From: Zancudomyces culisetae HAW-14-8
Lineage: Eukaryota > Fungi > Kickxellomycota
Direction of reading: 5' to 3'
Length of the DNA: 64,000 nucleotides
Assembly: GCA_052426225.1 (NCBI GenBank)
Contig: JBNJNM010000006.1
Coordinates: 620,001-684,000, forward strand
How positions within the stretch are numbered: position 1 is the stretch's first letter; each line of letters starts with the position of its first letter. The position numbers and the translations under genes were made by a program. Shown one piece after another: positions 1-64,000 of this stretch. The notes beneath the pieces are model-generated. The model was not told the origin of the DNA. It did not search any database and was given only the letters and a program-made list of their open reading frames with translations.

Positions 1-1053
1 ATTTCTGGTATTTTCATCTTATTTATTTTTCACAACTATTTGCAGAATGAAAGTGGTACCATCAGATATAAACATATCTATCTAGTTGGATAAATACACG
101 CAAAAGCAAAAAGCGCTGAATTACAGCTTGACGGTTTATTCGTTGTTGATATCACTTCTTTTTTCAAATGGTTGATAGAAAGTGTGGGAAAAATAATAGC
201 CCATTGCTTTGGTTAGGGGCTTGTTCTCAAAGCTCACAAACCTAACCTGCCTTGTGAACATTTTTGTTTTTTGGTATTTTTACGGCTAGTTTGTGGGATC
301 ATCTATATGTGTTGATATCTGTTAAGATTATGAATAAAAGTAAAAAAAAGCAAAAAAAAAAGGTTGATTGAGGGGCTAGTCGAAAATATTGTTATAACAG
401 TCGTGCATAATGATAGATACGTGAGTAGACACATAAATGTACCTATGCTGGCGTCTATATACCACTGGAGTCATGTTATATGGACACCAACAGCAAAAAC
501 AAGTGTACTTTTTTTTTCTACAAAATTGGCTTTGCTTGTACTTTTCCATCAAAACAGCAAAAGTTGTTGGTTTTCACTCCTCTTTTCTCACACTATCAAT
601 CTCCTCCCCTTCACCCCCTTTGGCCAATTTCTGTTATTTACTCGTTAATCAAATTTAGTACTTTTTTATGTTACTTTGACAGTTTCATCATTTTTCAAAT
701 ATGACAAATTAATCAAAAACATGGAAAAAAACGAAATTGATTATAACAAACCGGTTTCAGCAGTTTCTATTTGGTAGCGCTTGAGGCATCAAATTGTGCA
801 CGCTGTTTCAGTTACAAATTGTCGAATAAATCCTTAATGACTAAATTCAGCTTCGAGCGAACCCACTAATTGTTATTATTTTCGGTGAAAACTCAAAGCA
901 TTGATGCATTTTACAGATAAAAAAATATAAGGCCTAGACCCATTGTAACGCACCTGTGTTGAAGAAATAAAAAATAAACACATAAAAGTTGGCAAACAAG
1001 TTGGATGAATTAAAATATCAAAATAACACACAAGAGAGAGAGAAAAAAAAGAG

Positions 1054-2628
1054 ATGACGCAAATCCTGCATGAAAACCTCATACCAGATCCCTTTACTGA
1101 ACAAGTAACAGTAAGAAATTACTTTGATGGTGAATGGCATGAACCCTCCAATGGCCAGTATCTGGATAACTACAACCCAAGTACAGGCAAAGTATACAGC
1201 AAAATCCCAGATTCCTCTGCCGAAGATGTAAGTCGAGCAGTTGCGGCGGCAAAAAAGGCATTTCCAGTGTGGAGCACCACCGACAAGGAGACAAGAGCAA
1301 AGCTCGTTCACAAGCTAGCTGACCTACTTGAGGAAAATTTGGAAGCCTTTGCGCAATACGAAACCATGGACCAAGGAAAAACTCTTACAATGTCCAGAAA
1401 TGTGGATATCGCGCGGGCTGTGTACAACTTTAGATATTTCGCAAATCTCCTGACAGGACAGACAACCGAGCACGTCGGCGAAACCAAATATATGAAGATG
1501 GTTACAGATTCCGCTGGTGCTCCTATAAAGGCTAATGCGCTTAGCTATACCAACAGAACACCTGTGGGTGTTGCAGGTCTCATAAGCCCCTGGAATCTTC
1601 CTTTATATCTGCTCACATGGAAGATCGCACCATGCATCGTTGCTGGAAATACATGTGTCTGTAAGCCAAGTGAATTTACAAGTGTTACTGCTATGATGCT
1701 TACAAGACTGGTTAAGGCAGCAGGTATTCCTGATGGTGTCATAAACATGGTCTTCGGGCTTGGCGCATCCGTTGGAAATAGCATTGTCACACACCCTGAT
1801 GTTCCATTGATCTCTTTCACAGGGGGGACAGTTACAGGAAAGCACATTGCTCGGACCGCAGCCCCATTATTTAAACATATATCTCTAGAACTTGGAGGCA
1901 AAAACCCAGCACTGGTGTTTGCGGATTCAAACTATGACGAGACTTTGACTTCATTGGTCAAGGCTTCATTCTTGAATCAGGGAGAAATTTGCCTGTGCCC
2001 ATCTAGAATATATGTTGAGAAATCCATTTATGAAAGATTTGTTACTGACTTTAGGCAGCTTGCACGAAAGCTTATTAGAGTTGGTAATCCTACAGAAAAG
2101 ACATCATACTATGGACCTTTGGTCAGTCAAATCCATTACGACAAAGTGCAAAGTTATGTGAAATATGCATTGGAGCAAGGCTATGACGTTGATTTCTGTG
2201 TAGACAGAGAACTGCGCCCAGAGGTATCAAGTATCAGCGAAACCGGTGCGCTCACCATATCAGGGTGTGAGGGTGGATACTTCATGGCGCCAACTGTGAT
2301 CACAGGATGTTCGCAAAAGTCCAGGTTGGTGCAGGAGGAAATATTTGGACCGGTTGTGGTAATTCTTCCGTTTGATGATGAGGCTCAGGCAATAGAATAT
2401 GCCAACGATACATCCTACGGGCTATCGGCTACGGTATGGAGTCAGGAGCAGACCAAACTTCGCCGTGTTGCGGGACAGATAGTGGCAGGGACTGTCTGGT
2501 GTAATTGTTTCTTAGTTCGCAACCTGGACATGCCGTTTGGTGGGTTCAAGAGTTCTGGCGTAGGAACTGAAGGTGGTGTTCACAGCATTGAATTTTTCAC
2601 AAAGGTGCAGACGATCTGTTTGGGATGA
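1054..2628 (+). CDS. Aldehyde dehydrogenase, ALDH8A1 / 2-aminomuconic semialdehyde dehydrogenase-like (524 aa, single exon)
   Basis: ALDH motifs ISPWNLPLYLLTWKIAP, CKPSE, SFTGGT, LELGGKNP (catalytic Glu), FLNQGEICLC (catalytic Cys), EEIFGPV and MPFGGFKSSG. PWNLPLYLLTWK and GEICLC are typical of family 8. Confidence 0.9.
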   Translation: MTQILHENLIPDPFTEQVTVRNYFDGEWHEPSNGQYLDNYNPSTGKVYSKIPDSSAEDVSRAVAAAKKAFPVWSTTDKETRAKLVHKLADLLEENLEAFAQYETMDQGKTLTMSRNVDIARAVYNFRYFANLLTGQTTEHVGETKYMKMVTDSAGAPIKANALSYTNRTPVGVAGLISPWNLPLYLLTWKIAPCIVAGNTCVCKPSEFTSVTAMMLTRLVKAAGIPDGVINMVFGLGASVGNSIVTHPDVPLISFTGGTVTGKHIARTAAPLFKHISLELGGKNPALVFADSNYDETLTSLVKASFLNQGEICLCPSRIYVEKSIYERFVTDFRQLARKLIRVGNPTEKTSYYGPLVSQIHYDKVQSYVKYALEQGYDVDFCVDRELRPEVSSISETGALTISGCEGGYFMAPTVITGCSQKSRLVQEEIFGPVVVILPFDDEAQAIEYANDTSYGLSATVWSQEQTKLRRVAGQIVAGTVWCNCFLVRNLDMPFGGFKSSGVGTEGGVHSIEFFTKVQTICLG

Positions 2629-3280
2629 GCTCCTCTCCTCGGCCTCATTACTGTTGTTACTCTTATTTTGTCATTTTGTGTTGCCAAGTGCTATTTTTTT
2701 TTTAAAAAAAAGAATGAAAACAACTTTTGTTTGATGATTCTAGGTAGAGTTGATGCTATATTACGGGATAGTAGATAGTATTTTATGGTAATATCACATC
2801 AAACCACAATTTTAGGATCAAACAAGCTGTAGATACTGTTAATGTTATCACGATTTGGCATCCGGCCACACCGCTCGTTCGGTATTTATTTTTTCTTTCA
2901 GCACATTCTGTGTGCTTTCTCGTGTTTTGTTTGCTAGTAGGCTGCTACTGGCGTGTTTTTATATAAGAGAAAACGGAAGCATACAACAATACAAATACTT
3001 ATAGGTCTCTTCAATTATAGCCAAATTATTGTATTTAATTAGTATAGCCATCATGTGGCATGTTTCTGAGCTTCAAACCAGACTTGAAAATACACACGAA
3101 TTCTTCGGGAAAAAAAAGGCCAGAAATAAATCTAAGTATATGTGCTTTTCACTCAAAAAAAAATGCAAACAGAAAAAAATGCTAAAAGTTGAGAGAGAAG
3201 AAAAGGGATGAAAGGATGAGTTTCAACGTTAATTTTAATATTAAAGTTAATGTTAGCAAGAGAAAAATTAAACGTGTCAA

Positions 3281-5630
3281 CTAACCGATGTTCAAGTTGG
3301 CCATCTTTCTGAGTTTATTCGCGAGAGCCTTGGCAAGAAATTGCTGTTGTGAAAGCTTTCTAACATTTTTGAGATAAGTCTGTAAATCAATCCTTTCAAC
3401 ATCAAGTGCCTTCCCCAAGTAATATATGGCATCATCCAGCGCGTGGATTTCACTAGAAACAGATAACAGCTGGTCTTGTATCGGGGTAGTTCCACCAAAG
3501 AAGTTCTCTGGTTCCAATTTGTTGGTATTACTTAGATACTCGCATTTCATCTGGGCTGTAGCATACTGGGTTTCTAGTGACTCCAGCTGTTTTTTGAGCA
3601 CATGTATTTTTTTATCTACTCGGTCAGCAATAGAAACCATTTCTTTTTTTTCCATTTCTATAATTGCATTGCTATTACTGAGCTCTGAGCAGTCCTGTAT
3701 CAGATCATGATTAATCTTGGTGTGAATTTCCCGAAACTTAAACATTTCATCTACTAATTTGTCCAAGATAGCAAGTTTGTATTTTACAGACAAGTTTTTT
3801 TCATCCATTGGCGATTCTGAATCCATTAAAGATGTACGGTTTCGAGTTTTAGCAAGGTCATGCCGAACCGACTGGGCTTGAGTAGATGTTTTTTTCACGT
3901 TAGTAGTTGTAGGATTCTCTGTCACTCCTGCTGTAACTTGTTCTAGGTTCATATTTTTACTCATACCACTCACTATGTTTGATAAATAAACGAATAAGAA
4001 TTAAATATTAAAGGTGCTTTACTTTAAAAAAAAATAATAACTTGCCTGAACTTTGCTGAATATTATCTCTCAACCGCAGCTTCTCATTAAATGCCTCGTT
4101 CATCTCCAAAAAAGCCATTCTCGATTCATTTAGCTTTTCGGAAGATACCTGTGCTATTGCTACAGTGTTTTCTTTTCGTTCGGAATTGTTTCCATTATAA
4201 TTGGATATCTCGGCCAGCTCTTTGCGGAAATCTATTATACTGGGTGAATTGGTACTAGCTGACCATGGTTTTACTCTAGGAAGTGTAGGAAGAGGTGGTC
4301 GATCAAATGATGACTTGTTTTCATTCACTTTATGGTCTTTAGAGGTATCAGATGCCAAATTATGAGCTCCAGCTTTTTCCGAGCTATTTTCTTCAGCAAA
4401 TTCTGGTTTTGATGATATATTACCGACCTCGCTTGCATTCGACTCCATCGCACTCTTTGAGCTGTTTAGAGATGTAGGTGATGATGATGTTTTTGCAATC
4501 TCATTATCGCTATGTAAAGAGGGCCGCTTGTTCACAGGTGCTTTCATTCCAATAAAAGCTGCATTCTGTACGTTGTTTAGAATAAGAGGATTATAATTTG
4601 GAACCCCTGAACCCGCAGTTTTAAACCGGGCTGCACCACCAAAATTTAGCTTGGATTGTGCTGATAACCCCACTGTACCAGAGACAACTGAACTGTGTAG
4701 CCGAGTTGCATTTTTTTCGCCATTAAATTCACTATTCAGATCTGGGTTTGATCTAGTGGCTTCAGGGTTGGGTTTTGAAGAACCTGACTCTTTAATATAT
4801 TTATTTTCCAGCAGCTTTATATCTCCCCACATATCTTTGTTCGCATTTTTATCAACAGCTTCGACATACCCAGCAGGCTTGCTAAACATTGGTGGCTCTT
4901 TTGAAAACTCTCGTCTCATTTCGCCCAGTAGTTCAATTAGTTTTCCTTCCTATAAATAAATATTGTAGTACATTGGGATTTAATTATATCCTTCCAATCA
5001 GCAAAGTAGTCTATAATCACAACCTCTCCCCCCAATTATAAGTCATTCGTATGTTCATACATATGTATATCTATAAATATATTTTTCTTTATAAAATATA
5101 GTTATTCATTACATTGGCGGAGTTCCAATTTTGAACATATCCTATTATAACTCTGCCGCTTTTATCGATATTTTTACCAGCATTAAGGATCATGTTTTCA
5201 GCAGGAACCACAAATGAGTAAGGTGAACTCTTGGGATAATCCCTCGGAAACCATATTTTTACGGGAATGTTGAATTTTGCGCTGTTAAAAGATATTGGGA
5301 TTGTACCATATACACACAAGAGATGTTGGAATTGCCCCTTCTCGTTTTCATACTGATCTACCTTGGTTAAAAGGGTATCATGTTCTACTATGACGCTCGA
5401 AATCTGCCTATAAGATTCCTCTTTGTCCTCAAACTATGCATTTTTTTTTGTCAGCAGGGTGATTTTTATGTTAGATTTTACAATACCTTTTGAGTTGATA
5501 TGGGTTTCAAATTTTTTTTATCTGTTGTGGCTAGTGTAATAATGATAAAATATTCTATAAAAAAATTACTAACCATTCTGTTACAAATGTTTTTTAGCCA
5601 AAGTAGTATAGGATCCTGACGGTTTTCCAT
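3281..5630 (-). CDS. VPS23: ESCRT-I subunit Vps23/TSG101 (about 657 aa); exons 5630-5574, 5433-5113, 4949-4046, 3972-3281
   Basis: N-terminal UEV domain (LLCVYGTIPI..FNIPVKIWFPRDYP..P, FSKEPPMFSKP), a coiled coil, and a C-terminal steadiness box (ALDDAIYYLGKAL..IDLQTYLKNVRKLSQQQF). Splice phases join in frame; intron 3 is GC-AG. Confidence 0.88.
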
Positions 5631-6586
5631 GCCTGATTTCGTTTTGTTTTTTCCCTTTTTAGCTGGTTCGCGCGTTACTATTCGAATTCTATACCACTAT
5701 GAATTCCGTTTTGTCTTTTAAATTATTCGAGTTCTTTATTAAAATATCCTTGTTCTATCAATATAGTATTACTTTAGTTATTAAAGAAAGTCAAATAAAA
5801 CTCGAATGCCATAAAGTAAAATTAATCCTCACGTATAAAAGCATATAAACAATTTGTTCTTTCTTTCCCGCAAATTTCATATTTCTACAATCCTGAAATT
5901 ATCAAACAGCTTGCGCTAATTGGTGTATTTTTTCCGGATGATTTTGAACAACATTTGATACGCTATGCTTAATGATAAAATAATGGTGTTCAAGTTAAAG
6001 GCATCAAGCTGCCAAAAAGGGTAGAACCTTACATTGAAGCTAGAATACGAGGGTGGGGACATCAGTGCAAAAGCTACAAGTTAAAAATATTTGGCTGGTA
6101 TATGTATTCGAAAATACATTTATTAACCAATAACACACAGTCATATCAGCACGAGGTAGTGCGAAAACTCAAGTTTCAGGATTTCGGATGGTTTATACAA
6201 GTGAAATGGAATCAGGCTACCCAAGTACTTTAGTAGAAAATATTGAATGCTTTTGATATTAATGGATTATAGAAATAAAATATCATTTATTCAAGACTGA
6301 GAGTGTGCCATTTTTTATATTACAACTCGCACAATACGATTTTTTTTTAGTGGAACATAGAGAGAGAGAGAGATGTAGAGATGTGATGTGATAAACCAAA
6401 CGTAAGACTGGGTGTATTTATTAAATGCAGAAGTATTTCAATCTTGAAAACTATTTACTAAAATACAGTACAAGTTATGATAAACCAGCAAACCAATTAC
6501 TAAAAATAGCAATCTAAAGCTCTCATAAAACATGTACTTTGTATGGGCCAACAAACTAACTGTCTTTTTTACAAACCAAACTTGCA

Positions 6587-8341
6587 TCAAGAGTAACGTG
6601 AGCTTGAATTGGGTTTCCATAGATCATTGTAACGTAAACCTATCTGCCCGGAAGATAAAAAGAGAGTTCCTACAAAGTTAGACGAGCTAAATGTGTTTCT
6701 ACTCGAATTCAGCGAAGAAAAATCAGGTCTCGCAGAGTTCCACGCACTTTCAGTATTGTTGATAGGGGTAGTATCCAGGTTGGTGATGTTTGTGTCAAAC
6801 GTACTATTTTTAATAATGTTCGGCGTAAGGTTTTGTGCTCTTGCTGGTCTTCTTGAAGGGGTACTGTTTGTTCCCAATTCGCTTTTGGCATATTTGTTTC
6901 TACCAAGAGATCCACCTTGAGAAAATTTCGATGCTTCTGCAAACAACTCAACCTCCAAAGAAATTAGTTCCGACGCATTTTTAGAATTAGACTGGCTATT
7001 ATAATTTGTATCATGCTTTTGTTCGCCCACATCATTATCTTGAGTCGAAATTTCAATGTGTTCTTTTCCGCAATTTGGAATGCTAAAAGCACTACCATTC
7101 TGCATCTCCAACCCCGGTAAATCATCTTTAGCAATCGAATTTTTACTCTCAGCACACATAACATGCTCACTTTTGAGTGTCACTAGGTTTTCATCTTCAA
7201 AAGATAGTGAGCGAGGTGCAGAGTTGAGTTTTATCAAAGGACTCCATTGCAAACAAATATTATTCAACTCTACCTCTGTTCTTACGGCGCTAACATCGTT
7301 AATAACCTTGTCTGACTTGTCCGATATTTCGCTCAGTTTTCCCAACAAAAATTTTACCTTTTCTTCATTATTCTCGAACCTCGTGGCAAATTCAGCTATA
7401 GATTTTTCAATATTTCTTAGGTACCCTAGTATCTCAACCACATCGAACTCCAAAAAGGACATTTTATTAGAGATTTCTGCCCTTTTTCTGTTGTTTGTGG
7501 TTTCTAACTTGTCTAACCTATCTTTCGTCTCGATAGAGGCTGTTTTTTCTGCTGCCATATCTGTTTGTATTTTGTCTAAAAAGCAAATAAATAGGTGTAT
7601 TTATTTCATGTCACTTAAAGGCATAAACAGGTATGGAGATAAATACCACCAAGAACAAAGTATGTATAGTATGATTTATTTGTTGCTATTCTTACTTATA
7701 TCATGTAAAATCTTTGCCATCTTTTCGTTTGTTCTCCGTCTAAATGCATTTATTGTCGCAACCAAATTTTTGAATTCTAACATTTCTTCGTTTAGGGCCA
7801 AATGAAGCTTTTCAAACTCTTGTATTTTTTTATTCAAGCCATTTAAGGCTTGTGTACACTTTAACGAGTCATTAATAATTCTTCTATTCTCTTCGCACAA
7901 ACGATGTATGATAAGCGATGTCTCTGTGTGTTCTTGCCGATCCCTTCTTATCTCTTCTACCTATGTTTTTTTTGTCAATTCAGGATCCTTAATATGTAGA
8001 ATGTAACCATTCTAATGATTTATATTTATTTATACATTCTTACCTTTGCTTTGATAGTGTCGAGTTCCAATTCGGTGTTATCCAATCGTTTCATTAACAC
8101 TGCGTTTTGCTCGGCCAAATTAATTCCAATATGCGCCGCAATTTGTTCATTTGATCGCGATTCCCTCAACAACGATCTAAGCTTGATTATATCAGTCTCC
8201 TCATCGATATCTAGAAAAGTATGTGCATTTTTTATGTTTTTGAAGCTTGGTTTATTTTGGTGGGTAAGTTTAGATTCCGAGTATACAATCTAGTATTCAA
8301 AAACCAAACGTGCTGGCCAACTCACCTCCTATATAGCTCAT
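6587..8341 (-). CDS. Coiled-coil protein (about 478 aa) with CC1-box-like AAHIG motif, candidate dynein adaptor; exons 8341-8326, 8210-8044, 7960-7696, 7575-6587
   Basis: GT-AG introns with compatible phases link the ORFs at 7676-7900 and 6587-7558 to upstream exons. The N-terminus reads MSYIGDIDEETDIIKLRSLLRESRSNEQIAAHIGINLAEQN. Confidence 0.7.
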
Positions 8342-9390
8342 TTCAGCTACTGTAAATGTGAAATATTCCTAAAATTTGACTCCAAACTATGTCTCAAGCT
8401 AGTTGTGGGGTTTTTTTTCTTTCTACATACTATATCACAATACAGCTGCTATTATTATTTTTTTCATTTAACTGTTCAAGATACTTCGCAGCGAATCTTT
8501 ATCACTCGGGTAAATGGTAATTGTTGGCCGGTTTTGATTTCTATAGATAAATTGGGCCAATAAACGAGAGAATAAAATGCTTTCGGTTTTTAAAATTCAG
8601 ACTGAAAAAACTCTTGGAATATATCCCGTCCCGCTTGGCTATGTCAAATCGATAAATAAATGAGTGTGCTGCACACGTTTAGCCGCAGAGCAGAGAGGGG
8701 GAAGAGAGCGGAGCCAAGTAGGAAGGTACATCTAGCATAATTAACTGCATCGTCTTGAAGACTCCTTACCGAGTGGATAGATATAAATACTTGAATTGGT
8801 TTTAATATTTATTTGACCATTTTATGCACTGCCCCAGCTCTAAACCTACAATACCATAAACATACTTACAATCAAGTGGTGATAATTTAATTTTGAATTC
8901 AAGTCAATAAACATTTTATAATACCGATAGCTTACTTGGCAAAATAATGATTAAAAAAAAATCACACACACACATACACGGCATTAGCATCTTTTGAGTA
9001 GGCAGAAATATAAAAGAAACTAAACTCATTACATGGATCTTCGAGCGTACCAGAAAATTGTTTGTGGAATCCATATGAAATGCGATATTTTCAAAGGTTA
9101 TTAGTTCATTACCATATACGCAAACTATAGGGTAGTTCAATTAAAACGTTGTCACTAACTGTAAAGGATAGAGTAGCCAATTTTGATGGAACAACTGCTT
9201 CGCTTGGCAGAATTCTGATTATATTTATTTTTTTTATTTTAGACCATAGTTAATTTAGCTAAATAACTTTTTTTTTAGTGGATCAGCGAGGATACCAATA
9301 ATACTTTTTTTTTTGTTCTTGTGCTTTATTTTTATTTTTTGCAATTCAACAAAAGATCAAATAAACAAAAGACATAAGGAAATAAAGAAG

Positions 9391-11231
9391 ATGAGTGGTT
9401 CTGTAGGCGAAGGCTTTAGAACGGTATACCAAACAACAAAGCGACTAAATTGGTTTCCTGGTCATATGGCCAAAGGACTAAAGCAAATAAAGGATAATTT
9501 AAATCAAGTAAATCTTGTAGTTGAGGTTAGAGATGCTAGAGTTCCATTTTCGTCAATCAATGCAGAGTTTGAAAAAATTGTAGGAAGTATAGCCAGGGTA
9601 GTAGTGTATAACAAAGCCGATCTAATTCCACAAGAATCAAGAAATGTAAATTTAGCTTGTCTTATTCTTATGTTACCAAGACTATTAGGGATGACGATAG
9701 GGAGAAGGGAGAAGAGAAGGGGATTTTTAGCGTTTAGGACAAGTGTCTTCGAAATGCGATTCATATATTGTAACAATTTCAATAACCATCGTTGTTTTCA
9801 AAATAGGAGCTGAAAAATGTGTTTAAAAGATATGCAAATCAAGATGTTCTTTTAACAAATTCCAAAGAGTCAAAGTCATTGAATTCGTTGATTAATCATG
9901 CAAAAGGTATTTCGCATATACTCTTTCAGTTGCTAATACGCCTACTTACACGAACATCATACCAGGGTATACAGATACCAAAGTGATATTTTATGCATGA
10001 ATTGACCTGTTGTCGATGACTCAATTTTATTTTGTATTTTTAGAAATTTCGAAAAAAAACTCGAATATCAACTCTCGAATTACAGCAATGGTAGTAGGAA
10101 TGCCGAACGTTGGAAAATCGACTGTAATTAACGCACTACGACATGTTGGAGTGAATAAAGGTATACTCTTTTACCATCGGCTTAATATTTTCTGTGAAAT
10201 TTCATAATGCTACAAAGCTCCTATATAATAAGAATCCAATGTTTTAAATGCAACGCTTTTCCCATCACGCCAATGAATCTAACTAATTGTTATGGATATA
10301 GGAAAAGCAGCAAAAACTGGCTCTAATCCTGGTGTCACGAAGTCTTTAAGTACAATCATTAAAGTTTTAGAGTCGCCAGAGGTATATATCTACGATACAC
10401 CAGGTAGAAAATCCACACATATCTATTATGTGTCATTATTTAAATTCTGGTACTTTAAACACAGTTGACCGTATATTGCAACTATTTATACAATAAAATG
10501 CAACTTGTAGGCGTAATGATTCCATACATTCCAAATCCCATAAATTCACTAAAGGTGGCACTCACAGGTACTGGATTTGTTTTCCTGCTTTGAAATTAAC
10601 GGCTGCTTTTTGTTCGTTTTACCCCTCAGTTAGTTTACAAAAGTCTAAGTTATATCGACCAAACCTAAGAAAAGATATGTAAATTCAATACTAGGTGGAA
10701 TACGCGATGATGTTGCGGAGCTTGAAACTATGGCTGACTATCTCTTGTTTAGATTGAATAACTTTGGGAATACCAAGTAATTAATTAATTAATTAGCATA
10801 CCACTGATTTAACATGGCTATTTAATAGTTGTTTATTCCCTAGCTCCTTATTCTTTGACTTTGGTACCCGTACACGCATAATACGCAGTAGTCTACTTTG
10901 AAATAGATATATCGAGACGTTCAAATTAGAAGCCCCAACGGATGACTTGGAATACTTTTTAGAAAAAGTTGCAAAAAGGATAGGAGCTTTGCAGCCGGGA
11001 GGGATTCCCAATACTACACTTGCTGCGCAGTTTTTCATTCAACAGTATCGGCGTGGAAGCTTTGGACAGTATTGTTTAGATGATATTAATGAATCAAGCG
11101 TCCTTGAGGCACTTGGATTAATCAACAAGAGCGATGATATTAGCAAGAACCAGCTAAAAAAACAAGAAAAGGAGGCAAGAAAGGCCAAGTCTTTGGAGAA
11201 GTTTAAGAGGGCAAAAGAAAAAAGCTCATAA
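9391..11231 (+). CDS. MTG1: Mitochondrial ribosome-associated GTPase 1 (RbgA/YlqF family); exons 9391-9645, 9807-9906, 10044-10160, 10302-10403, 10511-10567, 10695-10776, 10907-11231
   Basis: Motifs NWFPGHMAKG, EVRDARVP, YNKADL (G4), VVGMPNVGKS (G1), PGVT and YDTPG (G3) in circularly permuted order. All introns are GT-AG and in phase. Confidence 0.92.
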
Positions 11232-11830
11232 TTTGGGTACTCAATTTCTCAGCTTTGGCTTTTTAATGGTGCGATTTCTTTTATTTTTTTTGCTTGCTTT
11301 TTCTTCCATGTAGCAATAGTAAATATCAATACAATATAGAAAATGCGCTATTAAAAATTTGCATTTATTTTATTTAACATTATAATCGACACTTTTGTTT
11401 TCTCATGACAACAAAACATAAATTTCTGATCACGATTATTCCCACATAGTTACCAAGTTGTTTATTAATTCAGGCCCATAGCTGGCCCCAAGTGATCAAA
11501 GTAGTGTAGGTTAATGGACTGGATGCTATTTTGGGAATAACCTTAAACCTCAATTGTCAATGGTTACCTAGAGAAACGCGTTTGAAAGAATAAAACTAGT
11601 TGGTTTCAGTAATTTAGAGTTACAATTGTGTGATTGTTGCGGACGCATATGGGCTGAAAAGCATTGACAATAGGGGCACTGCGGGCTCATTCACACGCAC
11701 ACAAACACCACGAATTTTATGTTAGAGCTGCGGTTCCCAAAATATTCTAGATGCTGCGCATTTTGAGTATTGCAAATTAAATTTGAAGCTAGTTCAGAAA
11801 AAGGTGAAAATGCTGTGCTAAAAATACAAA

Positions 11831-11908
11831 GCGAAAAATTTTTTTCTTCGACCAATTAAACCAATGTTGAATAAGCTTAAGTTAAAATCGAGGAAGGAAA
11901 ATTTTTTT
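11831..11908. promoter_or_regulatory. Two RRPE-like GAAAA(A)TTTT elements upstream of eIF6
   Basis: gcgaaaaatttttttc at 11831-11846 and gaaaattttttt at 11897-11908, 160-240 bp upstream of the ATG. The AT-rich background lowers significance. Confidence 0.4.
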
Positions 11909-12068
11909 AGCATTTTAGTATAAAATAGGTGCCTGTCGGGACTGTTCATCCAAATTCCATAAAATACAAAAAAATAAAACATTTAGACACAAGCCACCCA
12001 CACGAAGGAATAAATAAAAGCCTAGAAATAGCAAGTGCTTGAGCCGAATAAAGTATCGAAATAAGAAC

Positions 12069-13041
12069 ATGGCAGTCCGTAAGTTATATTAAGATCACAG
12101 ATGATAAATCTGCTACATTTTAAAATTTTGCCTTTCCGTAAAATCTGCCATGCTGTGGATGTGCGATAAAATTTGTGCCAGTTCTGGAAGTGTTGTTTTC
12201 TACAAAATAGGTGCACAATTTGAGAATAATAACGAAGTTGGAGTCTTTTCCAAACTCACCAATTCATACTGTTTAGTTGCCATAGGAGGCTCAGAGAACT
12301 TTTACAGGTATGTTTAAATCTCTTTCCGCTTAAAGATGAACGGATGAATTTCCGACTCCTTCAAAATGTGACAAAACAAACTTGACAATAATTAATAAAA
12401 ATACAAATAGTGTTTTTGAAAGCCAACTCCAGGACGTGATTCCAGTTGTTCATGCATCAATAGCAGGAACAAGAATAATAGGTCGATTGACAGCAGGTAA
12501 TAAGAATGGCTTGTTAGTGCCAAATAGCACAACAGATCAAGAACTTCAGCATTTGAGGAATTCACTACCTGATTCGATTGCGATCCAGAGAGTTGAAGAG
12601 CGATTGTCGGCGTTAGGAAATGTAGTAGCGTGTAATGACTATGTCGCTTTAGTGCATCCTGATTTGGATCGCGAAACCGAAGAAATAATAGCAGACGTAC
12701 TAGGAGTAGAAGTATTTCGACAAACAATAGCAGAAAATGTACTTGTAGGGTCATATTGTGCAATCTCAAATCAAGGTGGGATTGTACACCCAAAAACAAG
12801 CGTTCAGGATCAGGACGAACTTTCTAGCTTACTACAAGTTCCATTGGTTGCCGGAACTGTAAATAGAGGTAGTGATGTAGTAGGTGCAGGGCTTGTTGTT
12901 AATGACTGGTGTGCCTTTGCTGGGCTAGACACCACATCCACCGAGCTGAGTGTCATTGATAGTATATTCAAACTACAGGATGCCGATCCTTATGCAATTG
13001 TTAATGAAATGCGCGATTCCTTGATTGATAATTATATGTAA
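12069..13041 (+). CDS. TIF6: Translation initiation factor 6 (eIF6); exons 12069-12078, 12211-12307, 12411-13041
   Basis: Spliced product [39 protein letters not shown]...[12 protein letters not shown]...[14 protein letters not shown], the highly conserved eIF6 sequence. Confidence 0.97.
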
Positions 13042-13253
13042 AAGATTTAGTACATTTTTTCTTGTACCAGCGTTTATATAAATATTTCTGTGCTATTTTT
13101 TCTTCTTAGTATCTATCTTTATTTCTTGATTGTCTTATAGAAACCTCTTTGAATAAATAGAGATAAAATAAACACACACAACTAGTTTTTTTTAAATAAG
13201 TTAATGCTAAAAAATTGATGTTTTCGACTAAATATACAGGATAGGTAGTGCTT

Positions 13254-13839
13254 TTATAGGTCGCCCACTTGGCTATGAAGTACTATTCGTAGATTCTCTT
13301 GCTCAATCTCCTTCATTTTGACAGCCCAGTTGTTTAGCAATGCTTGAGCCTTCTCAGTAGCCTCTCTCTTCAACTTGATGTCGTTTTCAACGTTTTCTAT
13401 GACCTAGTTTGTAAGGTATATTTTTCATTTAATAGTCAGCATCATAGTTAGTTAATACCAAAAATTGTTGAAAAAACATATACAACAAATAGAGGTGACA
13501 ACCTACTTTGGGATTTAAATATTCATGACTATCCTTAACTCTAGCAATATCTTTTAGCTCTTTTAATATGTTTGTTATCTGTAATACTGCCTTTTCGTAA
13601 TCTAAACAAAAGGGAATTTACAGATTAGTTTATCTTGTAATTTAAAAAAACAATTGTTTCCATCAATCCCTTCTCCTCATTTTTATAGTCATAACTAAAT
13701 ACGATAGTCTAGAAAGTAAAAGAAAAAGTTACGAATTACCCTTTGTATAAGATTGATTGACTGGATTTTCTACTTTATCAAAGCTAGTCGAAAGTACGGC
13801 TTCGAGCTTTGTATCCAACTCTTGTATTAGTTTATCCAT
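13254..13839 (-). CDS. Small helical protein (114 aa), Mediator subunit MED28-like; exons 13839-13740, 13601-13507, 13403-13254
   Basis: Not in the ORF track. Three exons with GT-AG introns splice in frame to MDKLIQELDTKLEAVLSTSF...DYEKAVLQITNILKELKDIAR...VIENVENDIKLKREATEKAQALLNNWAVKMKEIEQE. The pattern resembles MED28 ([35 protein letters not shown]). Confidence 0.65.
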
Positions 13840-16800
13840 AGCCTTGTTCTTATCTAGTAATACTGCTGTTTTATTTTAAAAATATTTCTAATTGTTTTGT
13901 GGTGATCTTGATTGTTGCAGGCAAATATTAATATACAAATGACACTTCTTTATATTTGTGCACAGGATGTAACGCGAATATATTTTAAAATACAAAGTGC
14001 CTTTATTTATTTATTTGGTATTTCTCTTAAAATCAATTTTAATACCTAGATTTAGCGTTTTGTAAAAGTTTTTTGCTTTACAACAACCTTGGCTGTTTCG
14101 TCACAAAAAAAAAAGAATTCAAAGAGAATATAGTAGTCAAAAATACAAAAGCATTCTTGTTATAGTTTGTTGCACTAACTAATTAACAATAAATATAAGA
14201 AAAAGCACTATATGATGGTGGTGTATTCAAAAAGTATTTACACGAAGAGCACAAAGCATAGTCATTCCGGCTAATATGTTGTCCAAAATAGAAACACAAT
14301 TGTGCAAAAGAAAAAAGAGCGAGATAAACGATATGCTTATCGTTTATGTAGAGTGCTGATCGTTTTTATTCGAGCAGAAAGAGGAGGGGGGGGTAGTTGG
14401 AGTAGAAGTAATCTGTCTTTTTCTCTAGGTGTATGAAATGTTGTGCGACAGACATTTGAAGGGTTTCTGTACTTGATGCTCCATCACAGTCTAGTATATC
14501 TGTAATATAAGAAACTTTTCATTCTGTACTATGGGGATATCTAGTCTGACCCTGAGGATGTTGTTTAGATACCTAGCTATCTACCCATTAATTTGTTTGC
14601 GTACTGGTTAATGAAGGTTAGGTGTGTGAATGTATGAGCTTTGAGTTGAAGTTCAAGCTGAGATCGAATCGGTCCTAACTAGGAAGATTTAGGCATAGCA
14701 AAACGCATTCGTTGCAGTTAATCCTTCTATTCTTTGAAGAAAATCGGGATAAAAAGGTACACATTAAGTAAATCTGTATTCATCATGGTTACTGTTTAAG
14801 ACCCTAGCACAGACGCCAGCTGGTCAATGGTATTTTAGCAATTTAAGGATAAGTTGTGAAATAGGTTATTTTTTTTACCATTACAGAATCCATTTACAGA
14901 AAAAAGTACATTATAGAACGTTGCATCAATTGTGAGTGTTTATTTTTAAAATAAATCTTTATGTGTTTACTCTATAAAAAAAACAAATGGTAAATCTCTC
15001 GGCGTTTACAATACAGATATTAAATCTATAAATGGAAAGAATCGTTAAACGTGTTACAACAGCAGAATCATTTGGTCCCTAATTACAAGTATGGGAATCA
15101 CAAGGTATAGTATCGCAACAGTCACTAGCTCACTTGATTAGTTTAGATGGTACAACTGTATTTCACAAATTACCATTTTATTCATATGTAGGTGATAAGA
15201 GTGAAAATATCAAAATTTATCATTATGTAATGGGTTCTGGATGTAACACAATTTGTAAAGTTGTTTTGTTTTTTCAAATTAAGTTTTATGCGGGTTATCA
15301 AAGTACATTAGAAATCGCAATATTTTGGATTTGGCTCGAAACCTAGTATAGGTCACTCATTTACTAAAATTGAAATGGTGAAAAAGGGTGGTGCTATATG
15401 AAACATGATAACCATTTTCAAATCTATTTATCCACGTCTTGAATAGGTGGAGGGAATAAACGGAAAGATTTTTATGATTGGTGTTGACTTGATCATTTTC
15501 ATTATTTCCGCCACAATATAATTTCTAAAATTTGCGTTAATCTCCTCTATATTTTTTTTTTGGGTGGAAAAGGATCAAAAGAAGAACAGCCCTATGATCT
15601 TACCAAACCATTTGTTATTTGGTCTGACTCAGCAGGGCGTTGAAGGGAAAGGGGAAGCAATATGTCGAGACATTAAAAGTATTGACAGTGAGATCAATAT
15701 AGGTTTCTCAAGAAAACATCTCTTAAAAAGAAGAGCGTCCAAAAAATGTGTGGGTATTGACAAAAACAAAAGCTAACTAACACAATAATAAGCAGATAGC
15801 CATTGACAAAAAATCTGGTGTTCATAAGTAATAGCAATACTTGAAAAAGTAAAGGACAGAGAAGAAAAAAAATAAAAGAAAAGCAGACAAAACAGTTGCG
15901 CCAGCTGGACTGTTGTCGCTATATTGTGCAGCAATGCAAACTCCAGCTCCTGCATCTTTCTTTGGATGTTCATGAACAAGTTAAAACATGATAAGGACTA
16001 CTCATTTCAAGTAGATTCCCTATCCGTATTTTGAGTAACTTTTATCTTAGCACAAGTGGGGCGTAAAATATGTGTAGTTTGGGTAAGTGATGTAGTACGG
16101 TGACAACATGAACAAGGCGATTTGCTATTTTTTGGTGTAAATGGGGATACCAAAATTATCGCACCAATTGACATTAAAAGTGTGTGGTAGAGGCAATTCA
16201 AGGTAAATTCCCTTTGCTTGTTAACGCAGTTAGGTGTAAACTAAGGTTGTGAGTTTGCTAATCAAGATAAGTGTCGAACTAGATTGTAAAGTGAGTTAAG
16301 AAAAGCTCTACTAGTGATATATTATAGCTCAAGCTATGATAAACTCACAGATATTAATAACGGTTTTAATACCCCAATAATAGCATAGTGTTATCAGTTA
16401 AACATATCAGCGCTTAGATAGCCTTTCCGGTGGCTAGACCAAACAAAATGTCAAGTATAGGAAGGGGGAAGTTAGGTAAGTGAGCGAACAAAATGTCTGT
16501 TTATAGGTAGATAGCAATCTAGGAATCTAAGAATCTTGAATACCACATGCTAAGCTTTAAATCCGATAAAGCTTAATGCGACCTTTCACATTTTGATTGC
16601 CCAACCTTTGTTGTTTAAATCTTGCTACCAATCAGGTAAAAGCCAAATACAAATCTTGAATATCTAATCCATGTAATTATTAATAATGCAAGTTAAATTA
16701 TAGGTCAGATAGTTTAAAAATACTCACAGGTTTTATTTTATATTTATGCTAACCCTATATAAACACAGGAAATAAACGAGGTTTTATCAATTAGCTAAGT

Positions 16801-18972
16801 AATAAGCGATTTAAAACTGCTAGCTCAGCTTTAAAATTCGCGAACTTCTGTATAATTCAGTTATAAATAAGGGCAATTACAAATTAGCATAATTAACATT
16901 CTATCTTTGCTGGCAAGTAATTATATTTCGGGTGGTGGTTAATGTTTCTTATTTACTTTTTTGTCTACTTACACCACCCGATACTTAGTAATTCAACTAA
17001 CCATTACTAATAGCTGTAAGACTATTCATGCCAAAACAAAAAAAAGTCAGAGCTGAACAAGAGATTGATAATGAAGACGGAAGAATTAGTGAGAGTAAGC
17101 GAACGGGAGGATCCAGGGGTAGCTTTTCTATTATTGTCAAGCAATGGGTTTTTTCTCCTTTATCCCAAGTGTCTTACATAATATGATACCGCTAGGAACC
17201 GGCGCGTTCCACAGTTTTGACCATGTTATTGCTGTCTGTTGGCCTTGAATGCTTTCATACAACTGAGAAGGCATATTTCATAAAGCGGGTAAAATGCTCG
17301 ATAGAAAAAGGGGGACAACATCATCAATCTGTCCCTGCATCATCCCCCCCATCCAAAATAGTAGTAACTACCCAAACTAATTTGGGTTTTATGGAAAACA
17401 AATGTGGGAAACACTTTTCTTATTTTTATGCCTTTCTGGTAAATATTCTCGGACTTTTTCCCTTTTCTTTTTGTAGATGGATTTTAGACATGGGTGGGGG
17501 CAGGAAATGCCTGAAAAATGAAATTCAACCTAATTCTCCAGACCCCTTTAGGGTATATTTCACGCTGGATATTTTGCCTATTCAAATTATAAGGGCGGTA
17601 ATATGAACAAAAATGGGAGTAACACGGAAGCAGGAGCAAAAAAAAAAAAAGAAAACACAAAGCTTGACATTAGTGGTGCCCTGTTTTGGGTAAACTACAA
17701 TGGTTTCACCAATGAGATGCTCAGGATCCAAAATAACTGATAAATAAGTAGAATTGAGAATAATAAAAAAAAATGTTGGGACTTACTGGGTGAATGCGCA
17801 GGGGGGGGGTAAGAGGAATAATGAGGCAACGCACGCAGGATTTGTTATTGCTCTGAATTCCATTAACAGCAAATAGACATAAATAAATTGATTTTTAATT
17901 AGGAAATATTATGTTTTTGATTTACAACATTCAAGTAAAATAAATCGATTTTATAAACTCAATTGGCCAATAGTGTATACGGCAAATATAATACCGCAAT
18001 AATACTTGTAGACGTAGAAAATATATATTCCTGAATTATCAAATATATTAAAATTAAACGAATAAAAATTATGCATTACTAATATTAAAAATACATAAAA
18101 TTTGTGGTGATACAAAATCAAATGATTTAAAATAAAATTAACGTAAAGTCATGTAGATAATTAAAAATCAAGCTGCCAGCACTCGAACTGGTGAATTTGA
18201 TAGTCAACTTGATTGCACTAAAGAGTACGATTCAAAAAAAAACAGCATCAACTATTGGAATTTGCAACCGCAAAAATTCCGCGGATATTAAACACTGAGT
18301 ATTATGTACAATTTTTGTAATCACATTCGTTTATATTTTTATGCTTGTAGTTAACTATAAAGTACCCAATAAATCAGTCAAATAGAAATTCAGAATTCAT
18401 TTTTACACTATTAATTTGATAAATGGGAAATTAAAGTACTAATAAGAAACTATATTTCTGTATATTTGGAACAAGATGCTTCCTCGATTTATATAAAAAC
18501 TAATGCGCTTCCGCGTTCAAACGGTTTTTTTACGAATTTTATTCTTATTTTTTGTATAACACAGTGAGCTTAGAAGATCTGTTGTCGTATCTGTTCCTTC
18601 AGGCTTGTCAATAAACCAGATAGGATCAACTTGTATAATATTTGCTTTTAGCAGGCTCTGTATATATTGTATAGAAAATATAGTCCTTTTGGATTTTGTA
18701 AAGTTTTAATCACAAAAAGATTAGTTGTTCGCTACCGATTTTATTTTCTAACGCGCTAATAAAGCAGCTCTTGGTAGATTTTCTTCTTAATAGGACAAGT
18801 GTTTTATAGGTTGATCTTTCCCTCCCCCCCTTACCTCAATCCATCTTAACAAAGACGATTCTTTATTCTCTCAAGCATAAGCAAGGAATTGTATATAATT
18901 CAGATATACTCTACGCCCGGTGAAGATATTTAACTAAAGTCTTGTATATAAAAGTCATAACCAATACTAAAA

Positions 18973-20558
18973 ATGATCAAGCAAGAGTAAGTTATTTATA
19001 TCCTGAAAGGATGTATTTTCCGTTTAAAAAGAGTAGTGGCGATGAATAGTGGCGTTGTAGACTAGATTATTGCTAGATACGAGAAAAAATATTAAGATTC
19101 TTTGATACTGATTACACATACAAACAGTTTCTTATTTCCTTTTTGCTGTTTTTTAAAAAAAATAGACTGTACAAAGGAACCGAGGGTTCAACTGTTGATT
19201 GCAACGTATATGAAGATGATTTTTATTACCCCAGAAACGTGGAGGAGAACTTTTGCAAGGATTTCTCGTGCTGTGGTCTCACACTGGCAGATTTGCACGA
19301 TCTTCTACAGCACTACGAGGAATGCCACGTAAGGTTCGAAGAAGATAACCGCACTACAAACACACCAACATCATCTCTATTCAATGAATCATGGAACGAT
19401 ACGACATCATGTTTTCTGTCTGGCGCTGATGTGCCTATTTCATTTTCTCTTTCTGAAACAGCCGACTTTTTGTCGCCTACTACCACTGTCAACAATAGTA
19501 ACGACCTTCTAAACTGTGTTTTGGATAAAAAGGTAACCAATGTTGACGTCTTGCACACAGATGGCGCGCTTACACCAAAATCTAAAGCTATCGCATCTCA
19601 ACAAGAAGCTAACGATGTAGAAAAACAGGCCACCAAACTTAAAGCATTTTTTGATACGCTTTCATCATCACTATCTGCAGAAAACGTTGTCAAGAAGGGA
19701 ACATTTACTGAAAAGCTAATGTCAGATGGCATGGAATTTCTTTTCCCAGCCATCTCTGAAAACACCCCACCACTCAGCCCATCGCTGACAACTACTGCAC
19801 CATCCCTTATAAACTCACCAACCGAAGGTCCTCTAATCTTCGAACCACTCATGCTTGGAAATAAACGAAGGATGAATGACTTCCCAGAGGATGCTTCTTT
19901 TAAGAAAACTAAATTTGATACACATCAGGGTCTTGGTAGATCTTTGAGCACATTCCCAGGCAATGGTACTTTTGGCAGTACATTCGCCTCTACCGCCCTG
20001 TCTCTGTATGACGATGATATTATTTCTGCTCTAACTAGTTCTACTGATCCTTTGTTCCTCGTCAAAGACAACAAAACCACATGTGACGTTAAGTTGGCTT
20101 CAACCAACGTACAAGAGGCTGAAACTGAATCAGAAGGCGAGGAAGCTGATGCTGAGACGCCAAAGACACTCGCAAAGTCAAAGAGTTCAAGAGAGCTTAC
20201 ATCGGTTGCTGCAGGATTTGCTTCAGCACTAGCAAACGCTCGTTCCTTTGATCTGAAACGACTGGCCAACCGCGCACCAAAAGAAGACAAACCATTCAAA
20301 TGTCTTGTTCCTGGCTGTGATAAATCTTACAAGAACCCCAATGGATTAAAGTACCACAGTTTGCATGGGCATTGTATGGATGACCCAGACGCACCAGCAA
20401 AACCATTCAAGTGTCTTGTGCCTGGTTGTATGAGAACCTACAAAAACCTAAACGGTCTGAAATATCATATAATCCATACCCATGCTGTGGGCACAGAAAA
20501 CTTTTTGGATTTTGAAGATGAGCAAGGTGATGGACTGGCTGTAGAACCAGTTGCCTAA
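18973..20558 (+). CDS. SFP1: Sfp1-type C2H2 zinc-finger transcription factor; exons 18973-18986, 19166-20558
   Basis: N-terminal FCKDFSCCGLTLADLHDLLQHYEECH plus KPFKCLVPGCDKSYKNPNGLKYH and KPFKC..YKNLNGLKYH, diagnostic of Sfp1/JAZF1. The micro-exon ATGATCAAGCAAGA|gtaagt is in phase. Confidence 0.92.
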
Positions 20559-20873
20559 ATCCCAGTTTGTCGTTTGTGGTTTCCACTCTCCTTGTTGATA
20601 TATATGTAACCTAGATTTTGCGCCTAATCTTCCTCACTCGTTTACTTTTTCTTTTGACTTGATTTTTATTTGCTTTATTGTTTCTCATGCTTTATAAAAA
20701 AAGTGATATTCTGTATATCGGCGGCTGTGTATGATTTCGTTGAACTTTGTTTGGAGTTTCTGCCATTTCGTTTTTTTGATAGTGGGTTACAAGCTGGCAT
20801 CAGAAACACAGGGATGAGGGATGAAGGATTTGAAAAAAAACTTTAAAGTGAACCCTAGTCGCTAATAAGCAAC

Positions 20874-20952
20874 TTTTCTTTTCTTTTCTTTTCTTTTCTT
20901 TCTTTCTTTCTTTCTTTTTTTGATTTCTTTGATTTCTTTGATTTCTTTGATT
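20874..20952. repeat. Compound microsatellite (TTTTC)n/(TTTC)n/(GATTTCTTT)n
   Basis: Read directly, just upstream of the release-factor ATG. Confidence 0.85.
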
Positions 20953-20981
20953 CAAAATTGACCTTTTATACTAACAAAGAT

Positions 20982-21734
20982 ATGCTAAGTCACTTCAAAG
21001 CTTCTTTTTTTAACTCAACCAAGCTCCTTCTCGTTGCTCAACGACATTATAAATTTAATGCTTTGTATCCTTCGAAAGTTAAAGCGAATTTAAAAACTCG
21101 CTGTCCGAAACGAACAATTTCTGACTACCGAAATGATATCCCCAATAATGAACAAAAAAGCACAGATCAGAATTGCACACAGAGTGAGGTCTATAAAGAC
21201 GACGGTTTACTAGAGCTCTCCGAAGCAGTAATTGAGAATGAAGATACGGATTTTCAGGATAACACACTAGAACCTACAGAGAATTCCAACACACTGGCAG
21301 CGAAAATATACAATACCTCCTGGTATCAAGCCCTAATAGCCAGATCAAAATCTCAGTTAGAGAACAATCAAAGAATTAAAATAATTATTGAGGACTCTGA
21401 ATTAAAAGAAAAGTTTACCAGAGGTTCAGGAAATGGTGGTCAAAAGGTGAACAAAACGAACAACTGTGTGAATCTGTTGCATATTCCAACAGGTGTTGTT
21501 GTACAATCACACAAAACCAGATCTCTGGATAAAAACAGGCAGTTTGCACGCAAACTGCTTATCGAAAAACTTGATGGCCTAGTTAATAAACAAAACTCGA
21601 AAAAAAGCAAAAAAATTGAAAAACATGTCAAGAAAAAGAAAAAGCAACAACAAAAAAAACAAAAGAAATATCGTCTTTTGGCGGAACTAGCTGGAAAAAG
21701 TACCGAGGAAACCTCACATCACGACGGAATATAG
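20982..21734 (+). CDS. Mitochondrial peptidyl-tRNA hydrolase / release factor, C12orf65 (MTRFR)/Pth3-like
   Basis: RF-1 domain ELKEKFTRGSGNGGQKVNKTNNCVNLLHIPTG..TRSLDKNR, a basic C-terminal tail and a presequence-like N-terminus. No codon-recognition domain. Confidence 0.85.
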   Translation: MLSHFKASFFNSTKLLLVAQRHYKFNALYPSKVKANLKTRCPKRTISDYRNDIPNNEQKSTDQNCTQSEVYKDDGLLELSEAVIENEDTDFQDNTLEPTENSNTLAAKIYNTSWYQALIARSKSQLENNQRIKIIIEDSELKEKFTRGSGNGGQKVNKTNNCVNLLHIPTGVVVQSHKTRSLDKNRQFARKLLIEKLDGLVNKQNSKKSKKIEKHVKKKKKQQQKKQKKYRLLAELAGKSTEETSHHDGI

Positions 21735-22728
21735 CTACTTAAAAAAATATAGACATCGAGTATATCCCTTGAACAGCTCAAGCGTTGGTGTCATGTTTAG
21801 GACGATGGTTATCATTTAGAAAAATTGAACCACAGGTATGCATTTAAGGTGCACATTTTGTTTGTCACTTGAATTGTACATTAGATGAAAGTGGGGTGTT
21901 ATCTGTTTCCCCCCTTACCCTACATCTTTTTGGAACAGAACAATGATAAATCTTTCACCCCACCACCTATACACTGCTCCTCACTTTTGTTTTTCATACT
22001 CCTACTACATTTTTCATCTTCATGTGTATCATCAGTAGCCAGTGTAAGAATAATAAGCTGTATAATGTCATATTTATATGCGTTCGTTTGGTACAAAAAC
22101 CGGTGTGTTTGAAGAAATACATCTGTTTTTCTATCATTATAGGAATATATTGGCTCGTATGTCAACAAAAAGTAGTACCGGAATGCACAGTTTACATAAT
22201 ACTCTTGTTGGTATAGTCGTTTCTTTTTTTAGTCCTAGCTCTAAATATTTACATTAGTATATCACAATTTACAAAAGGAAATAGTAGGAAATGGGGATAG
22301 ATAAAATCAAATTTCAGAAAAACCAACTCAAATCGAACGATGAGTAATACTTGATACACCATCCTAGTCATCAATGGCTGTTATTAAATACACACGAAGG
22401 ATGATGAAAACAAAACGCATCTACACGTCACCTGTATTGTCTGAAATCGCAATACACTGTTGCATGGTCGATCAACTATCCACGTGTTCGATTTTATAGG
22501 AATAGCATATATGGCGTGAGTGTGCTAGATTAACCTTGATTAAATAAACATGATACCAATGTCCACCAAACGTCAGCTTTATATCTATAATATCAAAATG
22601 CTGCCATAAACAATACGGAAATTTGCTAATCCTCTTTTTTCTTGACTTTTTATTTTATTACTCTTTTCATGAGTTGTAAAAGAGATAAATTAAACAGAGA
22701 ATTTTTCTTTTGTGAGAAAAGCAGAAAT

Positions 22729-23070
22729 CTAAACACCATATCTAAATTCATATGATTTCTTTGCATAATAGCCAGAAGTGACCAACGCCAAGGTGCAGAG
22801 TGTAGCTGGGACATATTTTCTCTTGGTGCTATTTGCCTCTGGTTTCTTCAACAGTTTGGGAGTCATTGCAGAGAGTAGAACAATTGAAGTACCTAAAGCC
22901 AAATCAAATCCTCTGACGTTCGCTTTTTTAATTTCCATTGCAGATAGGCCGTACACTGCTCCAAAGATCGAACCTGCTATCAATGATGCTACTGATTTAC
23001 CCTTTACATATCCTACAAGTCCTCCTGTAAATAGGATACCCGACATTGACATAGCTATATGTTCAGCCAT
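22729..23070 (-). CDS. TMEM14 family small membrane protein
   Basis: GGLVGYVKGKSVASLIAGSIFG motif, 3-4 hydrophobic segments and C-terminal YYAKK..FRYGV. Confidence 0.88.
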   Translation of the reverse strand: MAEHIAMSMSGILFTGGLVGYVKGKSVASLIAGSIFGAVYGLSAMEIKKANVRGFDLALGTSIVLLSAMTPKLLKKPEANSTKRKYVPATLCTLALVTSGYYAKKSYEFRYGV

Positions 23071-23722
23071 TTTGTTTTTTTTCGTACTTTCTTTTTGTTT
23101 TTTTAAATTTATTATTTACTCTTGACAAAAGAAGAAAAGGATATTTGGAAAACCCTGATATGAAAAATAACAAATTAATTAATATAGCGATTTTTTTGCC
23201 TCCCTTTTATTTATTCCCATCATGAAATATATGAGTTTGGATCAGCGAAATGCCAAATTGGAAAATGTGAAATAAACTCACATTATTAGGCCCAGATTAT
23301 ACATGGAAAATAAATGGTTGCTGAGGAAAGCACCAACTCAACTAAGAACCACTGAAAACAAGAATGTCGACAGGGGGCGAAGGTGCCATAAAAACAATTG
23401 GTATTTCTCTCAAGTAATATCAAAGTTTACTCTACCATTAATTACCGGATTCATTTCCGGCTGGAATGGTTGGGCAAATAAAAGTAAATAAATCAATAGG
23501 GGTATGCGCTAATTGCTTGTTTTTATTTTGTTTTTGGATTAGTTCTGCATGATTCGGCATTAATATTGTTGTGTTTGTACATTATTTAATTTTTTCATTG
23601 CAAAAAAAAAAGTTATAGTATTAAAAACACGAAATCATTAACGTCCTTAAAACATTTGTTATGATTACAAAATAAAACTTTGCCAAAACATAGTGTATCA
23701 TTAAGAGAAAAATAGCAACAAA

Positions 23723-25407
23723 ATGCAGGAATCAAAACCCGAAATCTTGAACGTTGATCCAGGCAAACAAAGGGCTAAAGATGAAATGCCCACAAGCATT
23801 GGCGAGCTAACAGAAGATCAGAAAGCGATATTACCAGTAATCCAGAAGGATATTGAACTAGGGACAAGGGCATTTGCTCTAAAACAATATGAATTGGCAA
23901 TAGATCATTTCAGTCATCTTTCCGAACTGACGTAAGTAGGCACCAATTTATTACTTACTTTTTAAAGCTAAAAGAACCCACAGTAATGTGCAAAATAAAA
24001 TATAAACAAGCGATTCATATTAAACAGTGGTTGAAATGTTGGATATAGGGAACAATCGTTTGGTTCTGACTCGCAAAGATATGCCGACTCGCTGATTTTA
24101 TATGGAAGGGCGTTGTTGCAAAATGCGATAGCACAGAATGAAATCATGGCCCAACAGGCTCTGTCAGGCGAAAATGATGGAAAAGGTAGAGTTATATAAG
24201 AATAAACTTCTCAAGAGTTTGCACGTTACAATCAAATTTATACCTAAAAATAGAGGAAAATAGCGAGGCTATCAGCAATCCAAATCTTCATTTTAACGCA
24301 GAACCCGACTTTCAAAGTCTTGAACAGAGTGGTACCGAAGATGAGCAAGGAAAAAAGGAGCTGAGCGAATTTGAAGAATTCAACAGTTTTGTATTCAAAG
24401 TAGGCTCTTCCTCCAAAAGCGCAGCAAGCGGTCAGGACCAACATGTAGCTACAACATCCTCCAGCTCAGGGGCAGCTTTTACAAAGGCCTATAACGAAAC
24501 CCTTTTAAACAACGGCGATGCGAGAGCACTGAAAGAGTCGGAGGGTGAAAAAGAAGAGGAAAGTGGCGAGGAGGGAGAAAGGGAAGAGGAAGGGGAAGAG
24601 GAAGAGGAAGGAGAAGGAGAGGATGAAAGTTCGGATTTCCAGACAGCCTGGCAAGTCCTAGATCTAGCTAGGGTGATCCAATCAAAGGACGAAACGCCTA
24701 AGGGACAACTCAAGATGGCAGAGACATTACTCTTATTGGGTGAGGTTTCTATGGAATCAGGTAACTTTTCGCAGGCAGCTCAGGATTTCAAGACGTCGTT
24801 AGCTGTTAAAGAGAAGCACTTGAGTCCGGATGACAGACAACTTGCAGAAGTGTCATTCAATCTAGCGCTCTCTTTGGAGTATAATCAACAAAAATCGGAT
24901 GCACTCAAACAACTTGAAAAGGTCAAAGATATTTTGAAGCTCAGAATAGCCAACCTAGAGCAGAAAAACGATCCGGAACTGGATTCTGTAAAGCCCCTGC
25001 TGGCTGAGATTGAAGAGAAAGCCAATGATTTATCTCAAGAACTTGCCCAAGAAACTAAAGACTCAAAACAGGGTCCTCTTTCTGACCTGCAAAAGGAGCT
25101 GCACGATTCCACAGTAAAGTTTATTAGCGAAACTGTGAACACAGAAAACATCAACGATCTGACCAGTTTGGTGCGTTCCAAGAAAAGCAATAAGACTGGT
25201 GTTGTGGCCTCTTCTTCAAGTATTCCATCCACAGCAGCAGTAAATGGTAACCTAAAGCCTACAGGTGTGTCTGATGGTGAGAGAAGTAGTGATTCTAAAA
25301 GGAAAATCGAAGCCGAAGATGAGCAAACGCACAATAATGCCACAGATAAATCCTCACATCAGGAGAATCAAACCAAACGACCAAGAGTTGAAGATATTTA
25401 CGAATAA
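23723..25407 (+). CDS. NASP/Sim3/Hif1 histone chaperone (SHNi-TPR); exons 23723-23931, 24049-24185, 24254-25407
   Basis: TPR motifs (LYGRALLQNA), an acidic insertion, DFQTAWQVLDLAR, LLLGEVSMESGNFSQA..DF..L, INDLTSLVRSKK and a C-terminal NLS (TKRPR). Confidence 0.9.
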
Positions 25408-25869
25408 CCAATTACTTTTATTTCCGATTATCCTTCGAGAAGGGGGAGGGGAGAAAGAGACAGAAAGGGAGAGATGGTGGCTATATATTATTTTTTTGCA
25501 AGCTGTATCTGATTTAGGCAGCTTTTAATTTTTACTCTTGGATTTTGTTATATTTACTTGTTTTGGTTATTAGCAGTTATTGTTTTTGTTTTTGTTTATG
25601 TACAACTAATTTTGATAAAAAGTATACACAAAGATACAAGTATGAGAACAAAGATCTTATATTTTACGCAAAAATGTACTCATCCACATTATCCAAGCGT
25701 GAAGATTTTTACTGGTCTTAACTATTGCATAAGTAGGTTTACAATTGATTTTAATATTGTTGTTGATATAGATATATATGTTTGAGTGTGTTTTATTTTA
25801 CGGAAAAAACCACTAGATGATTAAAAAAAACAAAAGTGGTTAAAATGTATAAGTCCAAGCCGAATCAAT

Positions 25870-26478
25870 TTAAGAAGAAAATTTTGCTACAGTGTTGGCA
25901 AAATATTCGGCTTGCTTATAAGCTGTTTCCAACTCAGACTCGGTTGGAGTTCTTGAACCATCTAGGCCTGCGAATGTACCAGCACCATATGCTGAGCCAC
26001 CAACAATCTGTCCCATATTGGAGTTTGCTTTATTTGGACCCAATGGAACATAAATCATACCGAGGTGGGATGCGTTGATTATGTATGACAGTGGTACTGT
26101 TTCCATACCACCTCCCTGAGATCCAGAGCTAAAAAATACGGTGCTCATCTTGCCCACCAATGCGCCACTGAGCCACAGTTGTCCCAAAGAATCAATAAAC
26201 GTCTTTACTTGAGCTGGAAGTGTGCCAAATCTTGAGGGAATACCGAACATATACGCATCAGCCTTTGCCATTTCATCAGGAGTGTATACTGGAACGGACT
26301 CGTCCTTTGGTGGAGCATGAAGTTTTTCCAAGATGTCACTAGGCAGTGTTTCGCGGAACTGGTATAGCTTTACCTCGACTTTTCCGGTACTTTCTAATCC
26401 CTTAACAGCCCTTTGAGCTAAGGACTTGATATGTCCGTACATTGAATAGTATACTACGTGTACAACTGGGCGACGCAT
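25870..26478 (-). CDS. Flavodoxin-like NAD(P)H:quinone oxidoreductase (WrbA/Pst2/Ycp4 family)
   Basis: VYYSMYGHI (FMN loop), FGIPSRFG, LW..GALVGK, GGSAYGAGTFAG.DGSR.P..ELE. Confidence 0.93.
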   Translation of the reverse strand: MRRPVVHVVYYSMYGHIKSLAQRAVKGLESTGKVEVKLYQFRETLPSDILEKLHAPPKDESVPVYTPDEMAKADAYMFGIPSRFGTLPAQVKTFIDSLGQLWLSGALVGKMSTVFFSSGSQGGGMETVPLSYIINASHLGMIYVPLGPNKANSNMGQIVGGSAYGAGTFAGLDGSRTPTESELETAYKQAEYFANTVAKFSS

Positions 26479-27795
26479 CTTCAATTTTTAAGGGTGTTTT
26501 TTTTTTCCAAAGTATAAAAAGCTATGTTGTAAAAGAAAAAAAAAAATGAACTACACGAGTAAGTAGTAATTCGAATGATTGTGGAAGGGAGAGGGGTCTG
26601 GGATGCGCCTATTTATATGTATCACCTATCTTTTCTTCTTTTCTTTTTGGGTATAACTGGTTGTATTAGTATATAACATGCTAAAAGAAACCCCCCCCCC
26701 CCCCCCGCTGCATGGTAATGCCGTTTTTCATCGCCAAATGAAACTCTAAACCTTAGACTATAGCTTGTTTTAGAGGTATGGTTTTTGTCATCAGCGATCC
26801 AGAAAATAGCATTTCTGAAAATCACAAATGCGGTATATGTGCATGGATATATTAATGTATTAATGTCTCATACTCTACGGGCTATTTTAAGCACATTATA
26901 TGGGCTTATAAGTTTTATTTTTTTGAACCTAGAATGTTGCATTGTTTTGTTACATCCACTGCTTTTATCAACCAGATATTATCGCTTTTTAAAAGCTTTT
27001 AACCATTTGTTTTTACGGGGGAATAGAGATAAAAATAAAAATCCAAAACAATTTTCGCGAGGTGGGGGGGGGGAGGGAGTTAAATATGGAAATACTCTGC
27101 TTGTAAACAACACACATACGCACACACCATTTAATACATCTCTTAATGACTGCCGAGTACATAAAAATAACCCTTATGATATTATCGTTCATTTTTACTA
27201 CCTTTTTTTGGGTTACGAAAAAAAAAAAGTGAATTGAAGTTATTTTGTTTCCGAAAGAACAGACAAGGAACAAAAAAATAAAACGCCATTGTTATCAATT
27301 CAACACACCATTCGGGCAACACATGATGCTGAAAAGCTTATGTAACCACATTATAACCATAATGCATTGTCCTTTGTTTTTTCTTTTGCACACTTTGTTT
27401 GATTCTGTTGAAGCATATCATTCATAACCAAGCATCATGTATATAAAAAAAACCACTCCGATAATATATAGTTGGGTAGTCATATTGGGGCGCAACGGTT
27501 GGGTTTAATCATTAGCATTGTACAACCGAGTGTAAGAGGGGGAGGGGGAAGGGGTTAAGATGCAATATGGAAATTGTATATAATGTTAATGTGTCTATTA
27601 TGCCTGTGCTTTATTTTTTTTTCCAGGAAACTTAAGTATAGTCAAAGATAGGTCCTCGAAAATGAGAACCATTAATTAGTTTTAAAAATATATAATGTAG
27701 TTTAAAGGTAAGAACAAACCAAGCCAAAGGTATAAATATAAATATGAAAATAAGTATTAAAATGAAAATAAAATTGAGAAACGAGGTGTGTGAAG

Positions 27796-30700
27796 TTAAG
27801 AGTCGATGAGAGCAGCATAGTCCTCATAACTAGCAAGCATAGGTAGTTTAGAATCAGACTTTGTTTTTCTCTTTTTGTTAGAAGAAGTGCCCTTGGTTGA
27901 AGGAGATGGGCGTTTTTTGGACTCGAATAATAGACCCATATCGTCGTCATCATCATCTCCATGAAGTTCATCATCATCATCTTGATCCTCACCAAGCTCA
28001 TCCTCACCAAGTTCATCGTCATCAAGTTCATCTTCATCGTCATCCATGGAACCAGAAGAACCTTGAGAGGATAAATCGTCATTATCTGGTTTAAGAGAGT
28101 TCTTGGTAGAGGATAATAAAGCGTCGAAGTCTTGATCATCACCGAGACCCACGACTGAATCATCATCATCATCATCATCATCATCCAAACCATCGTTATC
28201 ATCACCAGAACCATGTTCAATATTGTCATCTGATCCAAAATCGGCATCCAAGTCGTCATCCAAGTCATCATCCAGGTCATCATCTAAATCGTCATCTAAA
28301 TCGACATCGGCATCAGAGTCATCAAGATCAGGTTGAATACTATCCAACCAAGCGTCGTTTTCATCGCTATCGTTTGCGTAGTCAAGGTCATCATCGTCCT
28401 TGGAAGTAGATGACTTTGAAGATTTTAGAGAGTTGAAGCGATCCATAAATGAGAGATCGGGTTGAGGATAACGGTTAGTATTGACCAATATGTTGGCGGC
28501 ATTTCTGTCCCAAACAATTTCCGAATCATTTCGAGAAGGCTGCATAGCTGAAATTCCACGTAGCTTGATGGAATCTTTGGGTTTTCGGTACACAAAGCGG
28601 TCAAGGAAATGAGATAGAGAGTGAATGTGTAGATTCACAGAGCTTGAAATGGGTTCACCAGCAAGCAGTTGACGGGCATATGTTTTGACGGTAGGGTGGT
28701 AGTTATGGAGAGTTAGCAGGGTTTCGTGGTATGAAGCGGATTTGGCATTGGAATAGCGGGGATCACGTTTGGAAGGATCATAGGTGGTGAAGTTTTTTGA
28801 AGAGTCGGTTTTCCATAGAGTAAGAATTTCAGGGGTTTTCATAGACACTTGAGAAATGAGATACAAGAGACCACATACAAAGGGAGTGCTTTGGTATAGA
28901 ATGATTTGGAATATTCGCTTTACGAATGCAGCCAGCCGGTCAATGTCTGAATCAGCCTGCATAGCCTTTAGTAGTAGATTTAAATAAAGAGCCTTTTTAG
29001 AGCTGGATTCAATTCGGTAATCCAAAAGAGTTGAATATAACGACGAATAAAAGCGATCCTTGCTAGAAATCCCATTAACAATGGTCAGTTGGTATAAGAA
29101 CATCATTGTTTGGATAACAACGTTAAAGTTGGAAGAATGGGATGCTCTATATAGAGTTTGAATGTAATTTTCCCATTTTTGTTCCTCTAAATCGCTGAAT
29201 GGTAGGGCTCGATTCAAACCTGTTAAAATCGCTGCAACCATTTTGTTTTCCAACGATCTGTTTTCAAGCTCGTTTTTCTTATTTGCCTCTTCCTTAGACT
29301 TGATATGTGCGTTTCTACCAATATATGCCTTTTTGTTAGATGTTTTGGGTTTACTATTGGCTTTTTCCTGGTTGTCACCATCAGCCTGTTGATCTCCTGT
29401 ACCAAATTCGGCATTATTGTATACCAGTGTGTGGAAGAAATCAAGGTACACACGGATCAACTCATTTGCAGCCTTACTATCGCCCTTTGATATAACTATC
29501 TGGTTAAGTGTTACCATGCAATAATATTGTGCCTTTTCCAAACTTGGTTTACGCTTACTGAGTATCATTTCTTGAATGCACTTGATGACTATGGTTTTCA
29601 TTAGTGGATGCTTATTCAAAAGTCTCAGTAACAAAAAGGAAGCCTTGCTTGCTACTTTGCGGTCTTTATCTCCAAGCTTGGTAACCAAAAGCCGTAACAG
29701 GTTCTGTTCCTGCTCAGGCTTGTTCTCCAACAACTCTGAAATACTCACCAACATGCTCTGTTTTGTGTATTCCAAGTTGTCGTACAACATTTCCTCCATT
29801 ATTTTTACCATTTCGAAATACACCTTTTTCATCTTATCTTCAAAGATCCACAGTACGAGCTGCCTATCTGGAACATTTTCAGATGTTATTTCACGATCTA
29901 CAAAATATTTTAACCTTCTATTAGGCAAAATATCGGTTATCATCAGATCCTTCAAACTTGAAAGCGCTATAATCGCCTCTCGTCGATGTTTTTTCCGTGC
30001 CATTGCCATCAGTTGATTAAGCTTATCCATATTGTGAATTGGACTCTCTTGTACCAACAAAGTTAGAGCCGAGAGTTTATCAGTCAATGTTCCTGATTTC
30101 AATATAGAGCTAACGAATTCCATATCGTCCGCATTCTTCTTGCCCTTCTCTCTTTGTTTACGATACTTTTCACTCTCCTCATCCAACAACCACTGTGCCT
30201 TTTCCAACAATCTTTCAACTGCTTCTTCCGATAGCTTTGTATCCCCACTATCTGCATTGCTTTTGTTTTGTATTTCATACCATTTTTTCCCTGGCTCAAC
30301 CAACAACTTGTCCTTTGCTGCTTTTAGGTCGATGTTTCTTTTTGCGTGTTGTTTTTCGGAAATTACCTTACTCGCCCGTCCATCATCATCAAATAAAATC
30401 TTTTTTGGTTTGTTGGTCTCTGGTTTTGTTTTTAGTTTTTCGTCTATCGACATATCCTTGGATCCCAAATCCTCCTGCTTGTTTGCTACATTTGTGTTTT
30501 GAAGTTTGTCACCAGTCTTTTTTGCACTTGTATTTGTTGTTTGTGCACTATCCTGTTTGTCAGTTGTCTTGTTTTCCTTTTCCTTTTCCTTTTCTTTGTT
30601 CTTAGATCTGTCTTTGATAGTTTCTTTTCGAGATTTGAGTTTTACTTTGCTAGTATCCACGACTCTGCTTTTTTCTAGATCCTTCAAACCAATTGTCTCG

Positions 30701-30834
30701 ACGAATTGCTCGATACTCTTCTTCAAATCCTTTGGTTCCTTTTCGCCACCATTTTCGGTTCCTGTTTTTTGGCTTTTGGCACCGTTTTTGTGAGTATTTT
30801 TTTGTTGTCTTGCCCTTTCGGTTTTTGCTGGCAT
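27796..30834 (-). CDS. MAK21: Ribosome biogenesis protein Mak21/Noc1 (CEBPZ family)
   Basis: SGTLTDKLSALTLLVQESP, KPEQEQNLL.LLV.KLGD, YDPSKRDP.YSNA, FLDRFVYRKPK, an acidic tail and LPMLASYEDYA. Confidence 0.95.
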   Translation of the reverse strand: MPAKTERARQQKNTHKNGAKSQKTGTENGGEKEPKDLKKSIEQFVETIGLKDLEKSRVVDTSKVKLKSRKETIKDRSKNKEKEKEKENKTTDKQDSAQTTNTSAKKTGDKLQNTNVANKQEDLGSKDMSIDEKLKTKPETNKPKKILFDDDGRASKVISEKQHAKRNIDLKAAKDKLLVEPGKKWYEIQNKSNADSGDTKLSEEAVERLLEKAQWLLDEESEKYRKQREKGKKNADDMEFVSSILKSGTLTDKLSALTLLVQESPIHNMDKLNQLMAMARKKHRREAIIALSSLKDLMITDILPNRRLKYFVDREITSENVPDRQLVLWIFEDKMKKVYFEMVKIMEEMLYDNLEYTKQSMLVSISELLENKPEQEQNLLRLLVTKLGDKDRKVASKASFLLLRLLNKHPLMKTIVIKCIQEMILSKRKPSLEKAQYYCMVTLNQIVISKGDSKAANELIRVYLDFFHTLVYNNAEFGTGDQQADGDNQEKANSKPKTSNKKAYIGRNAHIKSKEEANKKNELENRSLENKMVAAILTGLNRALPFSDLEEQKWENYIQTLYRASHSSNFNVVIQTMMFLYQLTIVNGISSKDRFYSSLYSTLLDYRIESSSKKALYLNLLLKAMQADSDIDRLAAFVKRIFQIILYQSTPFVCGLLYLISQVSMKTPEILTLWKTDSSKNFTTYDPSKRDPRYSNAKSASYHETLLTLHNYHPTVKTYARQLLAGEPISSSVNLHIHSLSHFLDRFVYRKPKDSIKLRGISAMQPSRNDSEIVWDRNAANILVNTNRYPQPDLSFMDRFNSLKSSKSSTSKDDDDLDYANDSDENDAWLDSIQPDLDDSDADVDLDDDLDDDLDDDLDDDLDADFGSDDNIEHGSGDDNDGLDDDDDDDDDSVVGLGDDQDFDALLSSTKNSLKPDNDDLSSQGSSGSMDDDEDELDDDELGEDELGEDQDDDDELHGDDDDDDMGLLFESKKRPSPSTKGTSSNKKRKTKSDSKLPMLASYEDYAALIDS

Positions 30835-31073
30835 ATTAGATTAGGTATTACTTGTTTGGATTATGTTCTAGCCCTTGTTTCTTTTTCTTTTTTCTTATAT
30901 TTTTAATAATATTTACAGTAAAAGTGTAATGTTGTATATCTATAGTTCTATAGTATAGCCTGAATTTTTGAGAGTATTAAGACTTGGGCTGATATTATGT
31001 CCAAGAAACTATATATTATTGCTACTATTATTTATATGTTGGATTACTTTTTTTTTTTTACAATTCCTCATAT

Positions 31074-31207
31074 AAAAAAATTTTTTTTTTAGTGTGGCCA
31101 AAGTTCGATTCAATAAATTCTGGCGGAACAAAGCAAGAAAATCTAAGAGAATCACCTAGAAATACACTGGTATTGATCAAGAAATAAAGAAAAAAAATTT
31201 TTTTTTT
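31074..31207. promoter_or_regulatory. Two A-tract/T-tract (RRPE-like AAAATTTT) elements in the MAK21-RSM10 divergent promoter
   Basis: a7t10 at 31074-31090 and ga8t10 at 31189-31207. Confidence 0.35.
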
Positions 31208-31850
31208 CCATAACATTTAAAATCGAGTTTTCCAGCAACAAATTGCTAAAAGAAAAAAAAGTGTGGAATACCCAAACCCAGTGTAGAAATCCACATAGGC
31301 TGAGCATCCAGGCTGGCGGTCACGTTTGAGAGCCAAGTATTGTTTTGCAATCATACATCTGGGTAATATTGAGTATATGCGTATCTTAACGCTATAGCAA
31401 CTAGCATAATTAAGCTAATACACGACCAACATTCGCACAACCTGACAATAGTTTTCCAACTGTTCACTTTTCTCCTCCTCCCTCTTTTTTTCTTTTATTA
31501 AATATTTATCTATATGCAAACATAATGAACATCCTGGTATTTATTCATCTCCAAAATACTGCTATATTGAAGTGAGAAAAAACGGGATACCAGATGTCCA
31601 AATAATGCTATAAAAGCTGGGTTAATCTCCTCAATTTTTGGCACTTTGAACTTGGAAAATATAAAACTGGCCTGCTCCATTTCCATTTGCTTCCACTAAC
31701 ACCATTGATTTCCAAAATTTTTTTTTTGTGTACTTTTTTATTATCTCTGGAAATCAAAAATCGGCCATAAACTCTGCAACATTATTTATTTTAGTACATC
31801 AAAATTTAGATATATCAGTTGTGGGTTTATTAGAGTGTAGATTTATAGCC

Positions 31851-33109
31851 ATGGCTTACCGACTAAAAACTCCCCTAATCGGACTGTTGAGGAACAACAC
31901 CATATTTCAGGTGAGATTTCAGAACTTTTAAAGTTTTCCACATTGAATGATTTTGGCTATACTGGGATCTATTGCAGAAACTGAATTTACATTTACTATT
32001 TATTATATGAATCAAAATACAAAAAAGGTGTAAACATGGTTCTGCAAGGGGAATTTTATACATATTCAGAGCGAATGCCCTAAATTTTACTAATCGCAAT
32101 CCTAAACTTTGCTAGGCCCCGAAAATGATCGGAAACTCGAAAAATGTGTCGTTACCATTATTTGCATTGTATCAATCTACCAGGTAGAGAATCCATCTAC
32201 AATTTCTTCATGAATATCATTTCTATAATATTCTTGTTGTTGGTTTTCCGTTTTTTTTTATGAAACCTGTTGCTGGAAAATGATAGTTTATTAATTTCAA
32301 ACAACATCTTTGTAGATCATACCGCTCAATTCTTGAAAAGGCACTTGGTCAAAAAACATTTGAACAAGAGGATATGATCTCGATGGACCAGATTGACGAA
32401 GTATATGCACGTAAGCTACTTTTTTAAATATATTTTTCCACAATTTGATATTAGCCAATATTTATCAAAAACACCAAACACTTCAAACTCGGAATCCGAA
32501 AAAATTCTAGCCATATGACTAAAAAATCCCCCCTCTTTTTCTTATAAATTAGAGCCAAAAAAGATTGAACCAACCCACCGTATCCCGATATGCCAAGTTC
32601 AATTCCAGGCATACAGTCTCCATCGTATTGACTTTTACATGGATTTTTGTCGCAGAGCAGCCCACAGCATGAATTTACCATGCACAGGAACAATTCGCTT
32701 GCCAGTACACATTAAACGATGGACCGTCTTGAAATCACCATTTGTTCACAAAGCAGCCATGGAAGTATTTGAGCGTAGGACACATAAAAGACTGCTACAG
32801 ATATACGATGCTGATTTGGAAGTAGCCAAAAAGTGGATCGAGTACATAGAAACTAACATTCCTGGAGGTATTGGAATGAAGTCAAGAATTTTTGAATACG
32901 AAAGCCTAGACTTTTTAGATAGCTTTAAGGTCAGCCAAAGCGAAATTGAGAATGGTACTCAAATCAAGGCCACTAGCTCGCCTGATGCACATCAAGTTAA
33001 GGCAATGGCTGATTTGGTGGTGAAGAAGTTGAGTGAAAACCCGAAACTGTCTATAGATAAAGTTACCAAAGATGTTATTGAACAGTTTAGATCCACACCC
33101 AAGAAATAA
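31851..33109 (+). CDS. RSM10: Mitochondrial ribosomal protein uS10m; exons 31851-31910, 32116-32183, 32316-32410, 32553-33109
   Basis: uS10 motif RLPVHIKRWTVLKSPFVHKAAMEVFERRTHKRLLQI. The upstream exons give a presequence-like N-terminus and splice in frame. Confidence 0.88.
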
Positions 33110-33670
33110 TTCTATTGTTTTTGTTTTTTTGTTTTTTAGTATCTTTTTTTTTTCTTACATATTTCTCTTTTGCTTGTTTAATTGTGCTGTCATTTTTTCT
33201 TTGTTGATTTAAATGTTATATTTAATATCAGTTTATAATTTACCAGAAGGAAACTCGGTCCAGGGTAAGGGTTACATCGAACCCAAGCATATCTTGCCAT
33301 GCATATGACGCGTAAGGCTTCACACACCCCCATCCACTCATAATTTTCTTCAGGTTGCAGTTTGCAGTTTGCCCAGCTTGTACTTATTCAATAGGTTTTT
33401 TGGATCCAAGGATGCCTGATAGTATGTCTGTGCATATGTTTTTGACTTTAGGGTGAAAATGTTGAAACCTAGCGCCACTTTATCATGATGGTTCATGTGC
33501 AGATTCTATAACTTTTAAAGGTTAATAGGGTCTTAGTGTATTTCTGCTTTGATTTGTTACTATCACTATGATGTTGAAGAAATGTTTATGAAAACAACAA
33601 TTAAAATTAAAATGGCGATGGAGAAGTTGTGCGTGTCTAGCCTCAAGCTGTTTAAATAAAATTAAAATAC

Positions 33671-33720
33671 ATTGCGCTGTAATGTACTGTAATGCACTGT
33701 AATATACTGCAATGTGCTGT
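33671..33720. repeat. Degenerate tandem decamer (AATGYRCTGT-like) x5
   Basis: attgcgctgt aatgtactgt aatgcactgt aatatactgc aatgtgctgt. Confidence 0.75.
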
Positions 33721-34943
33721 TCTCTTGGTCATTTTTTTCAAGGTTGCGTCCAACACTAACTTTTTTTACGCTTAAAAAAAATATTAGAAGCTCACTGCTT
33801 TGTTACAACTTTGTATATAGCGCGCATTTATTTAATATTGGTTGATAACTATTTGGCTATGAACTTCAAACAGTACAAGTCATAAATGCAGGTATAAAAA
33901 AAAATCATGCCAAATATAAATACATACTAAACCGCAAATATGATTAATTATTCCAGCCACGGCTCCAGTTTGTTTGTTTTTATGTGTATATATTTACTCT
34001 TTCTCTTAGAGCTATAATCTTCTCCTCCCCTCCTTTCCACAACAATAACATCTTCAGGTCATACATACATGGAATGCTGGTACCTTTTTCTTTTAGGACA
34101 GATAATTATGCTATATTTATAAATGGCTTTTCATAAATACACCATATTTGCGATGTCCTGAAAAATAAGTATCAGGAAAGCGAGCAAATGATGTCCTTGT
34201 CTTATTATTTTGTATCCAATCTGAAGATTTGGCCTTGCACATAGCGATTGGTCAAAGCTGAAATGAAAGTTCCGCATTTCGGTTTAACTCGGAAAATGCC
34301 TGGGAACTAGTTGATTGGAGGATTTTGATTGTCATGTGCCAGTTTCAGCAAAGTAAGCAAAATCACAGTAAATCATTGTTTACCTAGTAACCAACATTTG
34401 GGTATTCAAGTTGAACTTCATGCAAATAATCGAGACTGAGGGAATAAAAAGCATATAGTACAGTTTAGCAACTAGGGATAATCCAGATTAGTTGATATAT
34501 ATTCTTAGTTTCAAGAACTAGAGGAACATCAGTGAATGGAACCTGTAGAGCTTGGTTAGAAAATTATAAAAGCGAAATAGAATAGTATATTAAATTGTTA
34601 TAACAAAAACCAAGGTGATTAGTGTATTAATATATAAAAATATACAAATACACATTTCAAGAATTTATCAACCTCAACATTTCCACAGTGCGCGAATAGC
34701 AAAATATGTATTTGAATAAGAGAAATGGTAATTACTCCAGGGCTTTGTAAAAAATATTTATAAGGAATCGGATAAAAAGCGAGAAATAAGGAGGAAACCC
34801 GGAAAATACGGATATATTTAACGGAAAAACATAAAAAAATTATAATCATTTTTTGAGGAGAAGAAAGGAGAATTGTATGAAAATTAGCATTGGTAGAAAG
34901 CAAAATACATAAATACATACAACAATCACAAATAATCTAAATA

Positions 34944-37900
34944 ATGAGGGTAAAGCTGAAGATCGGTATAATAGCCGTTGTTTCAACGGTGCTATTCTTG
35001 ACACAATCCAGTTTACAGGTGCTTGGAATGACGACGTCCAAAAGGCTCCACTTGAGAGATGCGGCAAAGGAAATGTTTAATCATGGATACAACGGATATT
35101 TGAAATATGCGTTTCCCTTTGACGAATTAAAGCCATTGAGCTGTACTGGACGAGGGCGAGATCGAATCCATCATGAATACCGACCAGAGAACGATGTTTT
35201 GGGCGATTTTTGTTTGACTCTTGTAGATACTATGGACACATTAGCAATAATGAGAGATAAGATAGGATTTGCAGATGCGGTGCAAAAAGCAATTAGATAT
35301 ATACCAGATTTTGATTTGGACAGCAATGTACAAGTATTCGAAACGACAATACGGATCCTAGGCGGGCTACTAAGTGCCCATTTAATTGCAACTGACGAAG
35401 AAGATATGTTGGGAGTTAATTTAACAAAGCTAGATAATCGGATAGTAGATCCAGATGGGGAAAAATGGGTGTATAAAGGAGAGTTATTGGGGCTTGCTCG
35501 AGAACTTGGGTGGAGGCTACTCCCAGCATTTGAGGCAAGTACGAATGGGTTTCCATACGCAAGAGTAAACCTGAGATACGGGCATTATTTGAGAGAAACC
35601 TCGGATACATGTACAGCGGGAGCAGGGACCCTGTTGCTTGAGTTTGGGGTACTGAGTAGGTTAACTAATGAGACAATATTTGAAAGTGTTGCAGAGCAGG
35701 CAATAAAACAAATATGGTTTCATCGATCAAAACTTGGGCTGGTGGGGAATTCAATAAACATTTCGGAAAGCAGATGGAACGATAAATTTGCAGGAATTTC
35801 GGCGGGAATAGATTCATTTTATGAGTATTTACACAAGGCATCTGCATATTTGGGCAATAAAAGCATGGAAAACATATTTAATTCGGCATACCAATCACTG
35901 GTTTATTATCTAAGGGATACAGTTGGTGGATATGTATTTTTGAATGTACATATGCAGACAGGGGATTTGATGGGGTGGTTTATTGATTCATTGTCTGCAT
36001 TTTTTCCGGGGCTGATGGTTCAGCTAGGAGATGTTTCCGGCGCCGAAAGAAGCTACATGCTATATTATCATATATGGAGAAGATATAGAGCGATGCCAGA
36101 GAGGTTTAATTTGCTTTTAAAGCAAGTGGATATATCCTTTTATCCATTGCGCCCGGAGTTTGTGGAAAGCACATACTTTTTGTACACAGCAACCAAAGAT
36201 CCATTTTATTTAGAGGTGGGTGAGATGATAATGCACGACATAAACTCGACAATGCGGACAAGTTGTGGATTTGGATCTATAAGTGACTTGCATGGGAGAG
36301 ACCCGACCAAGCGAGATATTGGAGATCGAATGGAGAGTTTTGCCCTGAGTGAGACATTCAAGTATTTATACTTGCTTTTTGATCAAAACAATCCAATAAA
36401 TAGGTCTGATAAGAATGCGGTATTTACAACTGAGGCACACTACTTTCCACCGCTTTCTTCCAAAGAAAGGAGTCCCATGCAATATCCACCATCAAGTAGT
36501 TTTGCAACTAGACAGATAATTCATGAGGATCGCCCTCCTAGAGGTCTGGCAGGCAGGAAAATGGAATTTCCTCGGCTGAAGGCGCGTGTAAGTATTGAGG
36601 ATACGGTTGTTTATTTCAATTCTACTGAAGTTTCGTTACATAGAACACGAAAATATGTAAAAGACATGGAAGTGTATCCCAGGATAACTGAGAATAAAGA
36701 GTACTTGGAGGATCAGCAGCTAGCGGATACTTGCCAATGGCCGCGCTGCGGTGATGCTAGAATGAGTCGAATTTCAGTATTGGATCTTTTTCACTATTAT
36801 AGGACTGGAAGTGCTGAGGGGACGAGACTAACGGACGCACAGGTTGCGTGTTTGGGATCGCTTGACTATGTAACGTCCCTGCCACTGCGAAAAGACTTTG
36901 ATTTGGTTAAATTATTGGTATGGCCAACAGCAGAAGTCAGTGGAGAGAAGAATAGTGGGGTGGGTAAGATAGAATGGGTGGTGGAAGGAGGGATAGTTCC
37001 ATTCAGCGAAAGAAATCGAGTGGAGTTGGGGATGGTGTTTGGGCTACAATGCTCTGCCCCAGGAGTGCATGATATTCCCAAAATAGCTACAAAGCCAATA
37101 CCTAAAGAGGTTATTAAATCACAATTGGAACAGGCTATGGAGCGGACAAAGAGCTTGGCAAACGTGTGGGCCGAACCAAACATTGTACGTTTTCCAGTTG
37201 TGCCCCACCTTTTGATGCGTAGCGATGGCCACTTGTTTACTAAATATCAGCAGCGTTTGTTTGGACAGCTTACCAGACAAGGCATTCGCCACCAACTTGA
37301 CTTGAATCTCACTGATTTTTCCAAGCTCTCAGATAGCACCCTTCCAATTTCGCCAGAATTTATGTACAGCATTAAGCAGAATACGTCTATATCTTTCACC
37401 AACGGAGCTTTGCCCCTAGTTACTGACTTGACATATATTCGGCTGTGTGTTGAAATATCCAACCCAGCGTCTTTGTCGTCTCTGGGTGTCAAAATTCGCG
37501 AAGATCAACGGGCCTTGCATTTAAACAGCGGTGCTTCGTTGCCTAAATTTGATGTGTGCAAAGAGTACATAGGTCGATTAGCGCGGTTTTCTATGCGACA
37601 TACGCTATACACCTCGCTCAAAGTGGTTGATGATCAGACCCAGATAGTCATTCCACATTTTCTTGCTGGTAGAACATCGTTAATATTTGGGTGTGAGCAT
37701 TATACACCAAGAGAAGTTTCAGAAATCAAAGACAAAATAGTGATGGTAGTAAAAGGTGGTGGTTGCTCGTTATATGATAAGGTTGTCTTTGCTCAAGAAG
37801 CGGGTGCCAAAGCTATTTTAATTAGTGACGATTCTGATGTTGACTTGGAGCCTACAACAGATTCAGAATCTGGCTACGTAGACCCTGAGGTTGATAGTAG

Positions 37901-38519
37901 TGTGGAGTCTTCTGGCAGCATGGCAAAATTAGTTTCAGACAAGTATCGATATGGTGGGTTGCTCAGCATTGATTTTCCTTCGTTATTAGAGAGTAGAAGC
38001 AAAAAACCTGTGTTAAATTTGGGTTTTCAATTAAACTCCGAGTTTAACCAAGACTTGTACGAAGAAGGTGAGCCGAAAAAAGACGAAAAACCTCTTGAAA
38101 AAAACATATCTGATATGGTTCATGATGAATATGAATCTGAAGAAAATATTGATGCTTTTAAAGCTGGGTTTCAAAGTGATGACAAAAAAAAGGACAGACA
38201 CTCGGAATCAGAGAACCTTAATGTTCATAAGAACCCAGAGGGTGCTCCTGGAAACAAGTTTTTATATTCACCTGATAAGAAAGCTGCTGTTAACAATGAA
38301 AGTGTTAAAGAGCAGAGTGAAAAAGACACACCTGCCCCACCAAGCAAAAAACCTGATTCATCTTCATCTTCATCACACACATCCTTATCTAATCGTAGGT
38401 TGAAGAACAAGATAGACCATCAACAACTTATCCCGTCGGTTTACGTGTACAAAGAGTTTTTCGAGTTGGTGGCGAAACACATTTCCAATAGAAATATTGT
38501 AAAGGCCAGTATTGTATGA
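34944..38519 (+). CDS. MNL1: ER degradation-enhancing alpha-1,2-mannosidase-like protein (GH47, EDEM/Mnl1) with C-terminal PA domain
   Basis: Signal peptide; MFNHGYNGYLKYAFPFDELKPLSC, VQVFETTIRILGGLLSAH, AGIDSFYEYL, YPLRPEFVESTY, MESFALSETFKYLYLLF and FTTEAH; PA-like GGCSLYDKVVFAQEAGAKAILI. Confidence 0.92.
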   Translation: MRVKLKIGIIAVVSTVLFLTQSSLQVLGMTTSKRLHLRDAAKEMFNHGYNGYLKYAFPFDELKPLSCTGRGRDRIHHEYRPENDVLGDFCLTLVDTMDTLAIMRDKIGFADAVQKAIRYIPDFDLDSNVQVFETTIRILGGLLSAHLIATDEEDMLGVNLTKLDNRIVDPDGEKWVYKGELLGLARELGWRLLPAFEASTNGFPYARVNLRYGHYLRETSDTCTAGAGTLLLEFGVLSRLTNETIFESVAEQAIKQIWFHRSKLGLVGNSINISESRWNDKFAGISAGIDSFYEYLHKASAYLGNKSMENIFNSAYQSLVYYLRDTVGGYVFLNVHMQTGDLMGWFIDSLSAFFPGLMVQLGDVSGAERSYMLYYHIWRRYRAMPERFNLLLKQVDISFYPLRPEFVESTYFLYTATKDPFYLEVGEMIMHDINSTMRTSCGFGSISDLHGRDPTKRDIGDRMESFALSETFKYLYLLFDQNNPINRSDKNAVFTTEAHYFPPLSSKERSPMQYPPSSSFATRQIIHEDRPPRGLAGRKMEFPRLKARVSIEDTVVYFNSTEVSLHRTRKYVKDMEVYPRITENKEYLEDQQLADTCQWPRCGDARMSRISVLDLFHYYRTGSAEGTRLTDAQVACLGSLDYVTSLPLRKDFDLVKLLVWPTAEVSGEKNSGVGKIEWVVEGGIVPFSERNRVELGMVFGLQCSAPGVHDIPKIATKPIPKEVIKSQLEQAMERTKSLANVWAEPNIVRFPVVPHLLMRSDGHLFTKYQQRLFGQLTRQGIRHQLDLNLTDFSKLSDSTLPISPEFMYSIKQNTSISFTNGALPLVTDLTYIRLCVEISNPASLSSLGVKIREDQRALHLNSGASLPKFDVCKEYIGRLARFSMRHTLYTSLKVVDDQTQIVIPHFLAGRTSLIFGCEHYTPREVSEIKDKIVMVVKGGGCSLYDKVVFAQEAGAKAILISDDSDVDLEPTTDSESGYVDPEVDSSVESSGSMAKLVSDKYRYGGLLSIDFPSLLESRSKKPVLNLGFQLNSEFNQDLYEEGEPKKDEKPLEKNISDMVHDEYESEENIDAFKAGFQSDDKKKDRHSESENLNVHKNPEGAPGNKFLYSPDKKAAVNNESVKEQSEKDTPAPPSKKPDSSSSSSHTSLSNRRLKNKIDHQQLIPSVYVYKEFFELVAKHISNRNIVKASIV

Positions 38520-40275
38520 TTGCTAAACTGTTCTCTAATTGGTCTTCAGTTTGTTTTTTTTATGAAAAAAAAAGGTCTTTGTTATTGTTATATTGTCGAT
38601 TTAATTTTCTAATATTCGCAAAAATAAAACATAATGTACATACAAAGAGCGAGTAAAGTCGGACTTTATGAAAGGAAAAAAAAACAAATTTTTTGAATAT
38701 GTAGCTAATGATTAGCTACTTGGTGGGAGGCGGAGTGTTCTAACCTACTAGTATGACTCACCATCGCTAAAGTTTCTTTGTTTACTATACCACCATAAGC
38801 TCTAAAGTTGGTTTTTTCGGATTAGGTCGGTCCATCTCTTTTAGATACTTGTTTGCGCATTGGTTCCGTTGCATCAGTTTTTTGTCTAAAAATTGATAAC
38901 AAAAGCATTTCTATTTGATACTCGGGGAATTTTTTATTTTTGCTAATCTGAAAGTTCGTTGAAATTAGTCTAAATTAAATTAAGAGGGCAAATCAAGGTA
39001 GCCTGTTCTTTTTAAGGTTTGTAAATTTTAAATAACTATATAATTTTCAATTGGTACGAAATTTAGGCTATAGGCAAATACACGCAAAACTTAAAGTTGC
39101 TAATCACAAACGTTGCAAATAGACTTATTTAATTGGGAGAGTCATGATAGTGATATTGGAGGCGTAAAGAAGAGTAAAAAGAACTATTGATCAACTTTGG
39201 TTGGGCCAGCCCACTACACAACGGACTCGGCCAATTCTCGGCAAAGGATATTATACATCAAGGTGACAGAGAAGAGTCTAGTAGGCTACGCAGTTTTCCC
39301 ATATAATCAAAAAAATAAAACGAAGCAAGCAGCGAACAAGTCAGGAGTATCAATGATATAATACGTGGTTTTGTGTAATTTAGTGTTATTTTGGTATGGT
39401 TTTAGTTTTTTCGAGCATTATGTGGAATGTTGACTATCTTGAAATACAAACTCAGGAAGGATACAATAGCGGTATTTTTTTAGCGTTTGTGAGACTATTG
39501 ATTAAAAATCAAGCATAATTTATTTTTGACGATAATATGTAACAACACCATTAATTATAAAGGCGGATTGGTACAAGAAAAAAAAGAGTAATAAATGCAG
39601 ACAAAGGTAAATATTGCCGAATATTGGAAAAGAAAATAATTCGGCATTAACCCTTTATGTTAGGTACAAAAAACACTAGACTGTGCAATATACTGGACAA
39701 GTTCCGGCAAAAATAGTAGCGAAAAAAAATAAGGTTTAGAACAAATATTGAATCTGTAAATGGCAATTAGAAGATTTGAGAACGATAAATACAGAACAAG
39801 GTACAAACGCTCAACGGGCTAAAAATGAGCAGCAGGTTGGGAATTTAAATTTAAATATACTATATCCAAGATAGAATGCCAAGGCTCTCCTGCTTAAAAT
39901 ATAAAGCAAAAGTGAAAAGAGCACGAAGAAAACATACAAAATTAACGATTGAGGCGATACTAGTGTGAGGACCCAAATTGTTTAAATTATAGGAGAAAAA
40001 AACTTTCACCTTTTTAGTCGACGATACATAAACTTTTAATTTCGGGATTTCGCTCTGAAAAACAACAAAAAGTGAGAAAACTAACGGACAAGGAAAAAGG
40101 GTGCAAGTTGGGCAATTATACTGCAACAATTTCCAAACAGAACCGTATATATAAATAATATATATATATACATATTGTGAAAAAAAAGTATAGCTATTAA
40201 AGTGGCATTGGATTTAAGTCCAGAAAAGCTTGTCCAAAAACCACGATTGGGCAGTGCGGTAAAAAGTGAATAGAA

Positions 40276-43200
40276 ATGTCCTTTAGCAATATATTTACTA
40301 GTAAAAAACACCTACAAGGGACAACTTCAGACGAGCGGGTAAAGGGATACAAGAATAGTAATACTAATGTTGGTCTTGGTGATTATGGGATGAGTAAGGA
40401 GGGCTCGGAACTACAATATCAGGGCGGTACTAGAATTGCAAATATGAATAATAAATTGATTTGGGAGCTAAAGGATGTTATACAATGGTTAGAAGACAGC
40501 CATTTTAACAAATTTATCAACGCATTTAAAGGTAAGATTGAATTAGTTGTTATATAGTAGTTATTCAAGTTATCAAATACCTGCTTTGTGAGTGAACCGT
40601 CACAATGGTTCATCGGTGCAAATGCATACAGTTTAATATCGAAAAAAAACATTAAGTATTTAGAAATACAACTTAAAATACATTTTTTTTAACAAAAAAA
40701 AACGCTGCTCTAACCACACTTAATTTCATGTTAAATAAAACGTTCAAATAGAGAAAAGAATCAAGGGGGTAAAGTTTTACAAAATAAATGAAGAAAAGCT
40801 ACGGGCAATGAATATCGAAGGAGGTGTAACGAGTCAAGAATGCCGGCAGTTAGAGGAGTCTATAAAAAAATTACGTAGTATGAACAAAGCTGAAATCAAA
40901 GAACTCGCGGCTATGGAAAAACTAGAGCGCTCGAATAGATCGGCCAAGCTGAGGACAGGCCCTAGGAAGGATTCACAGTGGAAAGTGCTGCAAAACATGT
41001 CACTTGAAAGCATGAAAAAATCATATTTTCCATTATATGATGTTAAGAACGATCAATTGCCGACAATTTCTGATGAAGTTTTATCTGGAGTGTTGAATGG
41101 TAGTAACGCCACCAGTGATAGTTTTGGAACTTCTGAGAGAATGATGCATAGTGTCGCATCTACAAGCTCAGAAAGGACACATTTAGACAGCGTTGGTAAA
41201 AAACATCCGCAAATGGGACAAATAAATACTTCTGGGAGGTTTACAAGTAGCCCGGATGAGAGCAGCGTTAAAAGAGAAGCTACACAAGAAAGCTCGCGTG
41301 AAAACACTAGTGGTTCTCTGAGCATTTCTCAGACACCTACTAAACAAGTACCTGAGGACGGAATGGGCACAAAGTCAAGTGTGTTTTCAGAAAAGGCATA
41401 CGACTTGAAAGATTATGGTGGTAGTGTTTTATTTAAACCCAGCGAGTATAAGGCAGAGCATGGTGATTTTCTACATAGCAGCGACCCAGAATTTAACTCA
41501 CAAAACGCCAATGGGAGGATGGAATTAGTTCATAGGGGTGTTGAAAGTGTTTCCAAGGGTACTGCGCAGTTAGAACAGGAAAAATTCGGTAAAGATTATC
41601 ATAGTTATTTCAGACAAAAGATAAATGAAAATATATCTGATGCAGAGGATGCGGAAGATTATAAGGGAGGTAAACAATCAGAATACAGAGATAAGGTTAT
41701 TTTTTCACCTAATTGGCCAGAAGAATCAGCGAGTAAGCTACGAAGATATGACATAAACAGAGGGTTAGAAAAAGCGGGCGGAAATTCTGAAGGTAGTGCT
41801 AGATTGGTGGCAACAGGAGACAAAAATGGGTCTGTGTATTCAGCGAGTAGTCTGCCCAAAAGGTTAAGAGGAAGCAAGACTATGGGATTTGTTTCATCAA
41901 GATATAGGGATACCGCTGGTATTGGTGGTGGAGATGGCTATAATGATGATAATTTTGTTTCAACTACACCATATGTTTACCATACTGGATTCGAGAATAA
42001 AACTGCTAAAAGTCAACATCATATGGATAGAAATTCAAGAGTAGGACAAAGTAGGGTTGATTTTCTTGATTTAGAACTAACCCATAGACCAATTTCTTCG
42101 ATGAAAAATAACTCTTTACAAGAAAGGCAAGTTTATGAGGGAGAAACAAATATCAAAACAGAAAACCTAGAAACCAATTTGGCGAATGACAAGAGTTACG
42201 AGGGTGTAGAATTCAAAACAGATATTCAGGAGAATTTTCCAGTTATGCGAAAATTTTCGTGTGGTGTAGTGCAAGTCTTTGATGCACCTCTGTTGGACAG
42301 TGACTCGGAGTACAACCAGGAGCAGAACAGTGGTAGTGACGGATACCAGGATTGGTCTGCTAGACCCAGTCCTGCGGTTGATGTTGATTCTGATGTAAGC
42401 GAGCATGATGATAGTCAACCGCATAAACCAACAGTTTTAACACAAAATAAACACGCTGGATTGAAAGTGGTAGCTAAAAATGCACTAAAGAGTTTCAAGA
42501 ACAGTGCGGATTCTCGGTCAAACCTTCAAAAAAGTAATGATGATCAAGTTGAAAAAGCAAAAGTGAAGATGAGAGTTGACACTGATGTTGGATTCACAAA
42601 CAGTGAAGTTAACACAGAAAAAAACACAGGAAAGAGTTCGGAACAAACCAACACGGAGGGCATAGTTAGCTCAACGTCAATAAAAGGTATGCAGGGAGCA
42701 GCCATACTGAAGAATTCGCCAGGTTTTGGACAGGAATTCGTGTCTCCGGGTTTGGAAACCGCCGTATCGGCAGATAAAGGAGTAAATCCTGTGGTTCTTC
42801 CAAAAACCCGACCAAAGAAAAATAGGTTTCAAATGCTTAGTAAAGGACTAAATATTACAACGCGGCTGGAAGAGGACAGTAACGAAACCAAGAATAGGGG
42901 AGCGGACAGTATTATGAAGAAATTGGAGCTTTTGGTGGGATTGGAAGCGCAGTTAAGCTCAAGTCGCGAGGGGTCAGCCACGACCGGTATAAGACAGAGC
43001 ACTAGTTTTACGAGTGATATCGATACATATGAACGGTCGGGCACGCCCAAAAGATACAATGGAGCTGAAAGCGGCCGGAGTGACAGGTATAGAGATTGGC
43101 AACAAAACGCTTATCCCCAACGAACAGGTGTCTTGGAAAGCGCGAGAGATAGGAATAAACTGTACCAATATCAAAAGGGAATAACATCGGCGCATTCCTG

Positions 43201-46200
43201 GAAAAACTTTTCCCCAAACAACACTGGATATAGCGCTCAGCTTTATTCTGCTGAACAACAATACTCGAGCCCCAGAACTGGTGGGTTTATGGAATGGAAA
43301 GTTTCTTCGACACCAATGTATAAACAGCAGGAAATTATGGAAGATCGGCCCAGTCGAGGGCAGGTAGGAAAGATAATACCAGAACCAAACACTTCAAGTG
43401 GCGATAAATCGAGTAAGACACAGATGGTTAGAACAGCTGGTGGAACTAACAGCATATACATGAGCGACAACAAGACATCAGAAACAGGGTATGATTCTGG
43501 TGAACTGAGCTCACCAAGTACATCGTTGAAGCGGTCACCTAATGTCAGAAGGAAAAGATTTGGAATGGCAAGTTCCGAGCATATTCCTGGTGTATCTCAC
43601 ACAGAAAACACACAGGCAGACGCCTCAGAGTCGCCATCCGCACAACCATTTAGTAGTATTGTGTTTGCAAGAATAGGAATGAATTCAACAGATATGCATC
43701 CGATAGATATTGAGAGGTTCAAAGATGAAGTAAGTAAAGGAGTGGCAGTTGATGAAACTTTGTTTATTGAAGAGGTTATCTCACAGTTGACGGGTGGGTA
43801 CTATGATGTGTCGCGAATAAACAAAGAGGAGTATATGGTGTGTCTGCTAGACGAAGTTGGAAGGGTAGAAATGGTTAATCTGAATAATGAAGAGATTTTA
43901 GCTGTGCTGCGGAAATCCGGCCAAAAGAATTCGGCACGGTTTGCAATCTGCCACCAAAGCGAAAAAGTGCATAGTAGATACAAGTCGCAGAAATATAGCT
44001 CTTTTAGCCCTGGCGCTGGTATAGATGCTAGCGTAAATGATATTAATGCCGATGGCAGAGCACGAGGTGTAGGGAATGGTGTGTTTCAAACTGATAGGGA
44101 CACAAAAAAGGGTCATTCTCGATCACCATTTCCTGTTCCAAGTACATATACCTCATTACAGCAACAACAGCCATCATTTCTACAACAGGGTGGAATGATG
44201 GATACTTCTGAATCGGATGAAGAAAGTGCGCATGTTTCAAGCAAGTACAATCCTCAACAACAACATTCTGCGTCATCTTCGCCACTGTACTCACTAGCGC
44301 GGAATTGCAATGCACTCGTTGACAAGTCGGCCGAGTCATCTGATGATATTAAAGTTAAAGAACGTGTAAGAGCTGAACAAAGCAAGCCAGCATCAGGCTT
44401 TGAAGCAAGTAGCCAGAATATTAGAGACGATGTTTACTTTGGTACAGATTCCAACTTTAATGCGAACAACATATATAATGATAAAATTGATAACTCTGGG
44501 GCTGTGGATTCTGGAAACTCGGATTCAGAATACACTACAGAAACAGAAAATTCTTCGGATGTGCATATAAGCGAAACGTATCCACCATTGACTATCAAAA
44601 ACGTTGAGCTTCAAAAATATGGGTCTAAAAACGCAAATAAGCTCCAAATTATCAACGAAGATGATGGAGAAAACAGTATCAACAACGATGTCGGCATAAC
44701 CGAGCAGCCGTATTCAAAGAACGATACTGCACCTAGAAATAAATCTCAAACAGGTATCAGACTGAAAGCACTCACAGGTCTTAAGGCGGATGCACTGCAT
44801 AATGCTACAAGAATTTCTGTTTTTAATAGGAAGATGATGACTGCAGACCCAACGTTTAAAGCTATATCTAGATCTGGATACAATGAAGGCCAATCGTTTT
44901 TACCTAATACTAATGCTTGGAAAATGCCAGCATACTTGGAGGACCAGCATGATCCAACATCAGCCTTGGATAGAACCGAGAGCGATCCAATAGTCATGAA
45001 AAATGATGATATGTTCGAGTATGAAGGTGGTTTAAATAGCGATAGAAGTATTAGGAATGTAAGGAGGTCCACTGATAGCGATGCTGAGGATTATAGTCCT
45101 GAAAATGGAAATGGAGATGAAGATGGAGATGAATATGAAAATAGAAATCAAAATATGGATGATGGTAGGTATAACACAAGGAAAGCACCAGGTTTACTAA
45201 CAAAGAGTAAGTCGGAAGCAAACATCGGCACAATTTCGAGACGAAACCAATCACAGATGAAAAGAAATTTGCGCATGGGTGTGAGTGGCCTTCCAAAGCC
45301 CATGACTACAGAGGACGACTCGGAGTTGGAGCTTAATTTCAACGCTATCGCAGATAAACTTGGTATTTCAGAAGACGCTATTAAGACCTGGAAAAATAAC
45401 AACTTATTGTATCCAGGGACTAGAGCCACATTAATGGAAAGTCGGCCATCCAAAAACCAGATAGTCAGGCCGAGCGCCAATCTGATTGCGGCGGATTTGG
45501 ATCTATTCTTTCCAGGCCACGACTTTGATCAGCCAGTAGTTGAAACCATTGAGTTTCCGATACCAATTTTGTCAGATGGGGAGGATGGTAGCGCTGAAAC
45601 GAATGAAAACGGCAGTCTTGTTGGAAAAAGCAAATACCATCATATCGAAACAAGCGAATACAATAGCCATGGCCAGAGTAACGAGGTACCGCAACAGTAT
45701 AGCAGTGGGACAACATCTGCAGCAGCAGGCGGTGGTGTTGGTTATTACCAGGCATATATTAACAACCAGGACAATTTGAATATAGAACAACCGACGGCAA
45801 TGCCAACGTCGTCCATAGTAGGGATGCAGCAAGGTGGCGATTCGTGTGATACTTTTGATTCTGAGCACAATCCAGTCCTCGGAATACCAAAAGAGGTTGC
45901 TAATCCTTCATCACACATCGATCCTACAAACACTGAAAATCCGGCATTAGCAGACAACGCTCATTCGAACAGTTTCAGCCGAACAACAACGACGTCATCA
46001 TCATATTCGAGAAACAGATCCGCTAATGATCTTGAGCAGGCAGCAATGACAGTCACAAGTGAAAGTACCAATGATGGCAGCAACGGCGGGAGTGTTGTGG
46101 ATGTCCACAACAGAGACTTGCAAAATAAAATGATAAAAGTCGGTGTTACAGTAACTCGTGGGAGGAGTCTTCGGGCGGTCGTTCAAGAAACTCAGCGACG

Positions 46201-47998
46201 CAGAGACTTACTGCAAATGGGTGTGCAGAATTTGGAACAAGGATCAGAATCTACCGCGAGATACAGCAATATTAAACCATCCACTGCCTCTCGTACCAAT
46301 GAGCAAGACCAGCGGCAGGAGCTAAACTCATCACAGAGAAGCCTGCAAAACGATGATTTATCAGCTGTCAAAAATGGTTCTAACCAAGTACCATCCAGCG
46401 TGGGCAATAGTGGAGACGATGGTGGTAATGGTGATAGAAGTGGAGAAAATGGAATGACTCTTGAGCAGGGTAAGCTAGGTTCAACTGATCTAAGTTCATT
46501 CAGCTCTGGTGGTAGCCAGAACGTTAACAAATATCGATTATCCACAAAGTTATGGGGGCTAGTCCCTCAAGAAGTACCACCCGTTCGATCTTCTAAGGAT
46601 TTGAAGATATCTGATATCAGCTATTCTCGACTAAAAGACCTTGCTTCCAAAGATGAACAGCTATTTAAGAAGCGCTCAAGCCGCCAACCACAACAATACC
46701 CAGGTCAAAGTGGTGTGCCTCCAGCATCTGCCAAATACACTAATAATGGCAAGATCGATCTTTCTATTGCTTCACCTAGCTCTGGGCTGAATGAGCCTAC
46801 AATGGACCACCAACTAATCATACGCAGAGCCTTATCATTAATCAAAAAACCCAACCCACAAACCAAAGATGAACTTGCTCTTGTTGATGAGGCTGTAAAA
46901 GCCATGAAATCAAGTTCTAGTCATATGAAAAAGCGACCAATGCATCTCAGGTCACTTACAACAGCTCAGCATGCGTCATTATTGGCCAGAAGGTTTGTTA
47001 ACTCGCAGAATCAAGAACAGGGTGAGATAAATACAGATAGAAAGCCACTACACAACAACATAAATACATCTACGATTGACCCCAATAGTAATGATCCTAA
47101 TGTCTTTCTAGAAAAATTCGGTTTATCGGAAGCCCAAACCAAGATTCAGTGGATCAAAGGTAGGTTGATTGGCAAAGGGTCGTTTGGACAGGTGTATTTG
47201 GCACTTAATGTGCTGACTTGTGAAGTTATTGCAGTAAAGCAAATAGCCATGCCATCGCTAGGCTCTTCTTCACGCAAATTGAAGAAAAAAGAATCAACAA
47301 TGCTGAGACAGCTATATATGGAAATCGAGCTACTGAAAGATTTGGATCATCCAAATATTGTTCAGTATTTAGGTTTTGAGATGAATGCATCAACTATGAA
47401 CATATTTTTGGAGTATGTCGCAGGAGGTACCATTAGCTCGCTCATTCTGCAGCATGGACCGTTATACGAAGAAGTGATATTCTCATTTTTGAATCAAATT
47501 CTCAATGGATTAGCATATCTGCACGCCCGAAAAATTTTGCACAGAGACATCAAAAGTGCCAATATCCTGGTAGAAGAAAGTGGGATATGCAAAATTAGCG
47601 ATTTTGGAATATCGAAAAGAAACGACTATTCACTAGCATATGACACAAACTCGCGTATGTCTGTAAAAGGTTCGATATTCTGGATGGCGCCTGAAGTGAT
47701 TAAGGGCTCTAGATACTCGGCCAAAGTCGATATTTGGTCACTTGGCTGTGTACTTGTGGAAATGTGGTCGGGAAGGCGACCATGGTATGGATTTGATACC
47801 GTCCAGGCAATGTTCAAACTGGGTGCAGGAATTGGACCACCATTGCCTAGTGACTTGCCACCCGAAGGAATCGATTTCTGTAAGAGGTGCCTGATGTCCG
47901 ACCCTACCGATAGACCAACTGCCAAGGAGCTGTTACAGAGCACGTTTGCTCAACCACCTGAAAATTATGACTATTCCAACTTTTATGGGAATTATTGA
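40276..47998 (+). CDS. BCK1: MAP kinase kinase kinase, Bck1/Mkh1-like, with N-terminal SAM domain (about 2500 aa); exons 40276-40531, 40752-47998
   Basis: C-terminal kinase WIKGRLIGKGSFGQVYLALN..AVKQ..LKDLDHPNIVQYLG..HRDIKSANIL..DFG..GSIFWMAPEV. Bck1-type motif RPSANLIAADLDLFFPGHDFDQP. The SAM-like WELKDVIQWL..FINAFKEKRIKG..EKLRAM spans the intron. Confidence 0.88.
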
Positions 47999-48984
47999 TG
48001 TTTGGTTATAGCAATTTGTAACTATAACAGAAAATATGATGAAACTAGTGATGAACAGAGTAAGTGATACTAGTATAATGGCTACGGGAACCATGGGTAG
48101 AGAGGAGGAGGTAGTGATTTAGTCGGTTAGCTTTTTTTTTTTTTGAATTCTTTTTTATTTATTTGTTGGCTCTTTTTTTTGTAAAATAGAACTTATTTGT
48201 TTTTTAATCACTCTTTATTTTTCTTGTTCAATTCACTATTATGTGAGTTTAAATTTTGGTTTTTCAATACATCTGCTTTGATATACTTGCGTTTAACTCG
48301 AAACAAAAGGTAAGCTTAAAAAAACTAAAAGAAACAAAACAATATCAAATTAATAATTGGATGTATTACAGTATCCAATTGAAAATGCAAAATGCAAATG
48401 GAAATAAATAATTAAAGTAAATAAACATATCCAATAAAAATATGGAGTTGTTTTGATTAGCGATAATTTCATCAGTGATTTTCAGCAGTATTTAAAAGTT
48501 GCTTTGGAAAACAAGCATATAGCAGAGAAAAAATAAATGACTACTTACCTAACTATATTTTTTTTATTGACTTTTGAAAAAACAAAAGGGTATATAGAAA
48601 GAAAAAAAAACTAGCAAGAGTCGATTTTGGTTTGATTCCAAGTGAAAAAGTAAACAAAATAACAGAATAAATAAATATTCAGATACAACGTTGAACTGAA
48701 TCAATAAAATAAACACTCTTGTTACGTTTAGTATAATTGTATGGTATTTCTTTTTAAAAACTATAAGCAAGTAAATACTATTATATCCATTTTGCAAGAT
48801 AATAGATTTATAGCTAGACCTCCGTTTTTGACATCATATCAGAGAACACTGTAATTGTACGAGAAATAGCAAAAATATTATAATAAAATACACACACTTC
48901 ACACACGAAGCAAGATAGTATCGTTGTCTTTATAGAAACGCATATCTCAGGACATCCAACTAACAGAGAAAAGAAATAAAAGCG

Positions 48985-52024
<3,040 letters not shown>

Positions 52025-52292
52025 TACTTGTTTTTTCTTTTGATCTTGTTAGTCTTATACTTTTTCAATTATTATTATTAATATCCGTTATTATTTATTG
52101 TTTATTCACAGTTTTAAATGTAAACTACTACTACCTCTTCTTCCAAAACAGTTTTGCTAATTCACCTTTAGTTAATATAAGCTAACAAATACCATAAAAA
52201 AAGTACTATAACTAAGTACAATATACCGCCTTGCATTGCGATATATACAATGAGTTGTATAAATTTGCCTGGTATACCAATATGAACAGGCT

Positions 52293-53608
52293 TTATTCTG
52301 GACACCTTTTTACAGATAAAACGACGGTGTAGAATATAAATTTACTAAGCAGGCTGTAATAGGCAACATGATCTTCGTGCTCATCAAGTTGAACTCTTTC
52401 TGTATAAATATCGTTTAAAAACATTGCGACTTCATCCTCATTGGACTTACGAGGTACAAAGTATGCAAGAGTTTTCAACTTTTCGATGCTAAACACCTGT
52501 GCCTGGACCAGCTTGCGGAACGTAGATTCAAAGACTCTTCTAGTTATGATGTTTATATGTGGTGTGTATAGCTGTGTTGTATTTAGATACTTTTCTAGTG
52601 TCAATGAACTATCAAATACATTTCCAATTTTCCTAATCGCATTTGTAGCTCGGTACAAGTAGTTGTATACTGGATGTGTTTCAGAATACTTTTGAATAAA
52701 TTTCACAGTGATTTGGTAATAGTACCTCTTAATTGTGGGAAGATATCCCCCGCGACTAACTTTTAGCGCATACAACAACAAGAAAAGTCGTATGGCCATT
52801 GATTTAAAAAAGATTGGTGGGTTTATCCTGTGTTGCAGCGTGAGGAGTTTCATTGTTTGTACCAGTTCGGTACAAATTCTAGTCGTGTACCGGATCGCTG
52901 TTCCTACGATGTTAATATCCAGTTCTTTGCTGATAACATAGTGGAAATTGAGTTTGATCTGCGTTACTCCAGTAAAAGTAAATGCAATGGCATCAAGACC
53001 CAACTTTAATTTTGAATCTATGTGTATGTGTTTGTTTATGCTTTCACCACTGCTAATCTTTTCTACTCTCTCTATGTCTATTATCCTCCGAAGCTGTTGA
53101 TTAATGTGTTTAACATACTCAATTACAATCTGGGGCAGCTTTCCTTGAAGTTTAGAGCTGTCTTCTTCTGAGAGCACATTAAGGTGGAACTGATGAAGAT
53201 TATCGAGCATTTCATCCACACTTTTACTGTTTTTCATAGCACTGGCAAGAGAGCTATGTCCAAAATCATTTGTATTGTTTTTTGTAAAGTACCAGTTGGA
53301 GCCCATTAAGGGAAAAATAAGGTTATTTCGCGCGGATGAAATATCTGTTTTTACATATGTTACGCTCGACGTAAAGGTAGAGTAATAGTAGAGCCTAAAG
53401 ACCGGAATCATCAGCTCTTTAATGGCAACACCATCCTGTGCATTATCATTTGCTTTTACTAGCACTTTTTTTTTTAGAAATATATTGAAGGCTGTATCTA
53501 TTTGTTTTTACAAAAAGATACGGTTGCTAGTACAAATTCTCTTCTCTTCTCTTCTTCATCCTCCTCCTTCTCCTCCTCCTCCTCCTCCTTCTCGACCTTC
53601 TTCATCTT

Positions 53609-53644
<36 letters not shown>

Positions 53645-54283
53645 AAAAATCATGATTGTAAATATGCGTATTATATAAATCTTACTTAAACATAAATTTG
53701 CGCGACTAAAGTTTCCTGCACTAATAAGAGCTTTTGCAAGTGAAATACAGGCAACGCCGTCCATAATTGTATACTGCAATTTTTTTGATTCTAACCAGCT
53801 TAGCGCACAATCTAAATATTTATTAGCATATCTAAGTGAACCATTTTCCTTTGTAAGTAAAAGTTCCGAAAGTAGCTCTGCAAAGATGGCATCCTTCACG
53901 AACTTGTGTATCATTCCATTTTTTATCCCACGTTCGAGTTCTGTGAAATCGATATACGTGAGCACCCATAGTTCAGCGTCTTGCACATGAAAAAGTATAT
54001 CATAGTCTTGGGTGGTTATATCAGCGCGACTCCCATTACTCAACGTTATGAGCATATTCTCCCCTAGTTTTACATCAATAGTACATACCTTGTGATGTTA
54101 ATAAATTCTATGTTCATATGTGGTACATCAAAACTAAGCCGTTGAGGTACGCATTACTATATGTATTTATATGTGCGTGTTACCTTGCACACCGTTTATC
54201 AGTGAGCTATTGTGATCTTTATGGTCATGGACGGCTTTTCTAGACTCCTTTTCGGTAAAATTGACTATATATCTTAAATCCAT
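52293..54283 (-). CDS. Hypothetical protein (about 560 aa), possibly fungal transcription-factor middle-homology-like; exons 54283-54184, 54063-53686, 53497-52293
   Basis: The ORFs at 53642-54055 and 52293-53465 join in phase via GT-AG introns, with an ATG exon upstream. The sequence is helical and loosely resembles Fungal_trans regions. No DNA-binding domain was seen. Confidence 0.6.
53540..53643. repeat. Intronic microsatellites (CTT/CCT)n and (ACT)n
   Basis: Read directly; lies inside the predicted intron 53685-53498. Confidence 0.9.
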
Positions 54284-56280
54284 TCTGGCGTTACTTCAAT
54301 AACGAAAGGTGGTATTCAAGTGTTTATATAAGGATAATTTGATGTCTTTTGAAAACTTGTATTCCATAGGTGCAGTTTATTCGTTTTTATTGTTATCAAA
54401 GACCAAATATTCATATACGCGGGTATTTTATCTTTTCAGATTTAAATTAACTTGTATTTAATTCAGCAAAGTAGTAAAAGTAACAAAAAAGCCTGATTTT
54501 CTATAATAAGATACTACTATAAGCCTAGTGCTTTTTTTGCATATAACTTTGTTTATTTGGTTGGTATATTAGTGCCCCAAAAATAATTAAAAAAGTTCAA
54601 ATAAGAAAAGGTATGTACAAGTGATAACAATACTGTCCACAAGTGCTGCACCCCTTGCACTTAGAATTTCTGGGTTGAATTCTTGTCGACGTGGGTCGTG
54701 TTTTTGGCTTTTCTGAATGGCTTGGGGTGTATATCAAGTTTAAACAAGAAAAATACAAATTTTAACTAGTTGGTTACTCCGCACTGATAACTCTTGCCAA
54801 ACTTGGTAAAACATATAATGATCCAAATAGGCTGTAAATGCGAGCCGAGGGAAAAAAGAGACCCAAGTGATCACAATTTCATTATTAAAGCGAGGCACTG
54901 ATGGTGTCTTTTGTGTAAGTGAGAAGAAAATATATCACTAAGCTGCTGTATTTGGGAAAGGTCAATTTTTATACAGTGTTCCCTTTTTTATATGTCAGCT
55001 CCGAATTCAATTCGTGTATTAAAAGAAAAAAGAAAAGTAGAGAAAACAGAAAAGAACAGAATCGTACACTAGATATTTTCACCAAACCCCTTAGCGATAT
55101 TCCTCTCCACTATCAAACAAGTACCCGTGCTGAGTTTATAGCTTATTCATATTTATGACTTTTATTGGGTTGTTTAAACCCCATTGAGAGGATACATGAG
55201 CTTCAAATTAGCCGAAATCAAAAAACGCATATTACATTCTGAAAAGGAAAAATACTTGGTGGATTGTTTTTGTACCCAATATTCGTTCATCTTTGGCAGA
55301 GGATCATTTCAAGTTTGAAATATACATTAGCCAATCCCGAGAAATTTTTTCCTTAGTTCCTCCACAAGTTAATATATGAGGAAAGGTGGAACAGAAATAA
55401 AGAGGAAAATAGCCAATACGAGTAAAATCAAAATCAAAATCAAATGCATTTTTGGGGTTTGGTACAAGGTTAGAACATCTATAAAATATAAAATAAAAGC
55501 TTCTTTCTACTTCTCATTGCTCTGTTATTGCTAGGGTCCTTTTAATTCACCATTTTACTAAACCAATGTCATCACAAAGCTTGTTTGCAAACGCTAATCA
55601 CTTTTCTGCTCTGCCCTGCACAGATCTGATTTTATACAGCTCCTTCACCCAATAATATAAAATACGATGAGCAAATAATTGCTATCCAATTAGCTACGAA
55701 CTCAGGCGAATCGTTCAAGACATAATAAACATGCCATCCTGAATTTCTTTATGCACTTGTAATGCTAACCAAATCAAATCAAGCAAAATTTTGAAATTAG
55801 TGTCTTTGCATTAATAAATTGATGTGGTTCTTTATATTTTTACATTTTTTTTTTGATTTACTTGACAATAAGCCTATTGTTGCTGCGGAAGAAATGTTTC
55901 ATAATACTGCTCGCCGCAGCAAGTTTGTATTAAGATAAAGAGTAACAATATACATTTAATGAGTAATTAGTGAACAAAGCAGTTAAAGTCAAAACTGCTT
56001 GCTAAAAAAAAAGAATATAAAAGGGTGGCAAAAGTTGGGATTTCTTCAAGTGCAAAACAATTCAGAGCACTCCTAGGAACTACTCAACCTTGGCACTTAA
56101 GATTGGGTTTGATACACTCGCAGCTATGTAAAAAGACTGGTTTGTTGGGTATAGCAGGTCCTTTCTAGCATTTTTTTATTGTATTATAAAAATTTCAATA
56201 CAAAAGCATAAGCTTTATATAGAGTACGACAGTGGCAACTGGTCGTTTTTTTTCGCGCTTAGATTAGACAATAGTTCAGT

Positions 56281-56736
56281 ATGAGACTGGCTGAGGCACT
56301 AATACTTCGAGCGGATCTTGATAAGTCGATCACTGATCTTAAGAACAGAATAGTCAATAACTCTCTGGTACAAGATGGAACAAAGCCCGCTGAAGATCCT
56401 GAGAGGCTATTTACAGAGTTATACGTAAAAATACAGGAACTTGAGGATCTGATTGTTAGAATCAACTCTACGAATCTTGCTGTAAAGACAGACAGCGGTC
56501 TGAGTATAACTAGCGCAATAGCCAAGCGTGACTCATTGGAAAAATTGCACAGGATACTTGATGCGGTCTCCAGTCATGCAAACACCACAGTGAACCGATA
56601 CTCCAAGACCGAAATCTTGAATGTAGCAACAGTTGATATTGTAGCTCTTCGCAAAAAGATAGACAAATTAGCGAAGGAGAGACGTGAGATAGACGTGCAG
56701 ATCCAAGCTGCAAACTGGACTAATGAACTAGTATAA
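56281..56736 (+). CDS. DIP1984-family (bacterial-type) helical protein, 151 aa, intronless
   Basis: Family hallmarks MRLAEALILRADL, VQDGTKPAEDP..L, LIVRINSTN, AIAKRD.L, RYSKTEI and RREIDVQIQAANWTNEL. Confidence 0.88.
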   Translation: MRLAEALILRADLDKSITDLKNRIVNNSLVQDGTKPAEDPERLFTELYVKIQELEDLIVRINSTNLAVKTDSGLSITSAIAKRDSLEKLHRILDAVSSHANTTVNRYSKTEILNVATVDIVALRKKIDKLAKERREIDVQIQAANWTNELV

Positions 56737-56757
56737 TTTATATATGTATTTTTGGTA

Positions 56758-56882
56758 GCAACCAACAGCACAGTGAACAGACATTAAAATCAATTCTGAC
56801 TTTATCACACTTAATGTTAAGAATCACAAGGGCAATCTTCAAAATCAAAACGTATCACCACCTGTTGGGTGCTGTTGGTTGT
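56758..56882 (+). ncRNA. Putative structured RNA element in the 3' flank of the DIP1984-family gene
   Basis: Perfect 13-bp inverted repeat caaccaacagcac (56759-56771) / gtgctgttggttg (56869-56881), extended by aacag/ctgtt (56776-80 / 56862-66), with an inner acattaa/ttaatgt stem (56781-87 / 56811-17). Confidence 0.55.
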
Positions 56883-57706
56883 GAGGGCGGGACAGGGGAC
56901 CTTTTTTTTTGAGTTAGCTTTTGTTTTTTGTTTATGAATAGATCTTTTATCAGAAATACTCTGGACATTAATAAAGGCTTTTTACAACTCATTTTTTGTA
57001 AAATTGTGTGCTGAAGGGGGGTTTATTTTTTTGAAAAAGTGATCTATTCATTACTGCTAATGACAAAATAGTAATGGTCGAGTTTGATTAAAGGGCACTT
57101 TTAATTTTAGTTTGTGTTATTATCTATAAGATAATTACAAAGCTGGAGTAAAAATGATGTACTATAAAAGGTAAACACAATTAGCAGGGATGTTTTTGGT
57201 AAATATCTCTCGGCAGTATGGATAGATGAAGCTCAAGTTTGCGTTTTGTTTTATATAATTTGGTTCTGAGGTTTACTATGTTGTATTATTTTATTTAAAA
57301 CAGTTTCATTCTTCATCACCCTCCCTGCCCACTTTCATTATATAGAAGCAAATATTGCTCTGTCATATCTTAAACTGTTGGAAATATATTGATTTTTCAG
57401 TGATTTTTTATAGAAAATATATCGTTCGATTCACAGCTTCCTGTGATTTTTACCAATTAATTCACACCAATTCTTCTGCCTATGAATGAGCGGGGTTATC
57501 AGCAACATAACGGTTTTATATCTTCCTCATATTCGTGAAGAACACTGTTTTTCAAATCACCTTGCTATCTCAAAGATATTTAAATGAAGGTATTTGCATT
57601 TTTCAAAGTTGGTATTCAAAATAATACTTGTATCAGCCAAATATAAAAAATAATCGAGCCTACTGATGTCCTAGAGGGATTTCCAACTACAACTTTATAA
57701 AGAAAT

Positions 57707-57832
57707 ATGGTACATACGGATGAGGGCGAGAATGGAGGTAGGGATGTGACCAAAACTTGTATTAGGCCGGATGGTCATAGAAAGAATTGCACTTGTATAA
57801 AATGCGTATTGGAAAAGATGAGTGATCAATAG
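57707..57832 (+). CDS. Putative 41-aa His/Cys micro-protein (copy A): MVHTDEGENGGRDVTKTCIRPDGHRKNCTCIKCVLEKMSDQ
   Basis: ATG-to-TAG ORF with A at -3 and TATAAA at about 57643. Shares its motifs with the ORF at 59042. Confidence 0.55.
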   Translation: MVHTDEGENGGRDVTKTCIRPDGHRKNCTCIKCVLEKMSDQ

Positions 57833-59041
57833 ACATCACCATGAACGAGGTCCGTTTTCTGTCTACACTTGACAGCTGGTCATGTCAAAACCTGTGTTAT
57901 AAATACTATGGTTTATACCCAATCTTTTTTAGACAAGTTGTGTTTTATTAAGTGAATTTGATATATTTTACCACAATCTTTTGGAATTGACATGTTTACT
58001 GAACTATAACCTTTACCGCCATAAAATTAGAGGAATTTATAAAAGTATCAAGCACAATTAATAAACTCAAATTTCAGTATTGGGTAATGTTCTCTTTTAG
58101 ACCAAATGCATTTAGAGTGTGGTGAGTGCTGCTAGCCCCAAATAACATCCGATGGTTCCGTTAACTTTCTCCATTCAGCTACTCGAATTTAAAGGAAACG
58201 GAGGCGTGTAAATAGTGTTCATGATATAAACGGTAGTGATGTAGTTCTACCATTTTTTAATGTTTGGGAGTGATAAAAGCTAAAAATATATATTAAAAAT
58301 GAGCAATATTGATATTTGAATGAAAAAGAAAAAAAATATGTCAATGGGTGAAATGGGTGAGTTTGCTTTAATTATTGACAATAAATTGGAAATCTATAGT
58401 GCATGTACGTCGTTAATAATACTACGTCTCTCAAGTTCTAGTTTTTCTGAGAGGAGGGTTGAAAAAAAAATGTGTCATTAAAAGCGTACAAGGACAGTAT
58501 GAACACCATATTAGCTTTGATATGTTGTCACTATGAGCAATTGTAGGTGTAAAATAAAGCTCGCTTCCCCACTCTAATTTTGTCTTTTTTTTTTACAACA
58601 GTGTTTTTCATTTATATGGAAAAGTGAAAATGCGTTCAAATCGTATATGGAGACATAAATTTCTAGCAAAAAATCAACTAAATCATGTTGTCTAAAAAGA
58701 AGGGTTAAAGAAAATCTTCACTATTGTTGGATATTCCTAAGAATGTCACTAAAAAGTTAGCGAATGCTGTGGAAAAAGTGCAATTGCACTATTAACAAAA
58801 AATATAGTATAACAGTTATTCCAATATGCTACTATCACACCACATCTGAGTTTGTATATAAGGGGTCCGAAGAATCTTGTCCTTGGACAGTTTGGTTCAG
58901 CAAATTAAATATCCAAGTCTTACGTTATTTATTATAAAAAAAAGAATACTTTCTGTTACAAGAAGACATAAATAAGAGCAACAAGGTATACCATTACCAC
59001 AAGACAATAATCTGAAAACCAAGAAGAAAAGAGAGGGAAAA

Positions 59042-59152
59042 ATGAAGCAACAACGGGAAGAAGGTATCCAAGGTGGTCCGCAAGCATTTGGGCATGAAGA
59101 AGGGTGCACGTGCTTTGGATGTGTTCTAGATGAAATTATCAATAAGAGATAG
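59042..59152 (+). CDS. Putative 36-aa His/Cys micro-protein (copy B): MKQQREEGIQGGPQAFGHEEGCTCFGCVLDEIINKR
   Basis: First ATG after TATATAA at 58855-58861, in aaaATG context. Shares its motifs with the ORF at 57707. Confidence 0.55.
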   Translation: MKQQREEGIQGGPQAFGHEEGCTCFGCVLDEIINKR

Positions 59153-59580
59153 CCGCGTAGATACTCATGGAAAGAAATGATTAAACATAAATGGATGCGA
59201 AGCTAGCTGTAACTTTAGTTTAGTAGCAAATTGGTTTATACTTTTTTTTTGTTTTGTTTAGGAAAAAAAAGGTTAGCAATGTATTAATAAGGGTGACCAC
59301 TATCTGTTTATAAAAATAAAACAATTCTAGCATCACACACACACTCTCTAAAAAAAACTTCGAGTTCCATTCGCTAAGCGAAAAATTGAATGTTGACCTT
59401 TGCTACTCATATAAAGCAGCTCTAAACCATCTTGTAAAGAGATTTTGAAGCTATAGATGGAATATACAAGACTGGTTTTGCAAAACAAAAAACAAAAATT
59501 AAAAAGCAAAAGGAGTGTATTTCTAATTTTTATATGAGGGTATATACTTCTCCTACTATGTCAAGAAAACAGCACAAAGC

Positions 59581-60297
59581 TTACTGGATATGTTTTGAAA
59601 TAAACTCAACACCGGATTTGGACTTATGATCCGCCATATTTGGTTTGGCCTCATATACTGCAACAACTGGCTTGTTTACTAACGGTGTCCAATCCCCAGT
59701 AAAGCCAATATAATAAACAGTGGTACTTATTTCATCCTCATCCCCATCGGCGTTACTATCCGTTCCAAAATTTGACGGAAAATGTATATTGATATTCCTT
59801 ACGCCGCCAAATTTAGACACTCTCGTAAAATATTCTACCGGATTGCGTTCACCGTCCTCACCGACTACCAGCTCAAATTCTTGTGTGGCAGGCAATTCGT
59901 TAACGTTGTCAAAATCAATATCGTCACGATTGATAATCACTCTCATCTTACTAGGACTGGTGTACTTGCTGGGTCCACCCCAGACAAGAATGCTTTTGAT
60001 CTTCACGAGCGCAGTAAATGGAATATGGAGCAACAGTTCAGCGTCACAATCGCTGGTTACAAATTTTGTTGTATCGAGCCGGTCCTGGTAAGATTTTATT
60101 ATGCCTTTGCAGCTGTCTAAGACTGTTTCATTGTAGCAATATATTTTATTCGTGTCGATTTGATTAAATAGCGAGTCCTTCAAAGCTGGAATTTCATCAT
60201 CGTGGTTGTGCTCATCGCAGCAGTGTGCACCGTGAGAATGGTGGTTGCCATGCGAATGTCCGTTGTTGTTGTTGTTTGGGGGTGGCTTTGAATTCAT
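59581..60297 (-). CDS. PITH domain protein (PITHD1-like)
   Basis: His-rich N-terminus, SLFNQID, SDCDAELLLHIPFT..VKIKSI, NRDDIDFDN, TTVYYIGFTG and VYEAKPNMADHK. Confidence 0.92.
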   Translation of the reverse strand: MNSKPPPNNNNNGHSHGNHHSHGAHCCDEHNHDDEIPALKDSLFNQIDTNKIYCYNETVLDSCKGIIKSYQDRLDTTKFVTSDCDAELLLHIPFTALVKIKSILVWGGPSKYTSPSKMRVIINRDDIDFDNVNELPATQEFELVVGEDGERNPVEYFTRVSKFGGVRNINIHFPSNFGTDSNADGDEDEISTTVYYIGFTGDWTPLVNKPVVAVYEAKPNMADHKSKSGVEFISKHIQ

Positions 60298-60960
60298 CTT
60301 TTATGTATAATACGGGTTTTGTTAACTAAGGATTTATTTGTTGAGATATATGATAATGGTTTTGTGAAATTTAGCTATAATTTATAACTGTAATTTCTTC
60401 CAAAATAGGGCAAACCACTTTTATAATTTGTAAAATATTTGGATTTTTCTGGAAAAGACAGGAAAATATATATATATATTGGCCACGAATTGTCTAGAAA
60501 AGGCGGATTTGTTCCTGAAATCCAATAGGCAATCCTGATTCGTGCAAAAAAACAAGTACAAATTTATTACACTATTTATTTTTTATTGTTGTTTTTTTTG
60601 TAGCATCAAAGCAAGCAGCGAAAAAAAAAAACAAGGGTCAGAATCAACACAGTTCAAACCACCATCTCGGGCGAGTACTTTTCAACTTGAAATTTTCGAT
60701 ACAACTATCATCACGACGGCAAATAAAGATCAATTAATGTTCGATCCTAACAAGATACGAGAATAGATGCACAATTGAATGGGGGTAGACAAGAAAGAAA
60801 AAAAATTCAATTATCAAGCGACAAACGAGTAGATTAACAACCAAAAACAAAATCTCACACGCGAAAGAGTATCTTATCTGTAGAGACGGTACCCTTGCTA
60901 CTGTATTTATAACCTTTATTTTTTTTAGAGCAAAAGAGAAAGCTACTTTTCTTTTTCAAA

Positions 60961-62201
60961 ATGGATACCGATAATGATGAATACCATAATAATACACCAC
61001 TGTCAACAGTCCTTCAAAGCACTCTCAGCGAGTACAATGAAAACATTAGAAGCTTTTTCGGTACTTTTGATCCTGCCACGAATCCCAAAGCATCTGATCC
61101 TGGCCGGGTCAGTCTCGAGCGTAAAAAGCTTGCTATGGCACTTGTGAAGATTGACACATCTCTTGGAAATATATACAAACTAAGTAAGTCTACGATCTTT
61201 ATATATATTTTTTCACATCTTTAATGTATTATACAGTAGCATCTCAAAAACTAAACATCCAACATTACAAATGTTAACTTTATATAGTAAAGCAGCATCA
61301 AGCCACACAAAAAAAGATATTTGATACCCAACTCAAAATCGTCGAGTGTGATTTGGCAAAAAGGGACATTATAAAAGCGCTATTTAAAGTCAAAGTGGCA
61401 CTCGAAACTAAAATAGACAAGGCTAATGAACGGTTGAGTGCCATAAAGAGTGCCGAAGAAAGTAAGACAAACCTGTTTTTTTATACAACCTGTGCCACAT
61501 CATATCTGTATATCTATTGATATATTGTAAATAAGAGTTATCAAAAGAAGGATGAAAACCCGCGTTTATAACCAAGTCTACCAAAGTCTCTAGCACAAGA
61601 CCTAAAAATTGTTTTTCTATTTTCCAATGAATAGCCAAGGTTGATGTAGAACACATCCTGAGCTATGCTCAGCGAATCAGCCCATTTACCTCAGCACCGC
61701 CTAAATATAATCCTGAAAAAACAATTCTCCCAGCAGAGCCGCCATATCCTATCGAATTGCTCATGAGAGCTGGTGTTTTAAATCAGTATAAAGTCAAGGA
61801 TTCCATTGAAACTGTCGAAGAAAAAGGTAAATCAGAAAGACGGAATATCGGCGTGTTTTTTGCCTCCTTTTACTCAAGTTACATACTTATTATTCATCGA
61901 TGGTTGGTTTTCTTTTTTCTACCATACACTGCTTTATATTTTAAATTTTGTTGGTATAATTTGTAACTCGTGTATAAATACCTGTGGTTGCTTGTGTGTT
62001 TTATGATCATGCAAACTTGATGGTTATTAAACGATCACAAATTAATTAATTGACACATATATTAAATGAAATTAACACGATAAAATAGCACTTCATGAGG
62101 AAGAGGAGTTTGATGTTGGTTTCATGAATGGACATCATGGATTGGACATGGAAGCAGATAGTTTGTTATTGGATTTGGACTTGAATCCAGACCTTGAATG
62201 A
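60961..62201 (+). CDS. MED4: Mediator subunit 4; exons 60961-61183, 61288-61461, 61635-61826, 62089-62201
   Basis: LIKQHQ coiled coil, VDVEHILSYAQRISPFTSAPP, PPYPIELLMRAGVL and acidic C-terminus LLDLDLNPDLE. All introns are in phase. Confidence 0.85.
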
Positions 62202-63159
62202 TTGTTACTACACCCACTAAATTTAAATTATTGGTTTAATAAAAATTGCGTTTTAATTAATTAATTAATTTATTCATTTATTTTCAATCATATAAGGCTA
62301 CTCATTCTAAATGTTCAAATACGTCAGATAGTAAAACTCGCACATACCTATACCCTTAGCGAAACGAGGAAAAAGAGCATGTTTCTCAATTTGGTTCGGT
62401 TAAGACTGGGCTGATCTCCTCGATATGAGATAATATGGTGTGTTGGGACGCATTGGGCACGAGTATTTTTGCTGACTGTCCAGGGTCAGTGGGTGTAACA
62501 TTTTATTTCACAATGAACAACACCACTTTTTAGTGCAACGCAATATCAATATAATATAGGCGGTTTCTATAAAGAGTATTAATGAGAGTACTGATACATT
62601 CAAGTTTATGCTAAATTATAAACTACTTTAAACTGAAATATCAATGAAAACACCTCCCTTCCCCAAACCATTCAGCAAGAAATGAATGATAAGAGATGTG
62701 TCAAGTTGGGTAACTAGTCAGGTGCTAGGGTGTTAAGATGTCGGGAATTATGGAACATCAAAAATAATTCCACAAATAAAAAGCTGGTAAAATGATTGTA
62801 ATTTGAAACGGGACCGGATTTTTTCCTGACTGTGTTTTTGCTTTTGTGACTTTGAAGTTTATGTAACTCAAAACTGTATTGAGCTAATTTGTTGAGGGAA
62901 ATACTGGGAATAAAATAATGAGCAGTTATCTAGGTCAAAATGGGAAATAAATAAATAATTCGGATTTGTAATCTCTATTGTTTATTTTTGAGATTTGAGA
63001 TTTGTCGCACATACAAAGGTCACATTGAAAAGGAAATCCTTTTTAACGAGATTGTTTTATTTTTGTTACGATTAATAGCGCAACACTGAATGATAATCGA
63101 ATTATTCACACTGTTGAAAATGGTTTGAATAAGGGATTTCCAGAAACATATTGAGTAAT

Positions 63160-63352
63160 AAAACGAAAACTAAAAAATAATAACGAAGAACGAAGAACGA
63201 AGAACGAAGAACAAAAAAACAAAAAAACAAAAAAACGAAAAAACGAAAAAACGAAAAACGAAAAACGAAAAACAAATAAAAAATGACAAAAAACCAAATA
63301 ACAAATAAAAAATAACAAATAACAAAAAACAAAAATAAAGAAACAAGAAAAA
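63160..63352. repeat. A-rich compound tandem repeat (ACGAAGA)n/(ACAAAAAA)n/(ACGAAAA)n/(ATAACAA)n
   Basis: Read directly; it produces the spurious Phe-rich minus-strand ORFs. Confidence 0.9.
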
Positions 63353-64000
63353 TAGCCCCAAACACGTTGAACTAATCGAAACAAGGCAAAAAAATAATCA
63401 TTTTACCAGGTATGCAGAGTCGTTGCGCAGTGGTTTTCGTGAACATCCCAGGGAAAATAATTGATGGGGATAGAAAATTGCATGTAAAAGTTTTGTATGC
63501 GAGGAAATGAAGTAATTAAATGAAAAGATAGAGAAATAGTAGCAGCGAATGCTTGTGTGTGTATATTGTACATTCGTATGAGTGTGTTTTGGTTTGTGAT
63601 AGGAGTAGAAATATGAATATGAGTATGAATAATAGTATTACCAGCTTTAGTGATTTTAATGGTTTTTTCGGCTATTAACACAGTTACATTCATAAAAAAA
63701 ATTTTATTTCAACTGTTACATAATTTACATGCGCTTAAAAATGAAAGTAGATAACCTTGGCGGAAAATTAAAAAAGGGATGGTTTCTCTAAATTTTATTT
63801 ATAAATACAACAAATAATGCTTAGAAACAGTTTCAAAATAAACAATCGTTGTTATTACAAAAAGTATATTGGCAATACGGTAAAACAACAGTATATTTCC
63901 CAAAAGAAGTGTATTAACCTATTGCAAAAATTACAATATCATAAGTTTGACAACCTTTTTTCTCGTGTTAGCATACAAGAGAACATCAAGACGAATACTG

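Follow-up and report, generated by a model that had tools for sequence, protein, structure and literature searches.

The window analyzed here is a stretch of 64,000 nt from the gut fungus Zancudomyces culisetae HAW-14-8 (assembly GCA_052426225.1, contig JBNJNM010000006.1, positions 620,001 to 684,000 of the forward strand), and all positions given without a contig name are those of the window. An intact DIP1984/DUF6847 gene lies between MCM-family and PITH genes and is followed on the same strand by a candidate structured RNA element that spans about 56754-56898. The features are as follows.

48985-52024, MCM3-like gene, intron-split, ordinary
52293-53465, minus strand, open reading frame of 390 aa with no Pfam match
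56281-56736, plus strand, DIP1984/DUF6847 gene, intronless, 151 aa, long helical fold (PF20935, E 1.5e-48; NF038048; PDB 3KDQ)
56754-56757, plus strand, 5' G-tract and invariant GUA directly outside the helix, likely the 5' end region (G, U and A in 80/80, 79/80 and 80/80 rows)
56758-56771, plus strand, 5' strand of helix P1a (covariation z 13-21)
56772-56780, plus strand, RG internal loop, single Y-R pair (U56774/G56867), bulged G56775 and 5' strand of P1b
56781-56806, plus strand, short variable segment; bacterial copies have two pseudoknotted hairpins here, frequently with a T-loop arm
56807-56859, plus strand, YA lattice, mostly single-stranded, ending with the invariant ACC at 56857-56859
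56862-56882, plus strand, 3' strands of P1b and P1a
56883-56898, plus strand, near-invariant G-tail (GA, GGG, Y, GGG, three nt, GGGG; alignment columns 340-355 conserved in 73-82 of 82 rows)
56902-56910, plus strand, nine-T run past the tail, a possible 3' boundary seen in the sequence (T-runs are common in AT-rich intergenic DNA)

The open reading frame at 56281-56736 exceeds the curated HMM cut-off and has the fold of 3KDQ, and is a member of DIP1984/DUF6847. The sole solved relative of the protein is 3KDQ from Corynebacterium diphtheriae (four chains in the PDB entry; 37% identity, TM 0.93). Across 113 homologues R10, R23, R83, R106, R135, Q31, E38, N65, Q142 and W146 are invariant or near-invariant, and the proteins have no net basic charge (pI 5.4-8). 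Comparison with the ESCRT-III/PspA superfamily gave generic hairpin matches only, with Z of 7-8, which lies within the background for helical proteins. Members of the family are often labelled 'septicolysin' in the databases, and the gene is present in 342 plasmid records of Acinetobacter. This toxin name is apparently a mistaken annotation, since the protein is a helical one of 151 aa unlike the true pore-forming cytolysins. A 'septicolysin-like' gene of Malassezia is already a transfer candidate (10.1101/2020.01.28.923367). In the ESM Atlas, clusters from phage and Bacillota that have no Pfam family show a DIP1984-like fold (TM 0.74-0.82), and related RNAs may lie in their 3' regions. Contamination was ruled out by the presence of the gene in an independent Z. 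culisetae assembly, which has 99% identity with the window, by its MCM and PITH flanks and by fungal neighbours in other genera.

Behind this gene, an earlier note made from the window alone had described a closed stem-loop at 56758-56882. The stem starts 21 nt past the TAA and has the geometry claimed for it: a G-U pair (56758/56882), 13 perfect pairs (56759-56771/56869-56881), a small internal loop and a 5-bp stem (56776-56780/56862-56866). The range proposed for the element captures its core and falls short at both ends, where GGUA (56754-56757) and the G-rich tail (56883-56898) belong to it as well. The loop of 81 nt is indeed A/C-rich and G-poor (A34, T22, C18, G7). Said to be the strongest inverted repeat of the window, the stem is the longest perfect one with a loop of up to 200 nt, apart from one A/T homopolymer pair. 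For a 7-bp inner hairpin, also suggested, no support was seen in the homologues. Folded alone, the window sequence is unexceptional (z -1.33); the evidence for structure comes from homologues.

The regions downstream of DIP1984 homologues were compared, as the earlier note had proposed, and the same RNA was found 3' of fungal, bacterial and archaeal genes. Among fungi its frame recurs in Gongronella, Coemansia, Hesseltinella and Smittium; of 160 loci from bacteria and archaea, most have it too. The element measures about 145 nt in fungi versus 160-220 nt in bacteria and lies almost always on the strand of the gene, about 10-130 nt after the stop. When 82 non-redundant copies were aligned by sequence only, the top 14 column pairs by mutual information all fall in the closing helix P1 (z 7.5-21.5, 83-100% canonical), and RNAalifold gave nine pairs, every one with double changes. 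Conservation of G56773 and of the bulged G56775 extends to 81/82 rows, and the pair in columns 56/314 has z 7.5. The other near-invariant unpaired bases are GUA (56755-56757), YACA, GYA, YA and A in the loop, the ACC and the G-tail. In 48 held-out copies, which took no part in model building but whose alignment is fitted to the model, 98.5% of cells are paired with 166 double changes, versus 22-43% with slid partners. There are 67 G-U pairs versus 17 A-C pairs, an excess that points to RNA on the strand of the gene. Rfam 15 has no covariance model matching the element in the window, in 20 loci at the gathering score or in 12 loci at E up to 1. The comparison strongly supports the claim of a cis-encoded structured RNA kept with DIP1984 genes across bacteria and fungi. 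The RNA family is real, apparently undescribed, and tied to DIP1984 genes in bacteria, archaea and fungi.

The loop is periodic with a unit other than the one first proposed, a WATC repeat at 10 nt. ATC does start at 56789, 56804, 56823, 56835, 56844 and 56854, with ATG at 56814. The gaps between the ATC starts are 15, 19, 12, 9 and 10 nt, a trinucleotide present six times turns up in 50% of shuffles, and the homologues have a mean of 1.2 ATC in this region; the WATC repeat was discarded on gap irregularity, shuffles and spectral power at 10 nt. What recurs is the dinucleotide YA, every 6-8 nt in a register anchored on the ACC, with a spectral power of 8.65 at 7 nt, against no more than 1.1 in the null, and of only 0.81 at 10 nt. 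The 7-nt peak is reproduced in the held-out copies, and an alignment-free count back from the ACC gives YA peaks at 2, 5, 11, 18, 24, 31 and 38 nt. In the window the A of each lattice unit stands at 56807, 56813, 56819, 56826/56828, 56834, 56841, 56847 and 56854, and the YA sites lie 3, 10, 16, 23, 29/31, 38, 44 and 50 nt ahead of the A of the ACC. Four of the six ATC noted earlier belong to this lattice. The spacing is variable (6-8 nt) and looser in fungi. The idea of periodic sites for a protein oligomer fits the loop sequence in so far as YA units at about 7 nt take the place of WATC at 10 nt.

Outside the helix, 75 of 84 copies have exactly three G among the five bases that end with the G of GUA. 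The arrangement of the three varies, and no copy has four. Shuffling of columns gave 45 +/- 3.8 such copies with a maximum of 61, a comparison uncorrected for relatedness; among held-out copies the count is 29/34. The window copy has only two G in its 5' tract. These counts suggest that the 5' tract and the three tail tracts could form a G-quadruplex of three tiers at the foot of P1. One bacterial clade of 16 members (support 98) has neither the 5' tract nor the G-tail and keeps the core, which counts as one event and not many. Pairing of the 5' GGU with the ACC was rejected, as it shows no covariation and the ACC persists in the clade without the 5' tract. The tail was also considered as a Shine-Dalgarno site and rejected, as it is retained in fungi and the downstream genes lie in either orientation. 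Other matches to the G-tail in the fungal genome were dismissed as G-rich noise.

Bacterial copies have an inner domain with two covarying pseudoknots (GCCC/GGGC 34/37, GCUC/GAGC 11/11, GUCC/GGAC 4/4) and a T-loop in 33/82 copies. In the fungal copies the T-loop is absent and neither pseudoknot was seen; fungi keep the helix, the lattice and the tail without the bacterial tertiary domain.

Linkage was surveyed in 453 genomes, 151 per phylum. An adjacent RNA was found in 24 of 25 gene-bearing genomes, three of which were chosen as centres. By phylum, the gene has the RNA in the same genome and next to it in 14/14 Chloroflexota (one of these gene matches being fragmentary), 8/8 Bacillota and 2/3 Actinomycetota gene-bearing genomes. 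A few short weak RNA matches in the survey are probably noise. The family is also present in Deinococcus radiodurans. Searches with the RNA model gave a single copy per genome, in the fungus as well as in five bacteria. BLAST, the covariance model and a pattern search agree on a lone fungal copy, and the element is not a MITE, the outcome that the earlier note had named as one that would count against it. No neighbour family occurs in more than 4/104 loci or more than 3/127 adjacent genes, so the unit is the gene with its RNA. Defence-gene matches among the neighbours are scattered, with no clear defence-island signal, and no transposase or recombinase linkage was seen among them.

The RNA is also present on Streptomyces, Picosynechococcus and Enterococcus plasmids and in phage; a pattern scan of viral contigs returned one already known locus only. 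A large phage contig (L175:3590-4987) carries a stray G-tail together with two complete RNAs that lie 0.5 and 1.3 kb past the gene, with open reading frames between. Tandem RNA copies occur in L057:3478-3874, and duplicated cassettes in L251 and L257, with one RNA lacking the tail. One strong orphan RNA (L207, G141:C13:111296-111543) shares its genome with two complete cassettes. On an Acinetobacter plasmid (L227:1501-2280) a 'septicolysin' gene is followed by a weak, tail-less RNA and then, about 75 nt after the element, by a pdif-like site. In L161:1-2224 the gene-RNA cassette lies within an array of 14 tRNA genes, and tRNA genes are nearby in L136 and L072 as well.

A quick tree places 15 of 16 fungal-type proteins in one clade (SH-aLRT 94), leaves Smittium unplaced and singles out no donor. 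Three loci assigned to fungi by the tree only match the model with E 8e-12 or better as held-out sequences. The clade covers Zoopagomycota and Mucoromycota, which implies a single ancient gain followed by many losses, or else passage from fungus to fungus. The proposed co-transfer from bacteria needs recasting as an old or shared event across Kickxellomycotina and Mucorales, not one specific to this species. The fungal genome also holds two near-identical DIP1984 paralogues (L002, G000:C11:4805958-4806407; L003, C21:880360-880809), which have 49% identity to the window gene, a longer open frame, a long branch and no RNA, and have lost R83 and R135. Another paralogue of the fungal clade without RNA, L193, retains both arginines.

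In C. diphtheriae the DIP1984 gene (2033772-2033317, minus strand) is monocistronic and well expressed, and a sense 5' end at 2033300, 17 nt past its stop, is one of 51 intergenic ones, listed as 'no ORF or ncRNA found' (PMC5784534 supplements). The GG of the window element starts 18 nt past the stop and the median GUA offset is 12 nt, a fit to the C. diphtheriae 5' end by position only. Transcription may start there, or processing may leave a protected end. A role of the RNA as 5' regulator of the next gene was rejected, as the neighbours are unconserved and in C. diphtheriae clpC is transcribed from start sites of its own.

The ends of Y RNAs are closed by a long bulged stem around a big single-stranded loop, and the tRNA-like module of the bacterial forms is missing in eukaryotes. 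The element resembles the Ro60/Rsr and Y RNA system (bacterial YrlA) in having an RNA gene beside a protein gene, a long closing stem with a conserved bulge, a large single-stranded loop and a tRNA-like module in the bacterial form that is absent from eukaryotic copies. It differs in its partner, which is DUF6847 and not TROVE (no TROVE is among the recurring neighbours), in a bulge that is G in 81/82 copies and not C, in the YA lattice and G-tail, and in having neither an Rfam Y RNA match nor an RtcB-type operon (RtcB in 2/127 neighbours). Like type III toxin-antitoxin systems (ToxIN, CptIN, TenpIN), it is a mobile two-part cassette known from plasmids and phage that pairs one protein with a pseudoknotted, repeat-bearing RNA. 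Unlike those systems, its RNA is one closed downstream unit and not a set of tandem 34-57-nt repeats upstream, and DIP1984 has no nuclease fold and is not of the ToxN, CptN or TenpN family. Evenly spaced conserved bases in single-stranded RNA recall binding of the TRAP, Hfq or nucleocapsid type; here the bases are YA at about 7 nt, the protein is helical and unrelated, the lattice lies inside a helix and there is no linked attenuator. TRAP attenuation in particular, the analogy first offered, has (G/U)AG at 5 nt in a 5' leader and a beta-sheet ring, versus YA 3' of the gene and a helical protein. Like the raiA motif, skipping-rope, OLE and tmRNA/SmpB, the element is widespread, highly conserved and pseudoknotted, measures about 200 nt and frequently has a T-loop; unlike them it has no Rfam match, is strictly linked to one gene and is retained in fungi. 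ARAGORN made no tRNA or tmRNA call on the element in 10 loci. By analogy, the pair is most like Ro60/Y RNA in layout and type III toxin-antitoxin in genetics, and it falls outside both by their defining tests.

In titles and abstracts on DIP1984, DUF6847, 3KDQ and septicolysin no link to RNA was found; large candidate lists are only partly searchable. The searchable parts of the supplements of three ncRNA surveys gave no listing of the element, the headings of a fungal motif survey include no match, and a recent tRNA-mimic preprint covers other families. An earlier listing without a name, for example in large candidate lists, is possible.

Taken together, the comparative data argue that gene and RNA probably encode a two-part protein-RNA particle. 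The cassette would be self-contained, consisting of the DIP1984 gene and a same-strand structured RNA just past its stop. Besides the covariation and the linkage, the loss of R83 and R135 in the paralogues of this genome that lack the RNA, the extra 5' end in C. diphtheriae and the detached RNA copies favour the particle; the pI of the proteins, the variable YA spacing, the mere two 5' G of the window copy, the arginines kept in L193 and the scattered defence matches weigh against it. The RNA would be made with or just behind the mRNA and is likely to persist as a discrete stable species. A clamp of its ends by P1 and a G-quadruplex of one 5' and three 3' G-tracts is slightly favoured. Binding of the RNA by DIP1984 oligomers through the conserved arginines is probable; that it nucleates on the helix with the bulged G, each YA unit of 6-8 nt taking up about one subunit, has somewhat less than an even chance. 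The RNA might also template and restrain protein assembly, which would be freed or remodelled on cutting or loss of the RNA, as in a stress sensor or an addiction module, although this is doubtful. An RNA-based restraint would fit the patchy, mobile and partner-free distribution, and it is the weakest step and rather unlikely as proposed.

Three other explanations were weighed. The element could be a cis-acting 3'-UTR element, by which the protein binds its own mRNA tail and sets stability or translation while its real job lies elsewhere. The near-constant position on the same strand, about 10-130 nt past the stop, the monocistronic transcript of C. diphtheriae and the fact that a 3'-UTR is workable in bacteria and fungi alike are in its favour. 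We nevertheless consider it improbable: C. diphtheriae has a separate 5' end, RNA copies occur detached, in tandem and as orphans, and two pseudoknots, a T-loop and an end clamp appear too elaborate for mere feedback. Many invariant unpaired bases, the covarying pseudoknots, the T-loop in part of the copies and the cassette in the tRNA array would instead suit an RNA that is itself the active part (a ribozyme, a ligand sensor or a tRNA mimic), with DIP1984 as chaperone only. Fungi, however, lack the whole tertiary domain though they keep helix, lattice and tail, and neither an Rfam ribozyme or riboswitch match nor an ARAGORN call was obtained, which makes this explanation still less probable.

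A site acting as DNA (a recombination site or a single-stranded origin), a MITE, a terminator or a chance hairpin would account for the patchy distribution, the pdif-like site about 75 nt after the element on Acinetobacter plasmids and the weak z of the lone fold. The excess of G-U pairs on one strand, the pseudoknots and the T-loop contradict it, as do the single copy per genome, the lack of a transposase or recombinase link and the retention in fungal chromosomes, and it has hardly any likelihood left. The claim that the element is not a terminator is strongly supported. The protein-RNA particle remains the preferred reading.

A structured RNA common to bacteria, archaea and fungi yet absent from Rfam is rare, and it is rarer yet for eukaryotes to retain a bacterial ncRNA along with the partner gene. 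Comparative data seldom point to a natural G-quadruplex in a bacterial RNA, as the compensated three-G count would do. As the fungal copies represent a minimal core, they offer a simple binding test with a 151-aa protein and a 145-nt RNA. In its fullest and more tentative form, the proposal is a so far undescribed ribonucleoprotein shared by bacteria, archaea and early-diverging fungi. Its RNA loop, clamped by a G-quadruplex, may template a helical-protein assembly of fixed size and sense RNA damage or infection, with a reduced RNA in fungi. For the widespread DIP1984 family, known so far by a solved structure and, on many Acinetobacter plasmids, by a misleading toxin label, the element is the first concrete lead to a function.
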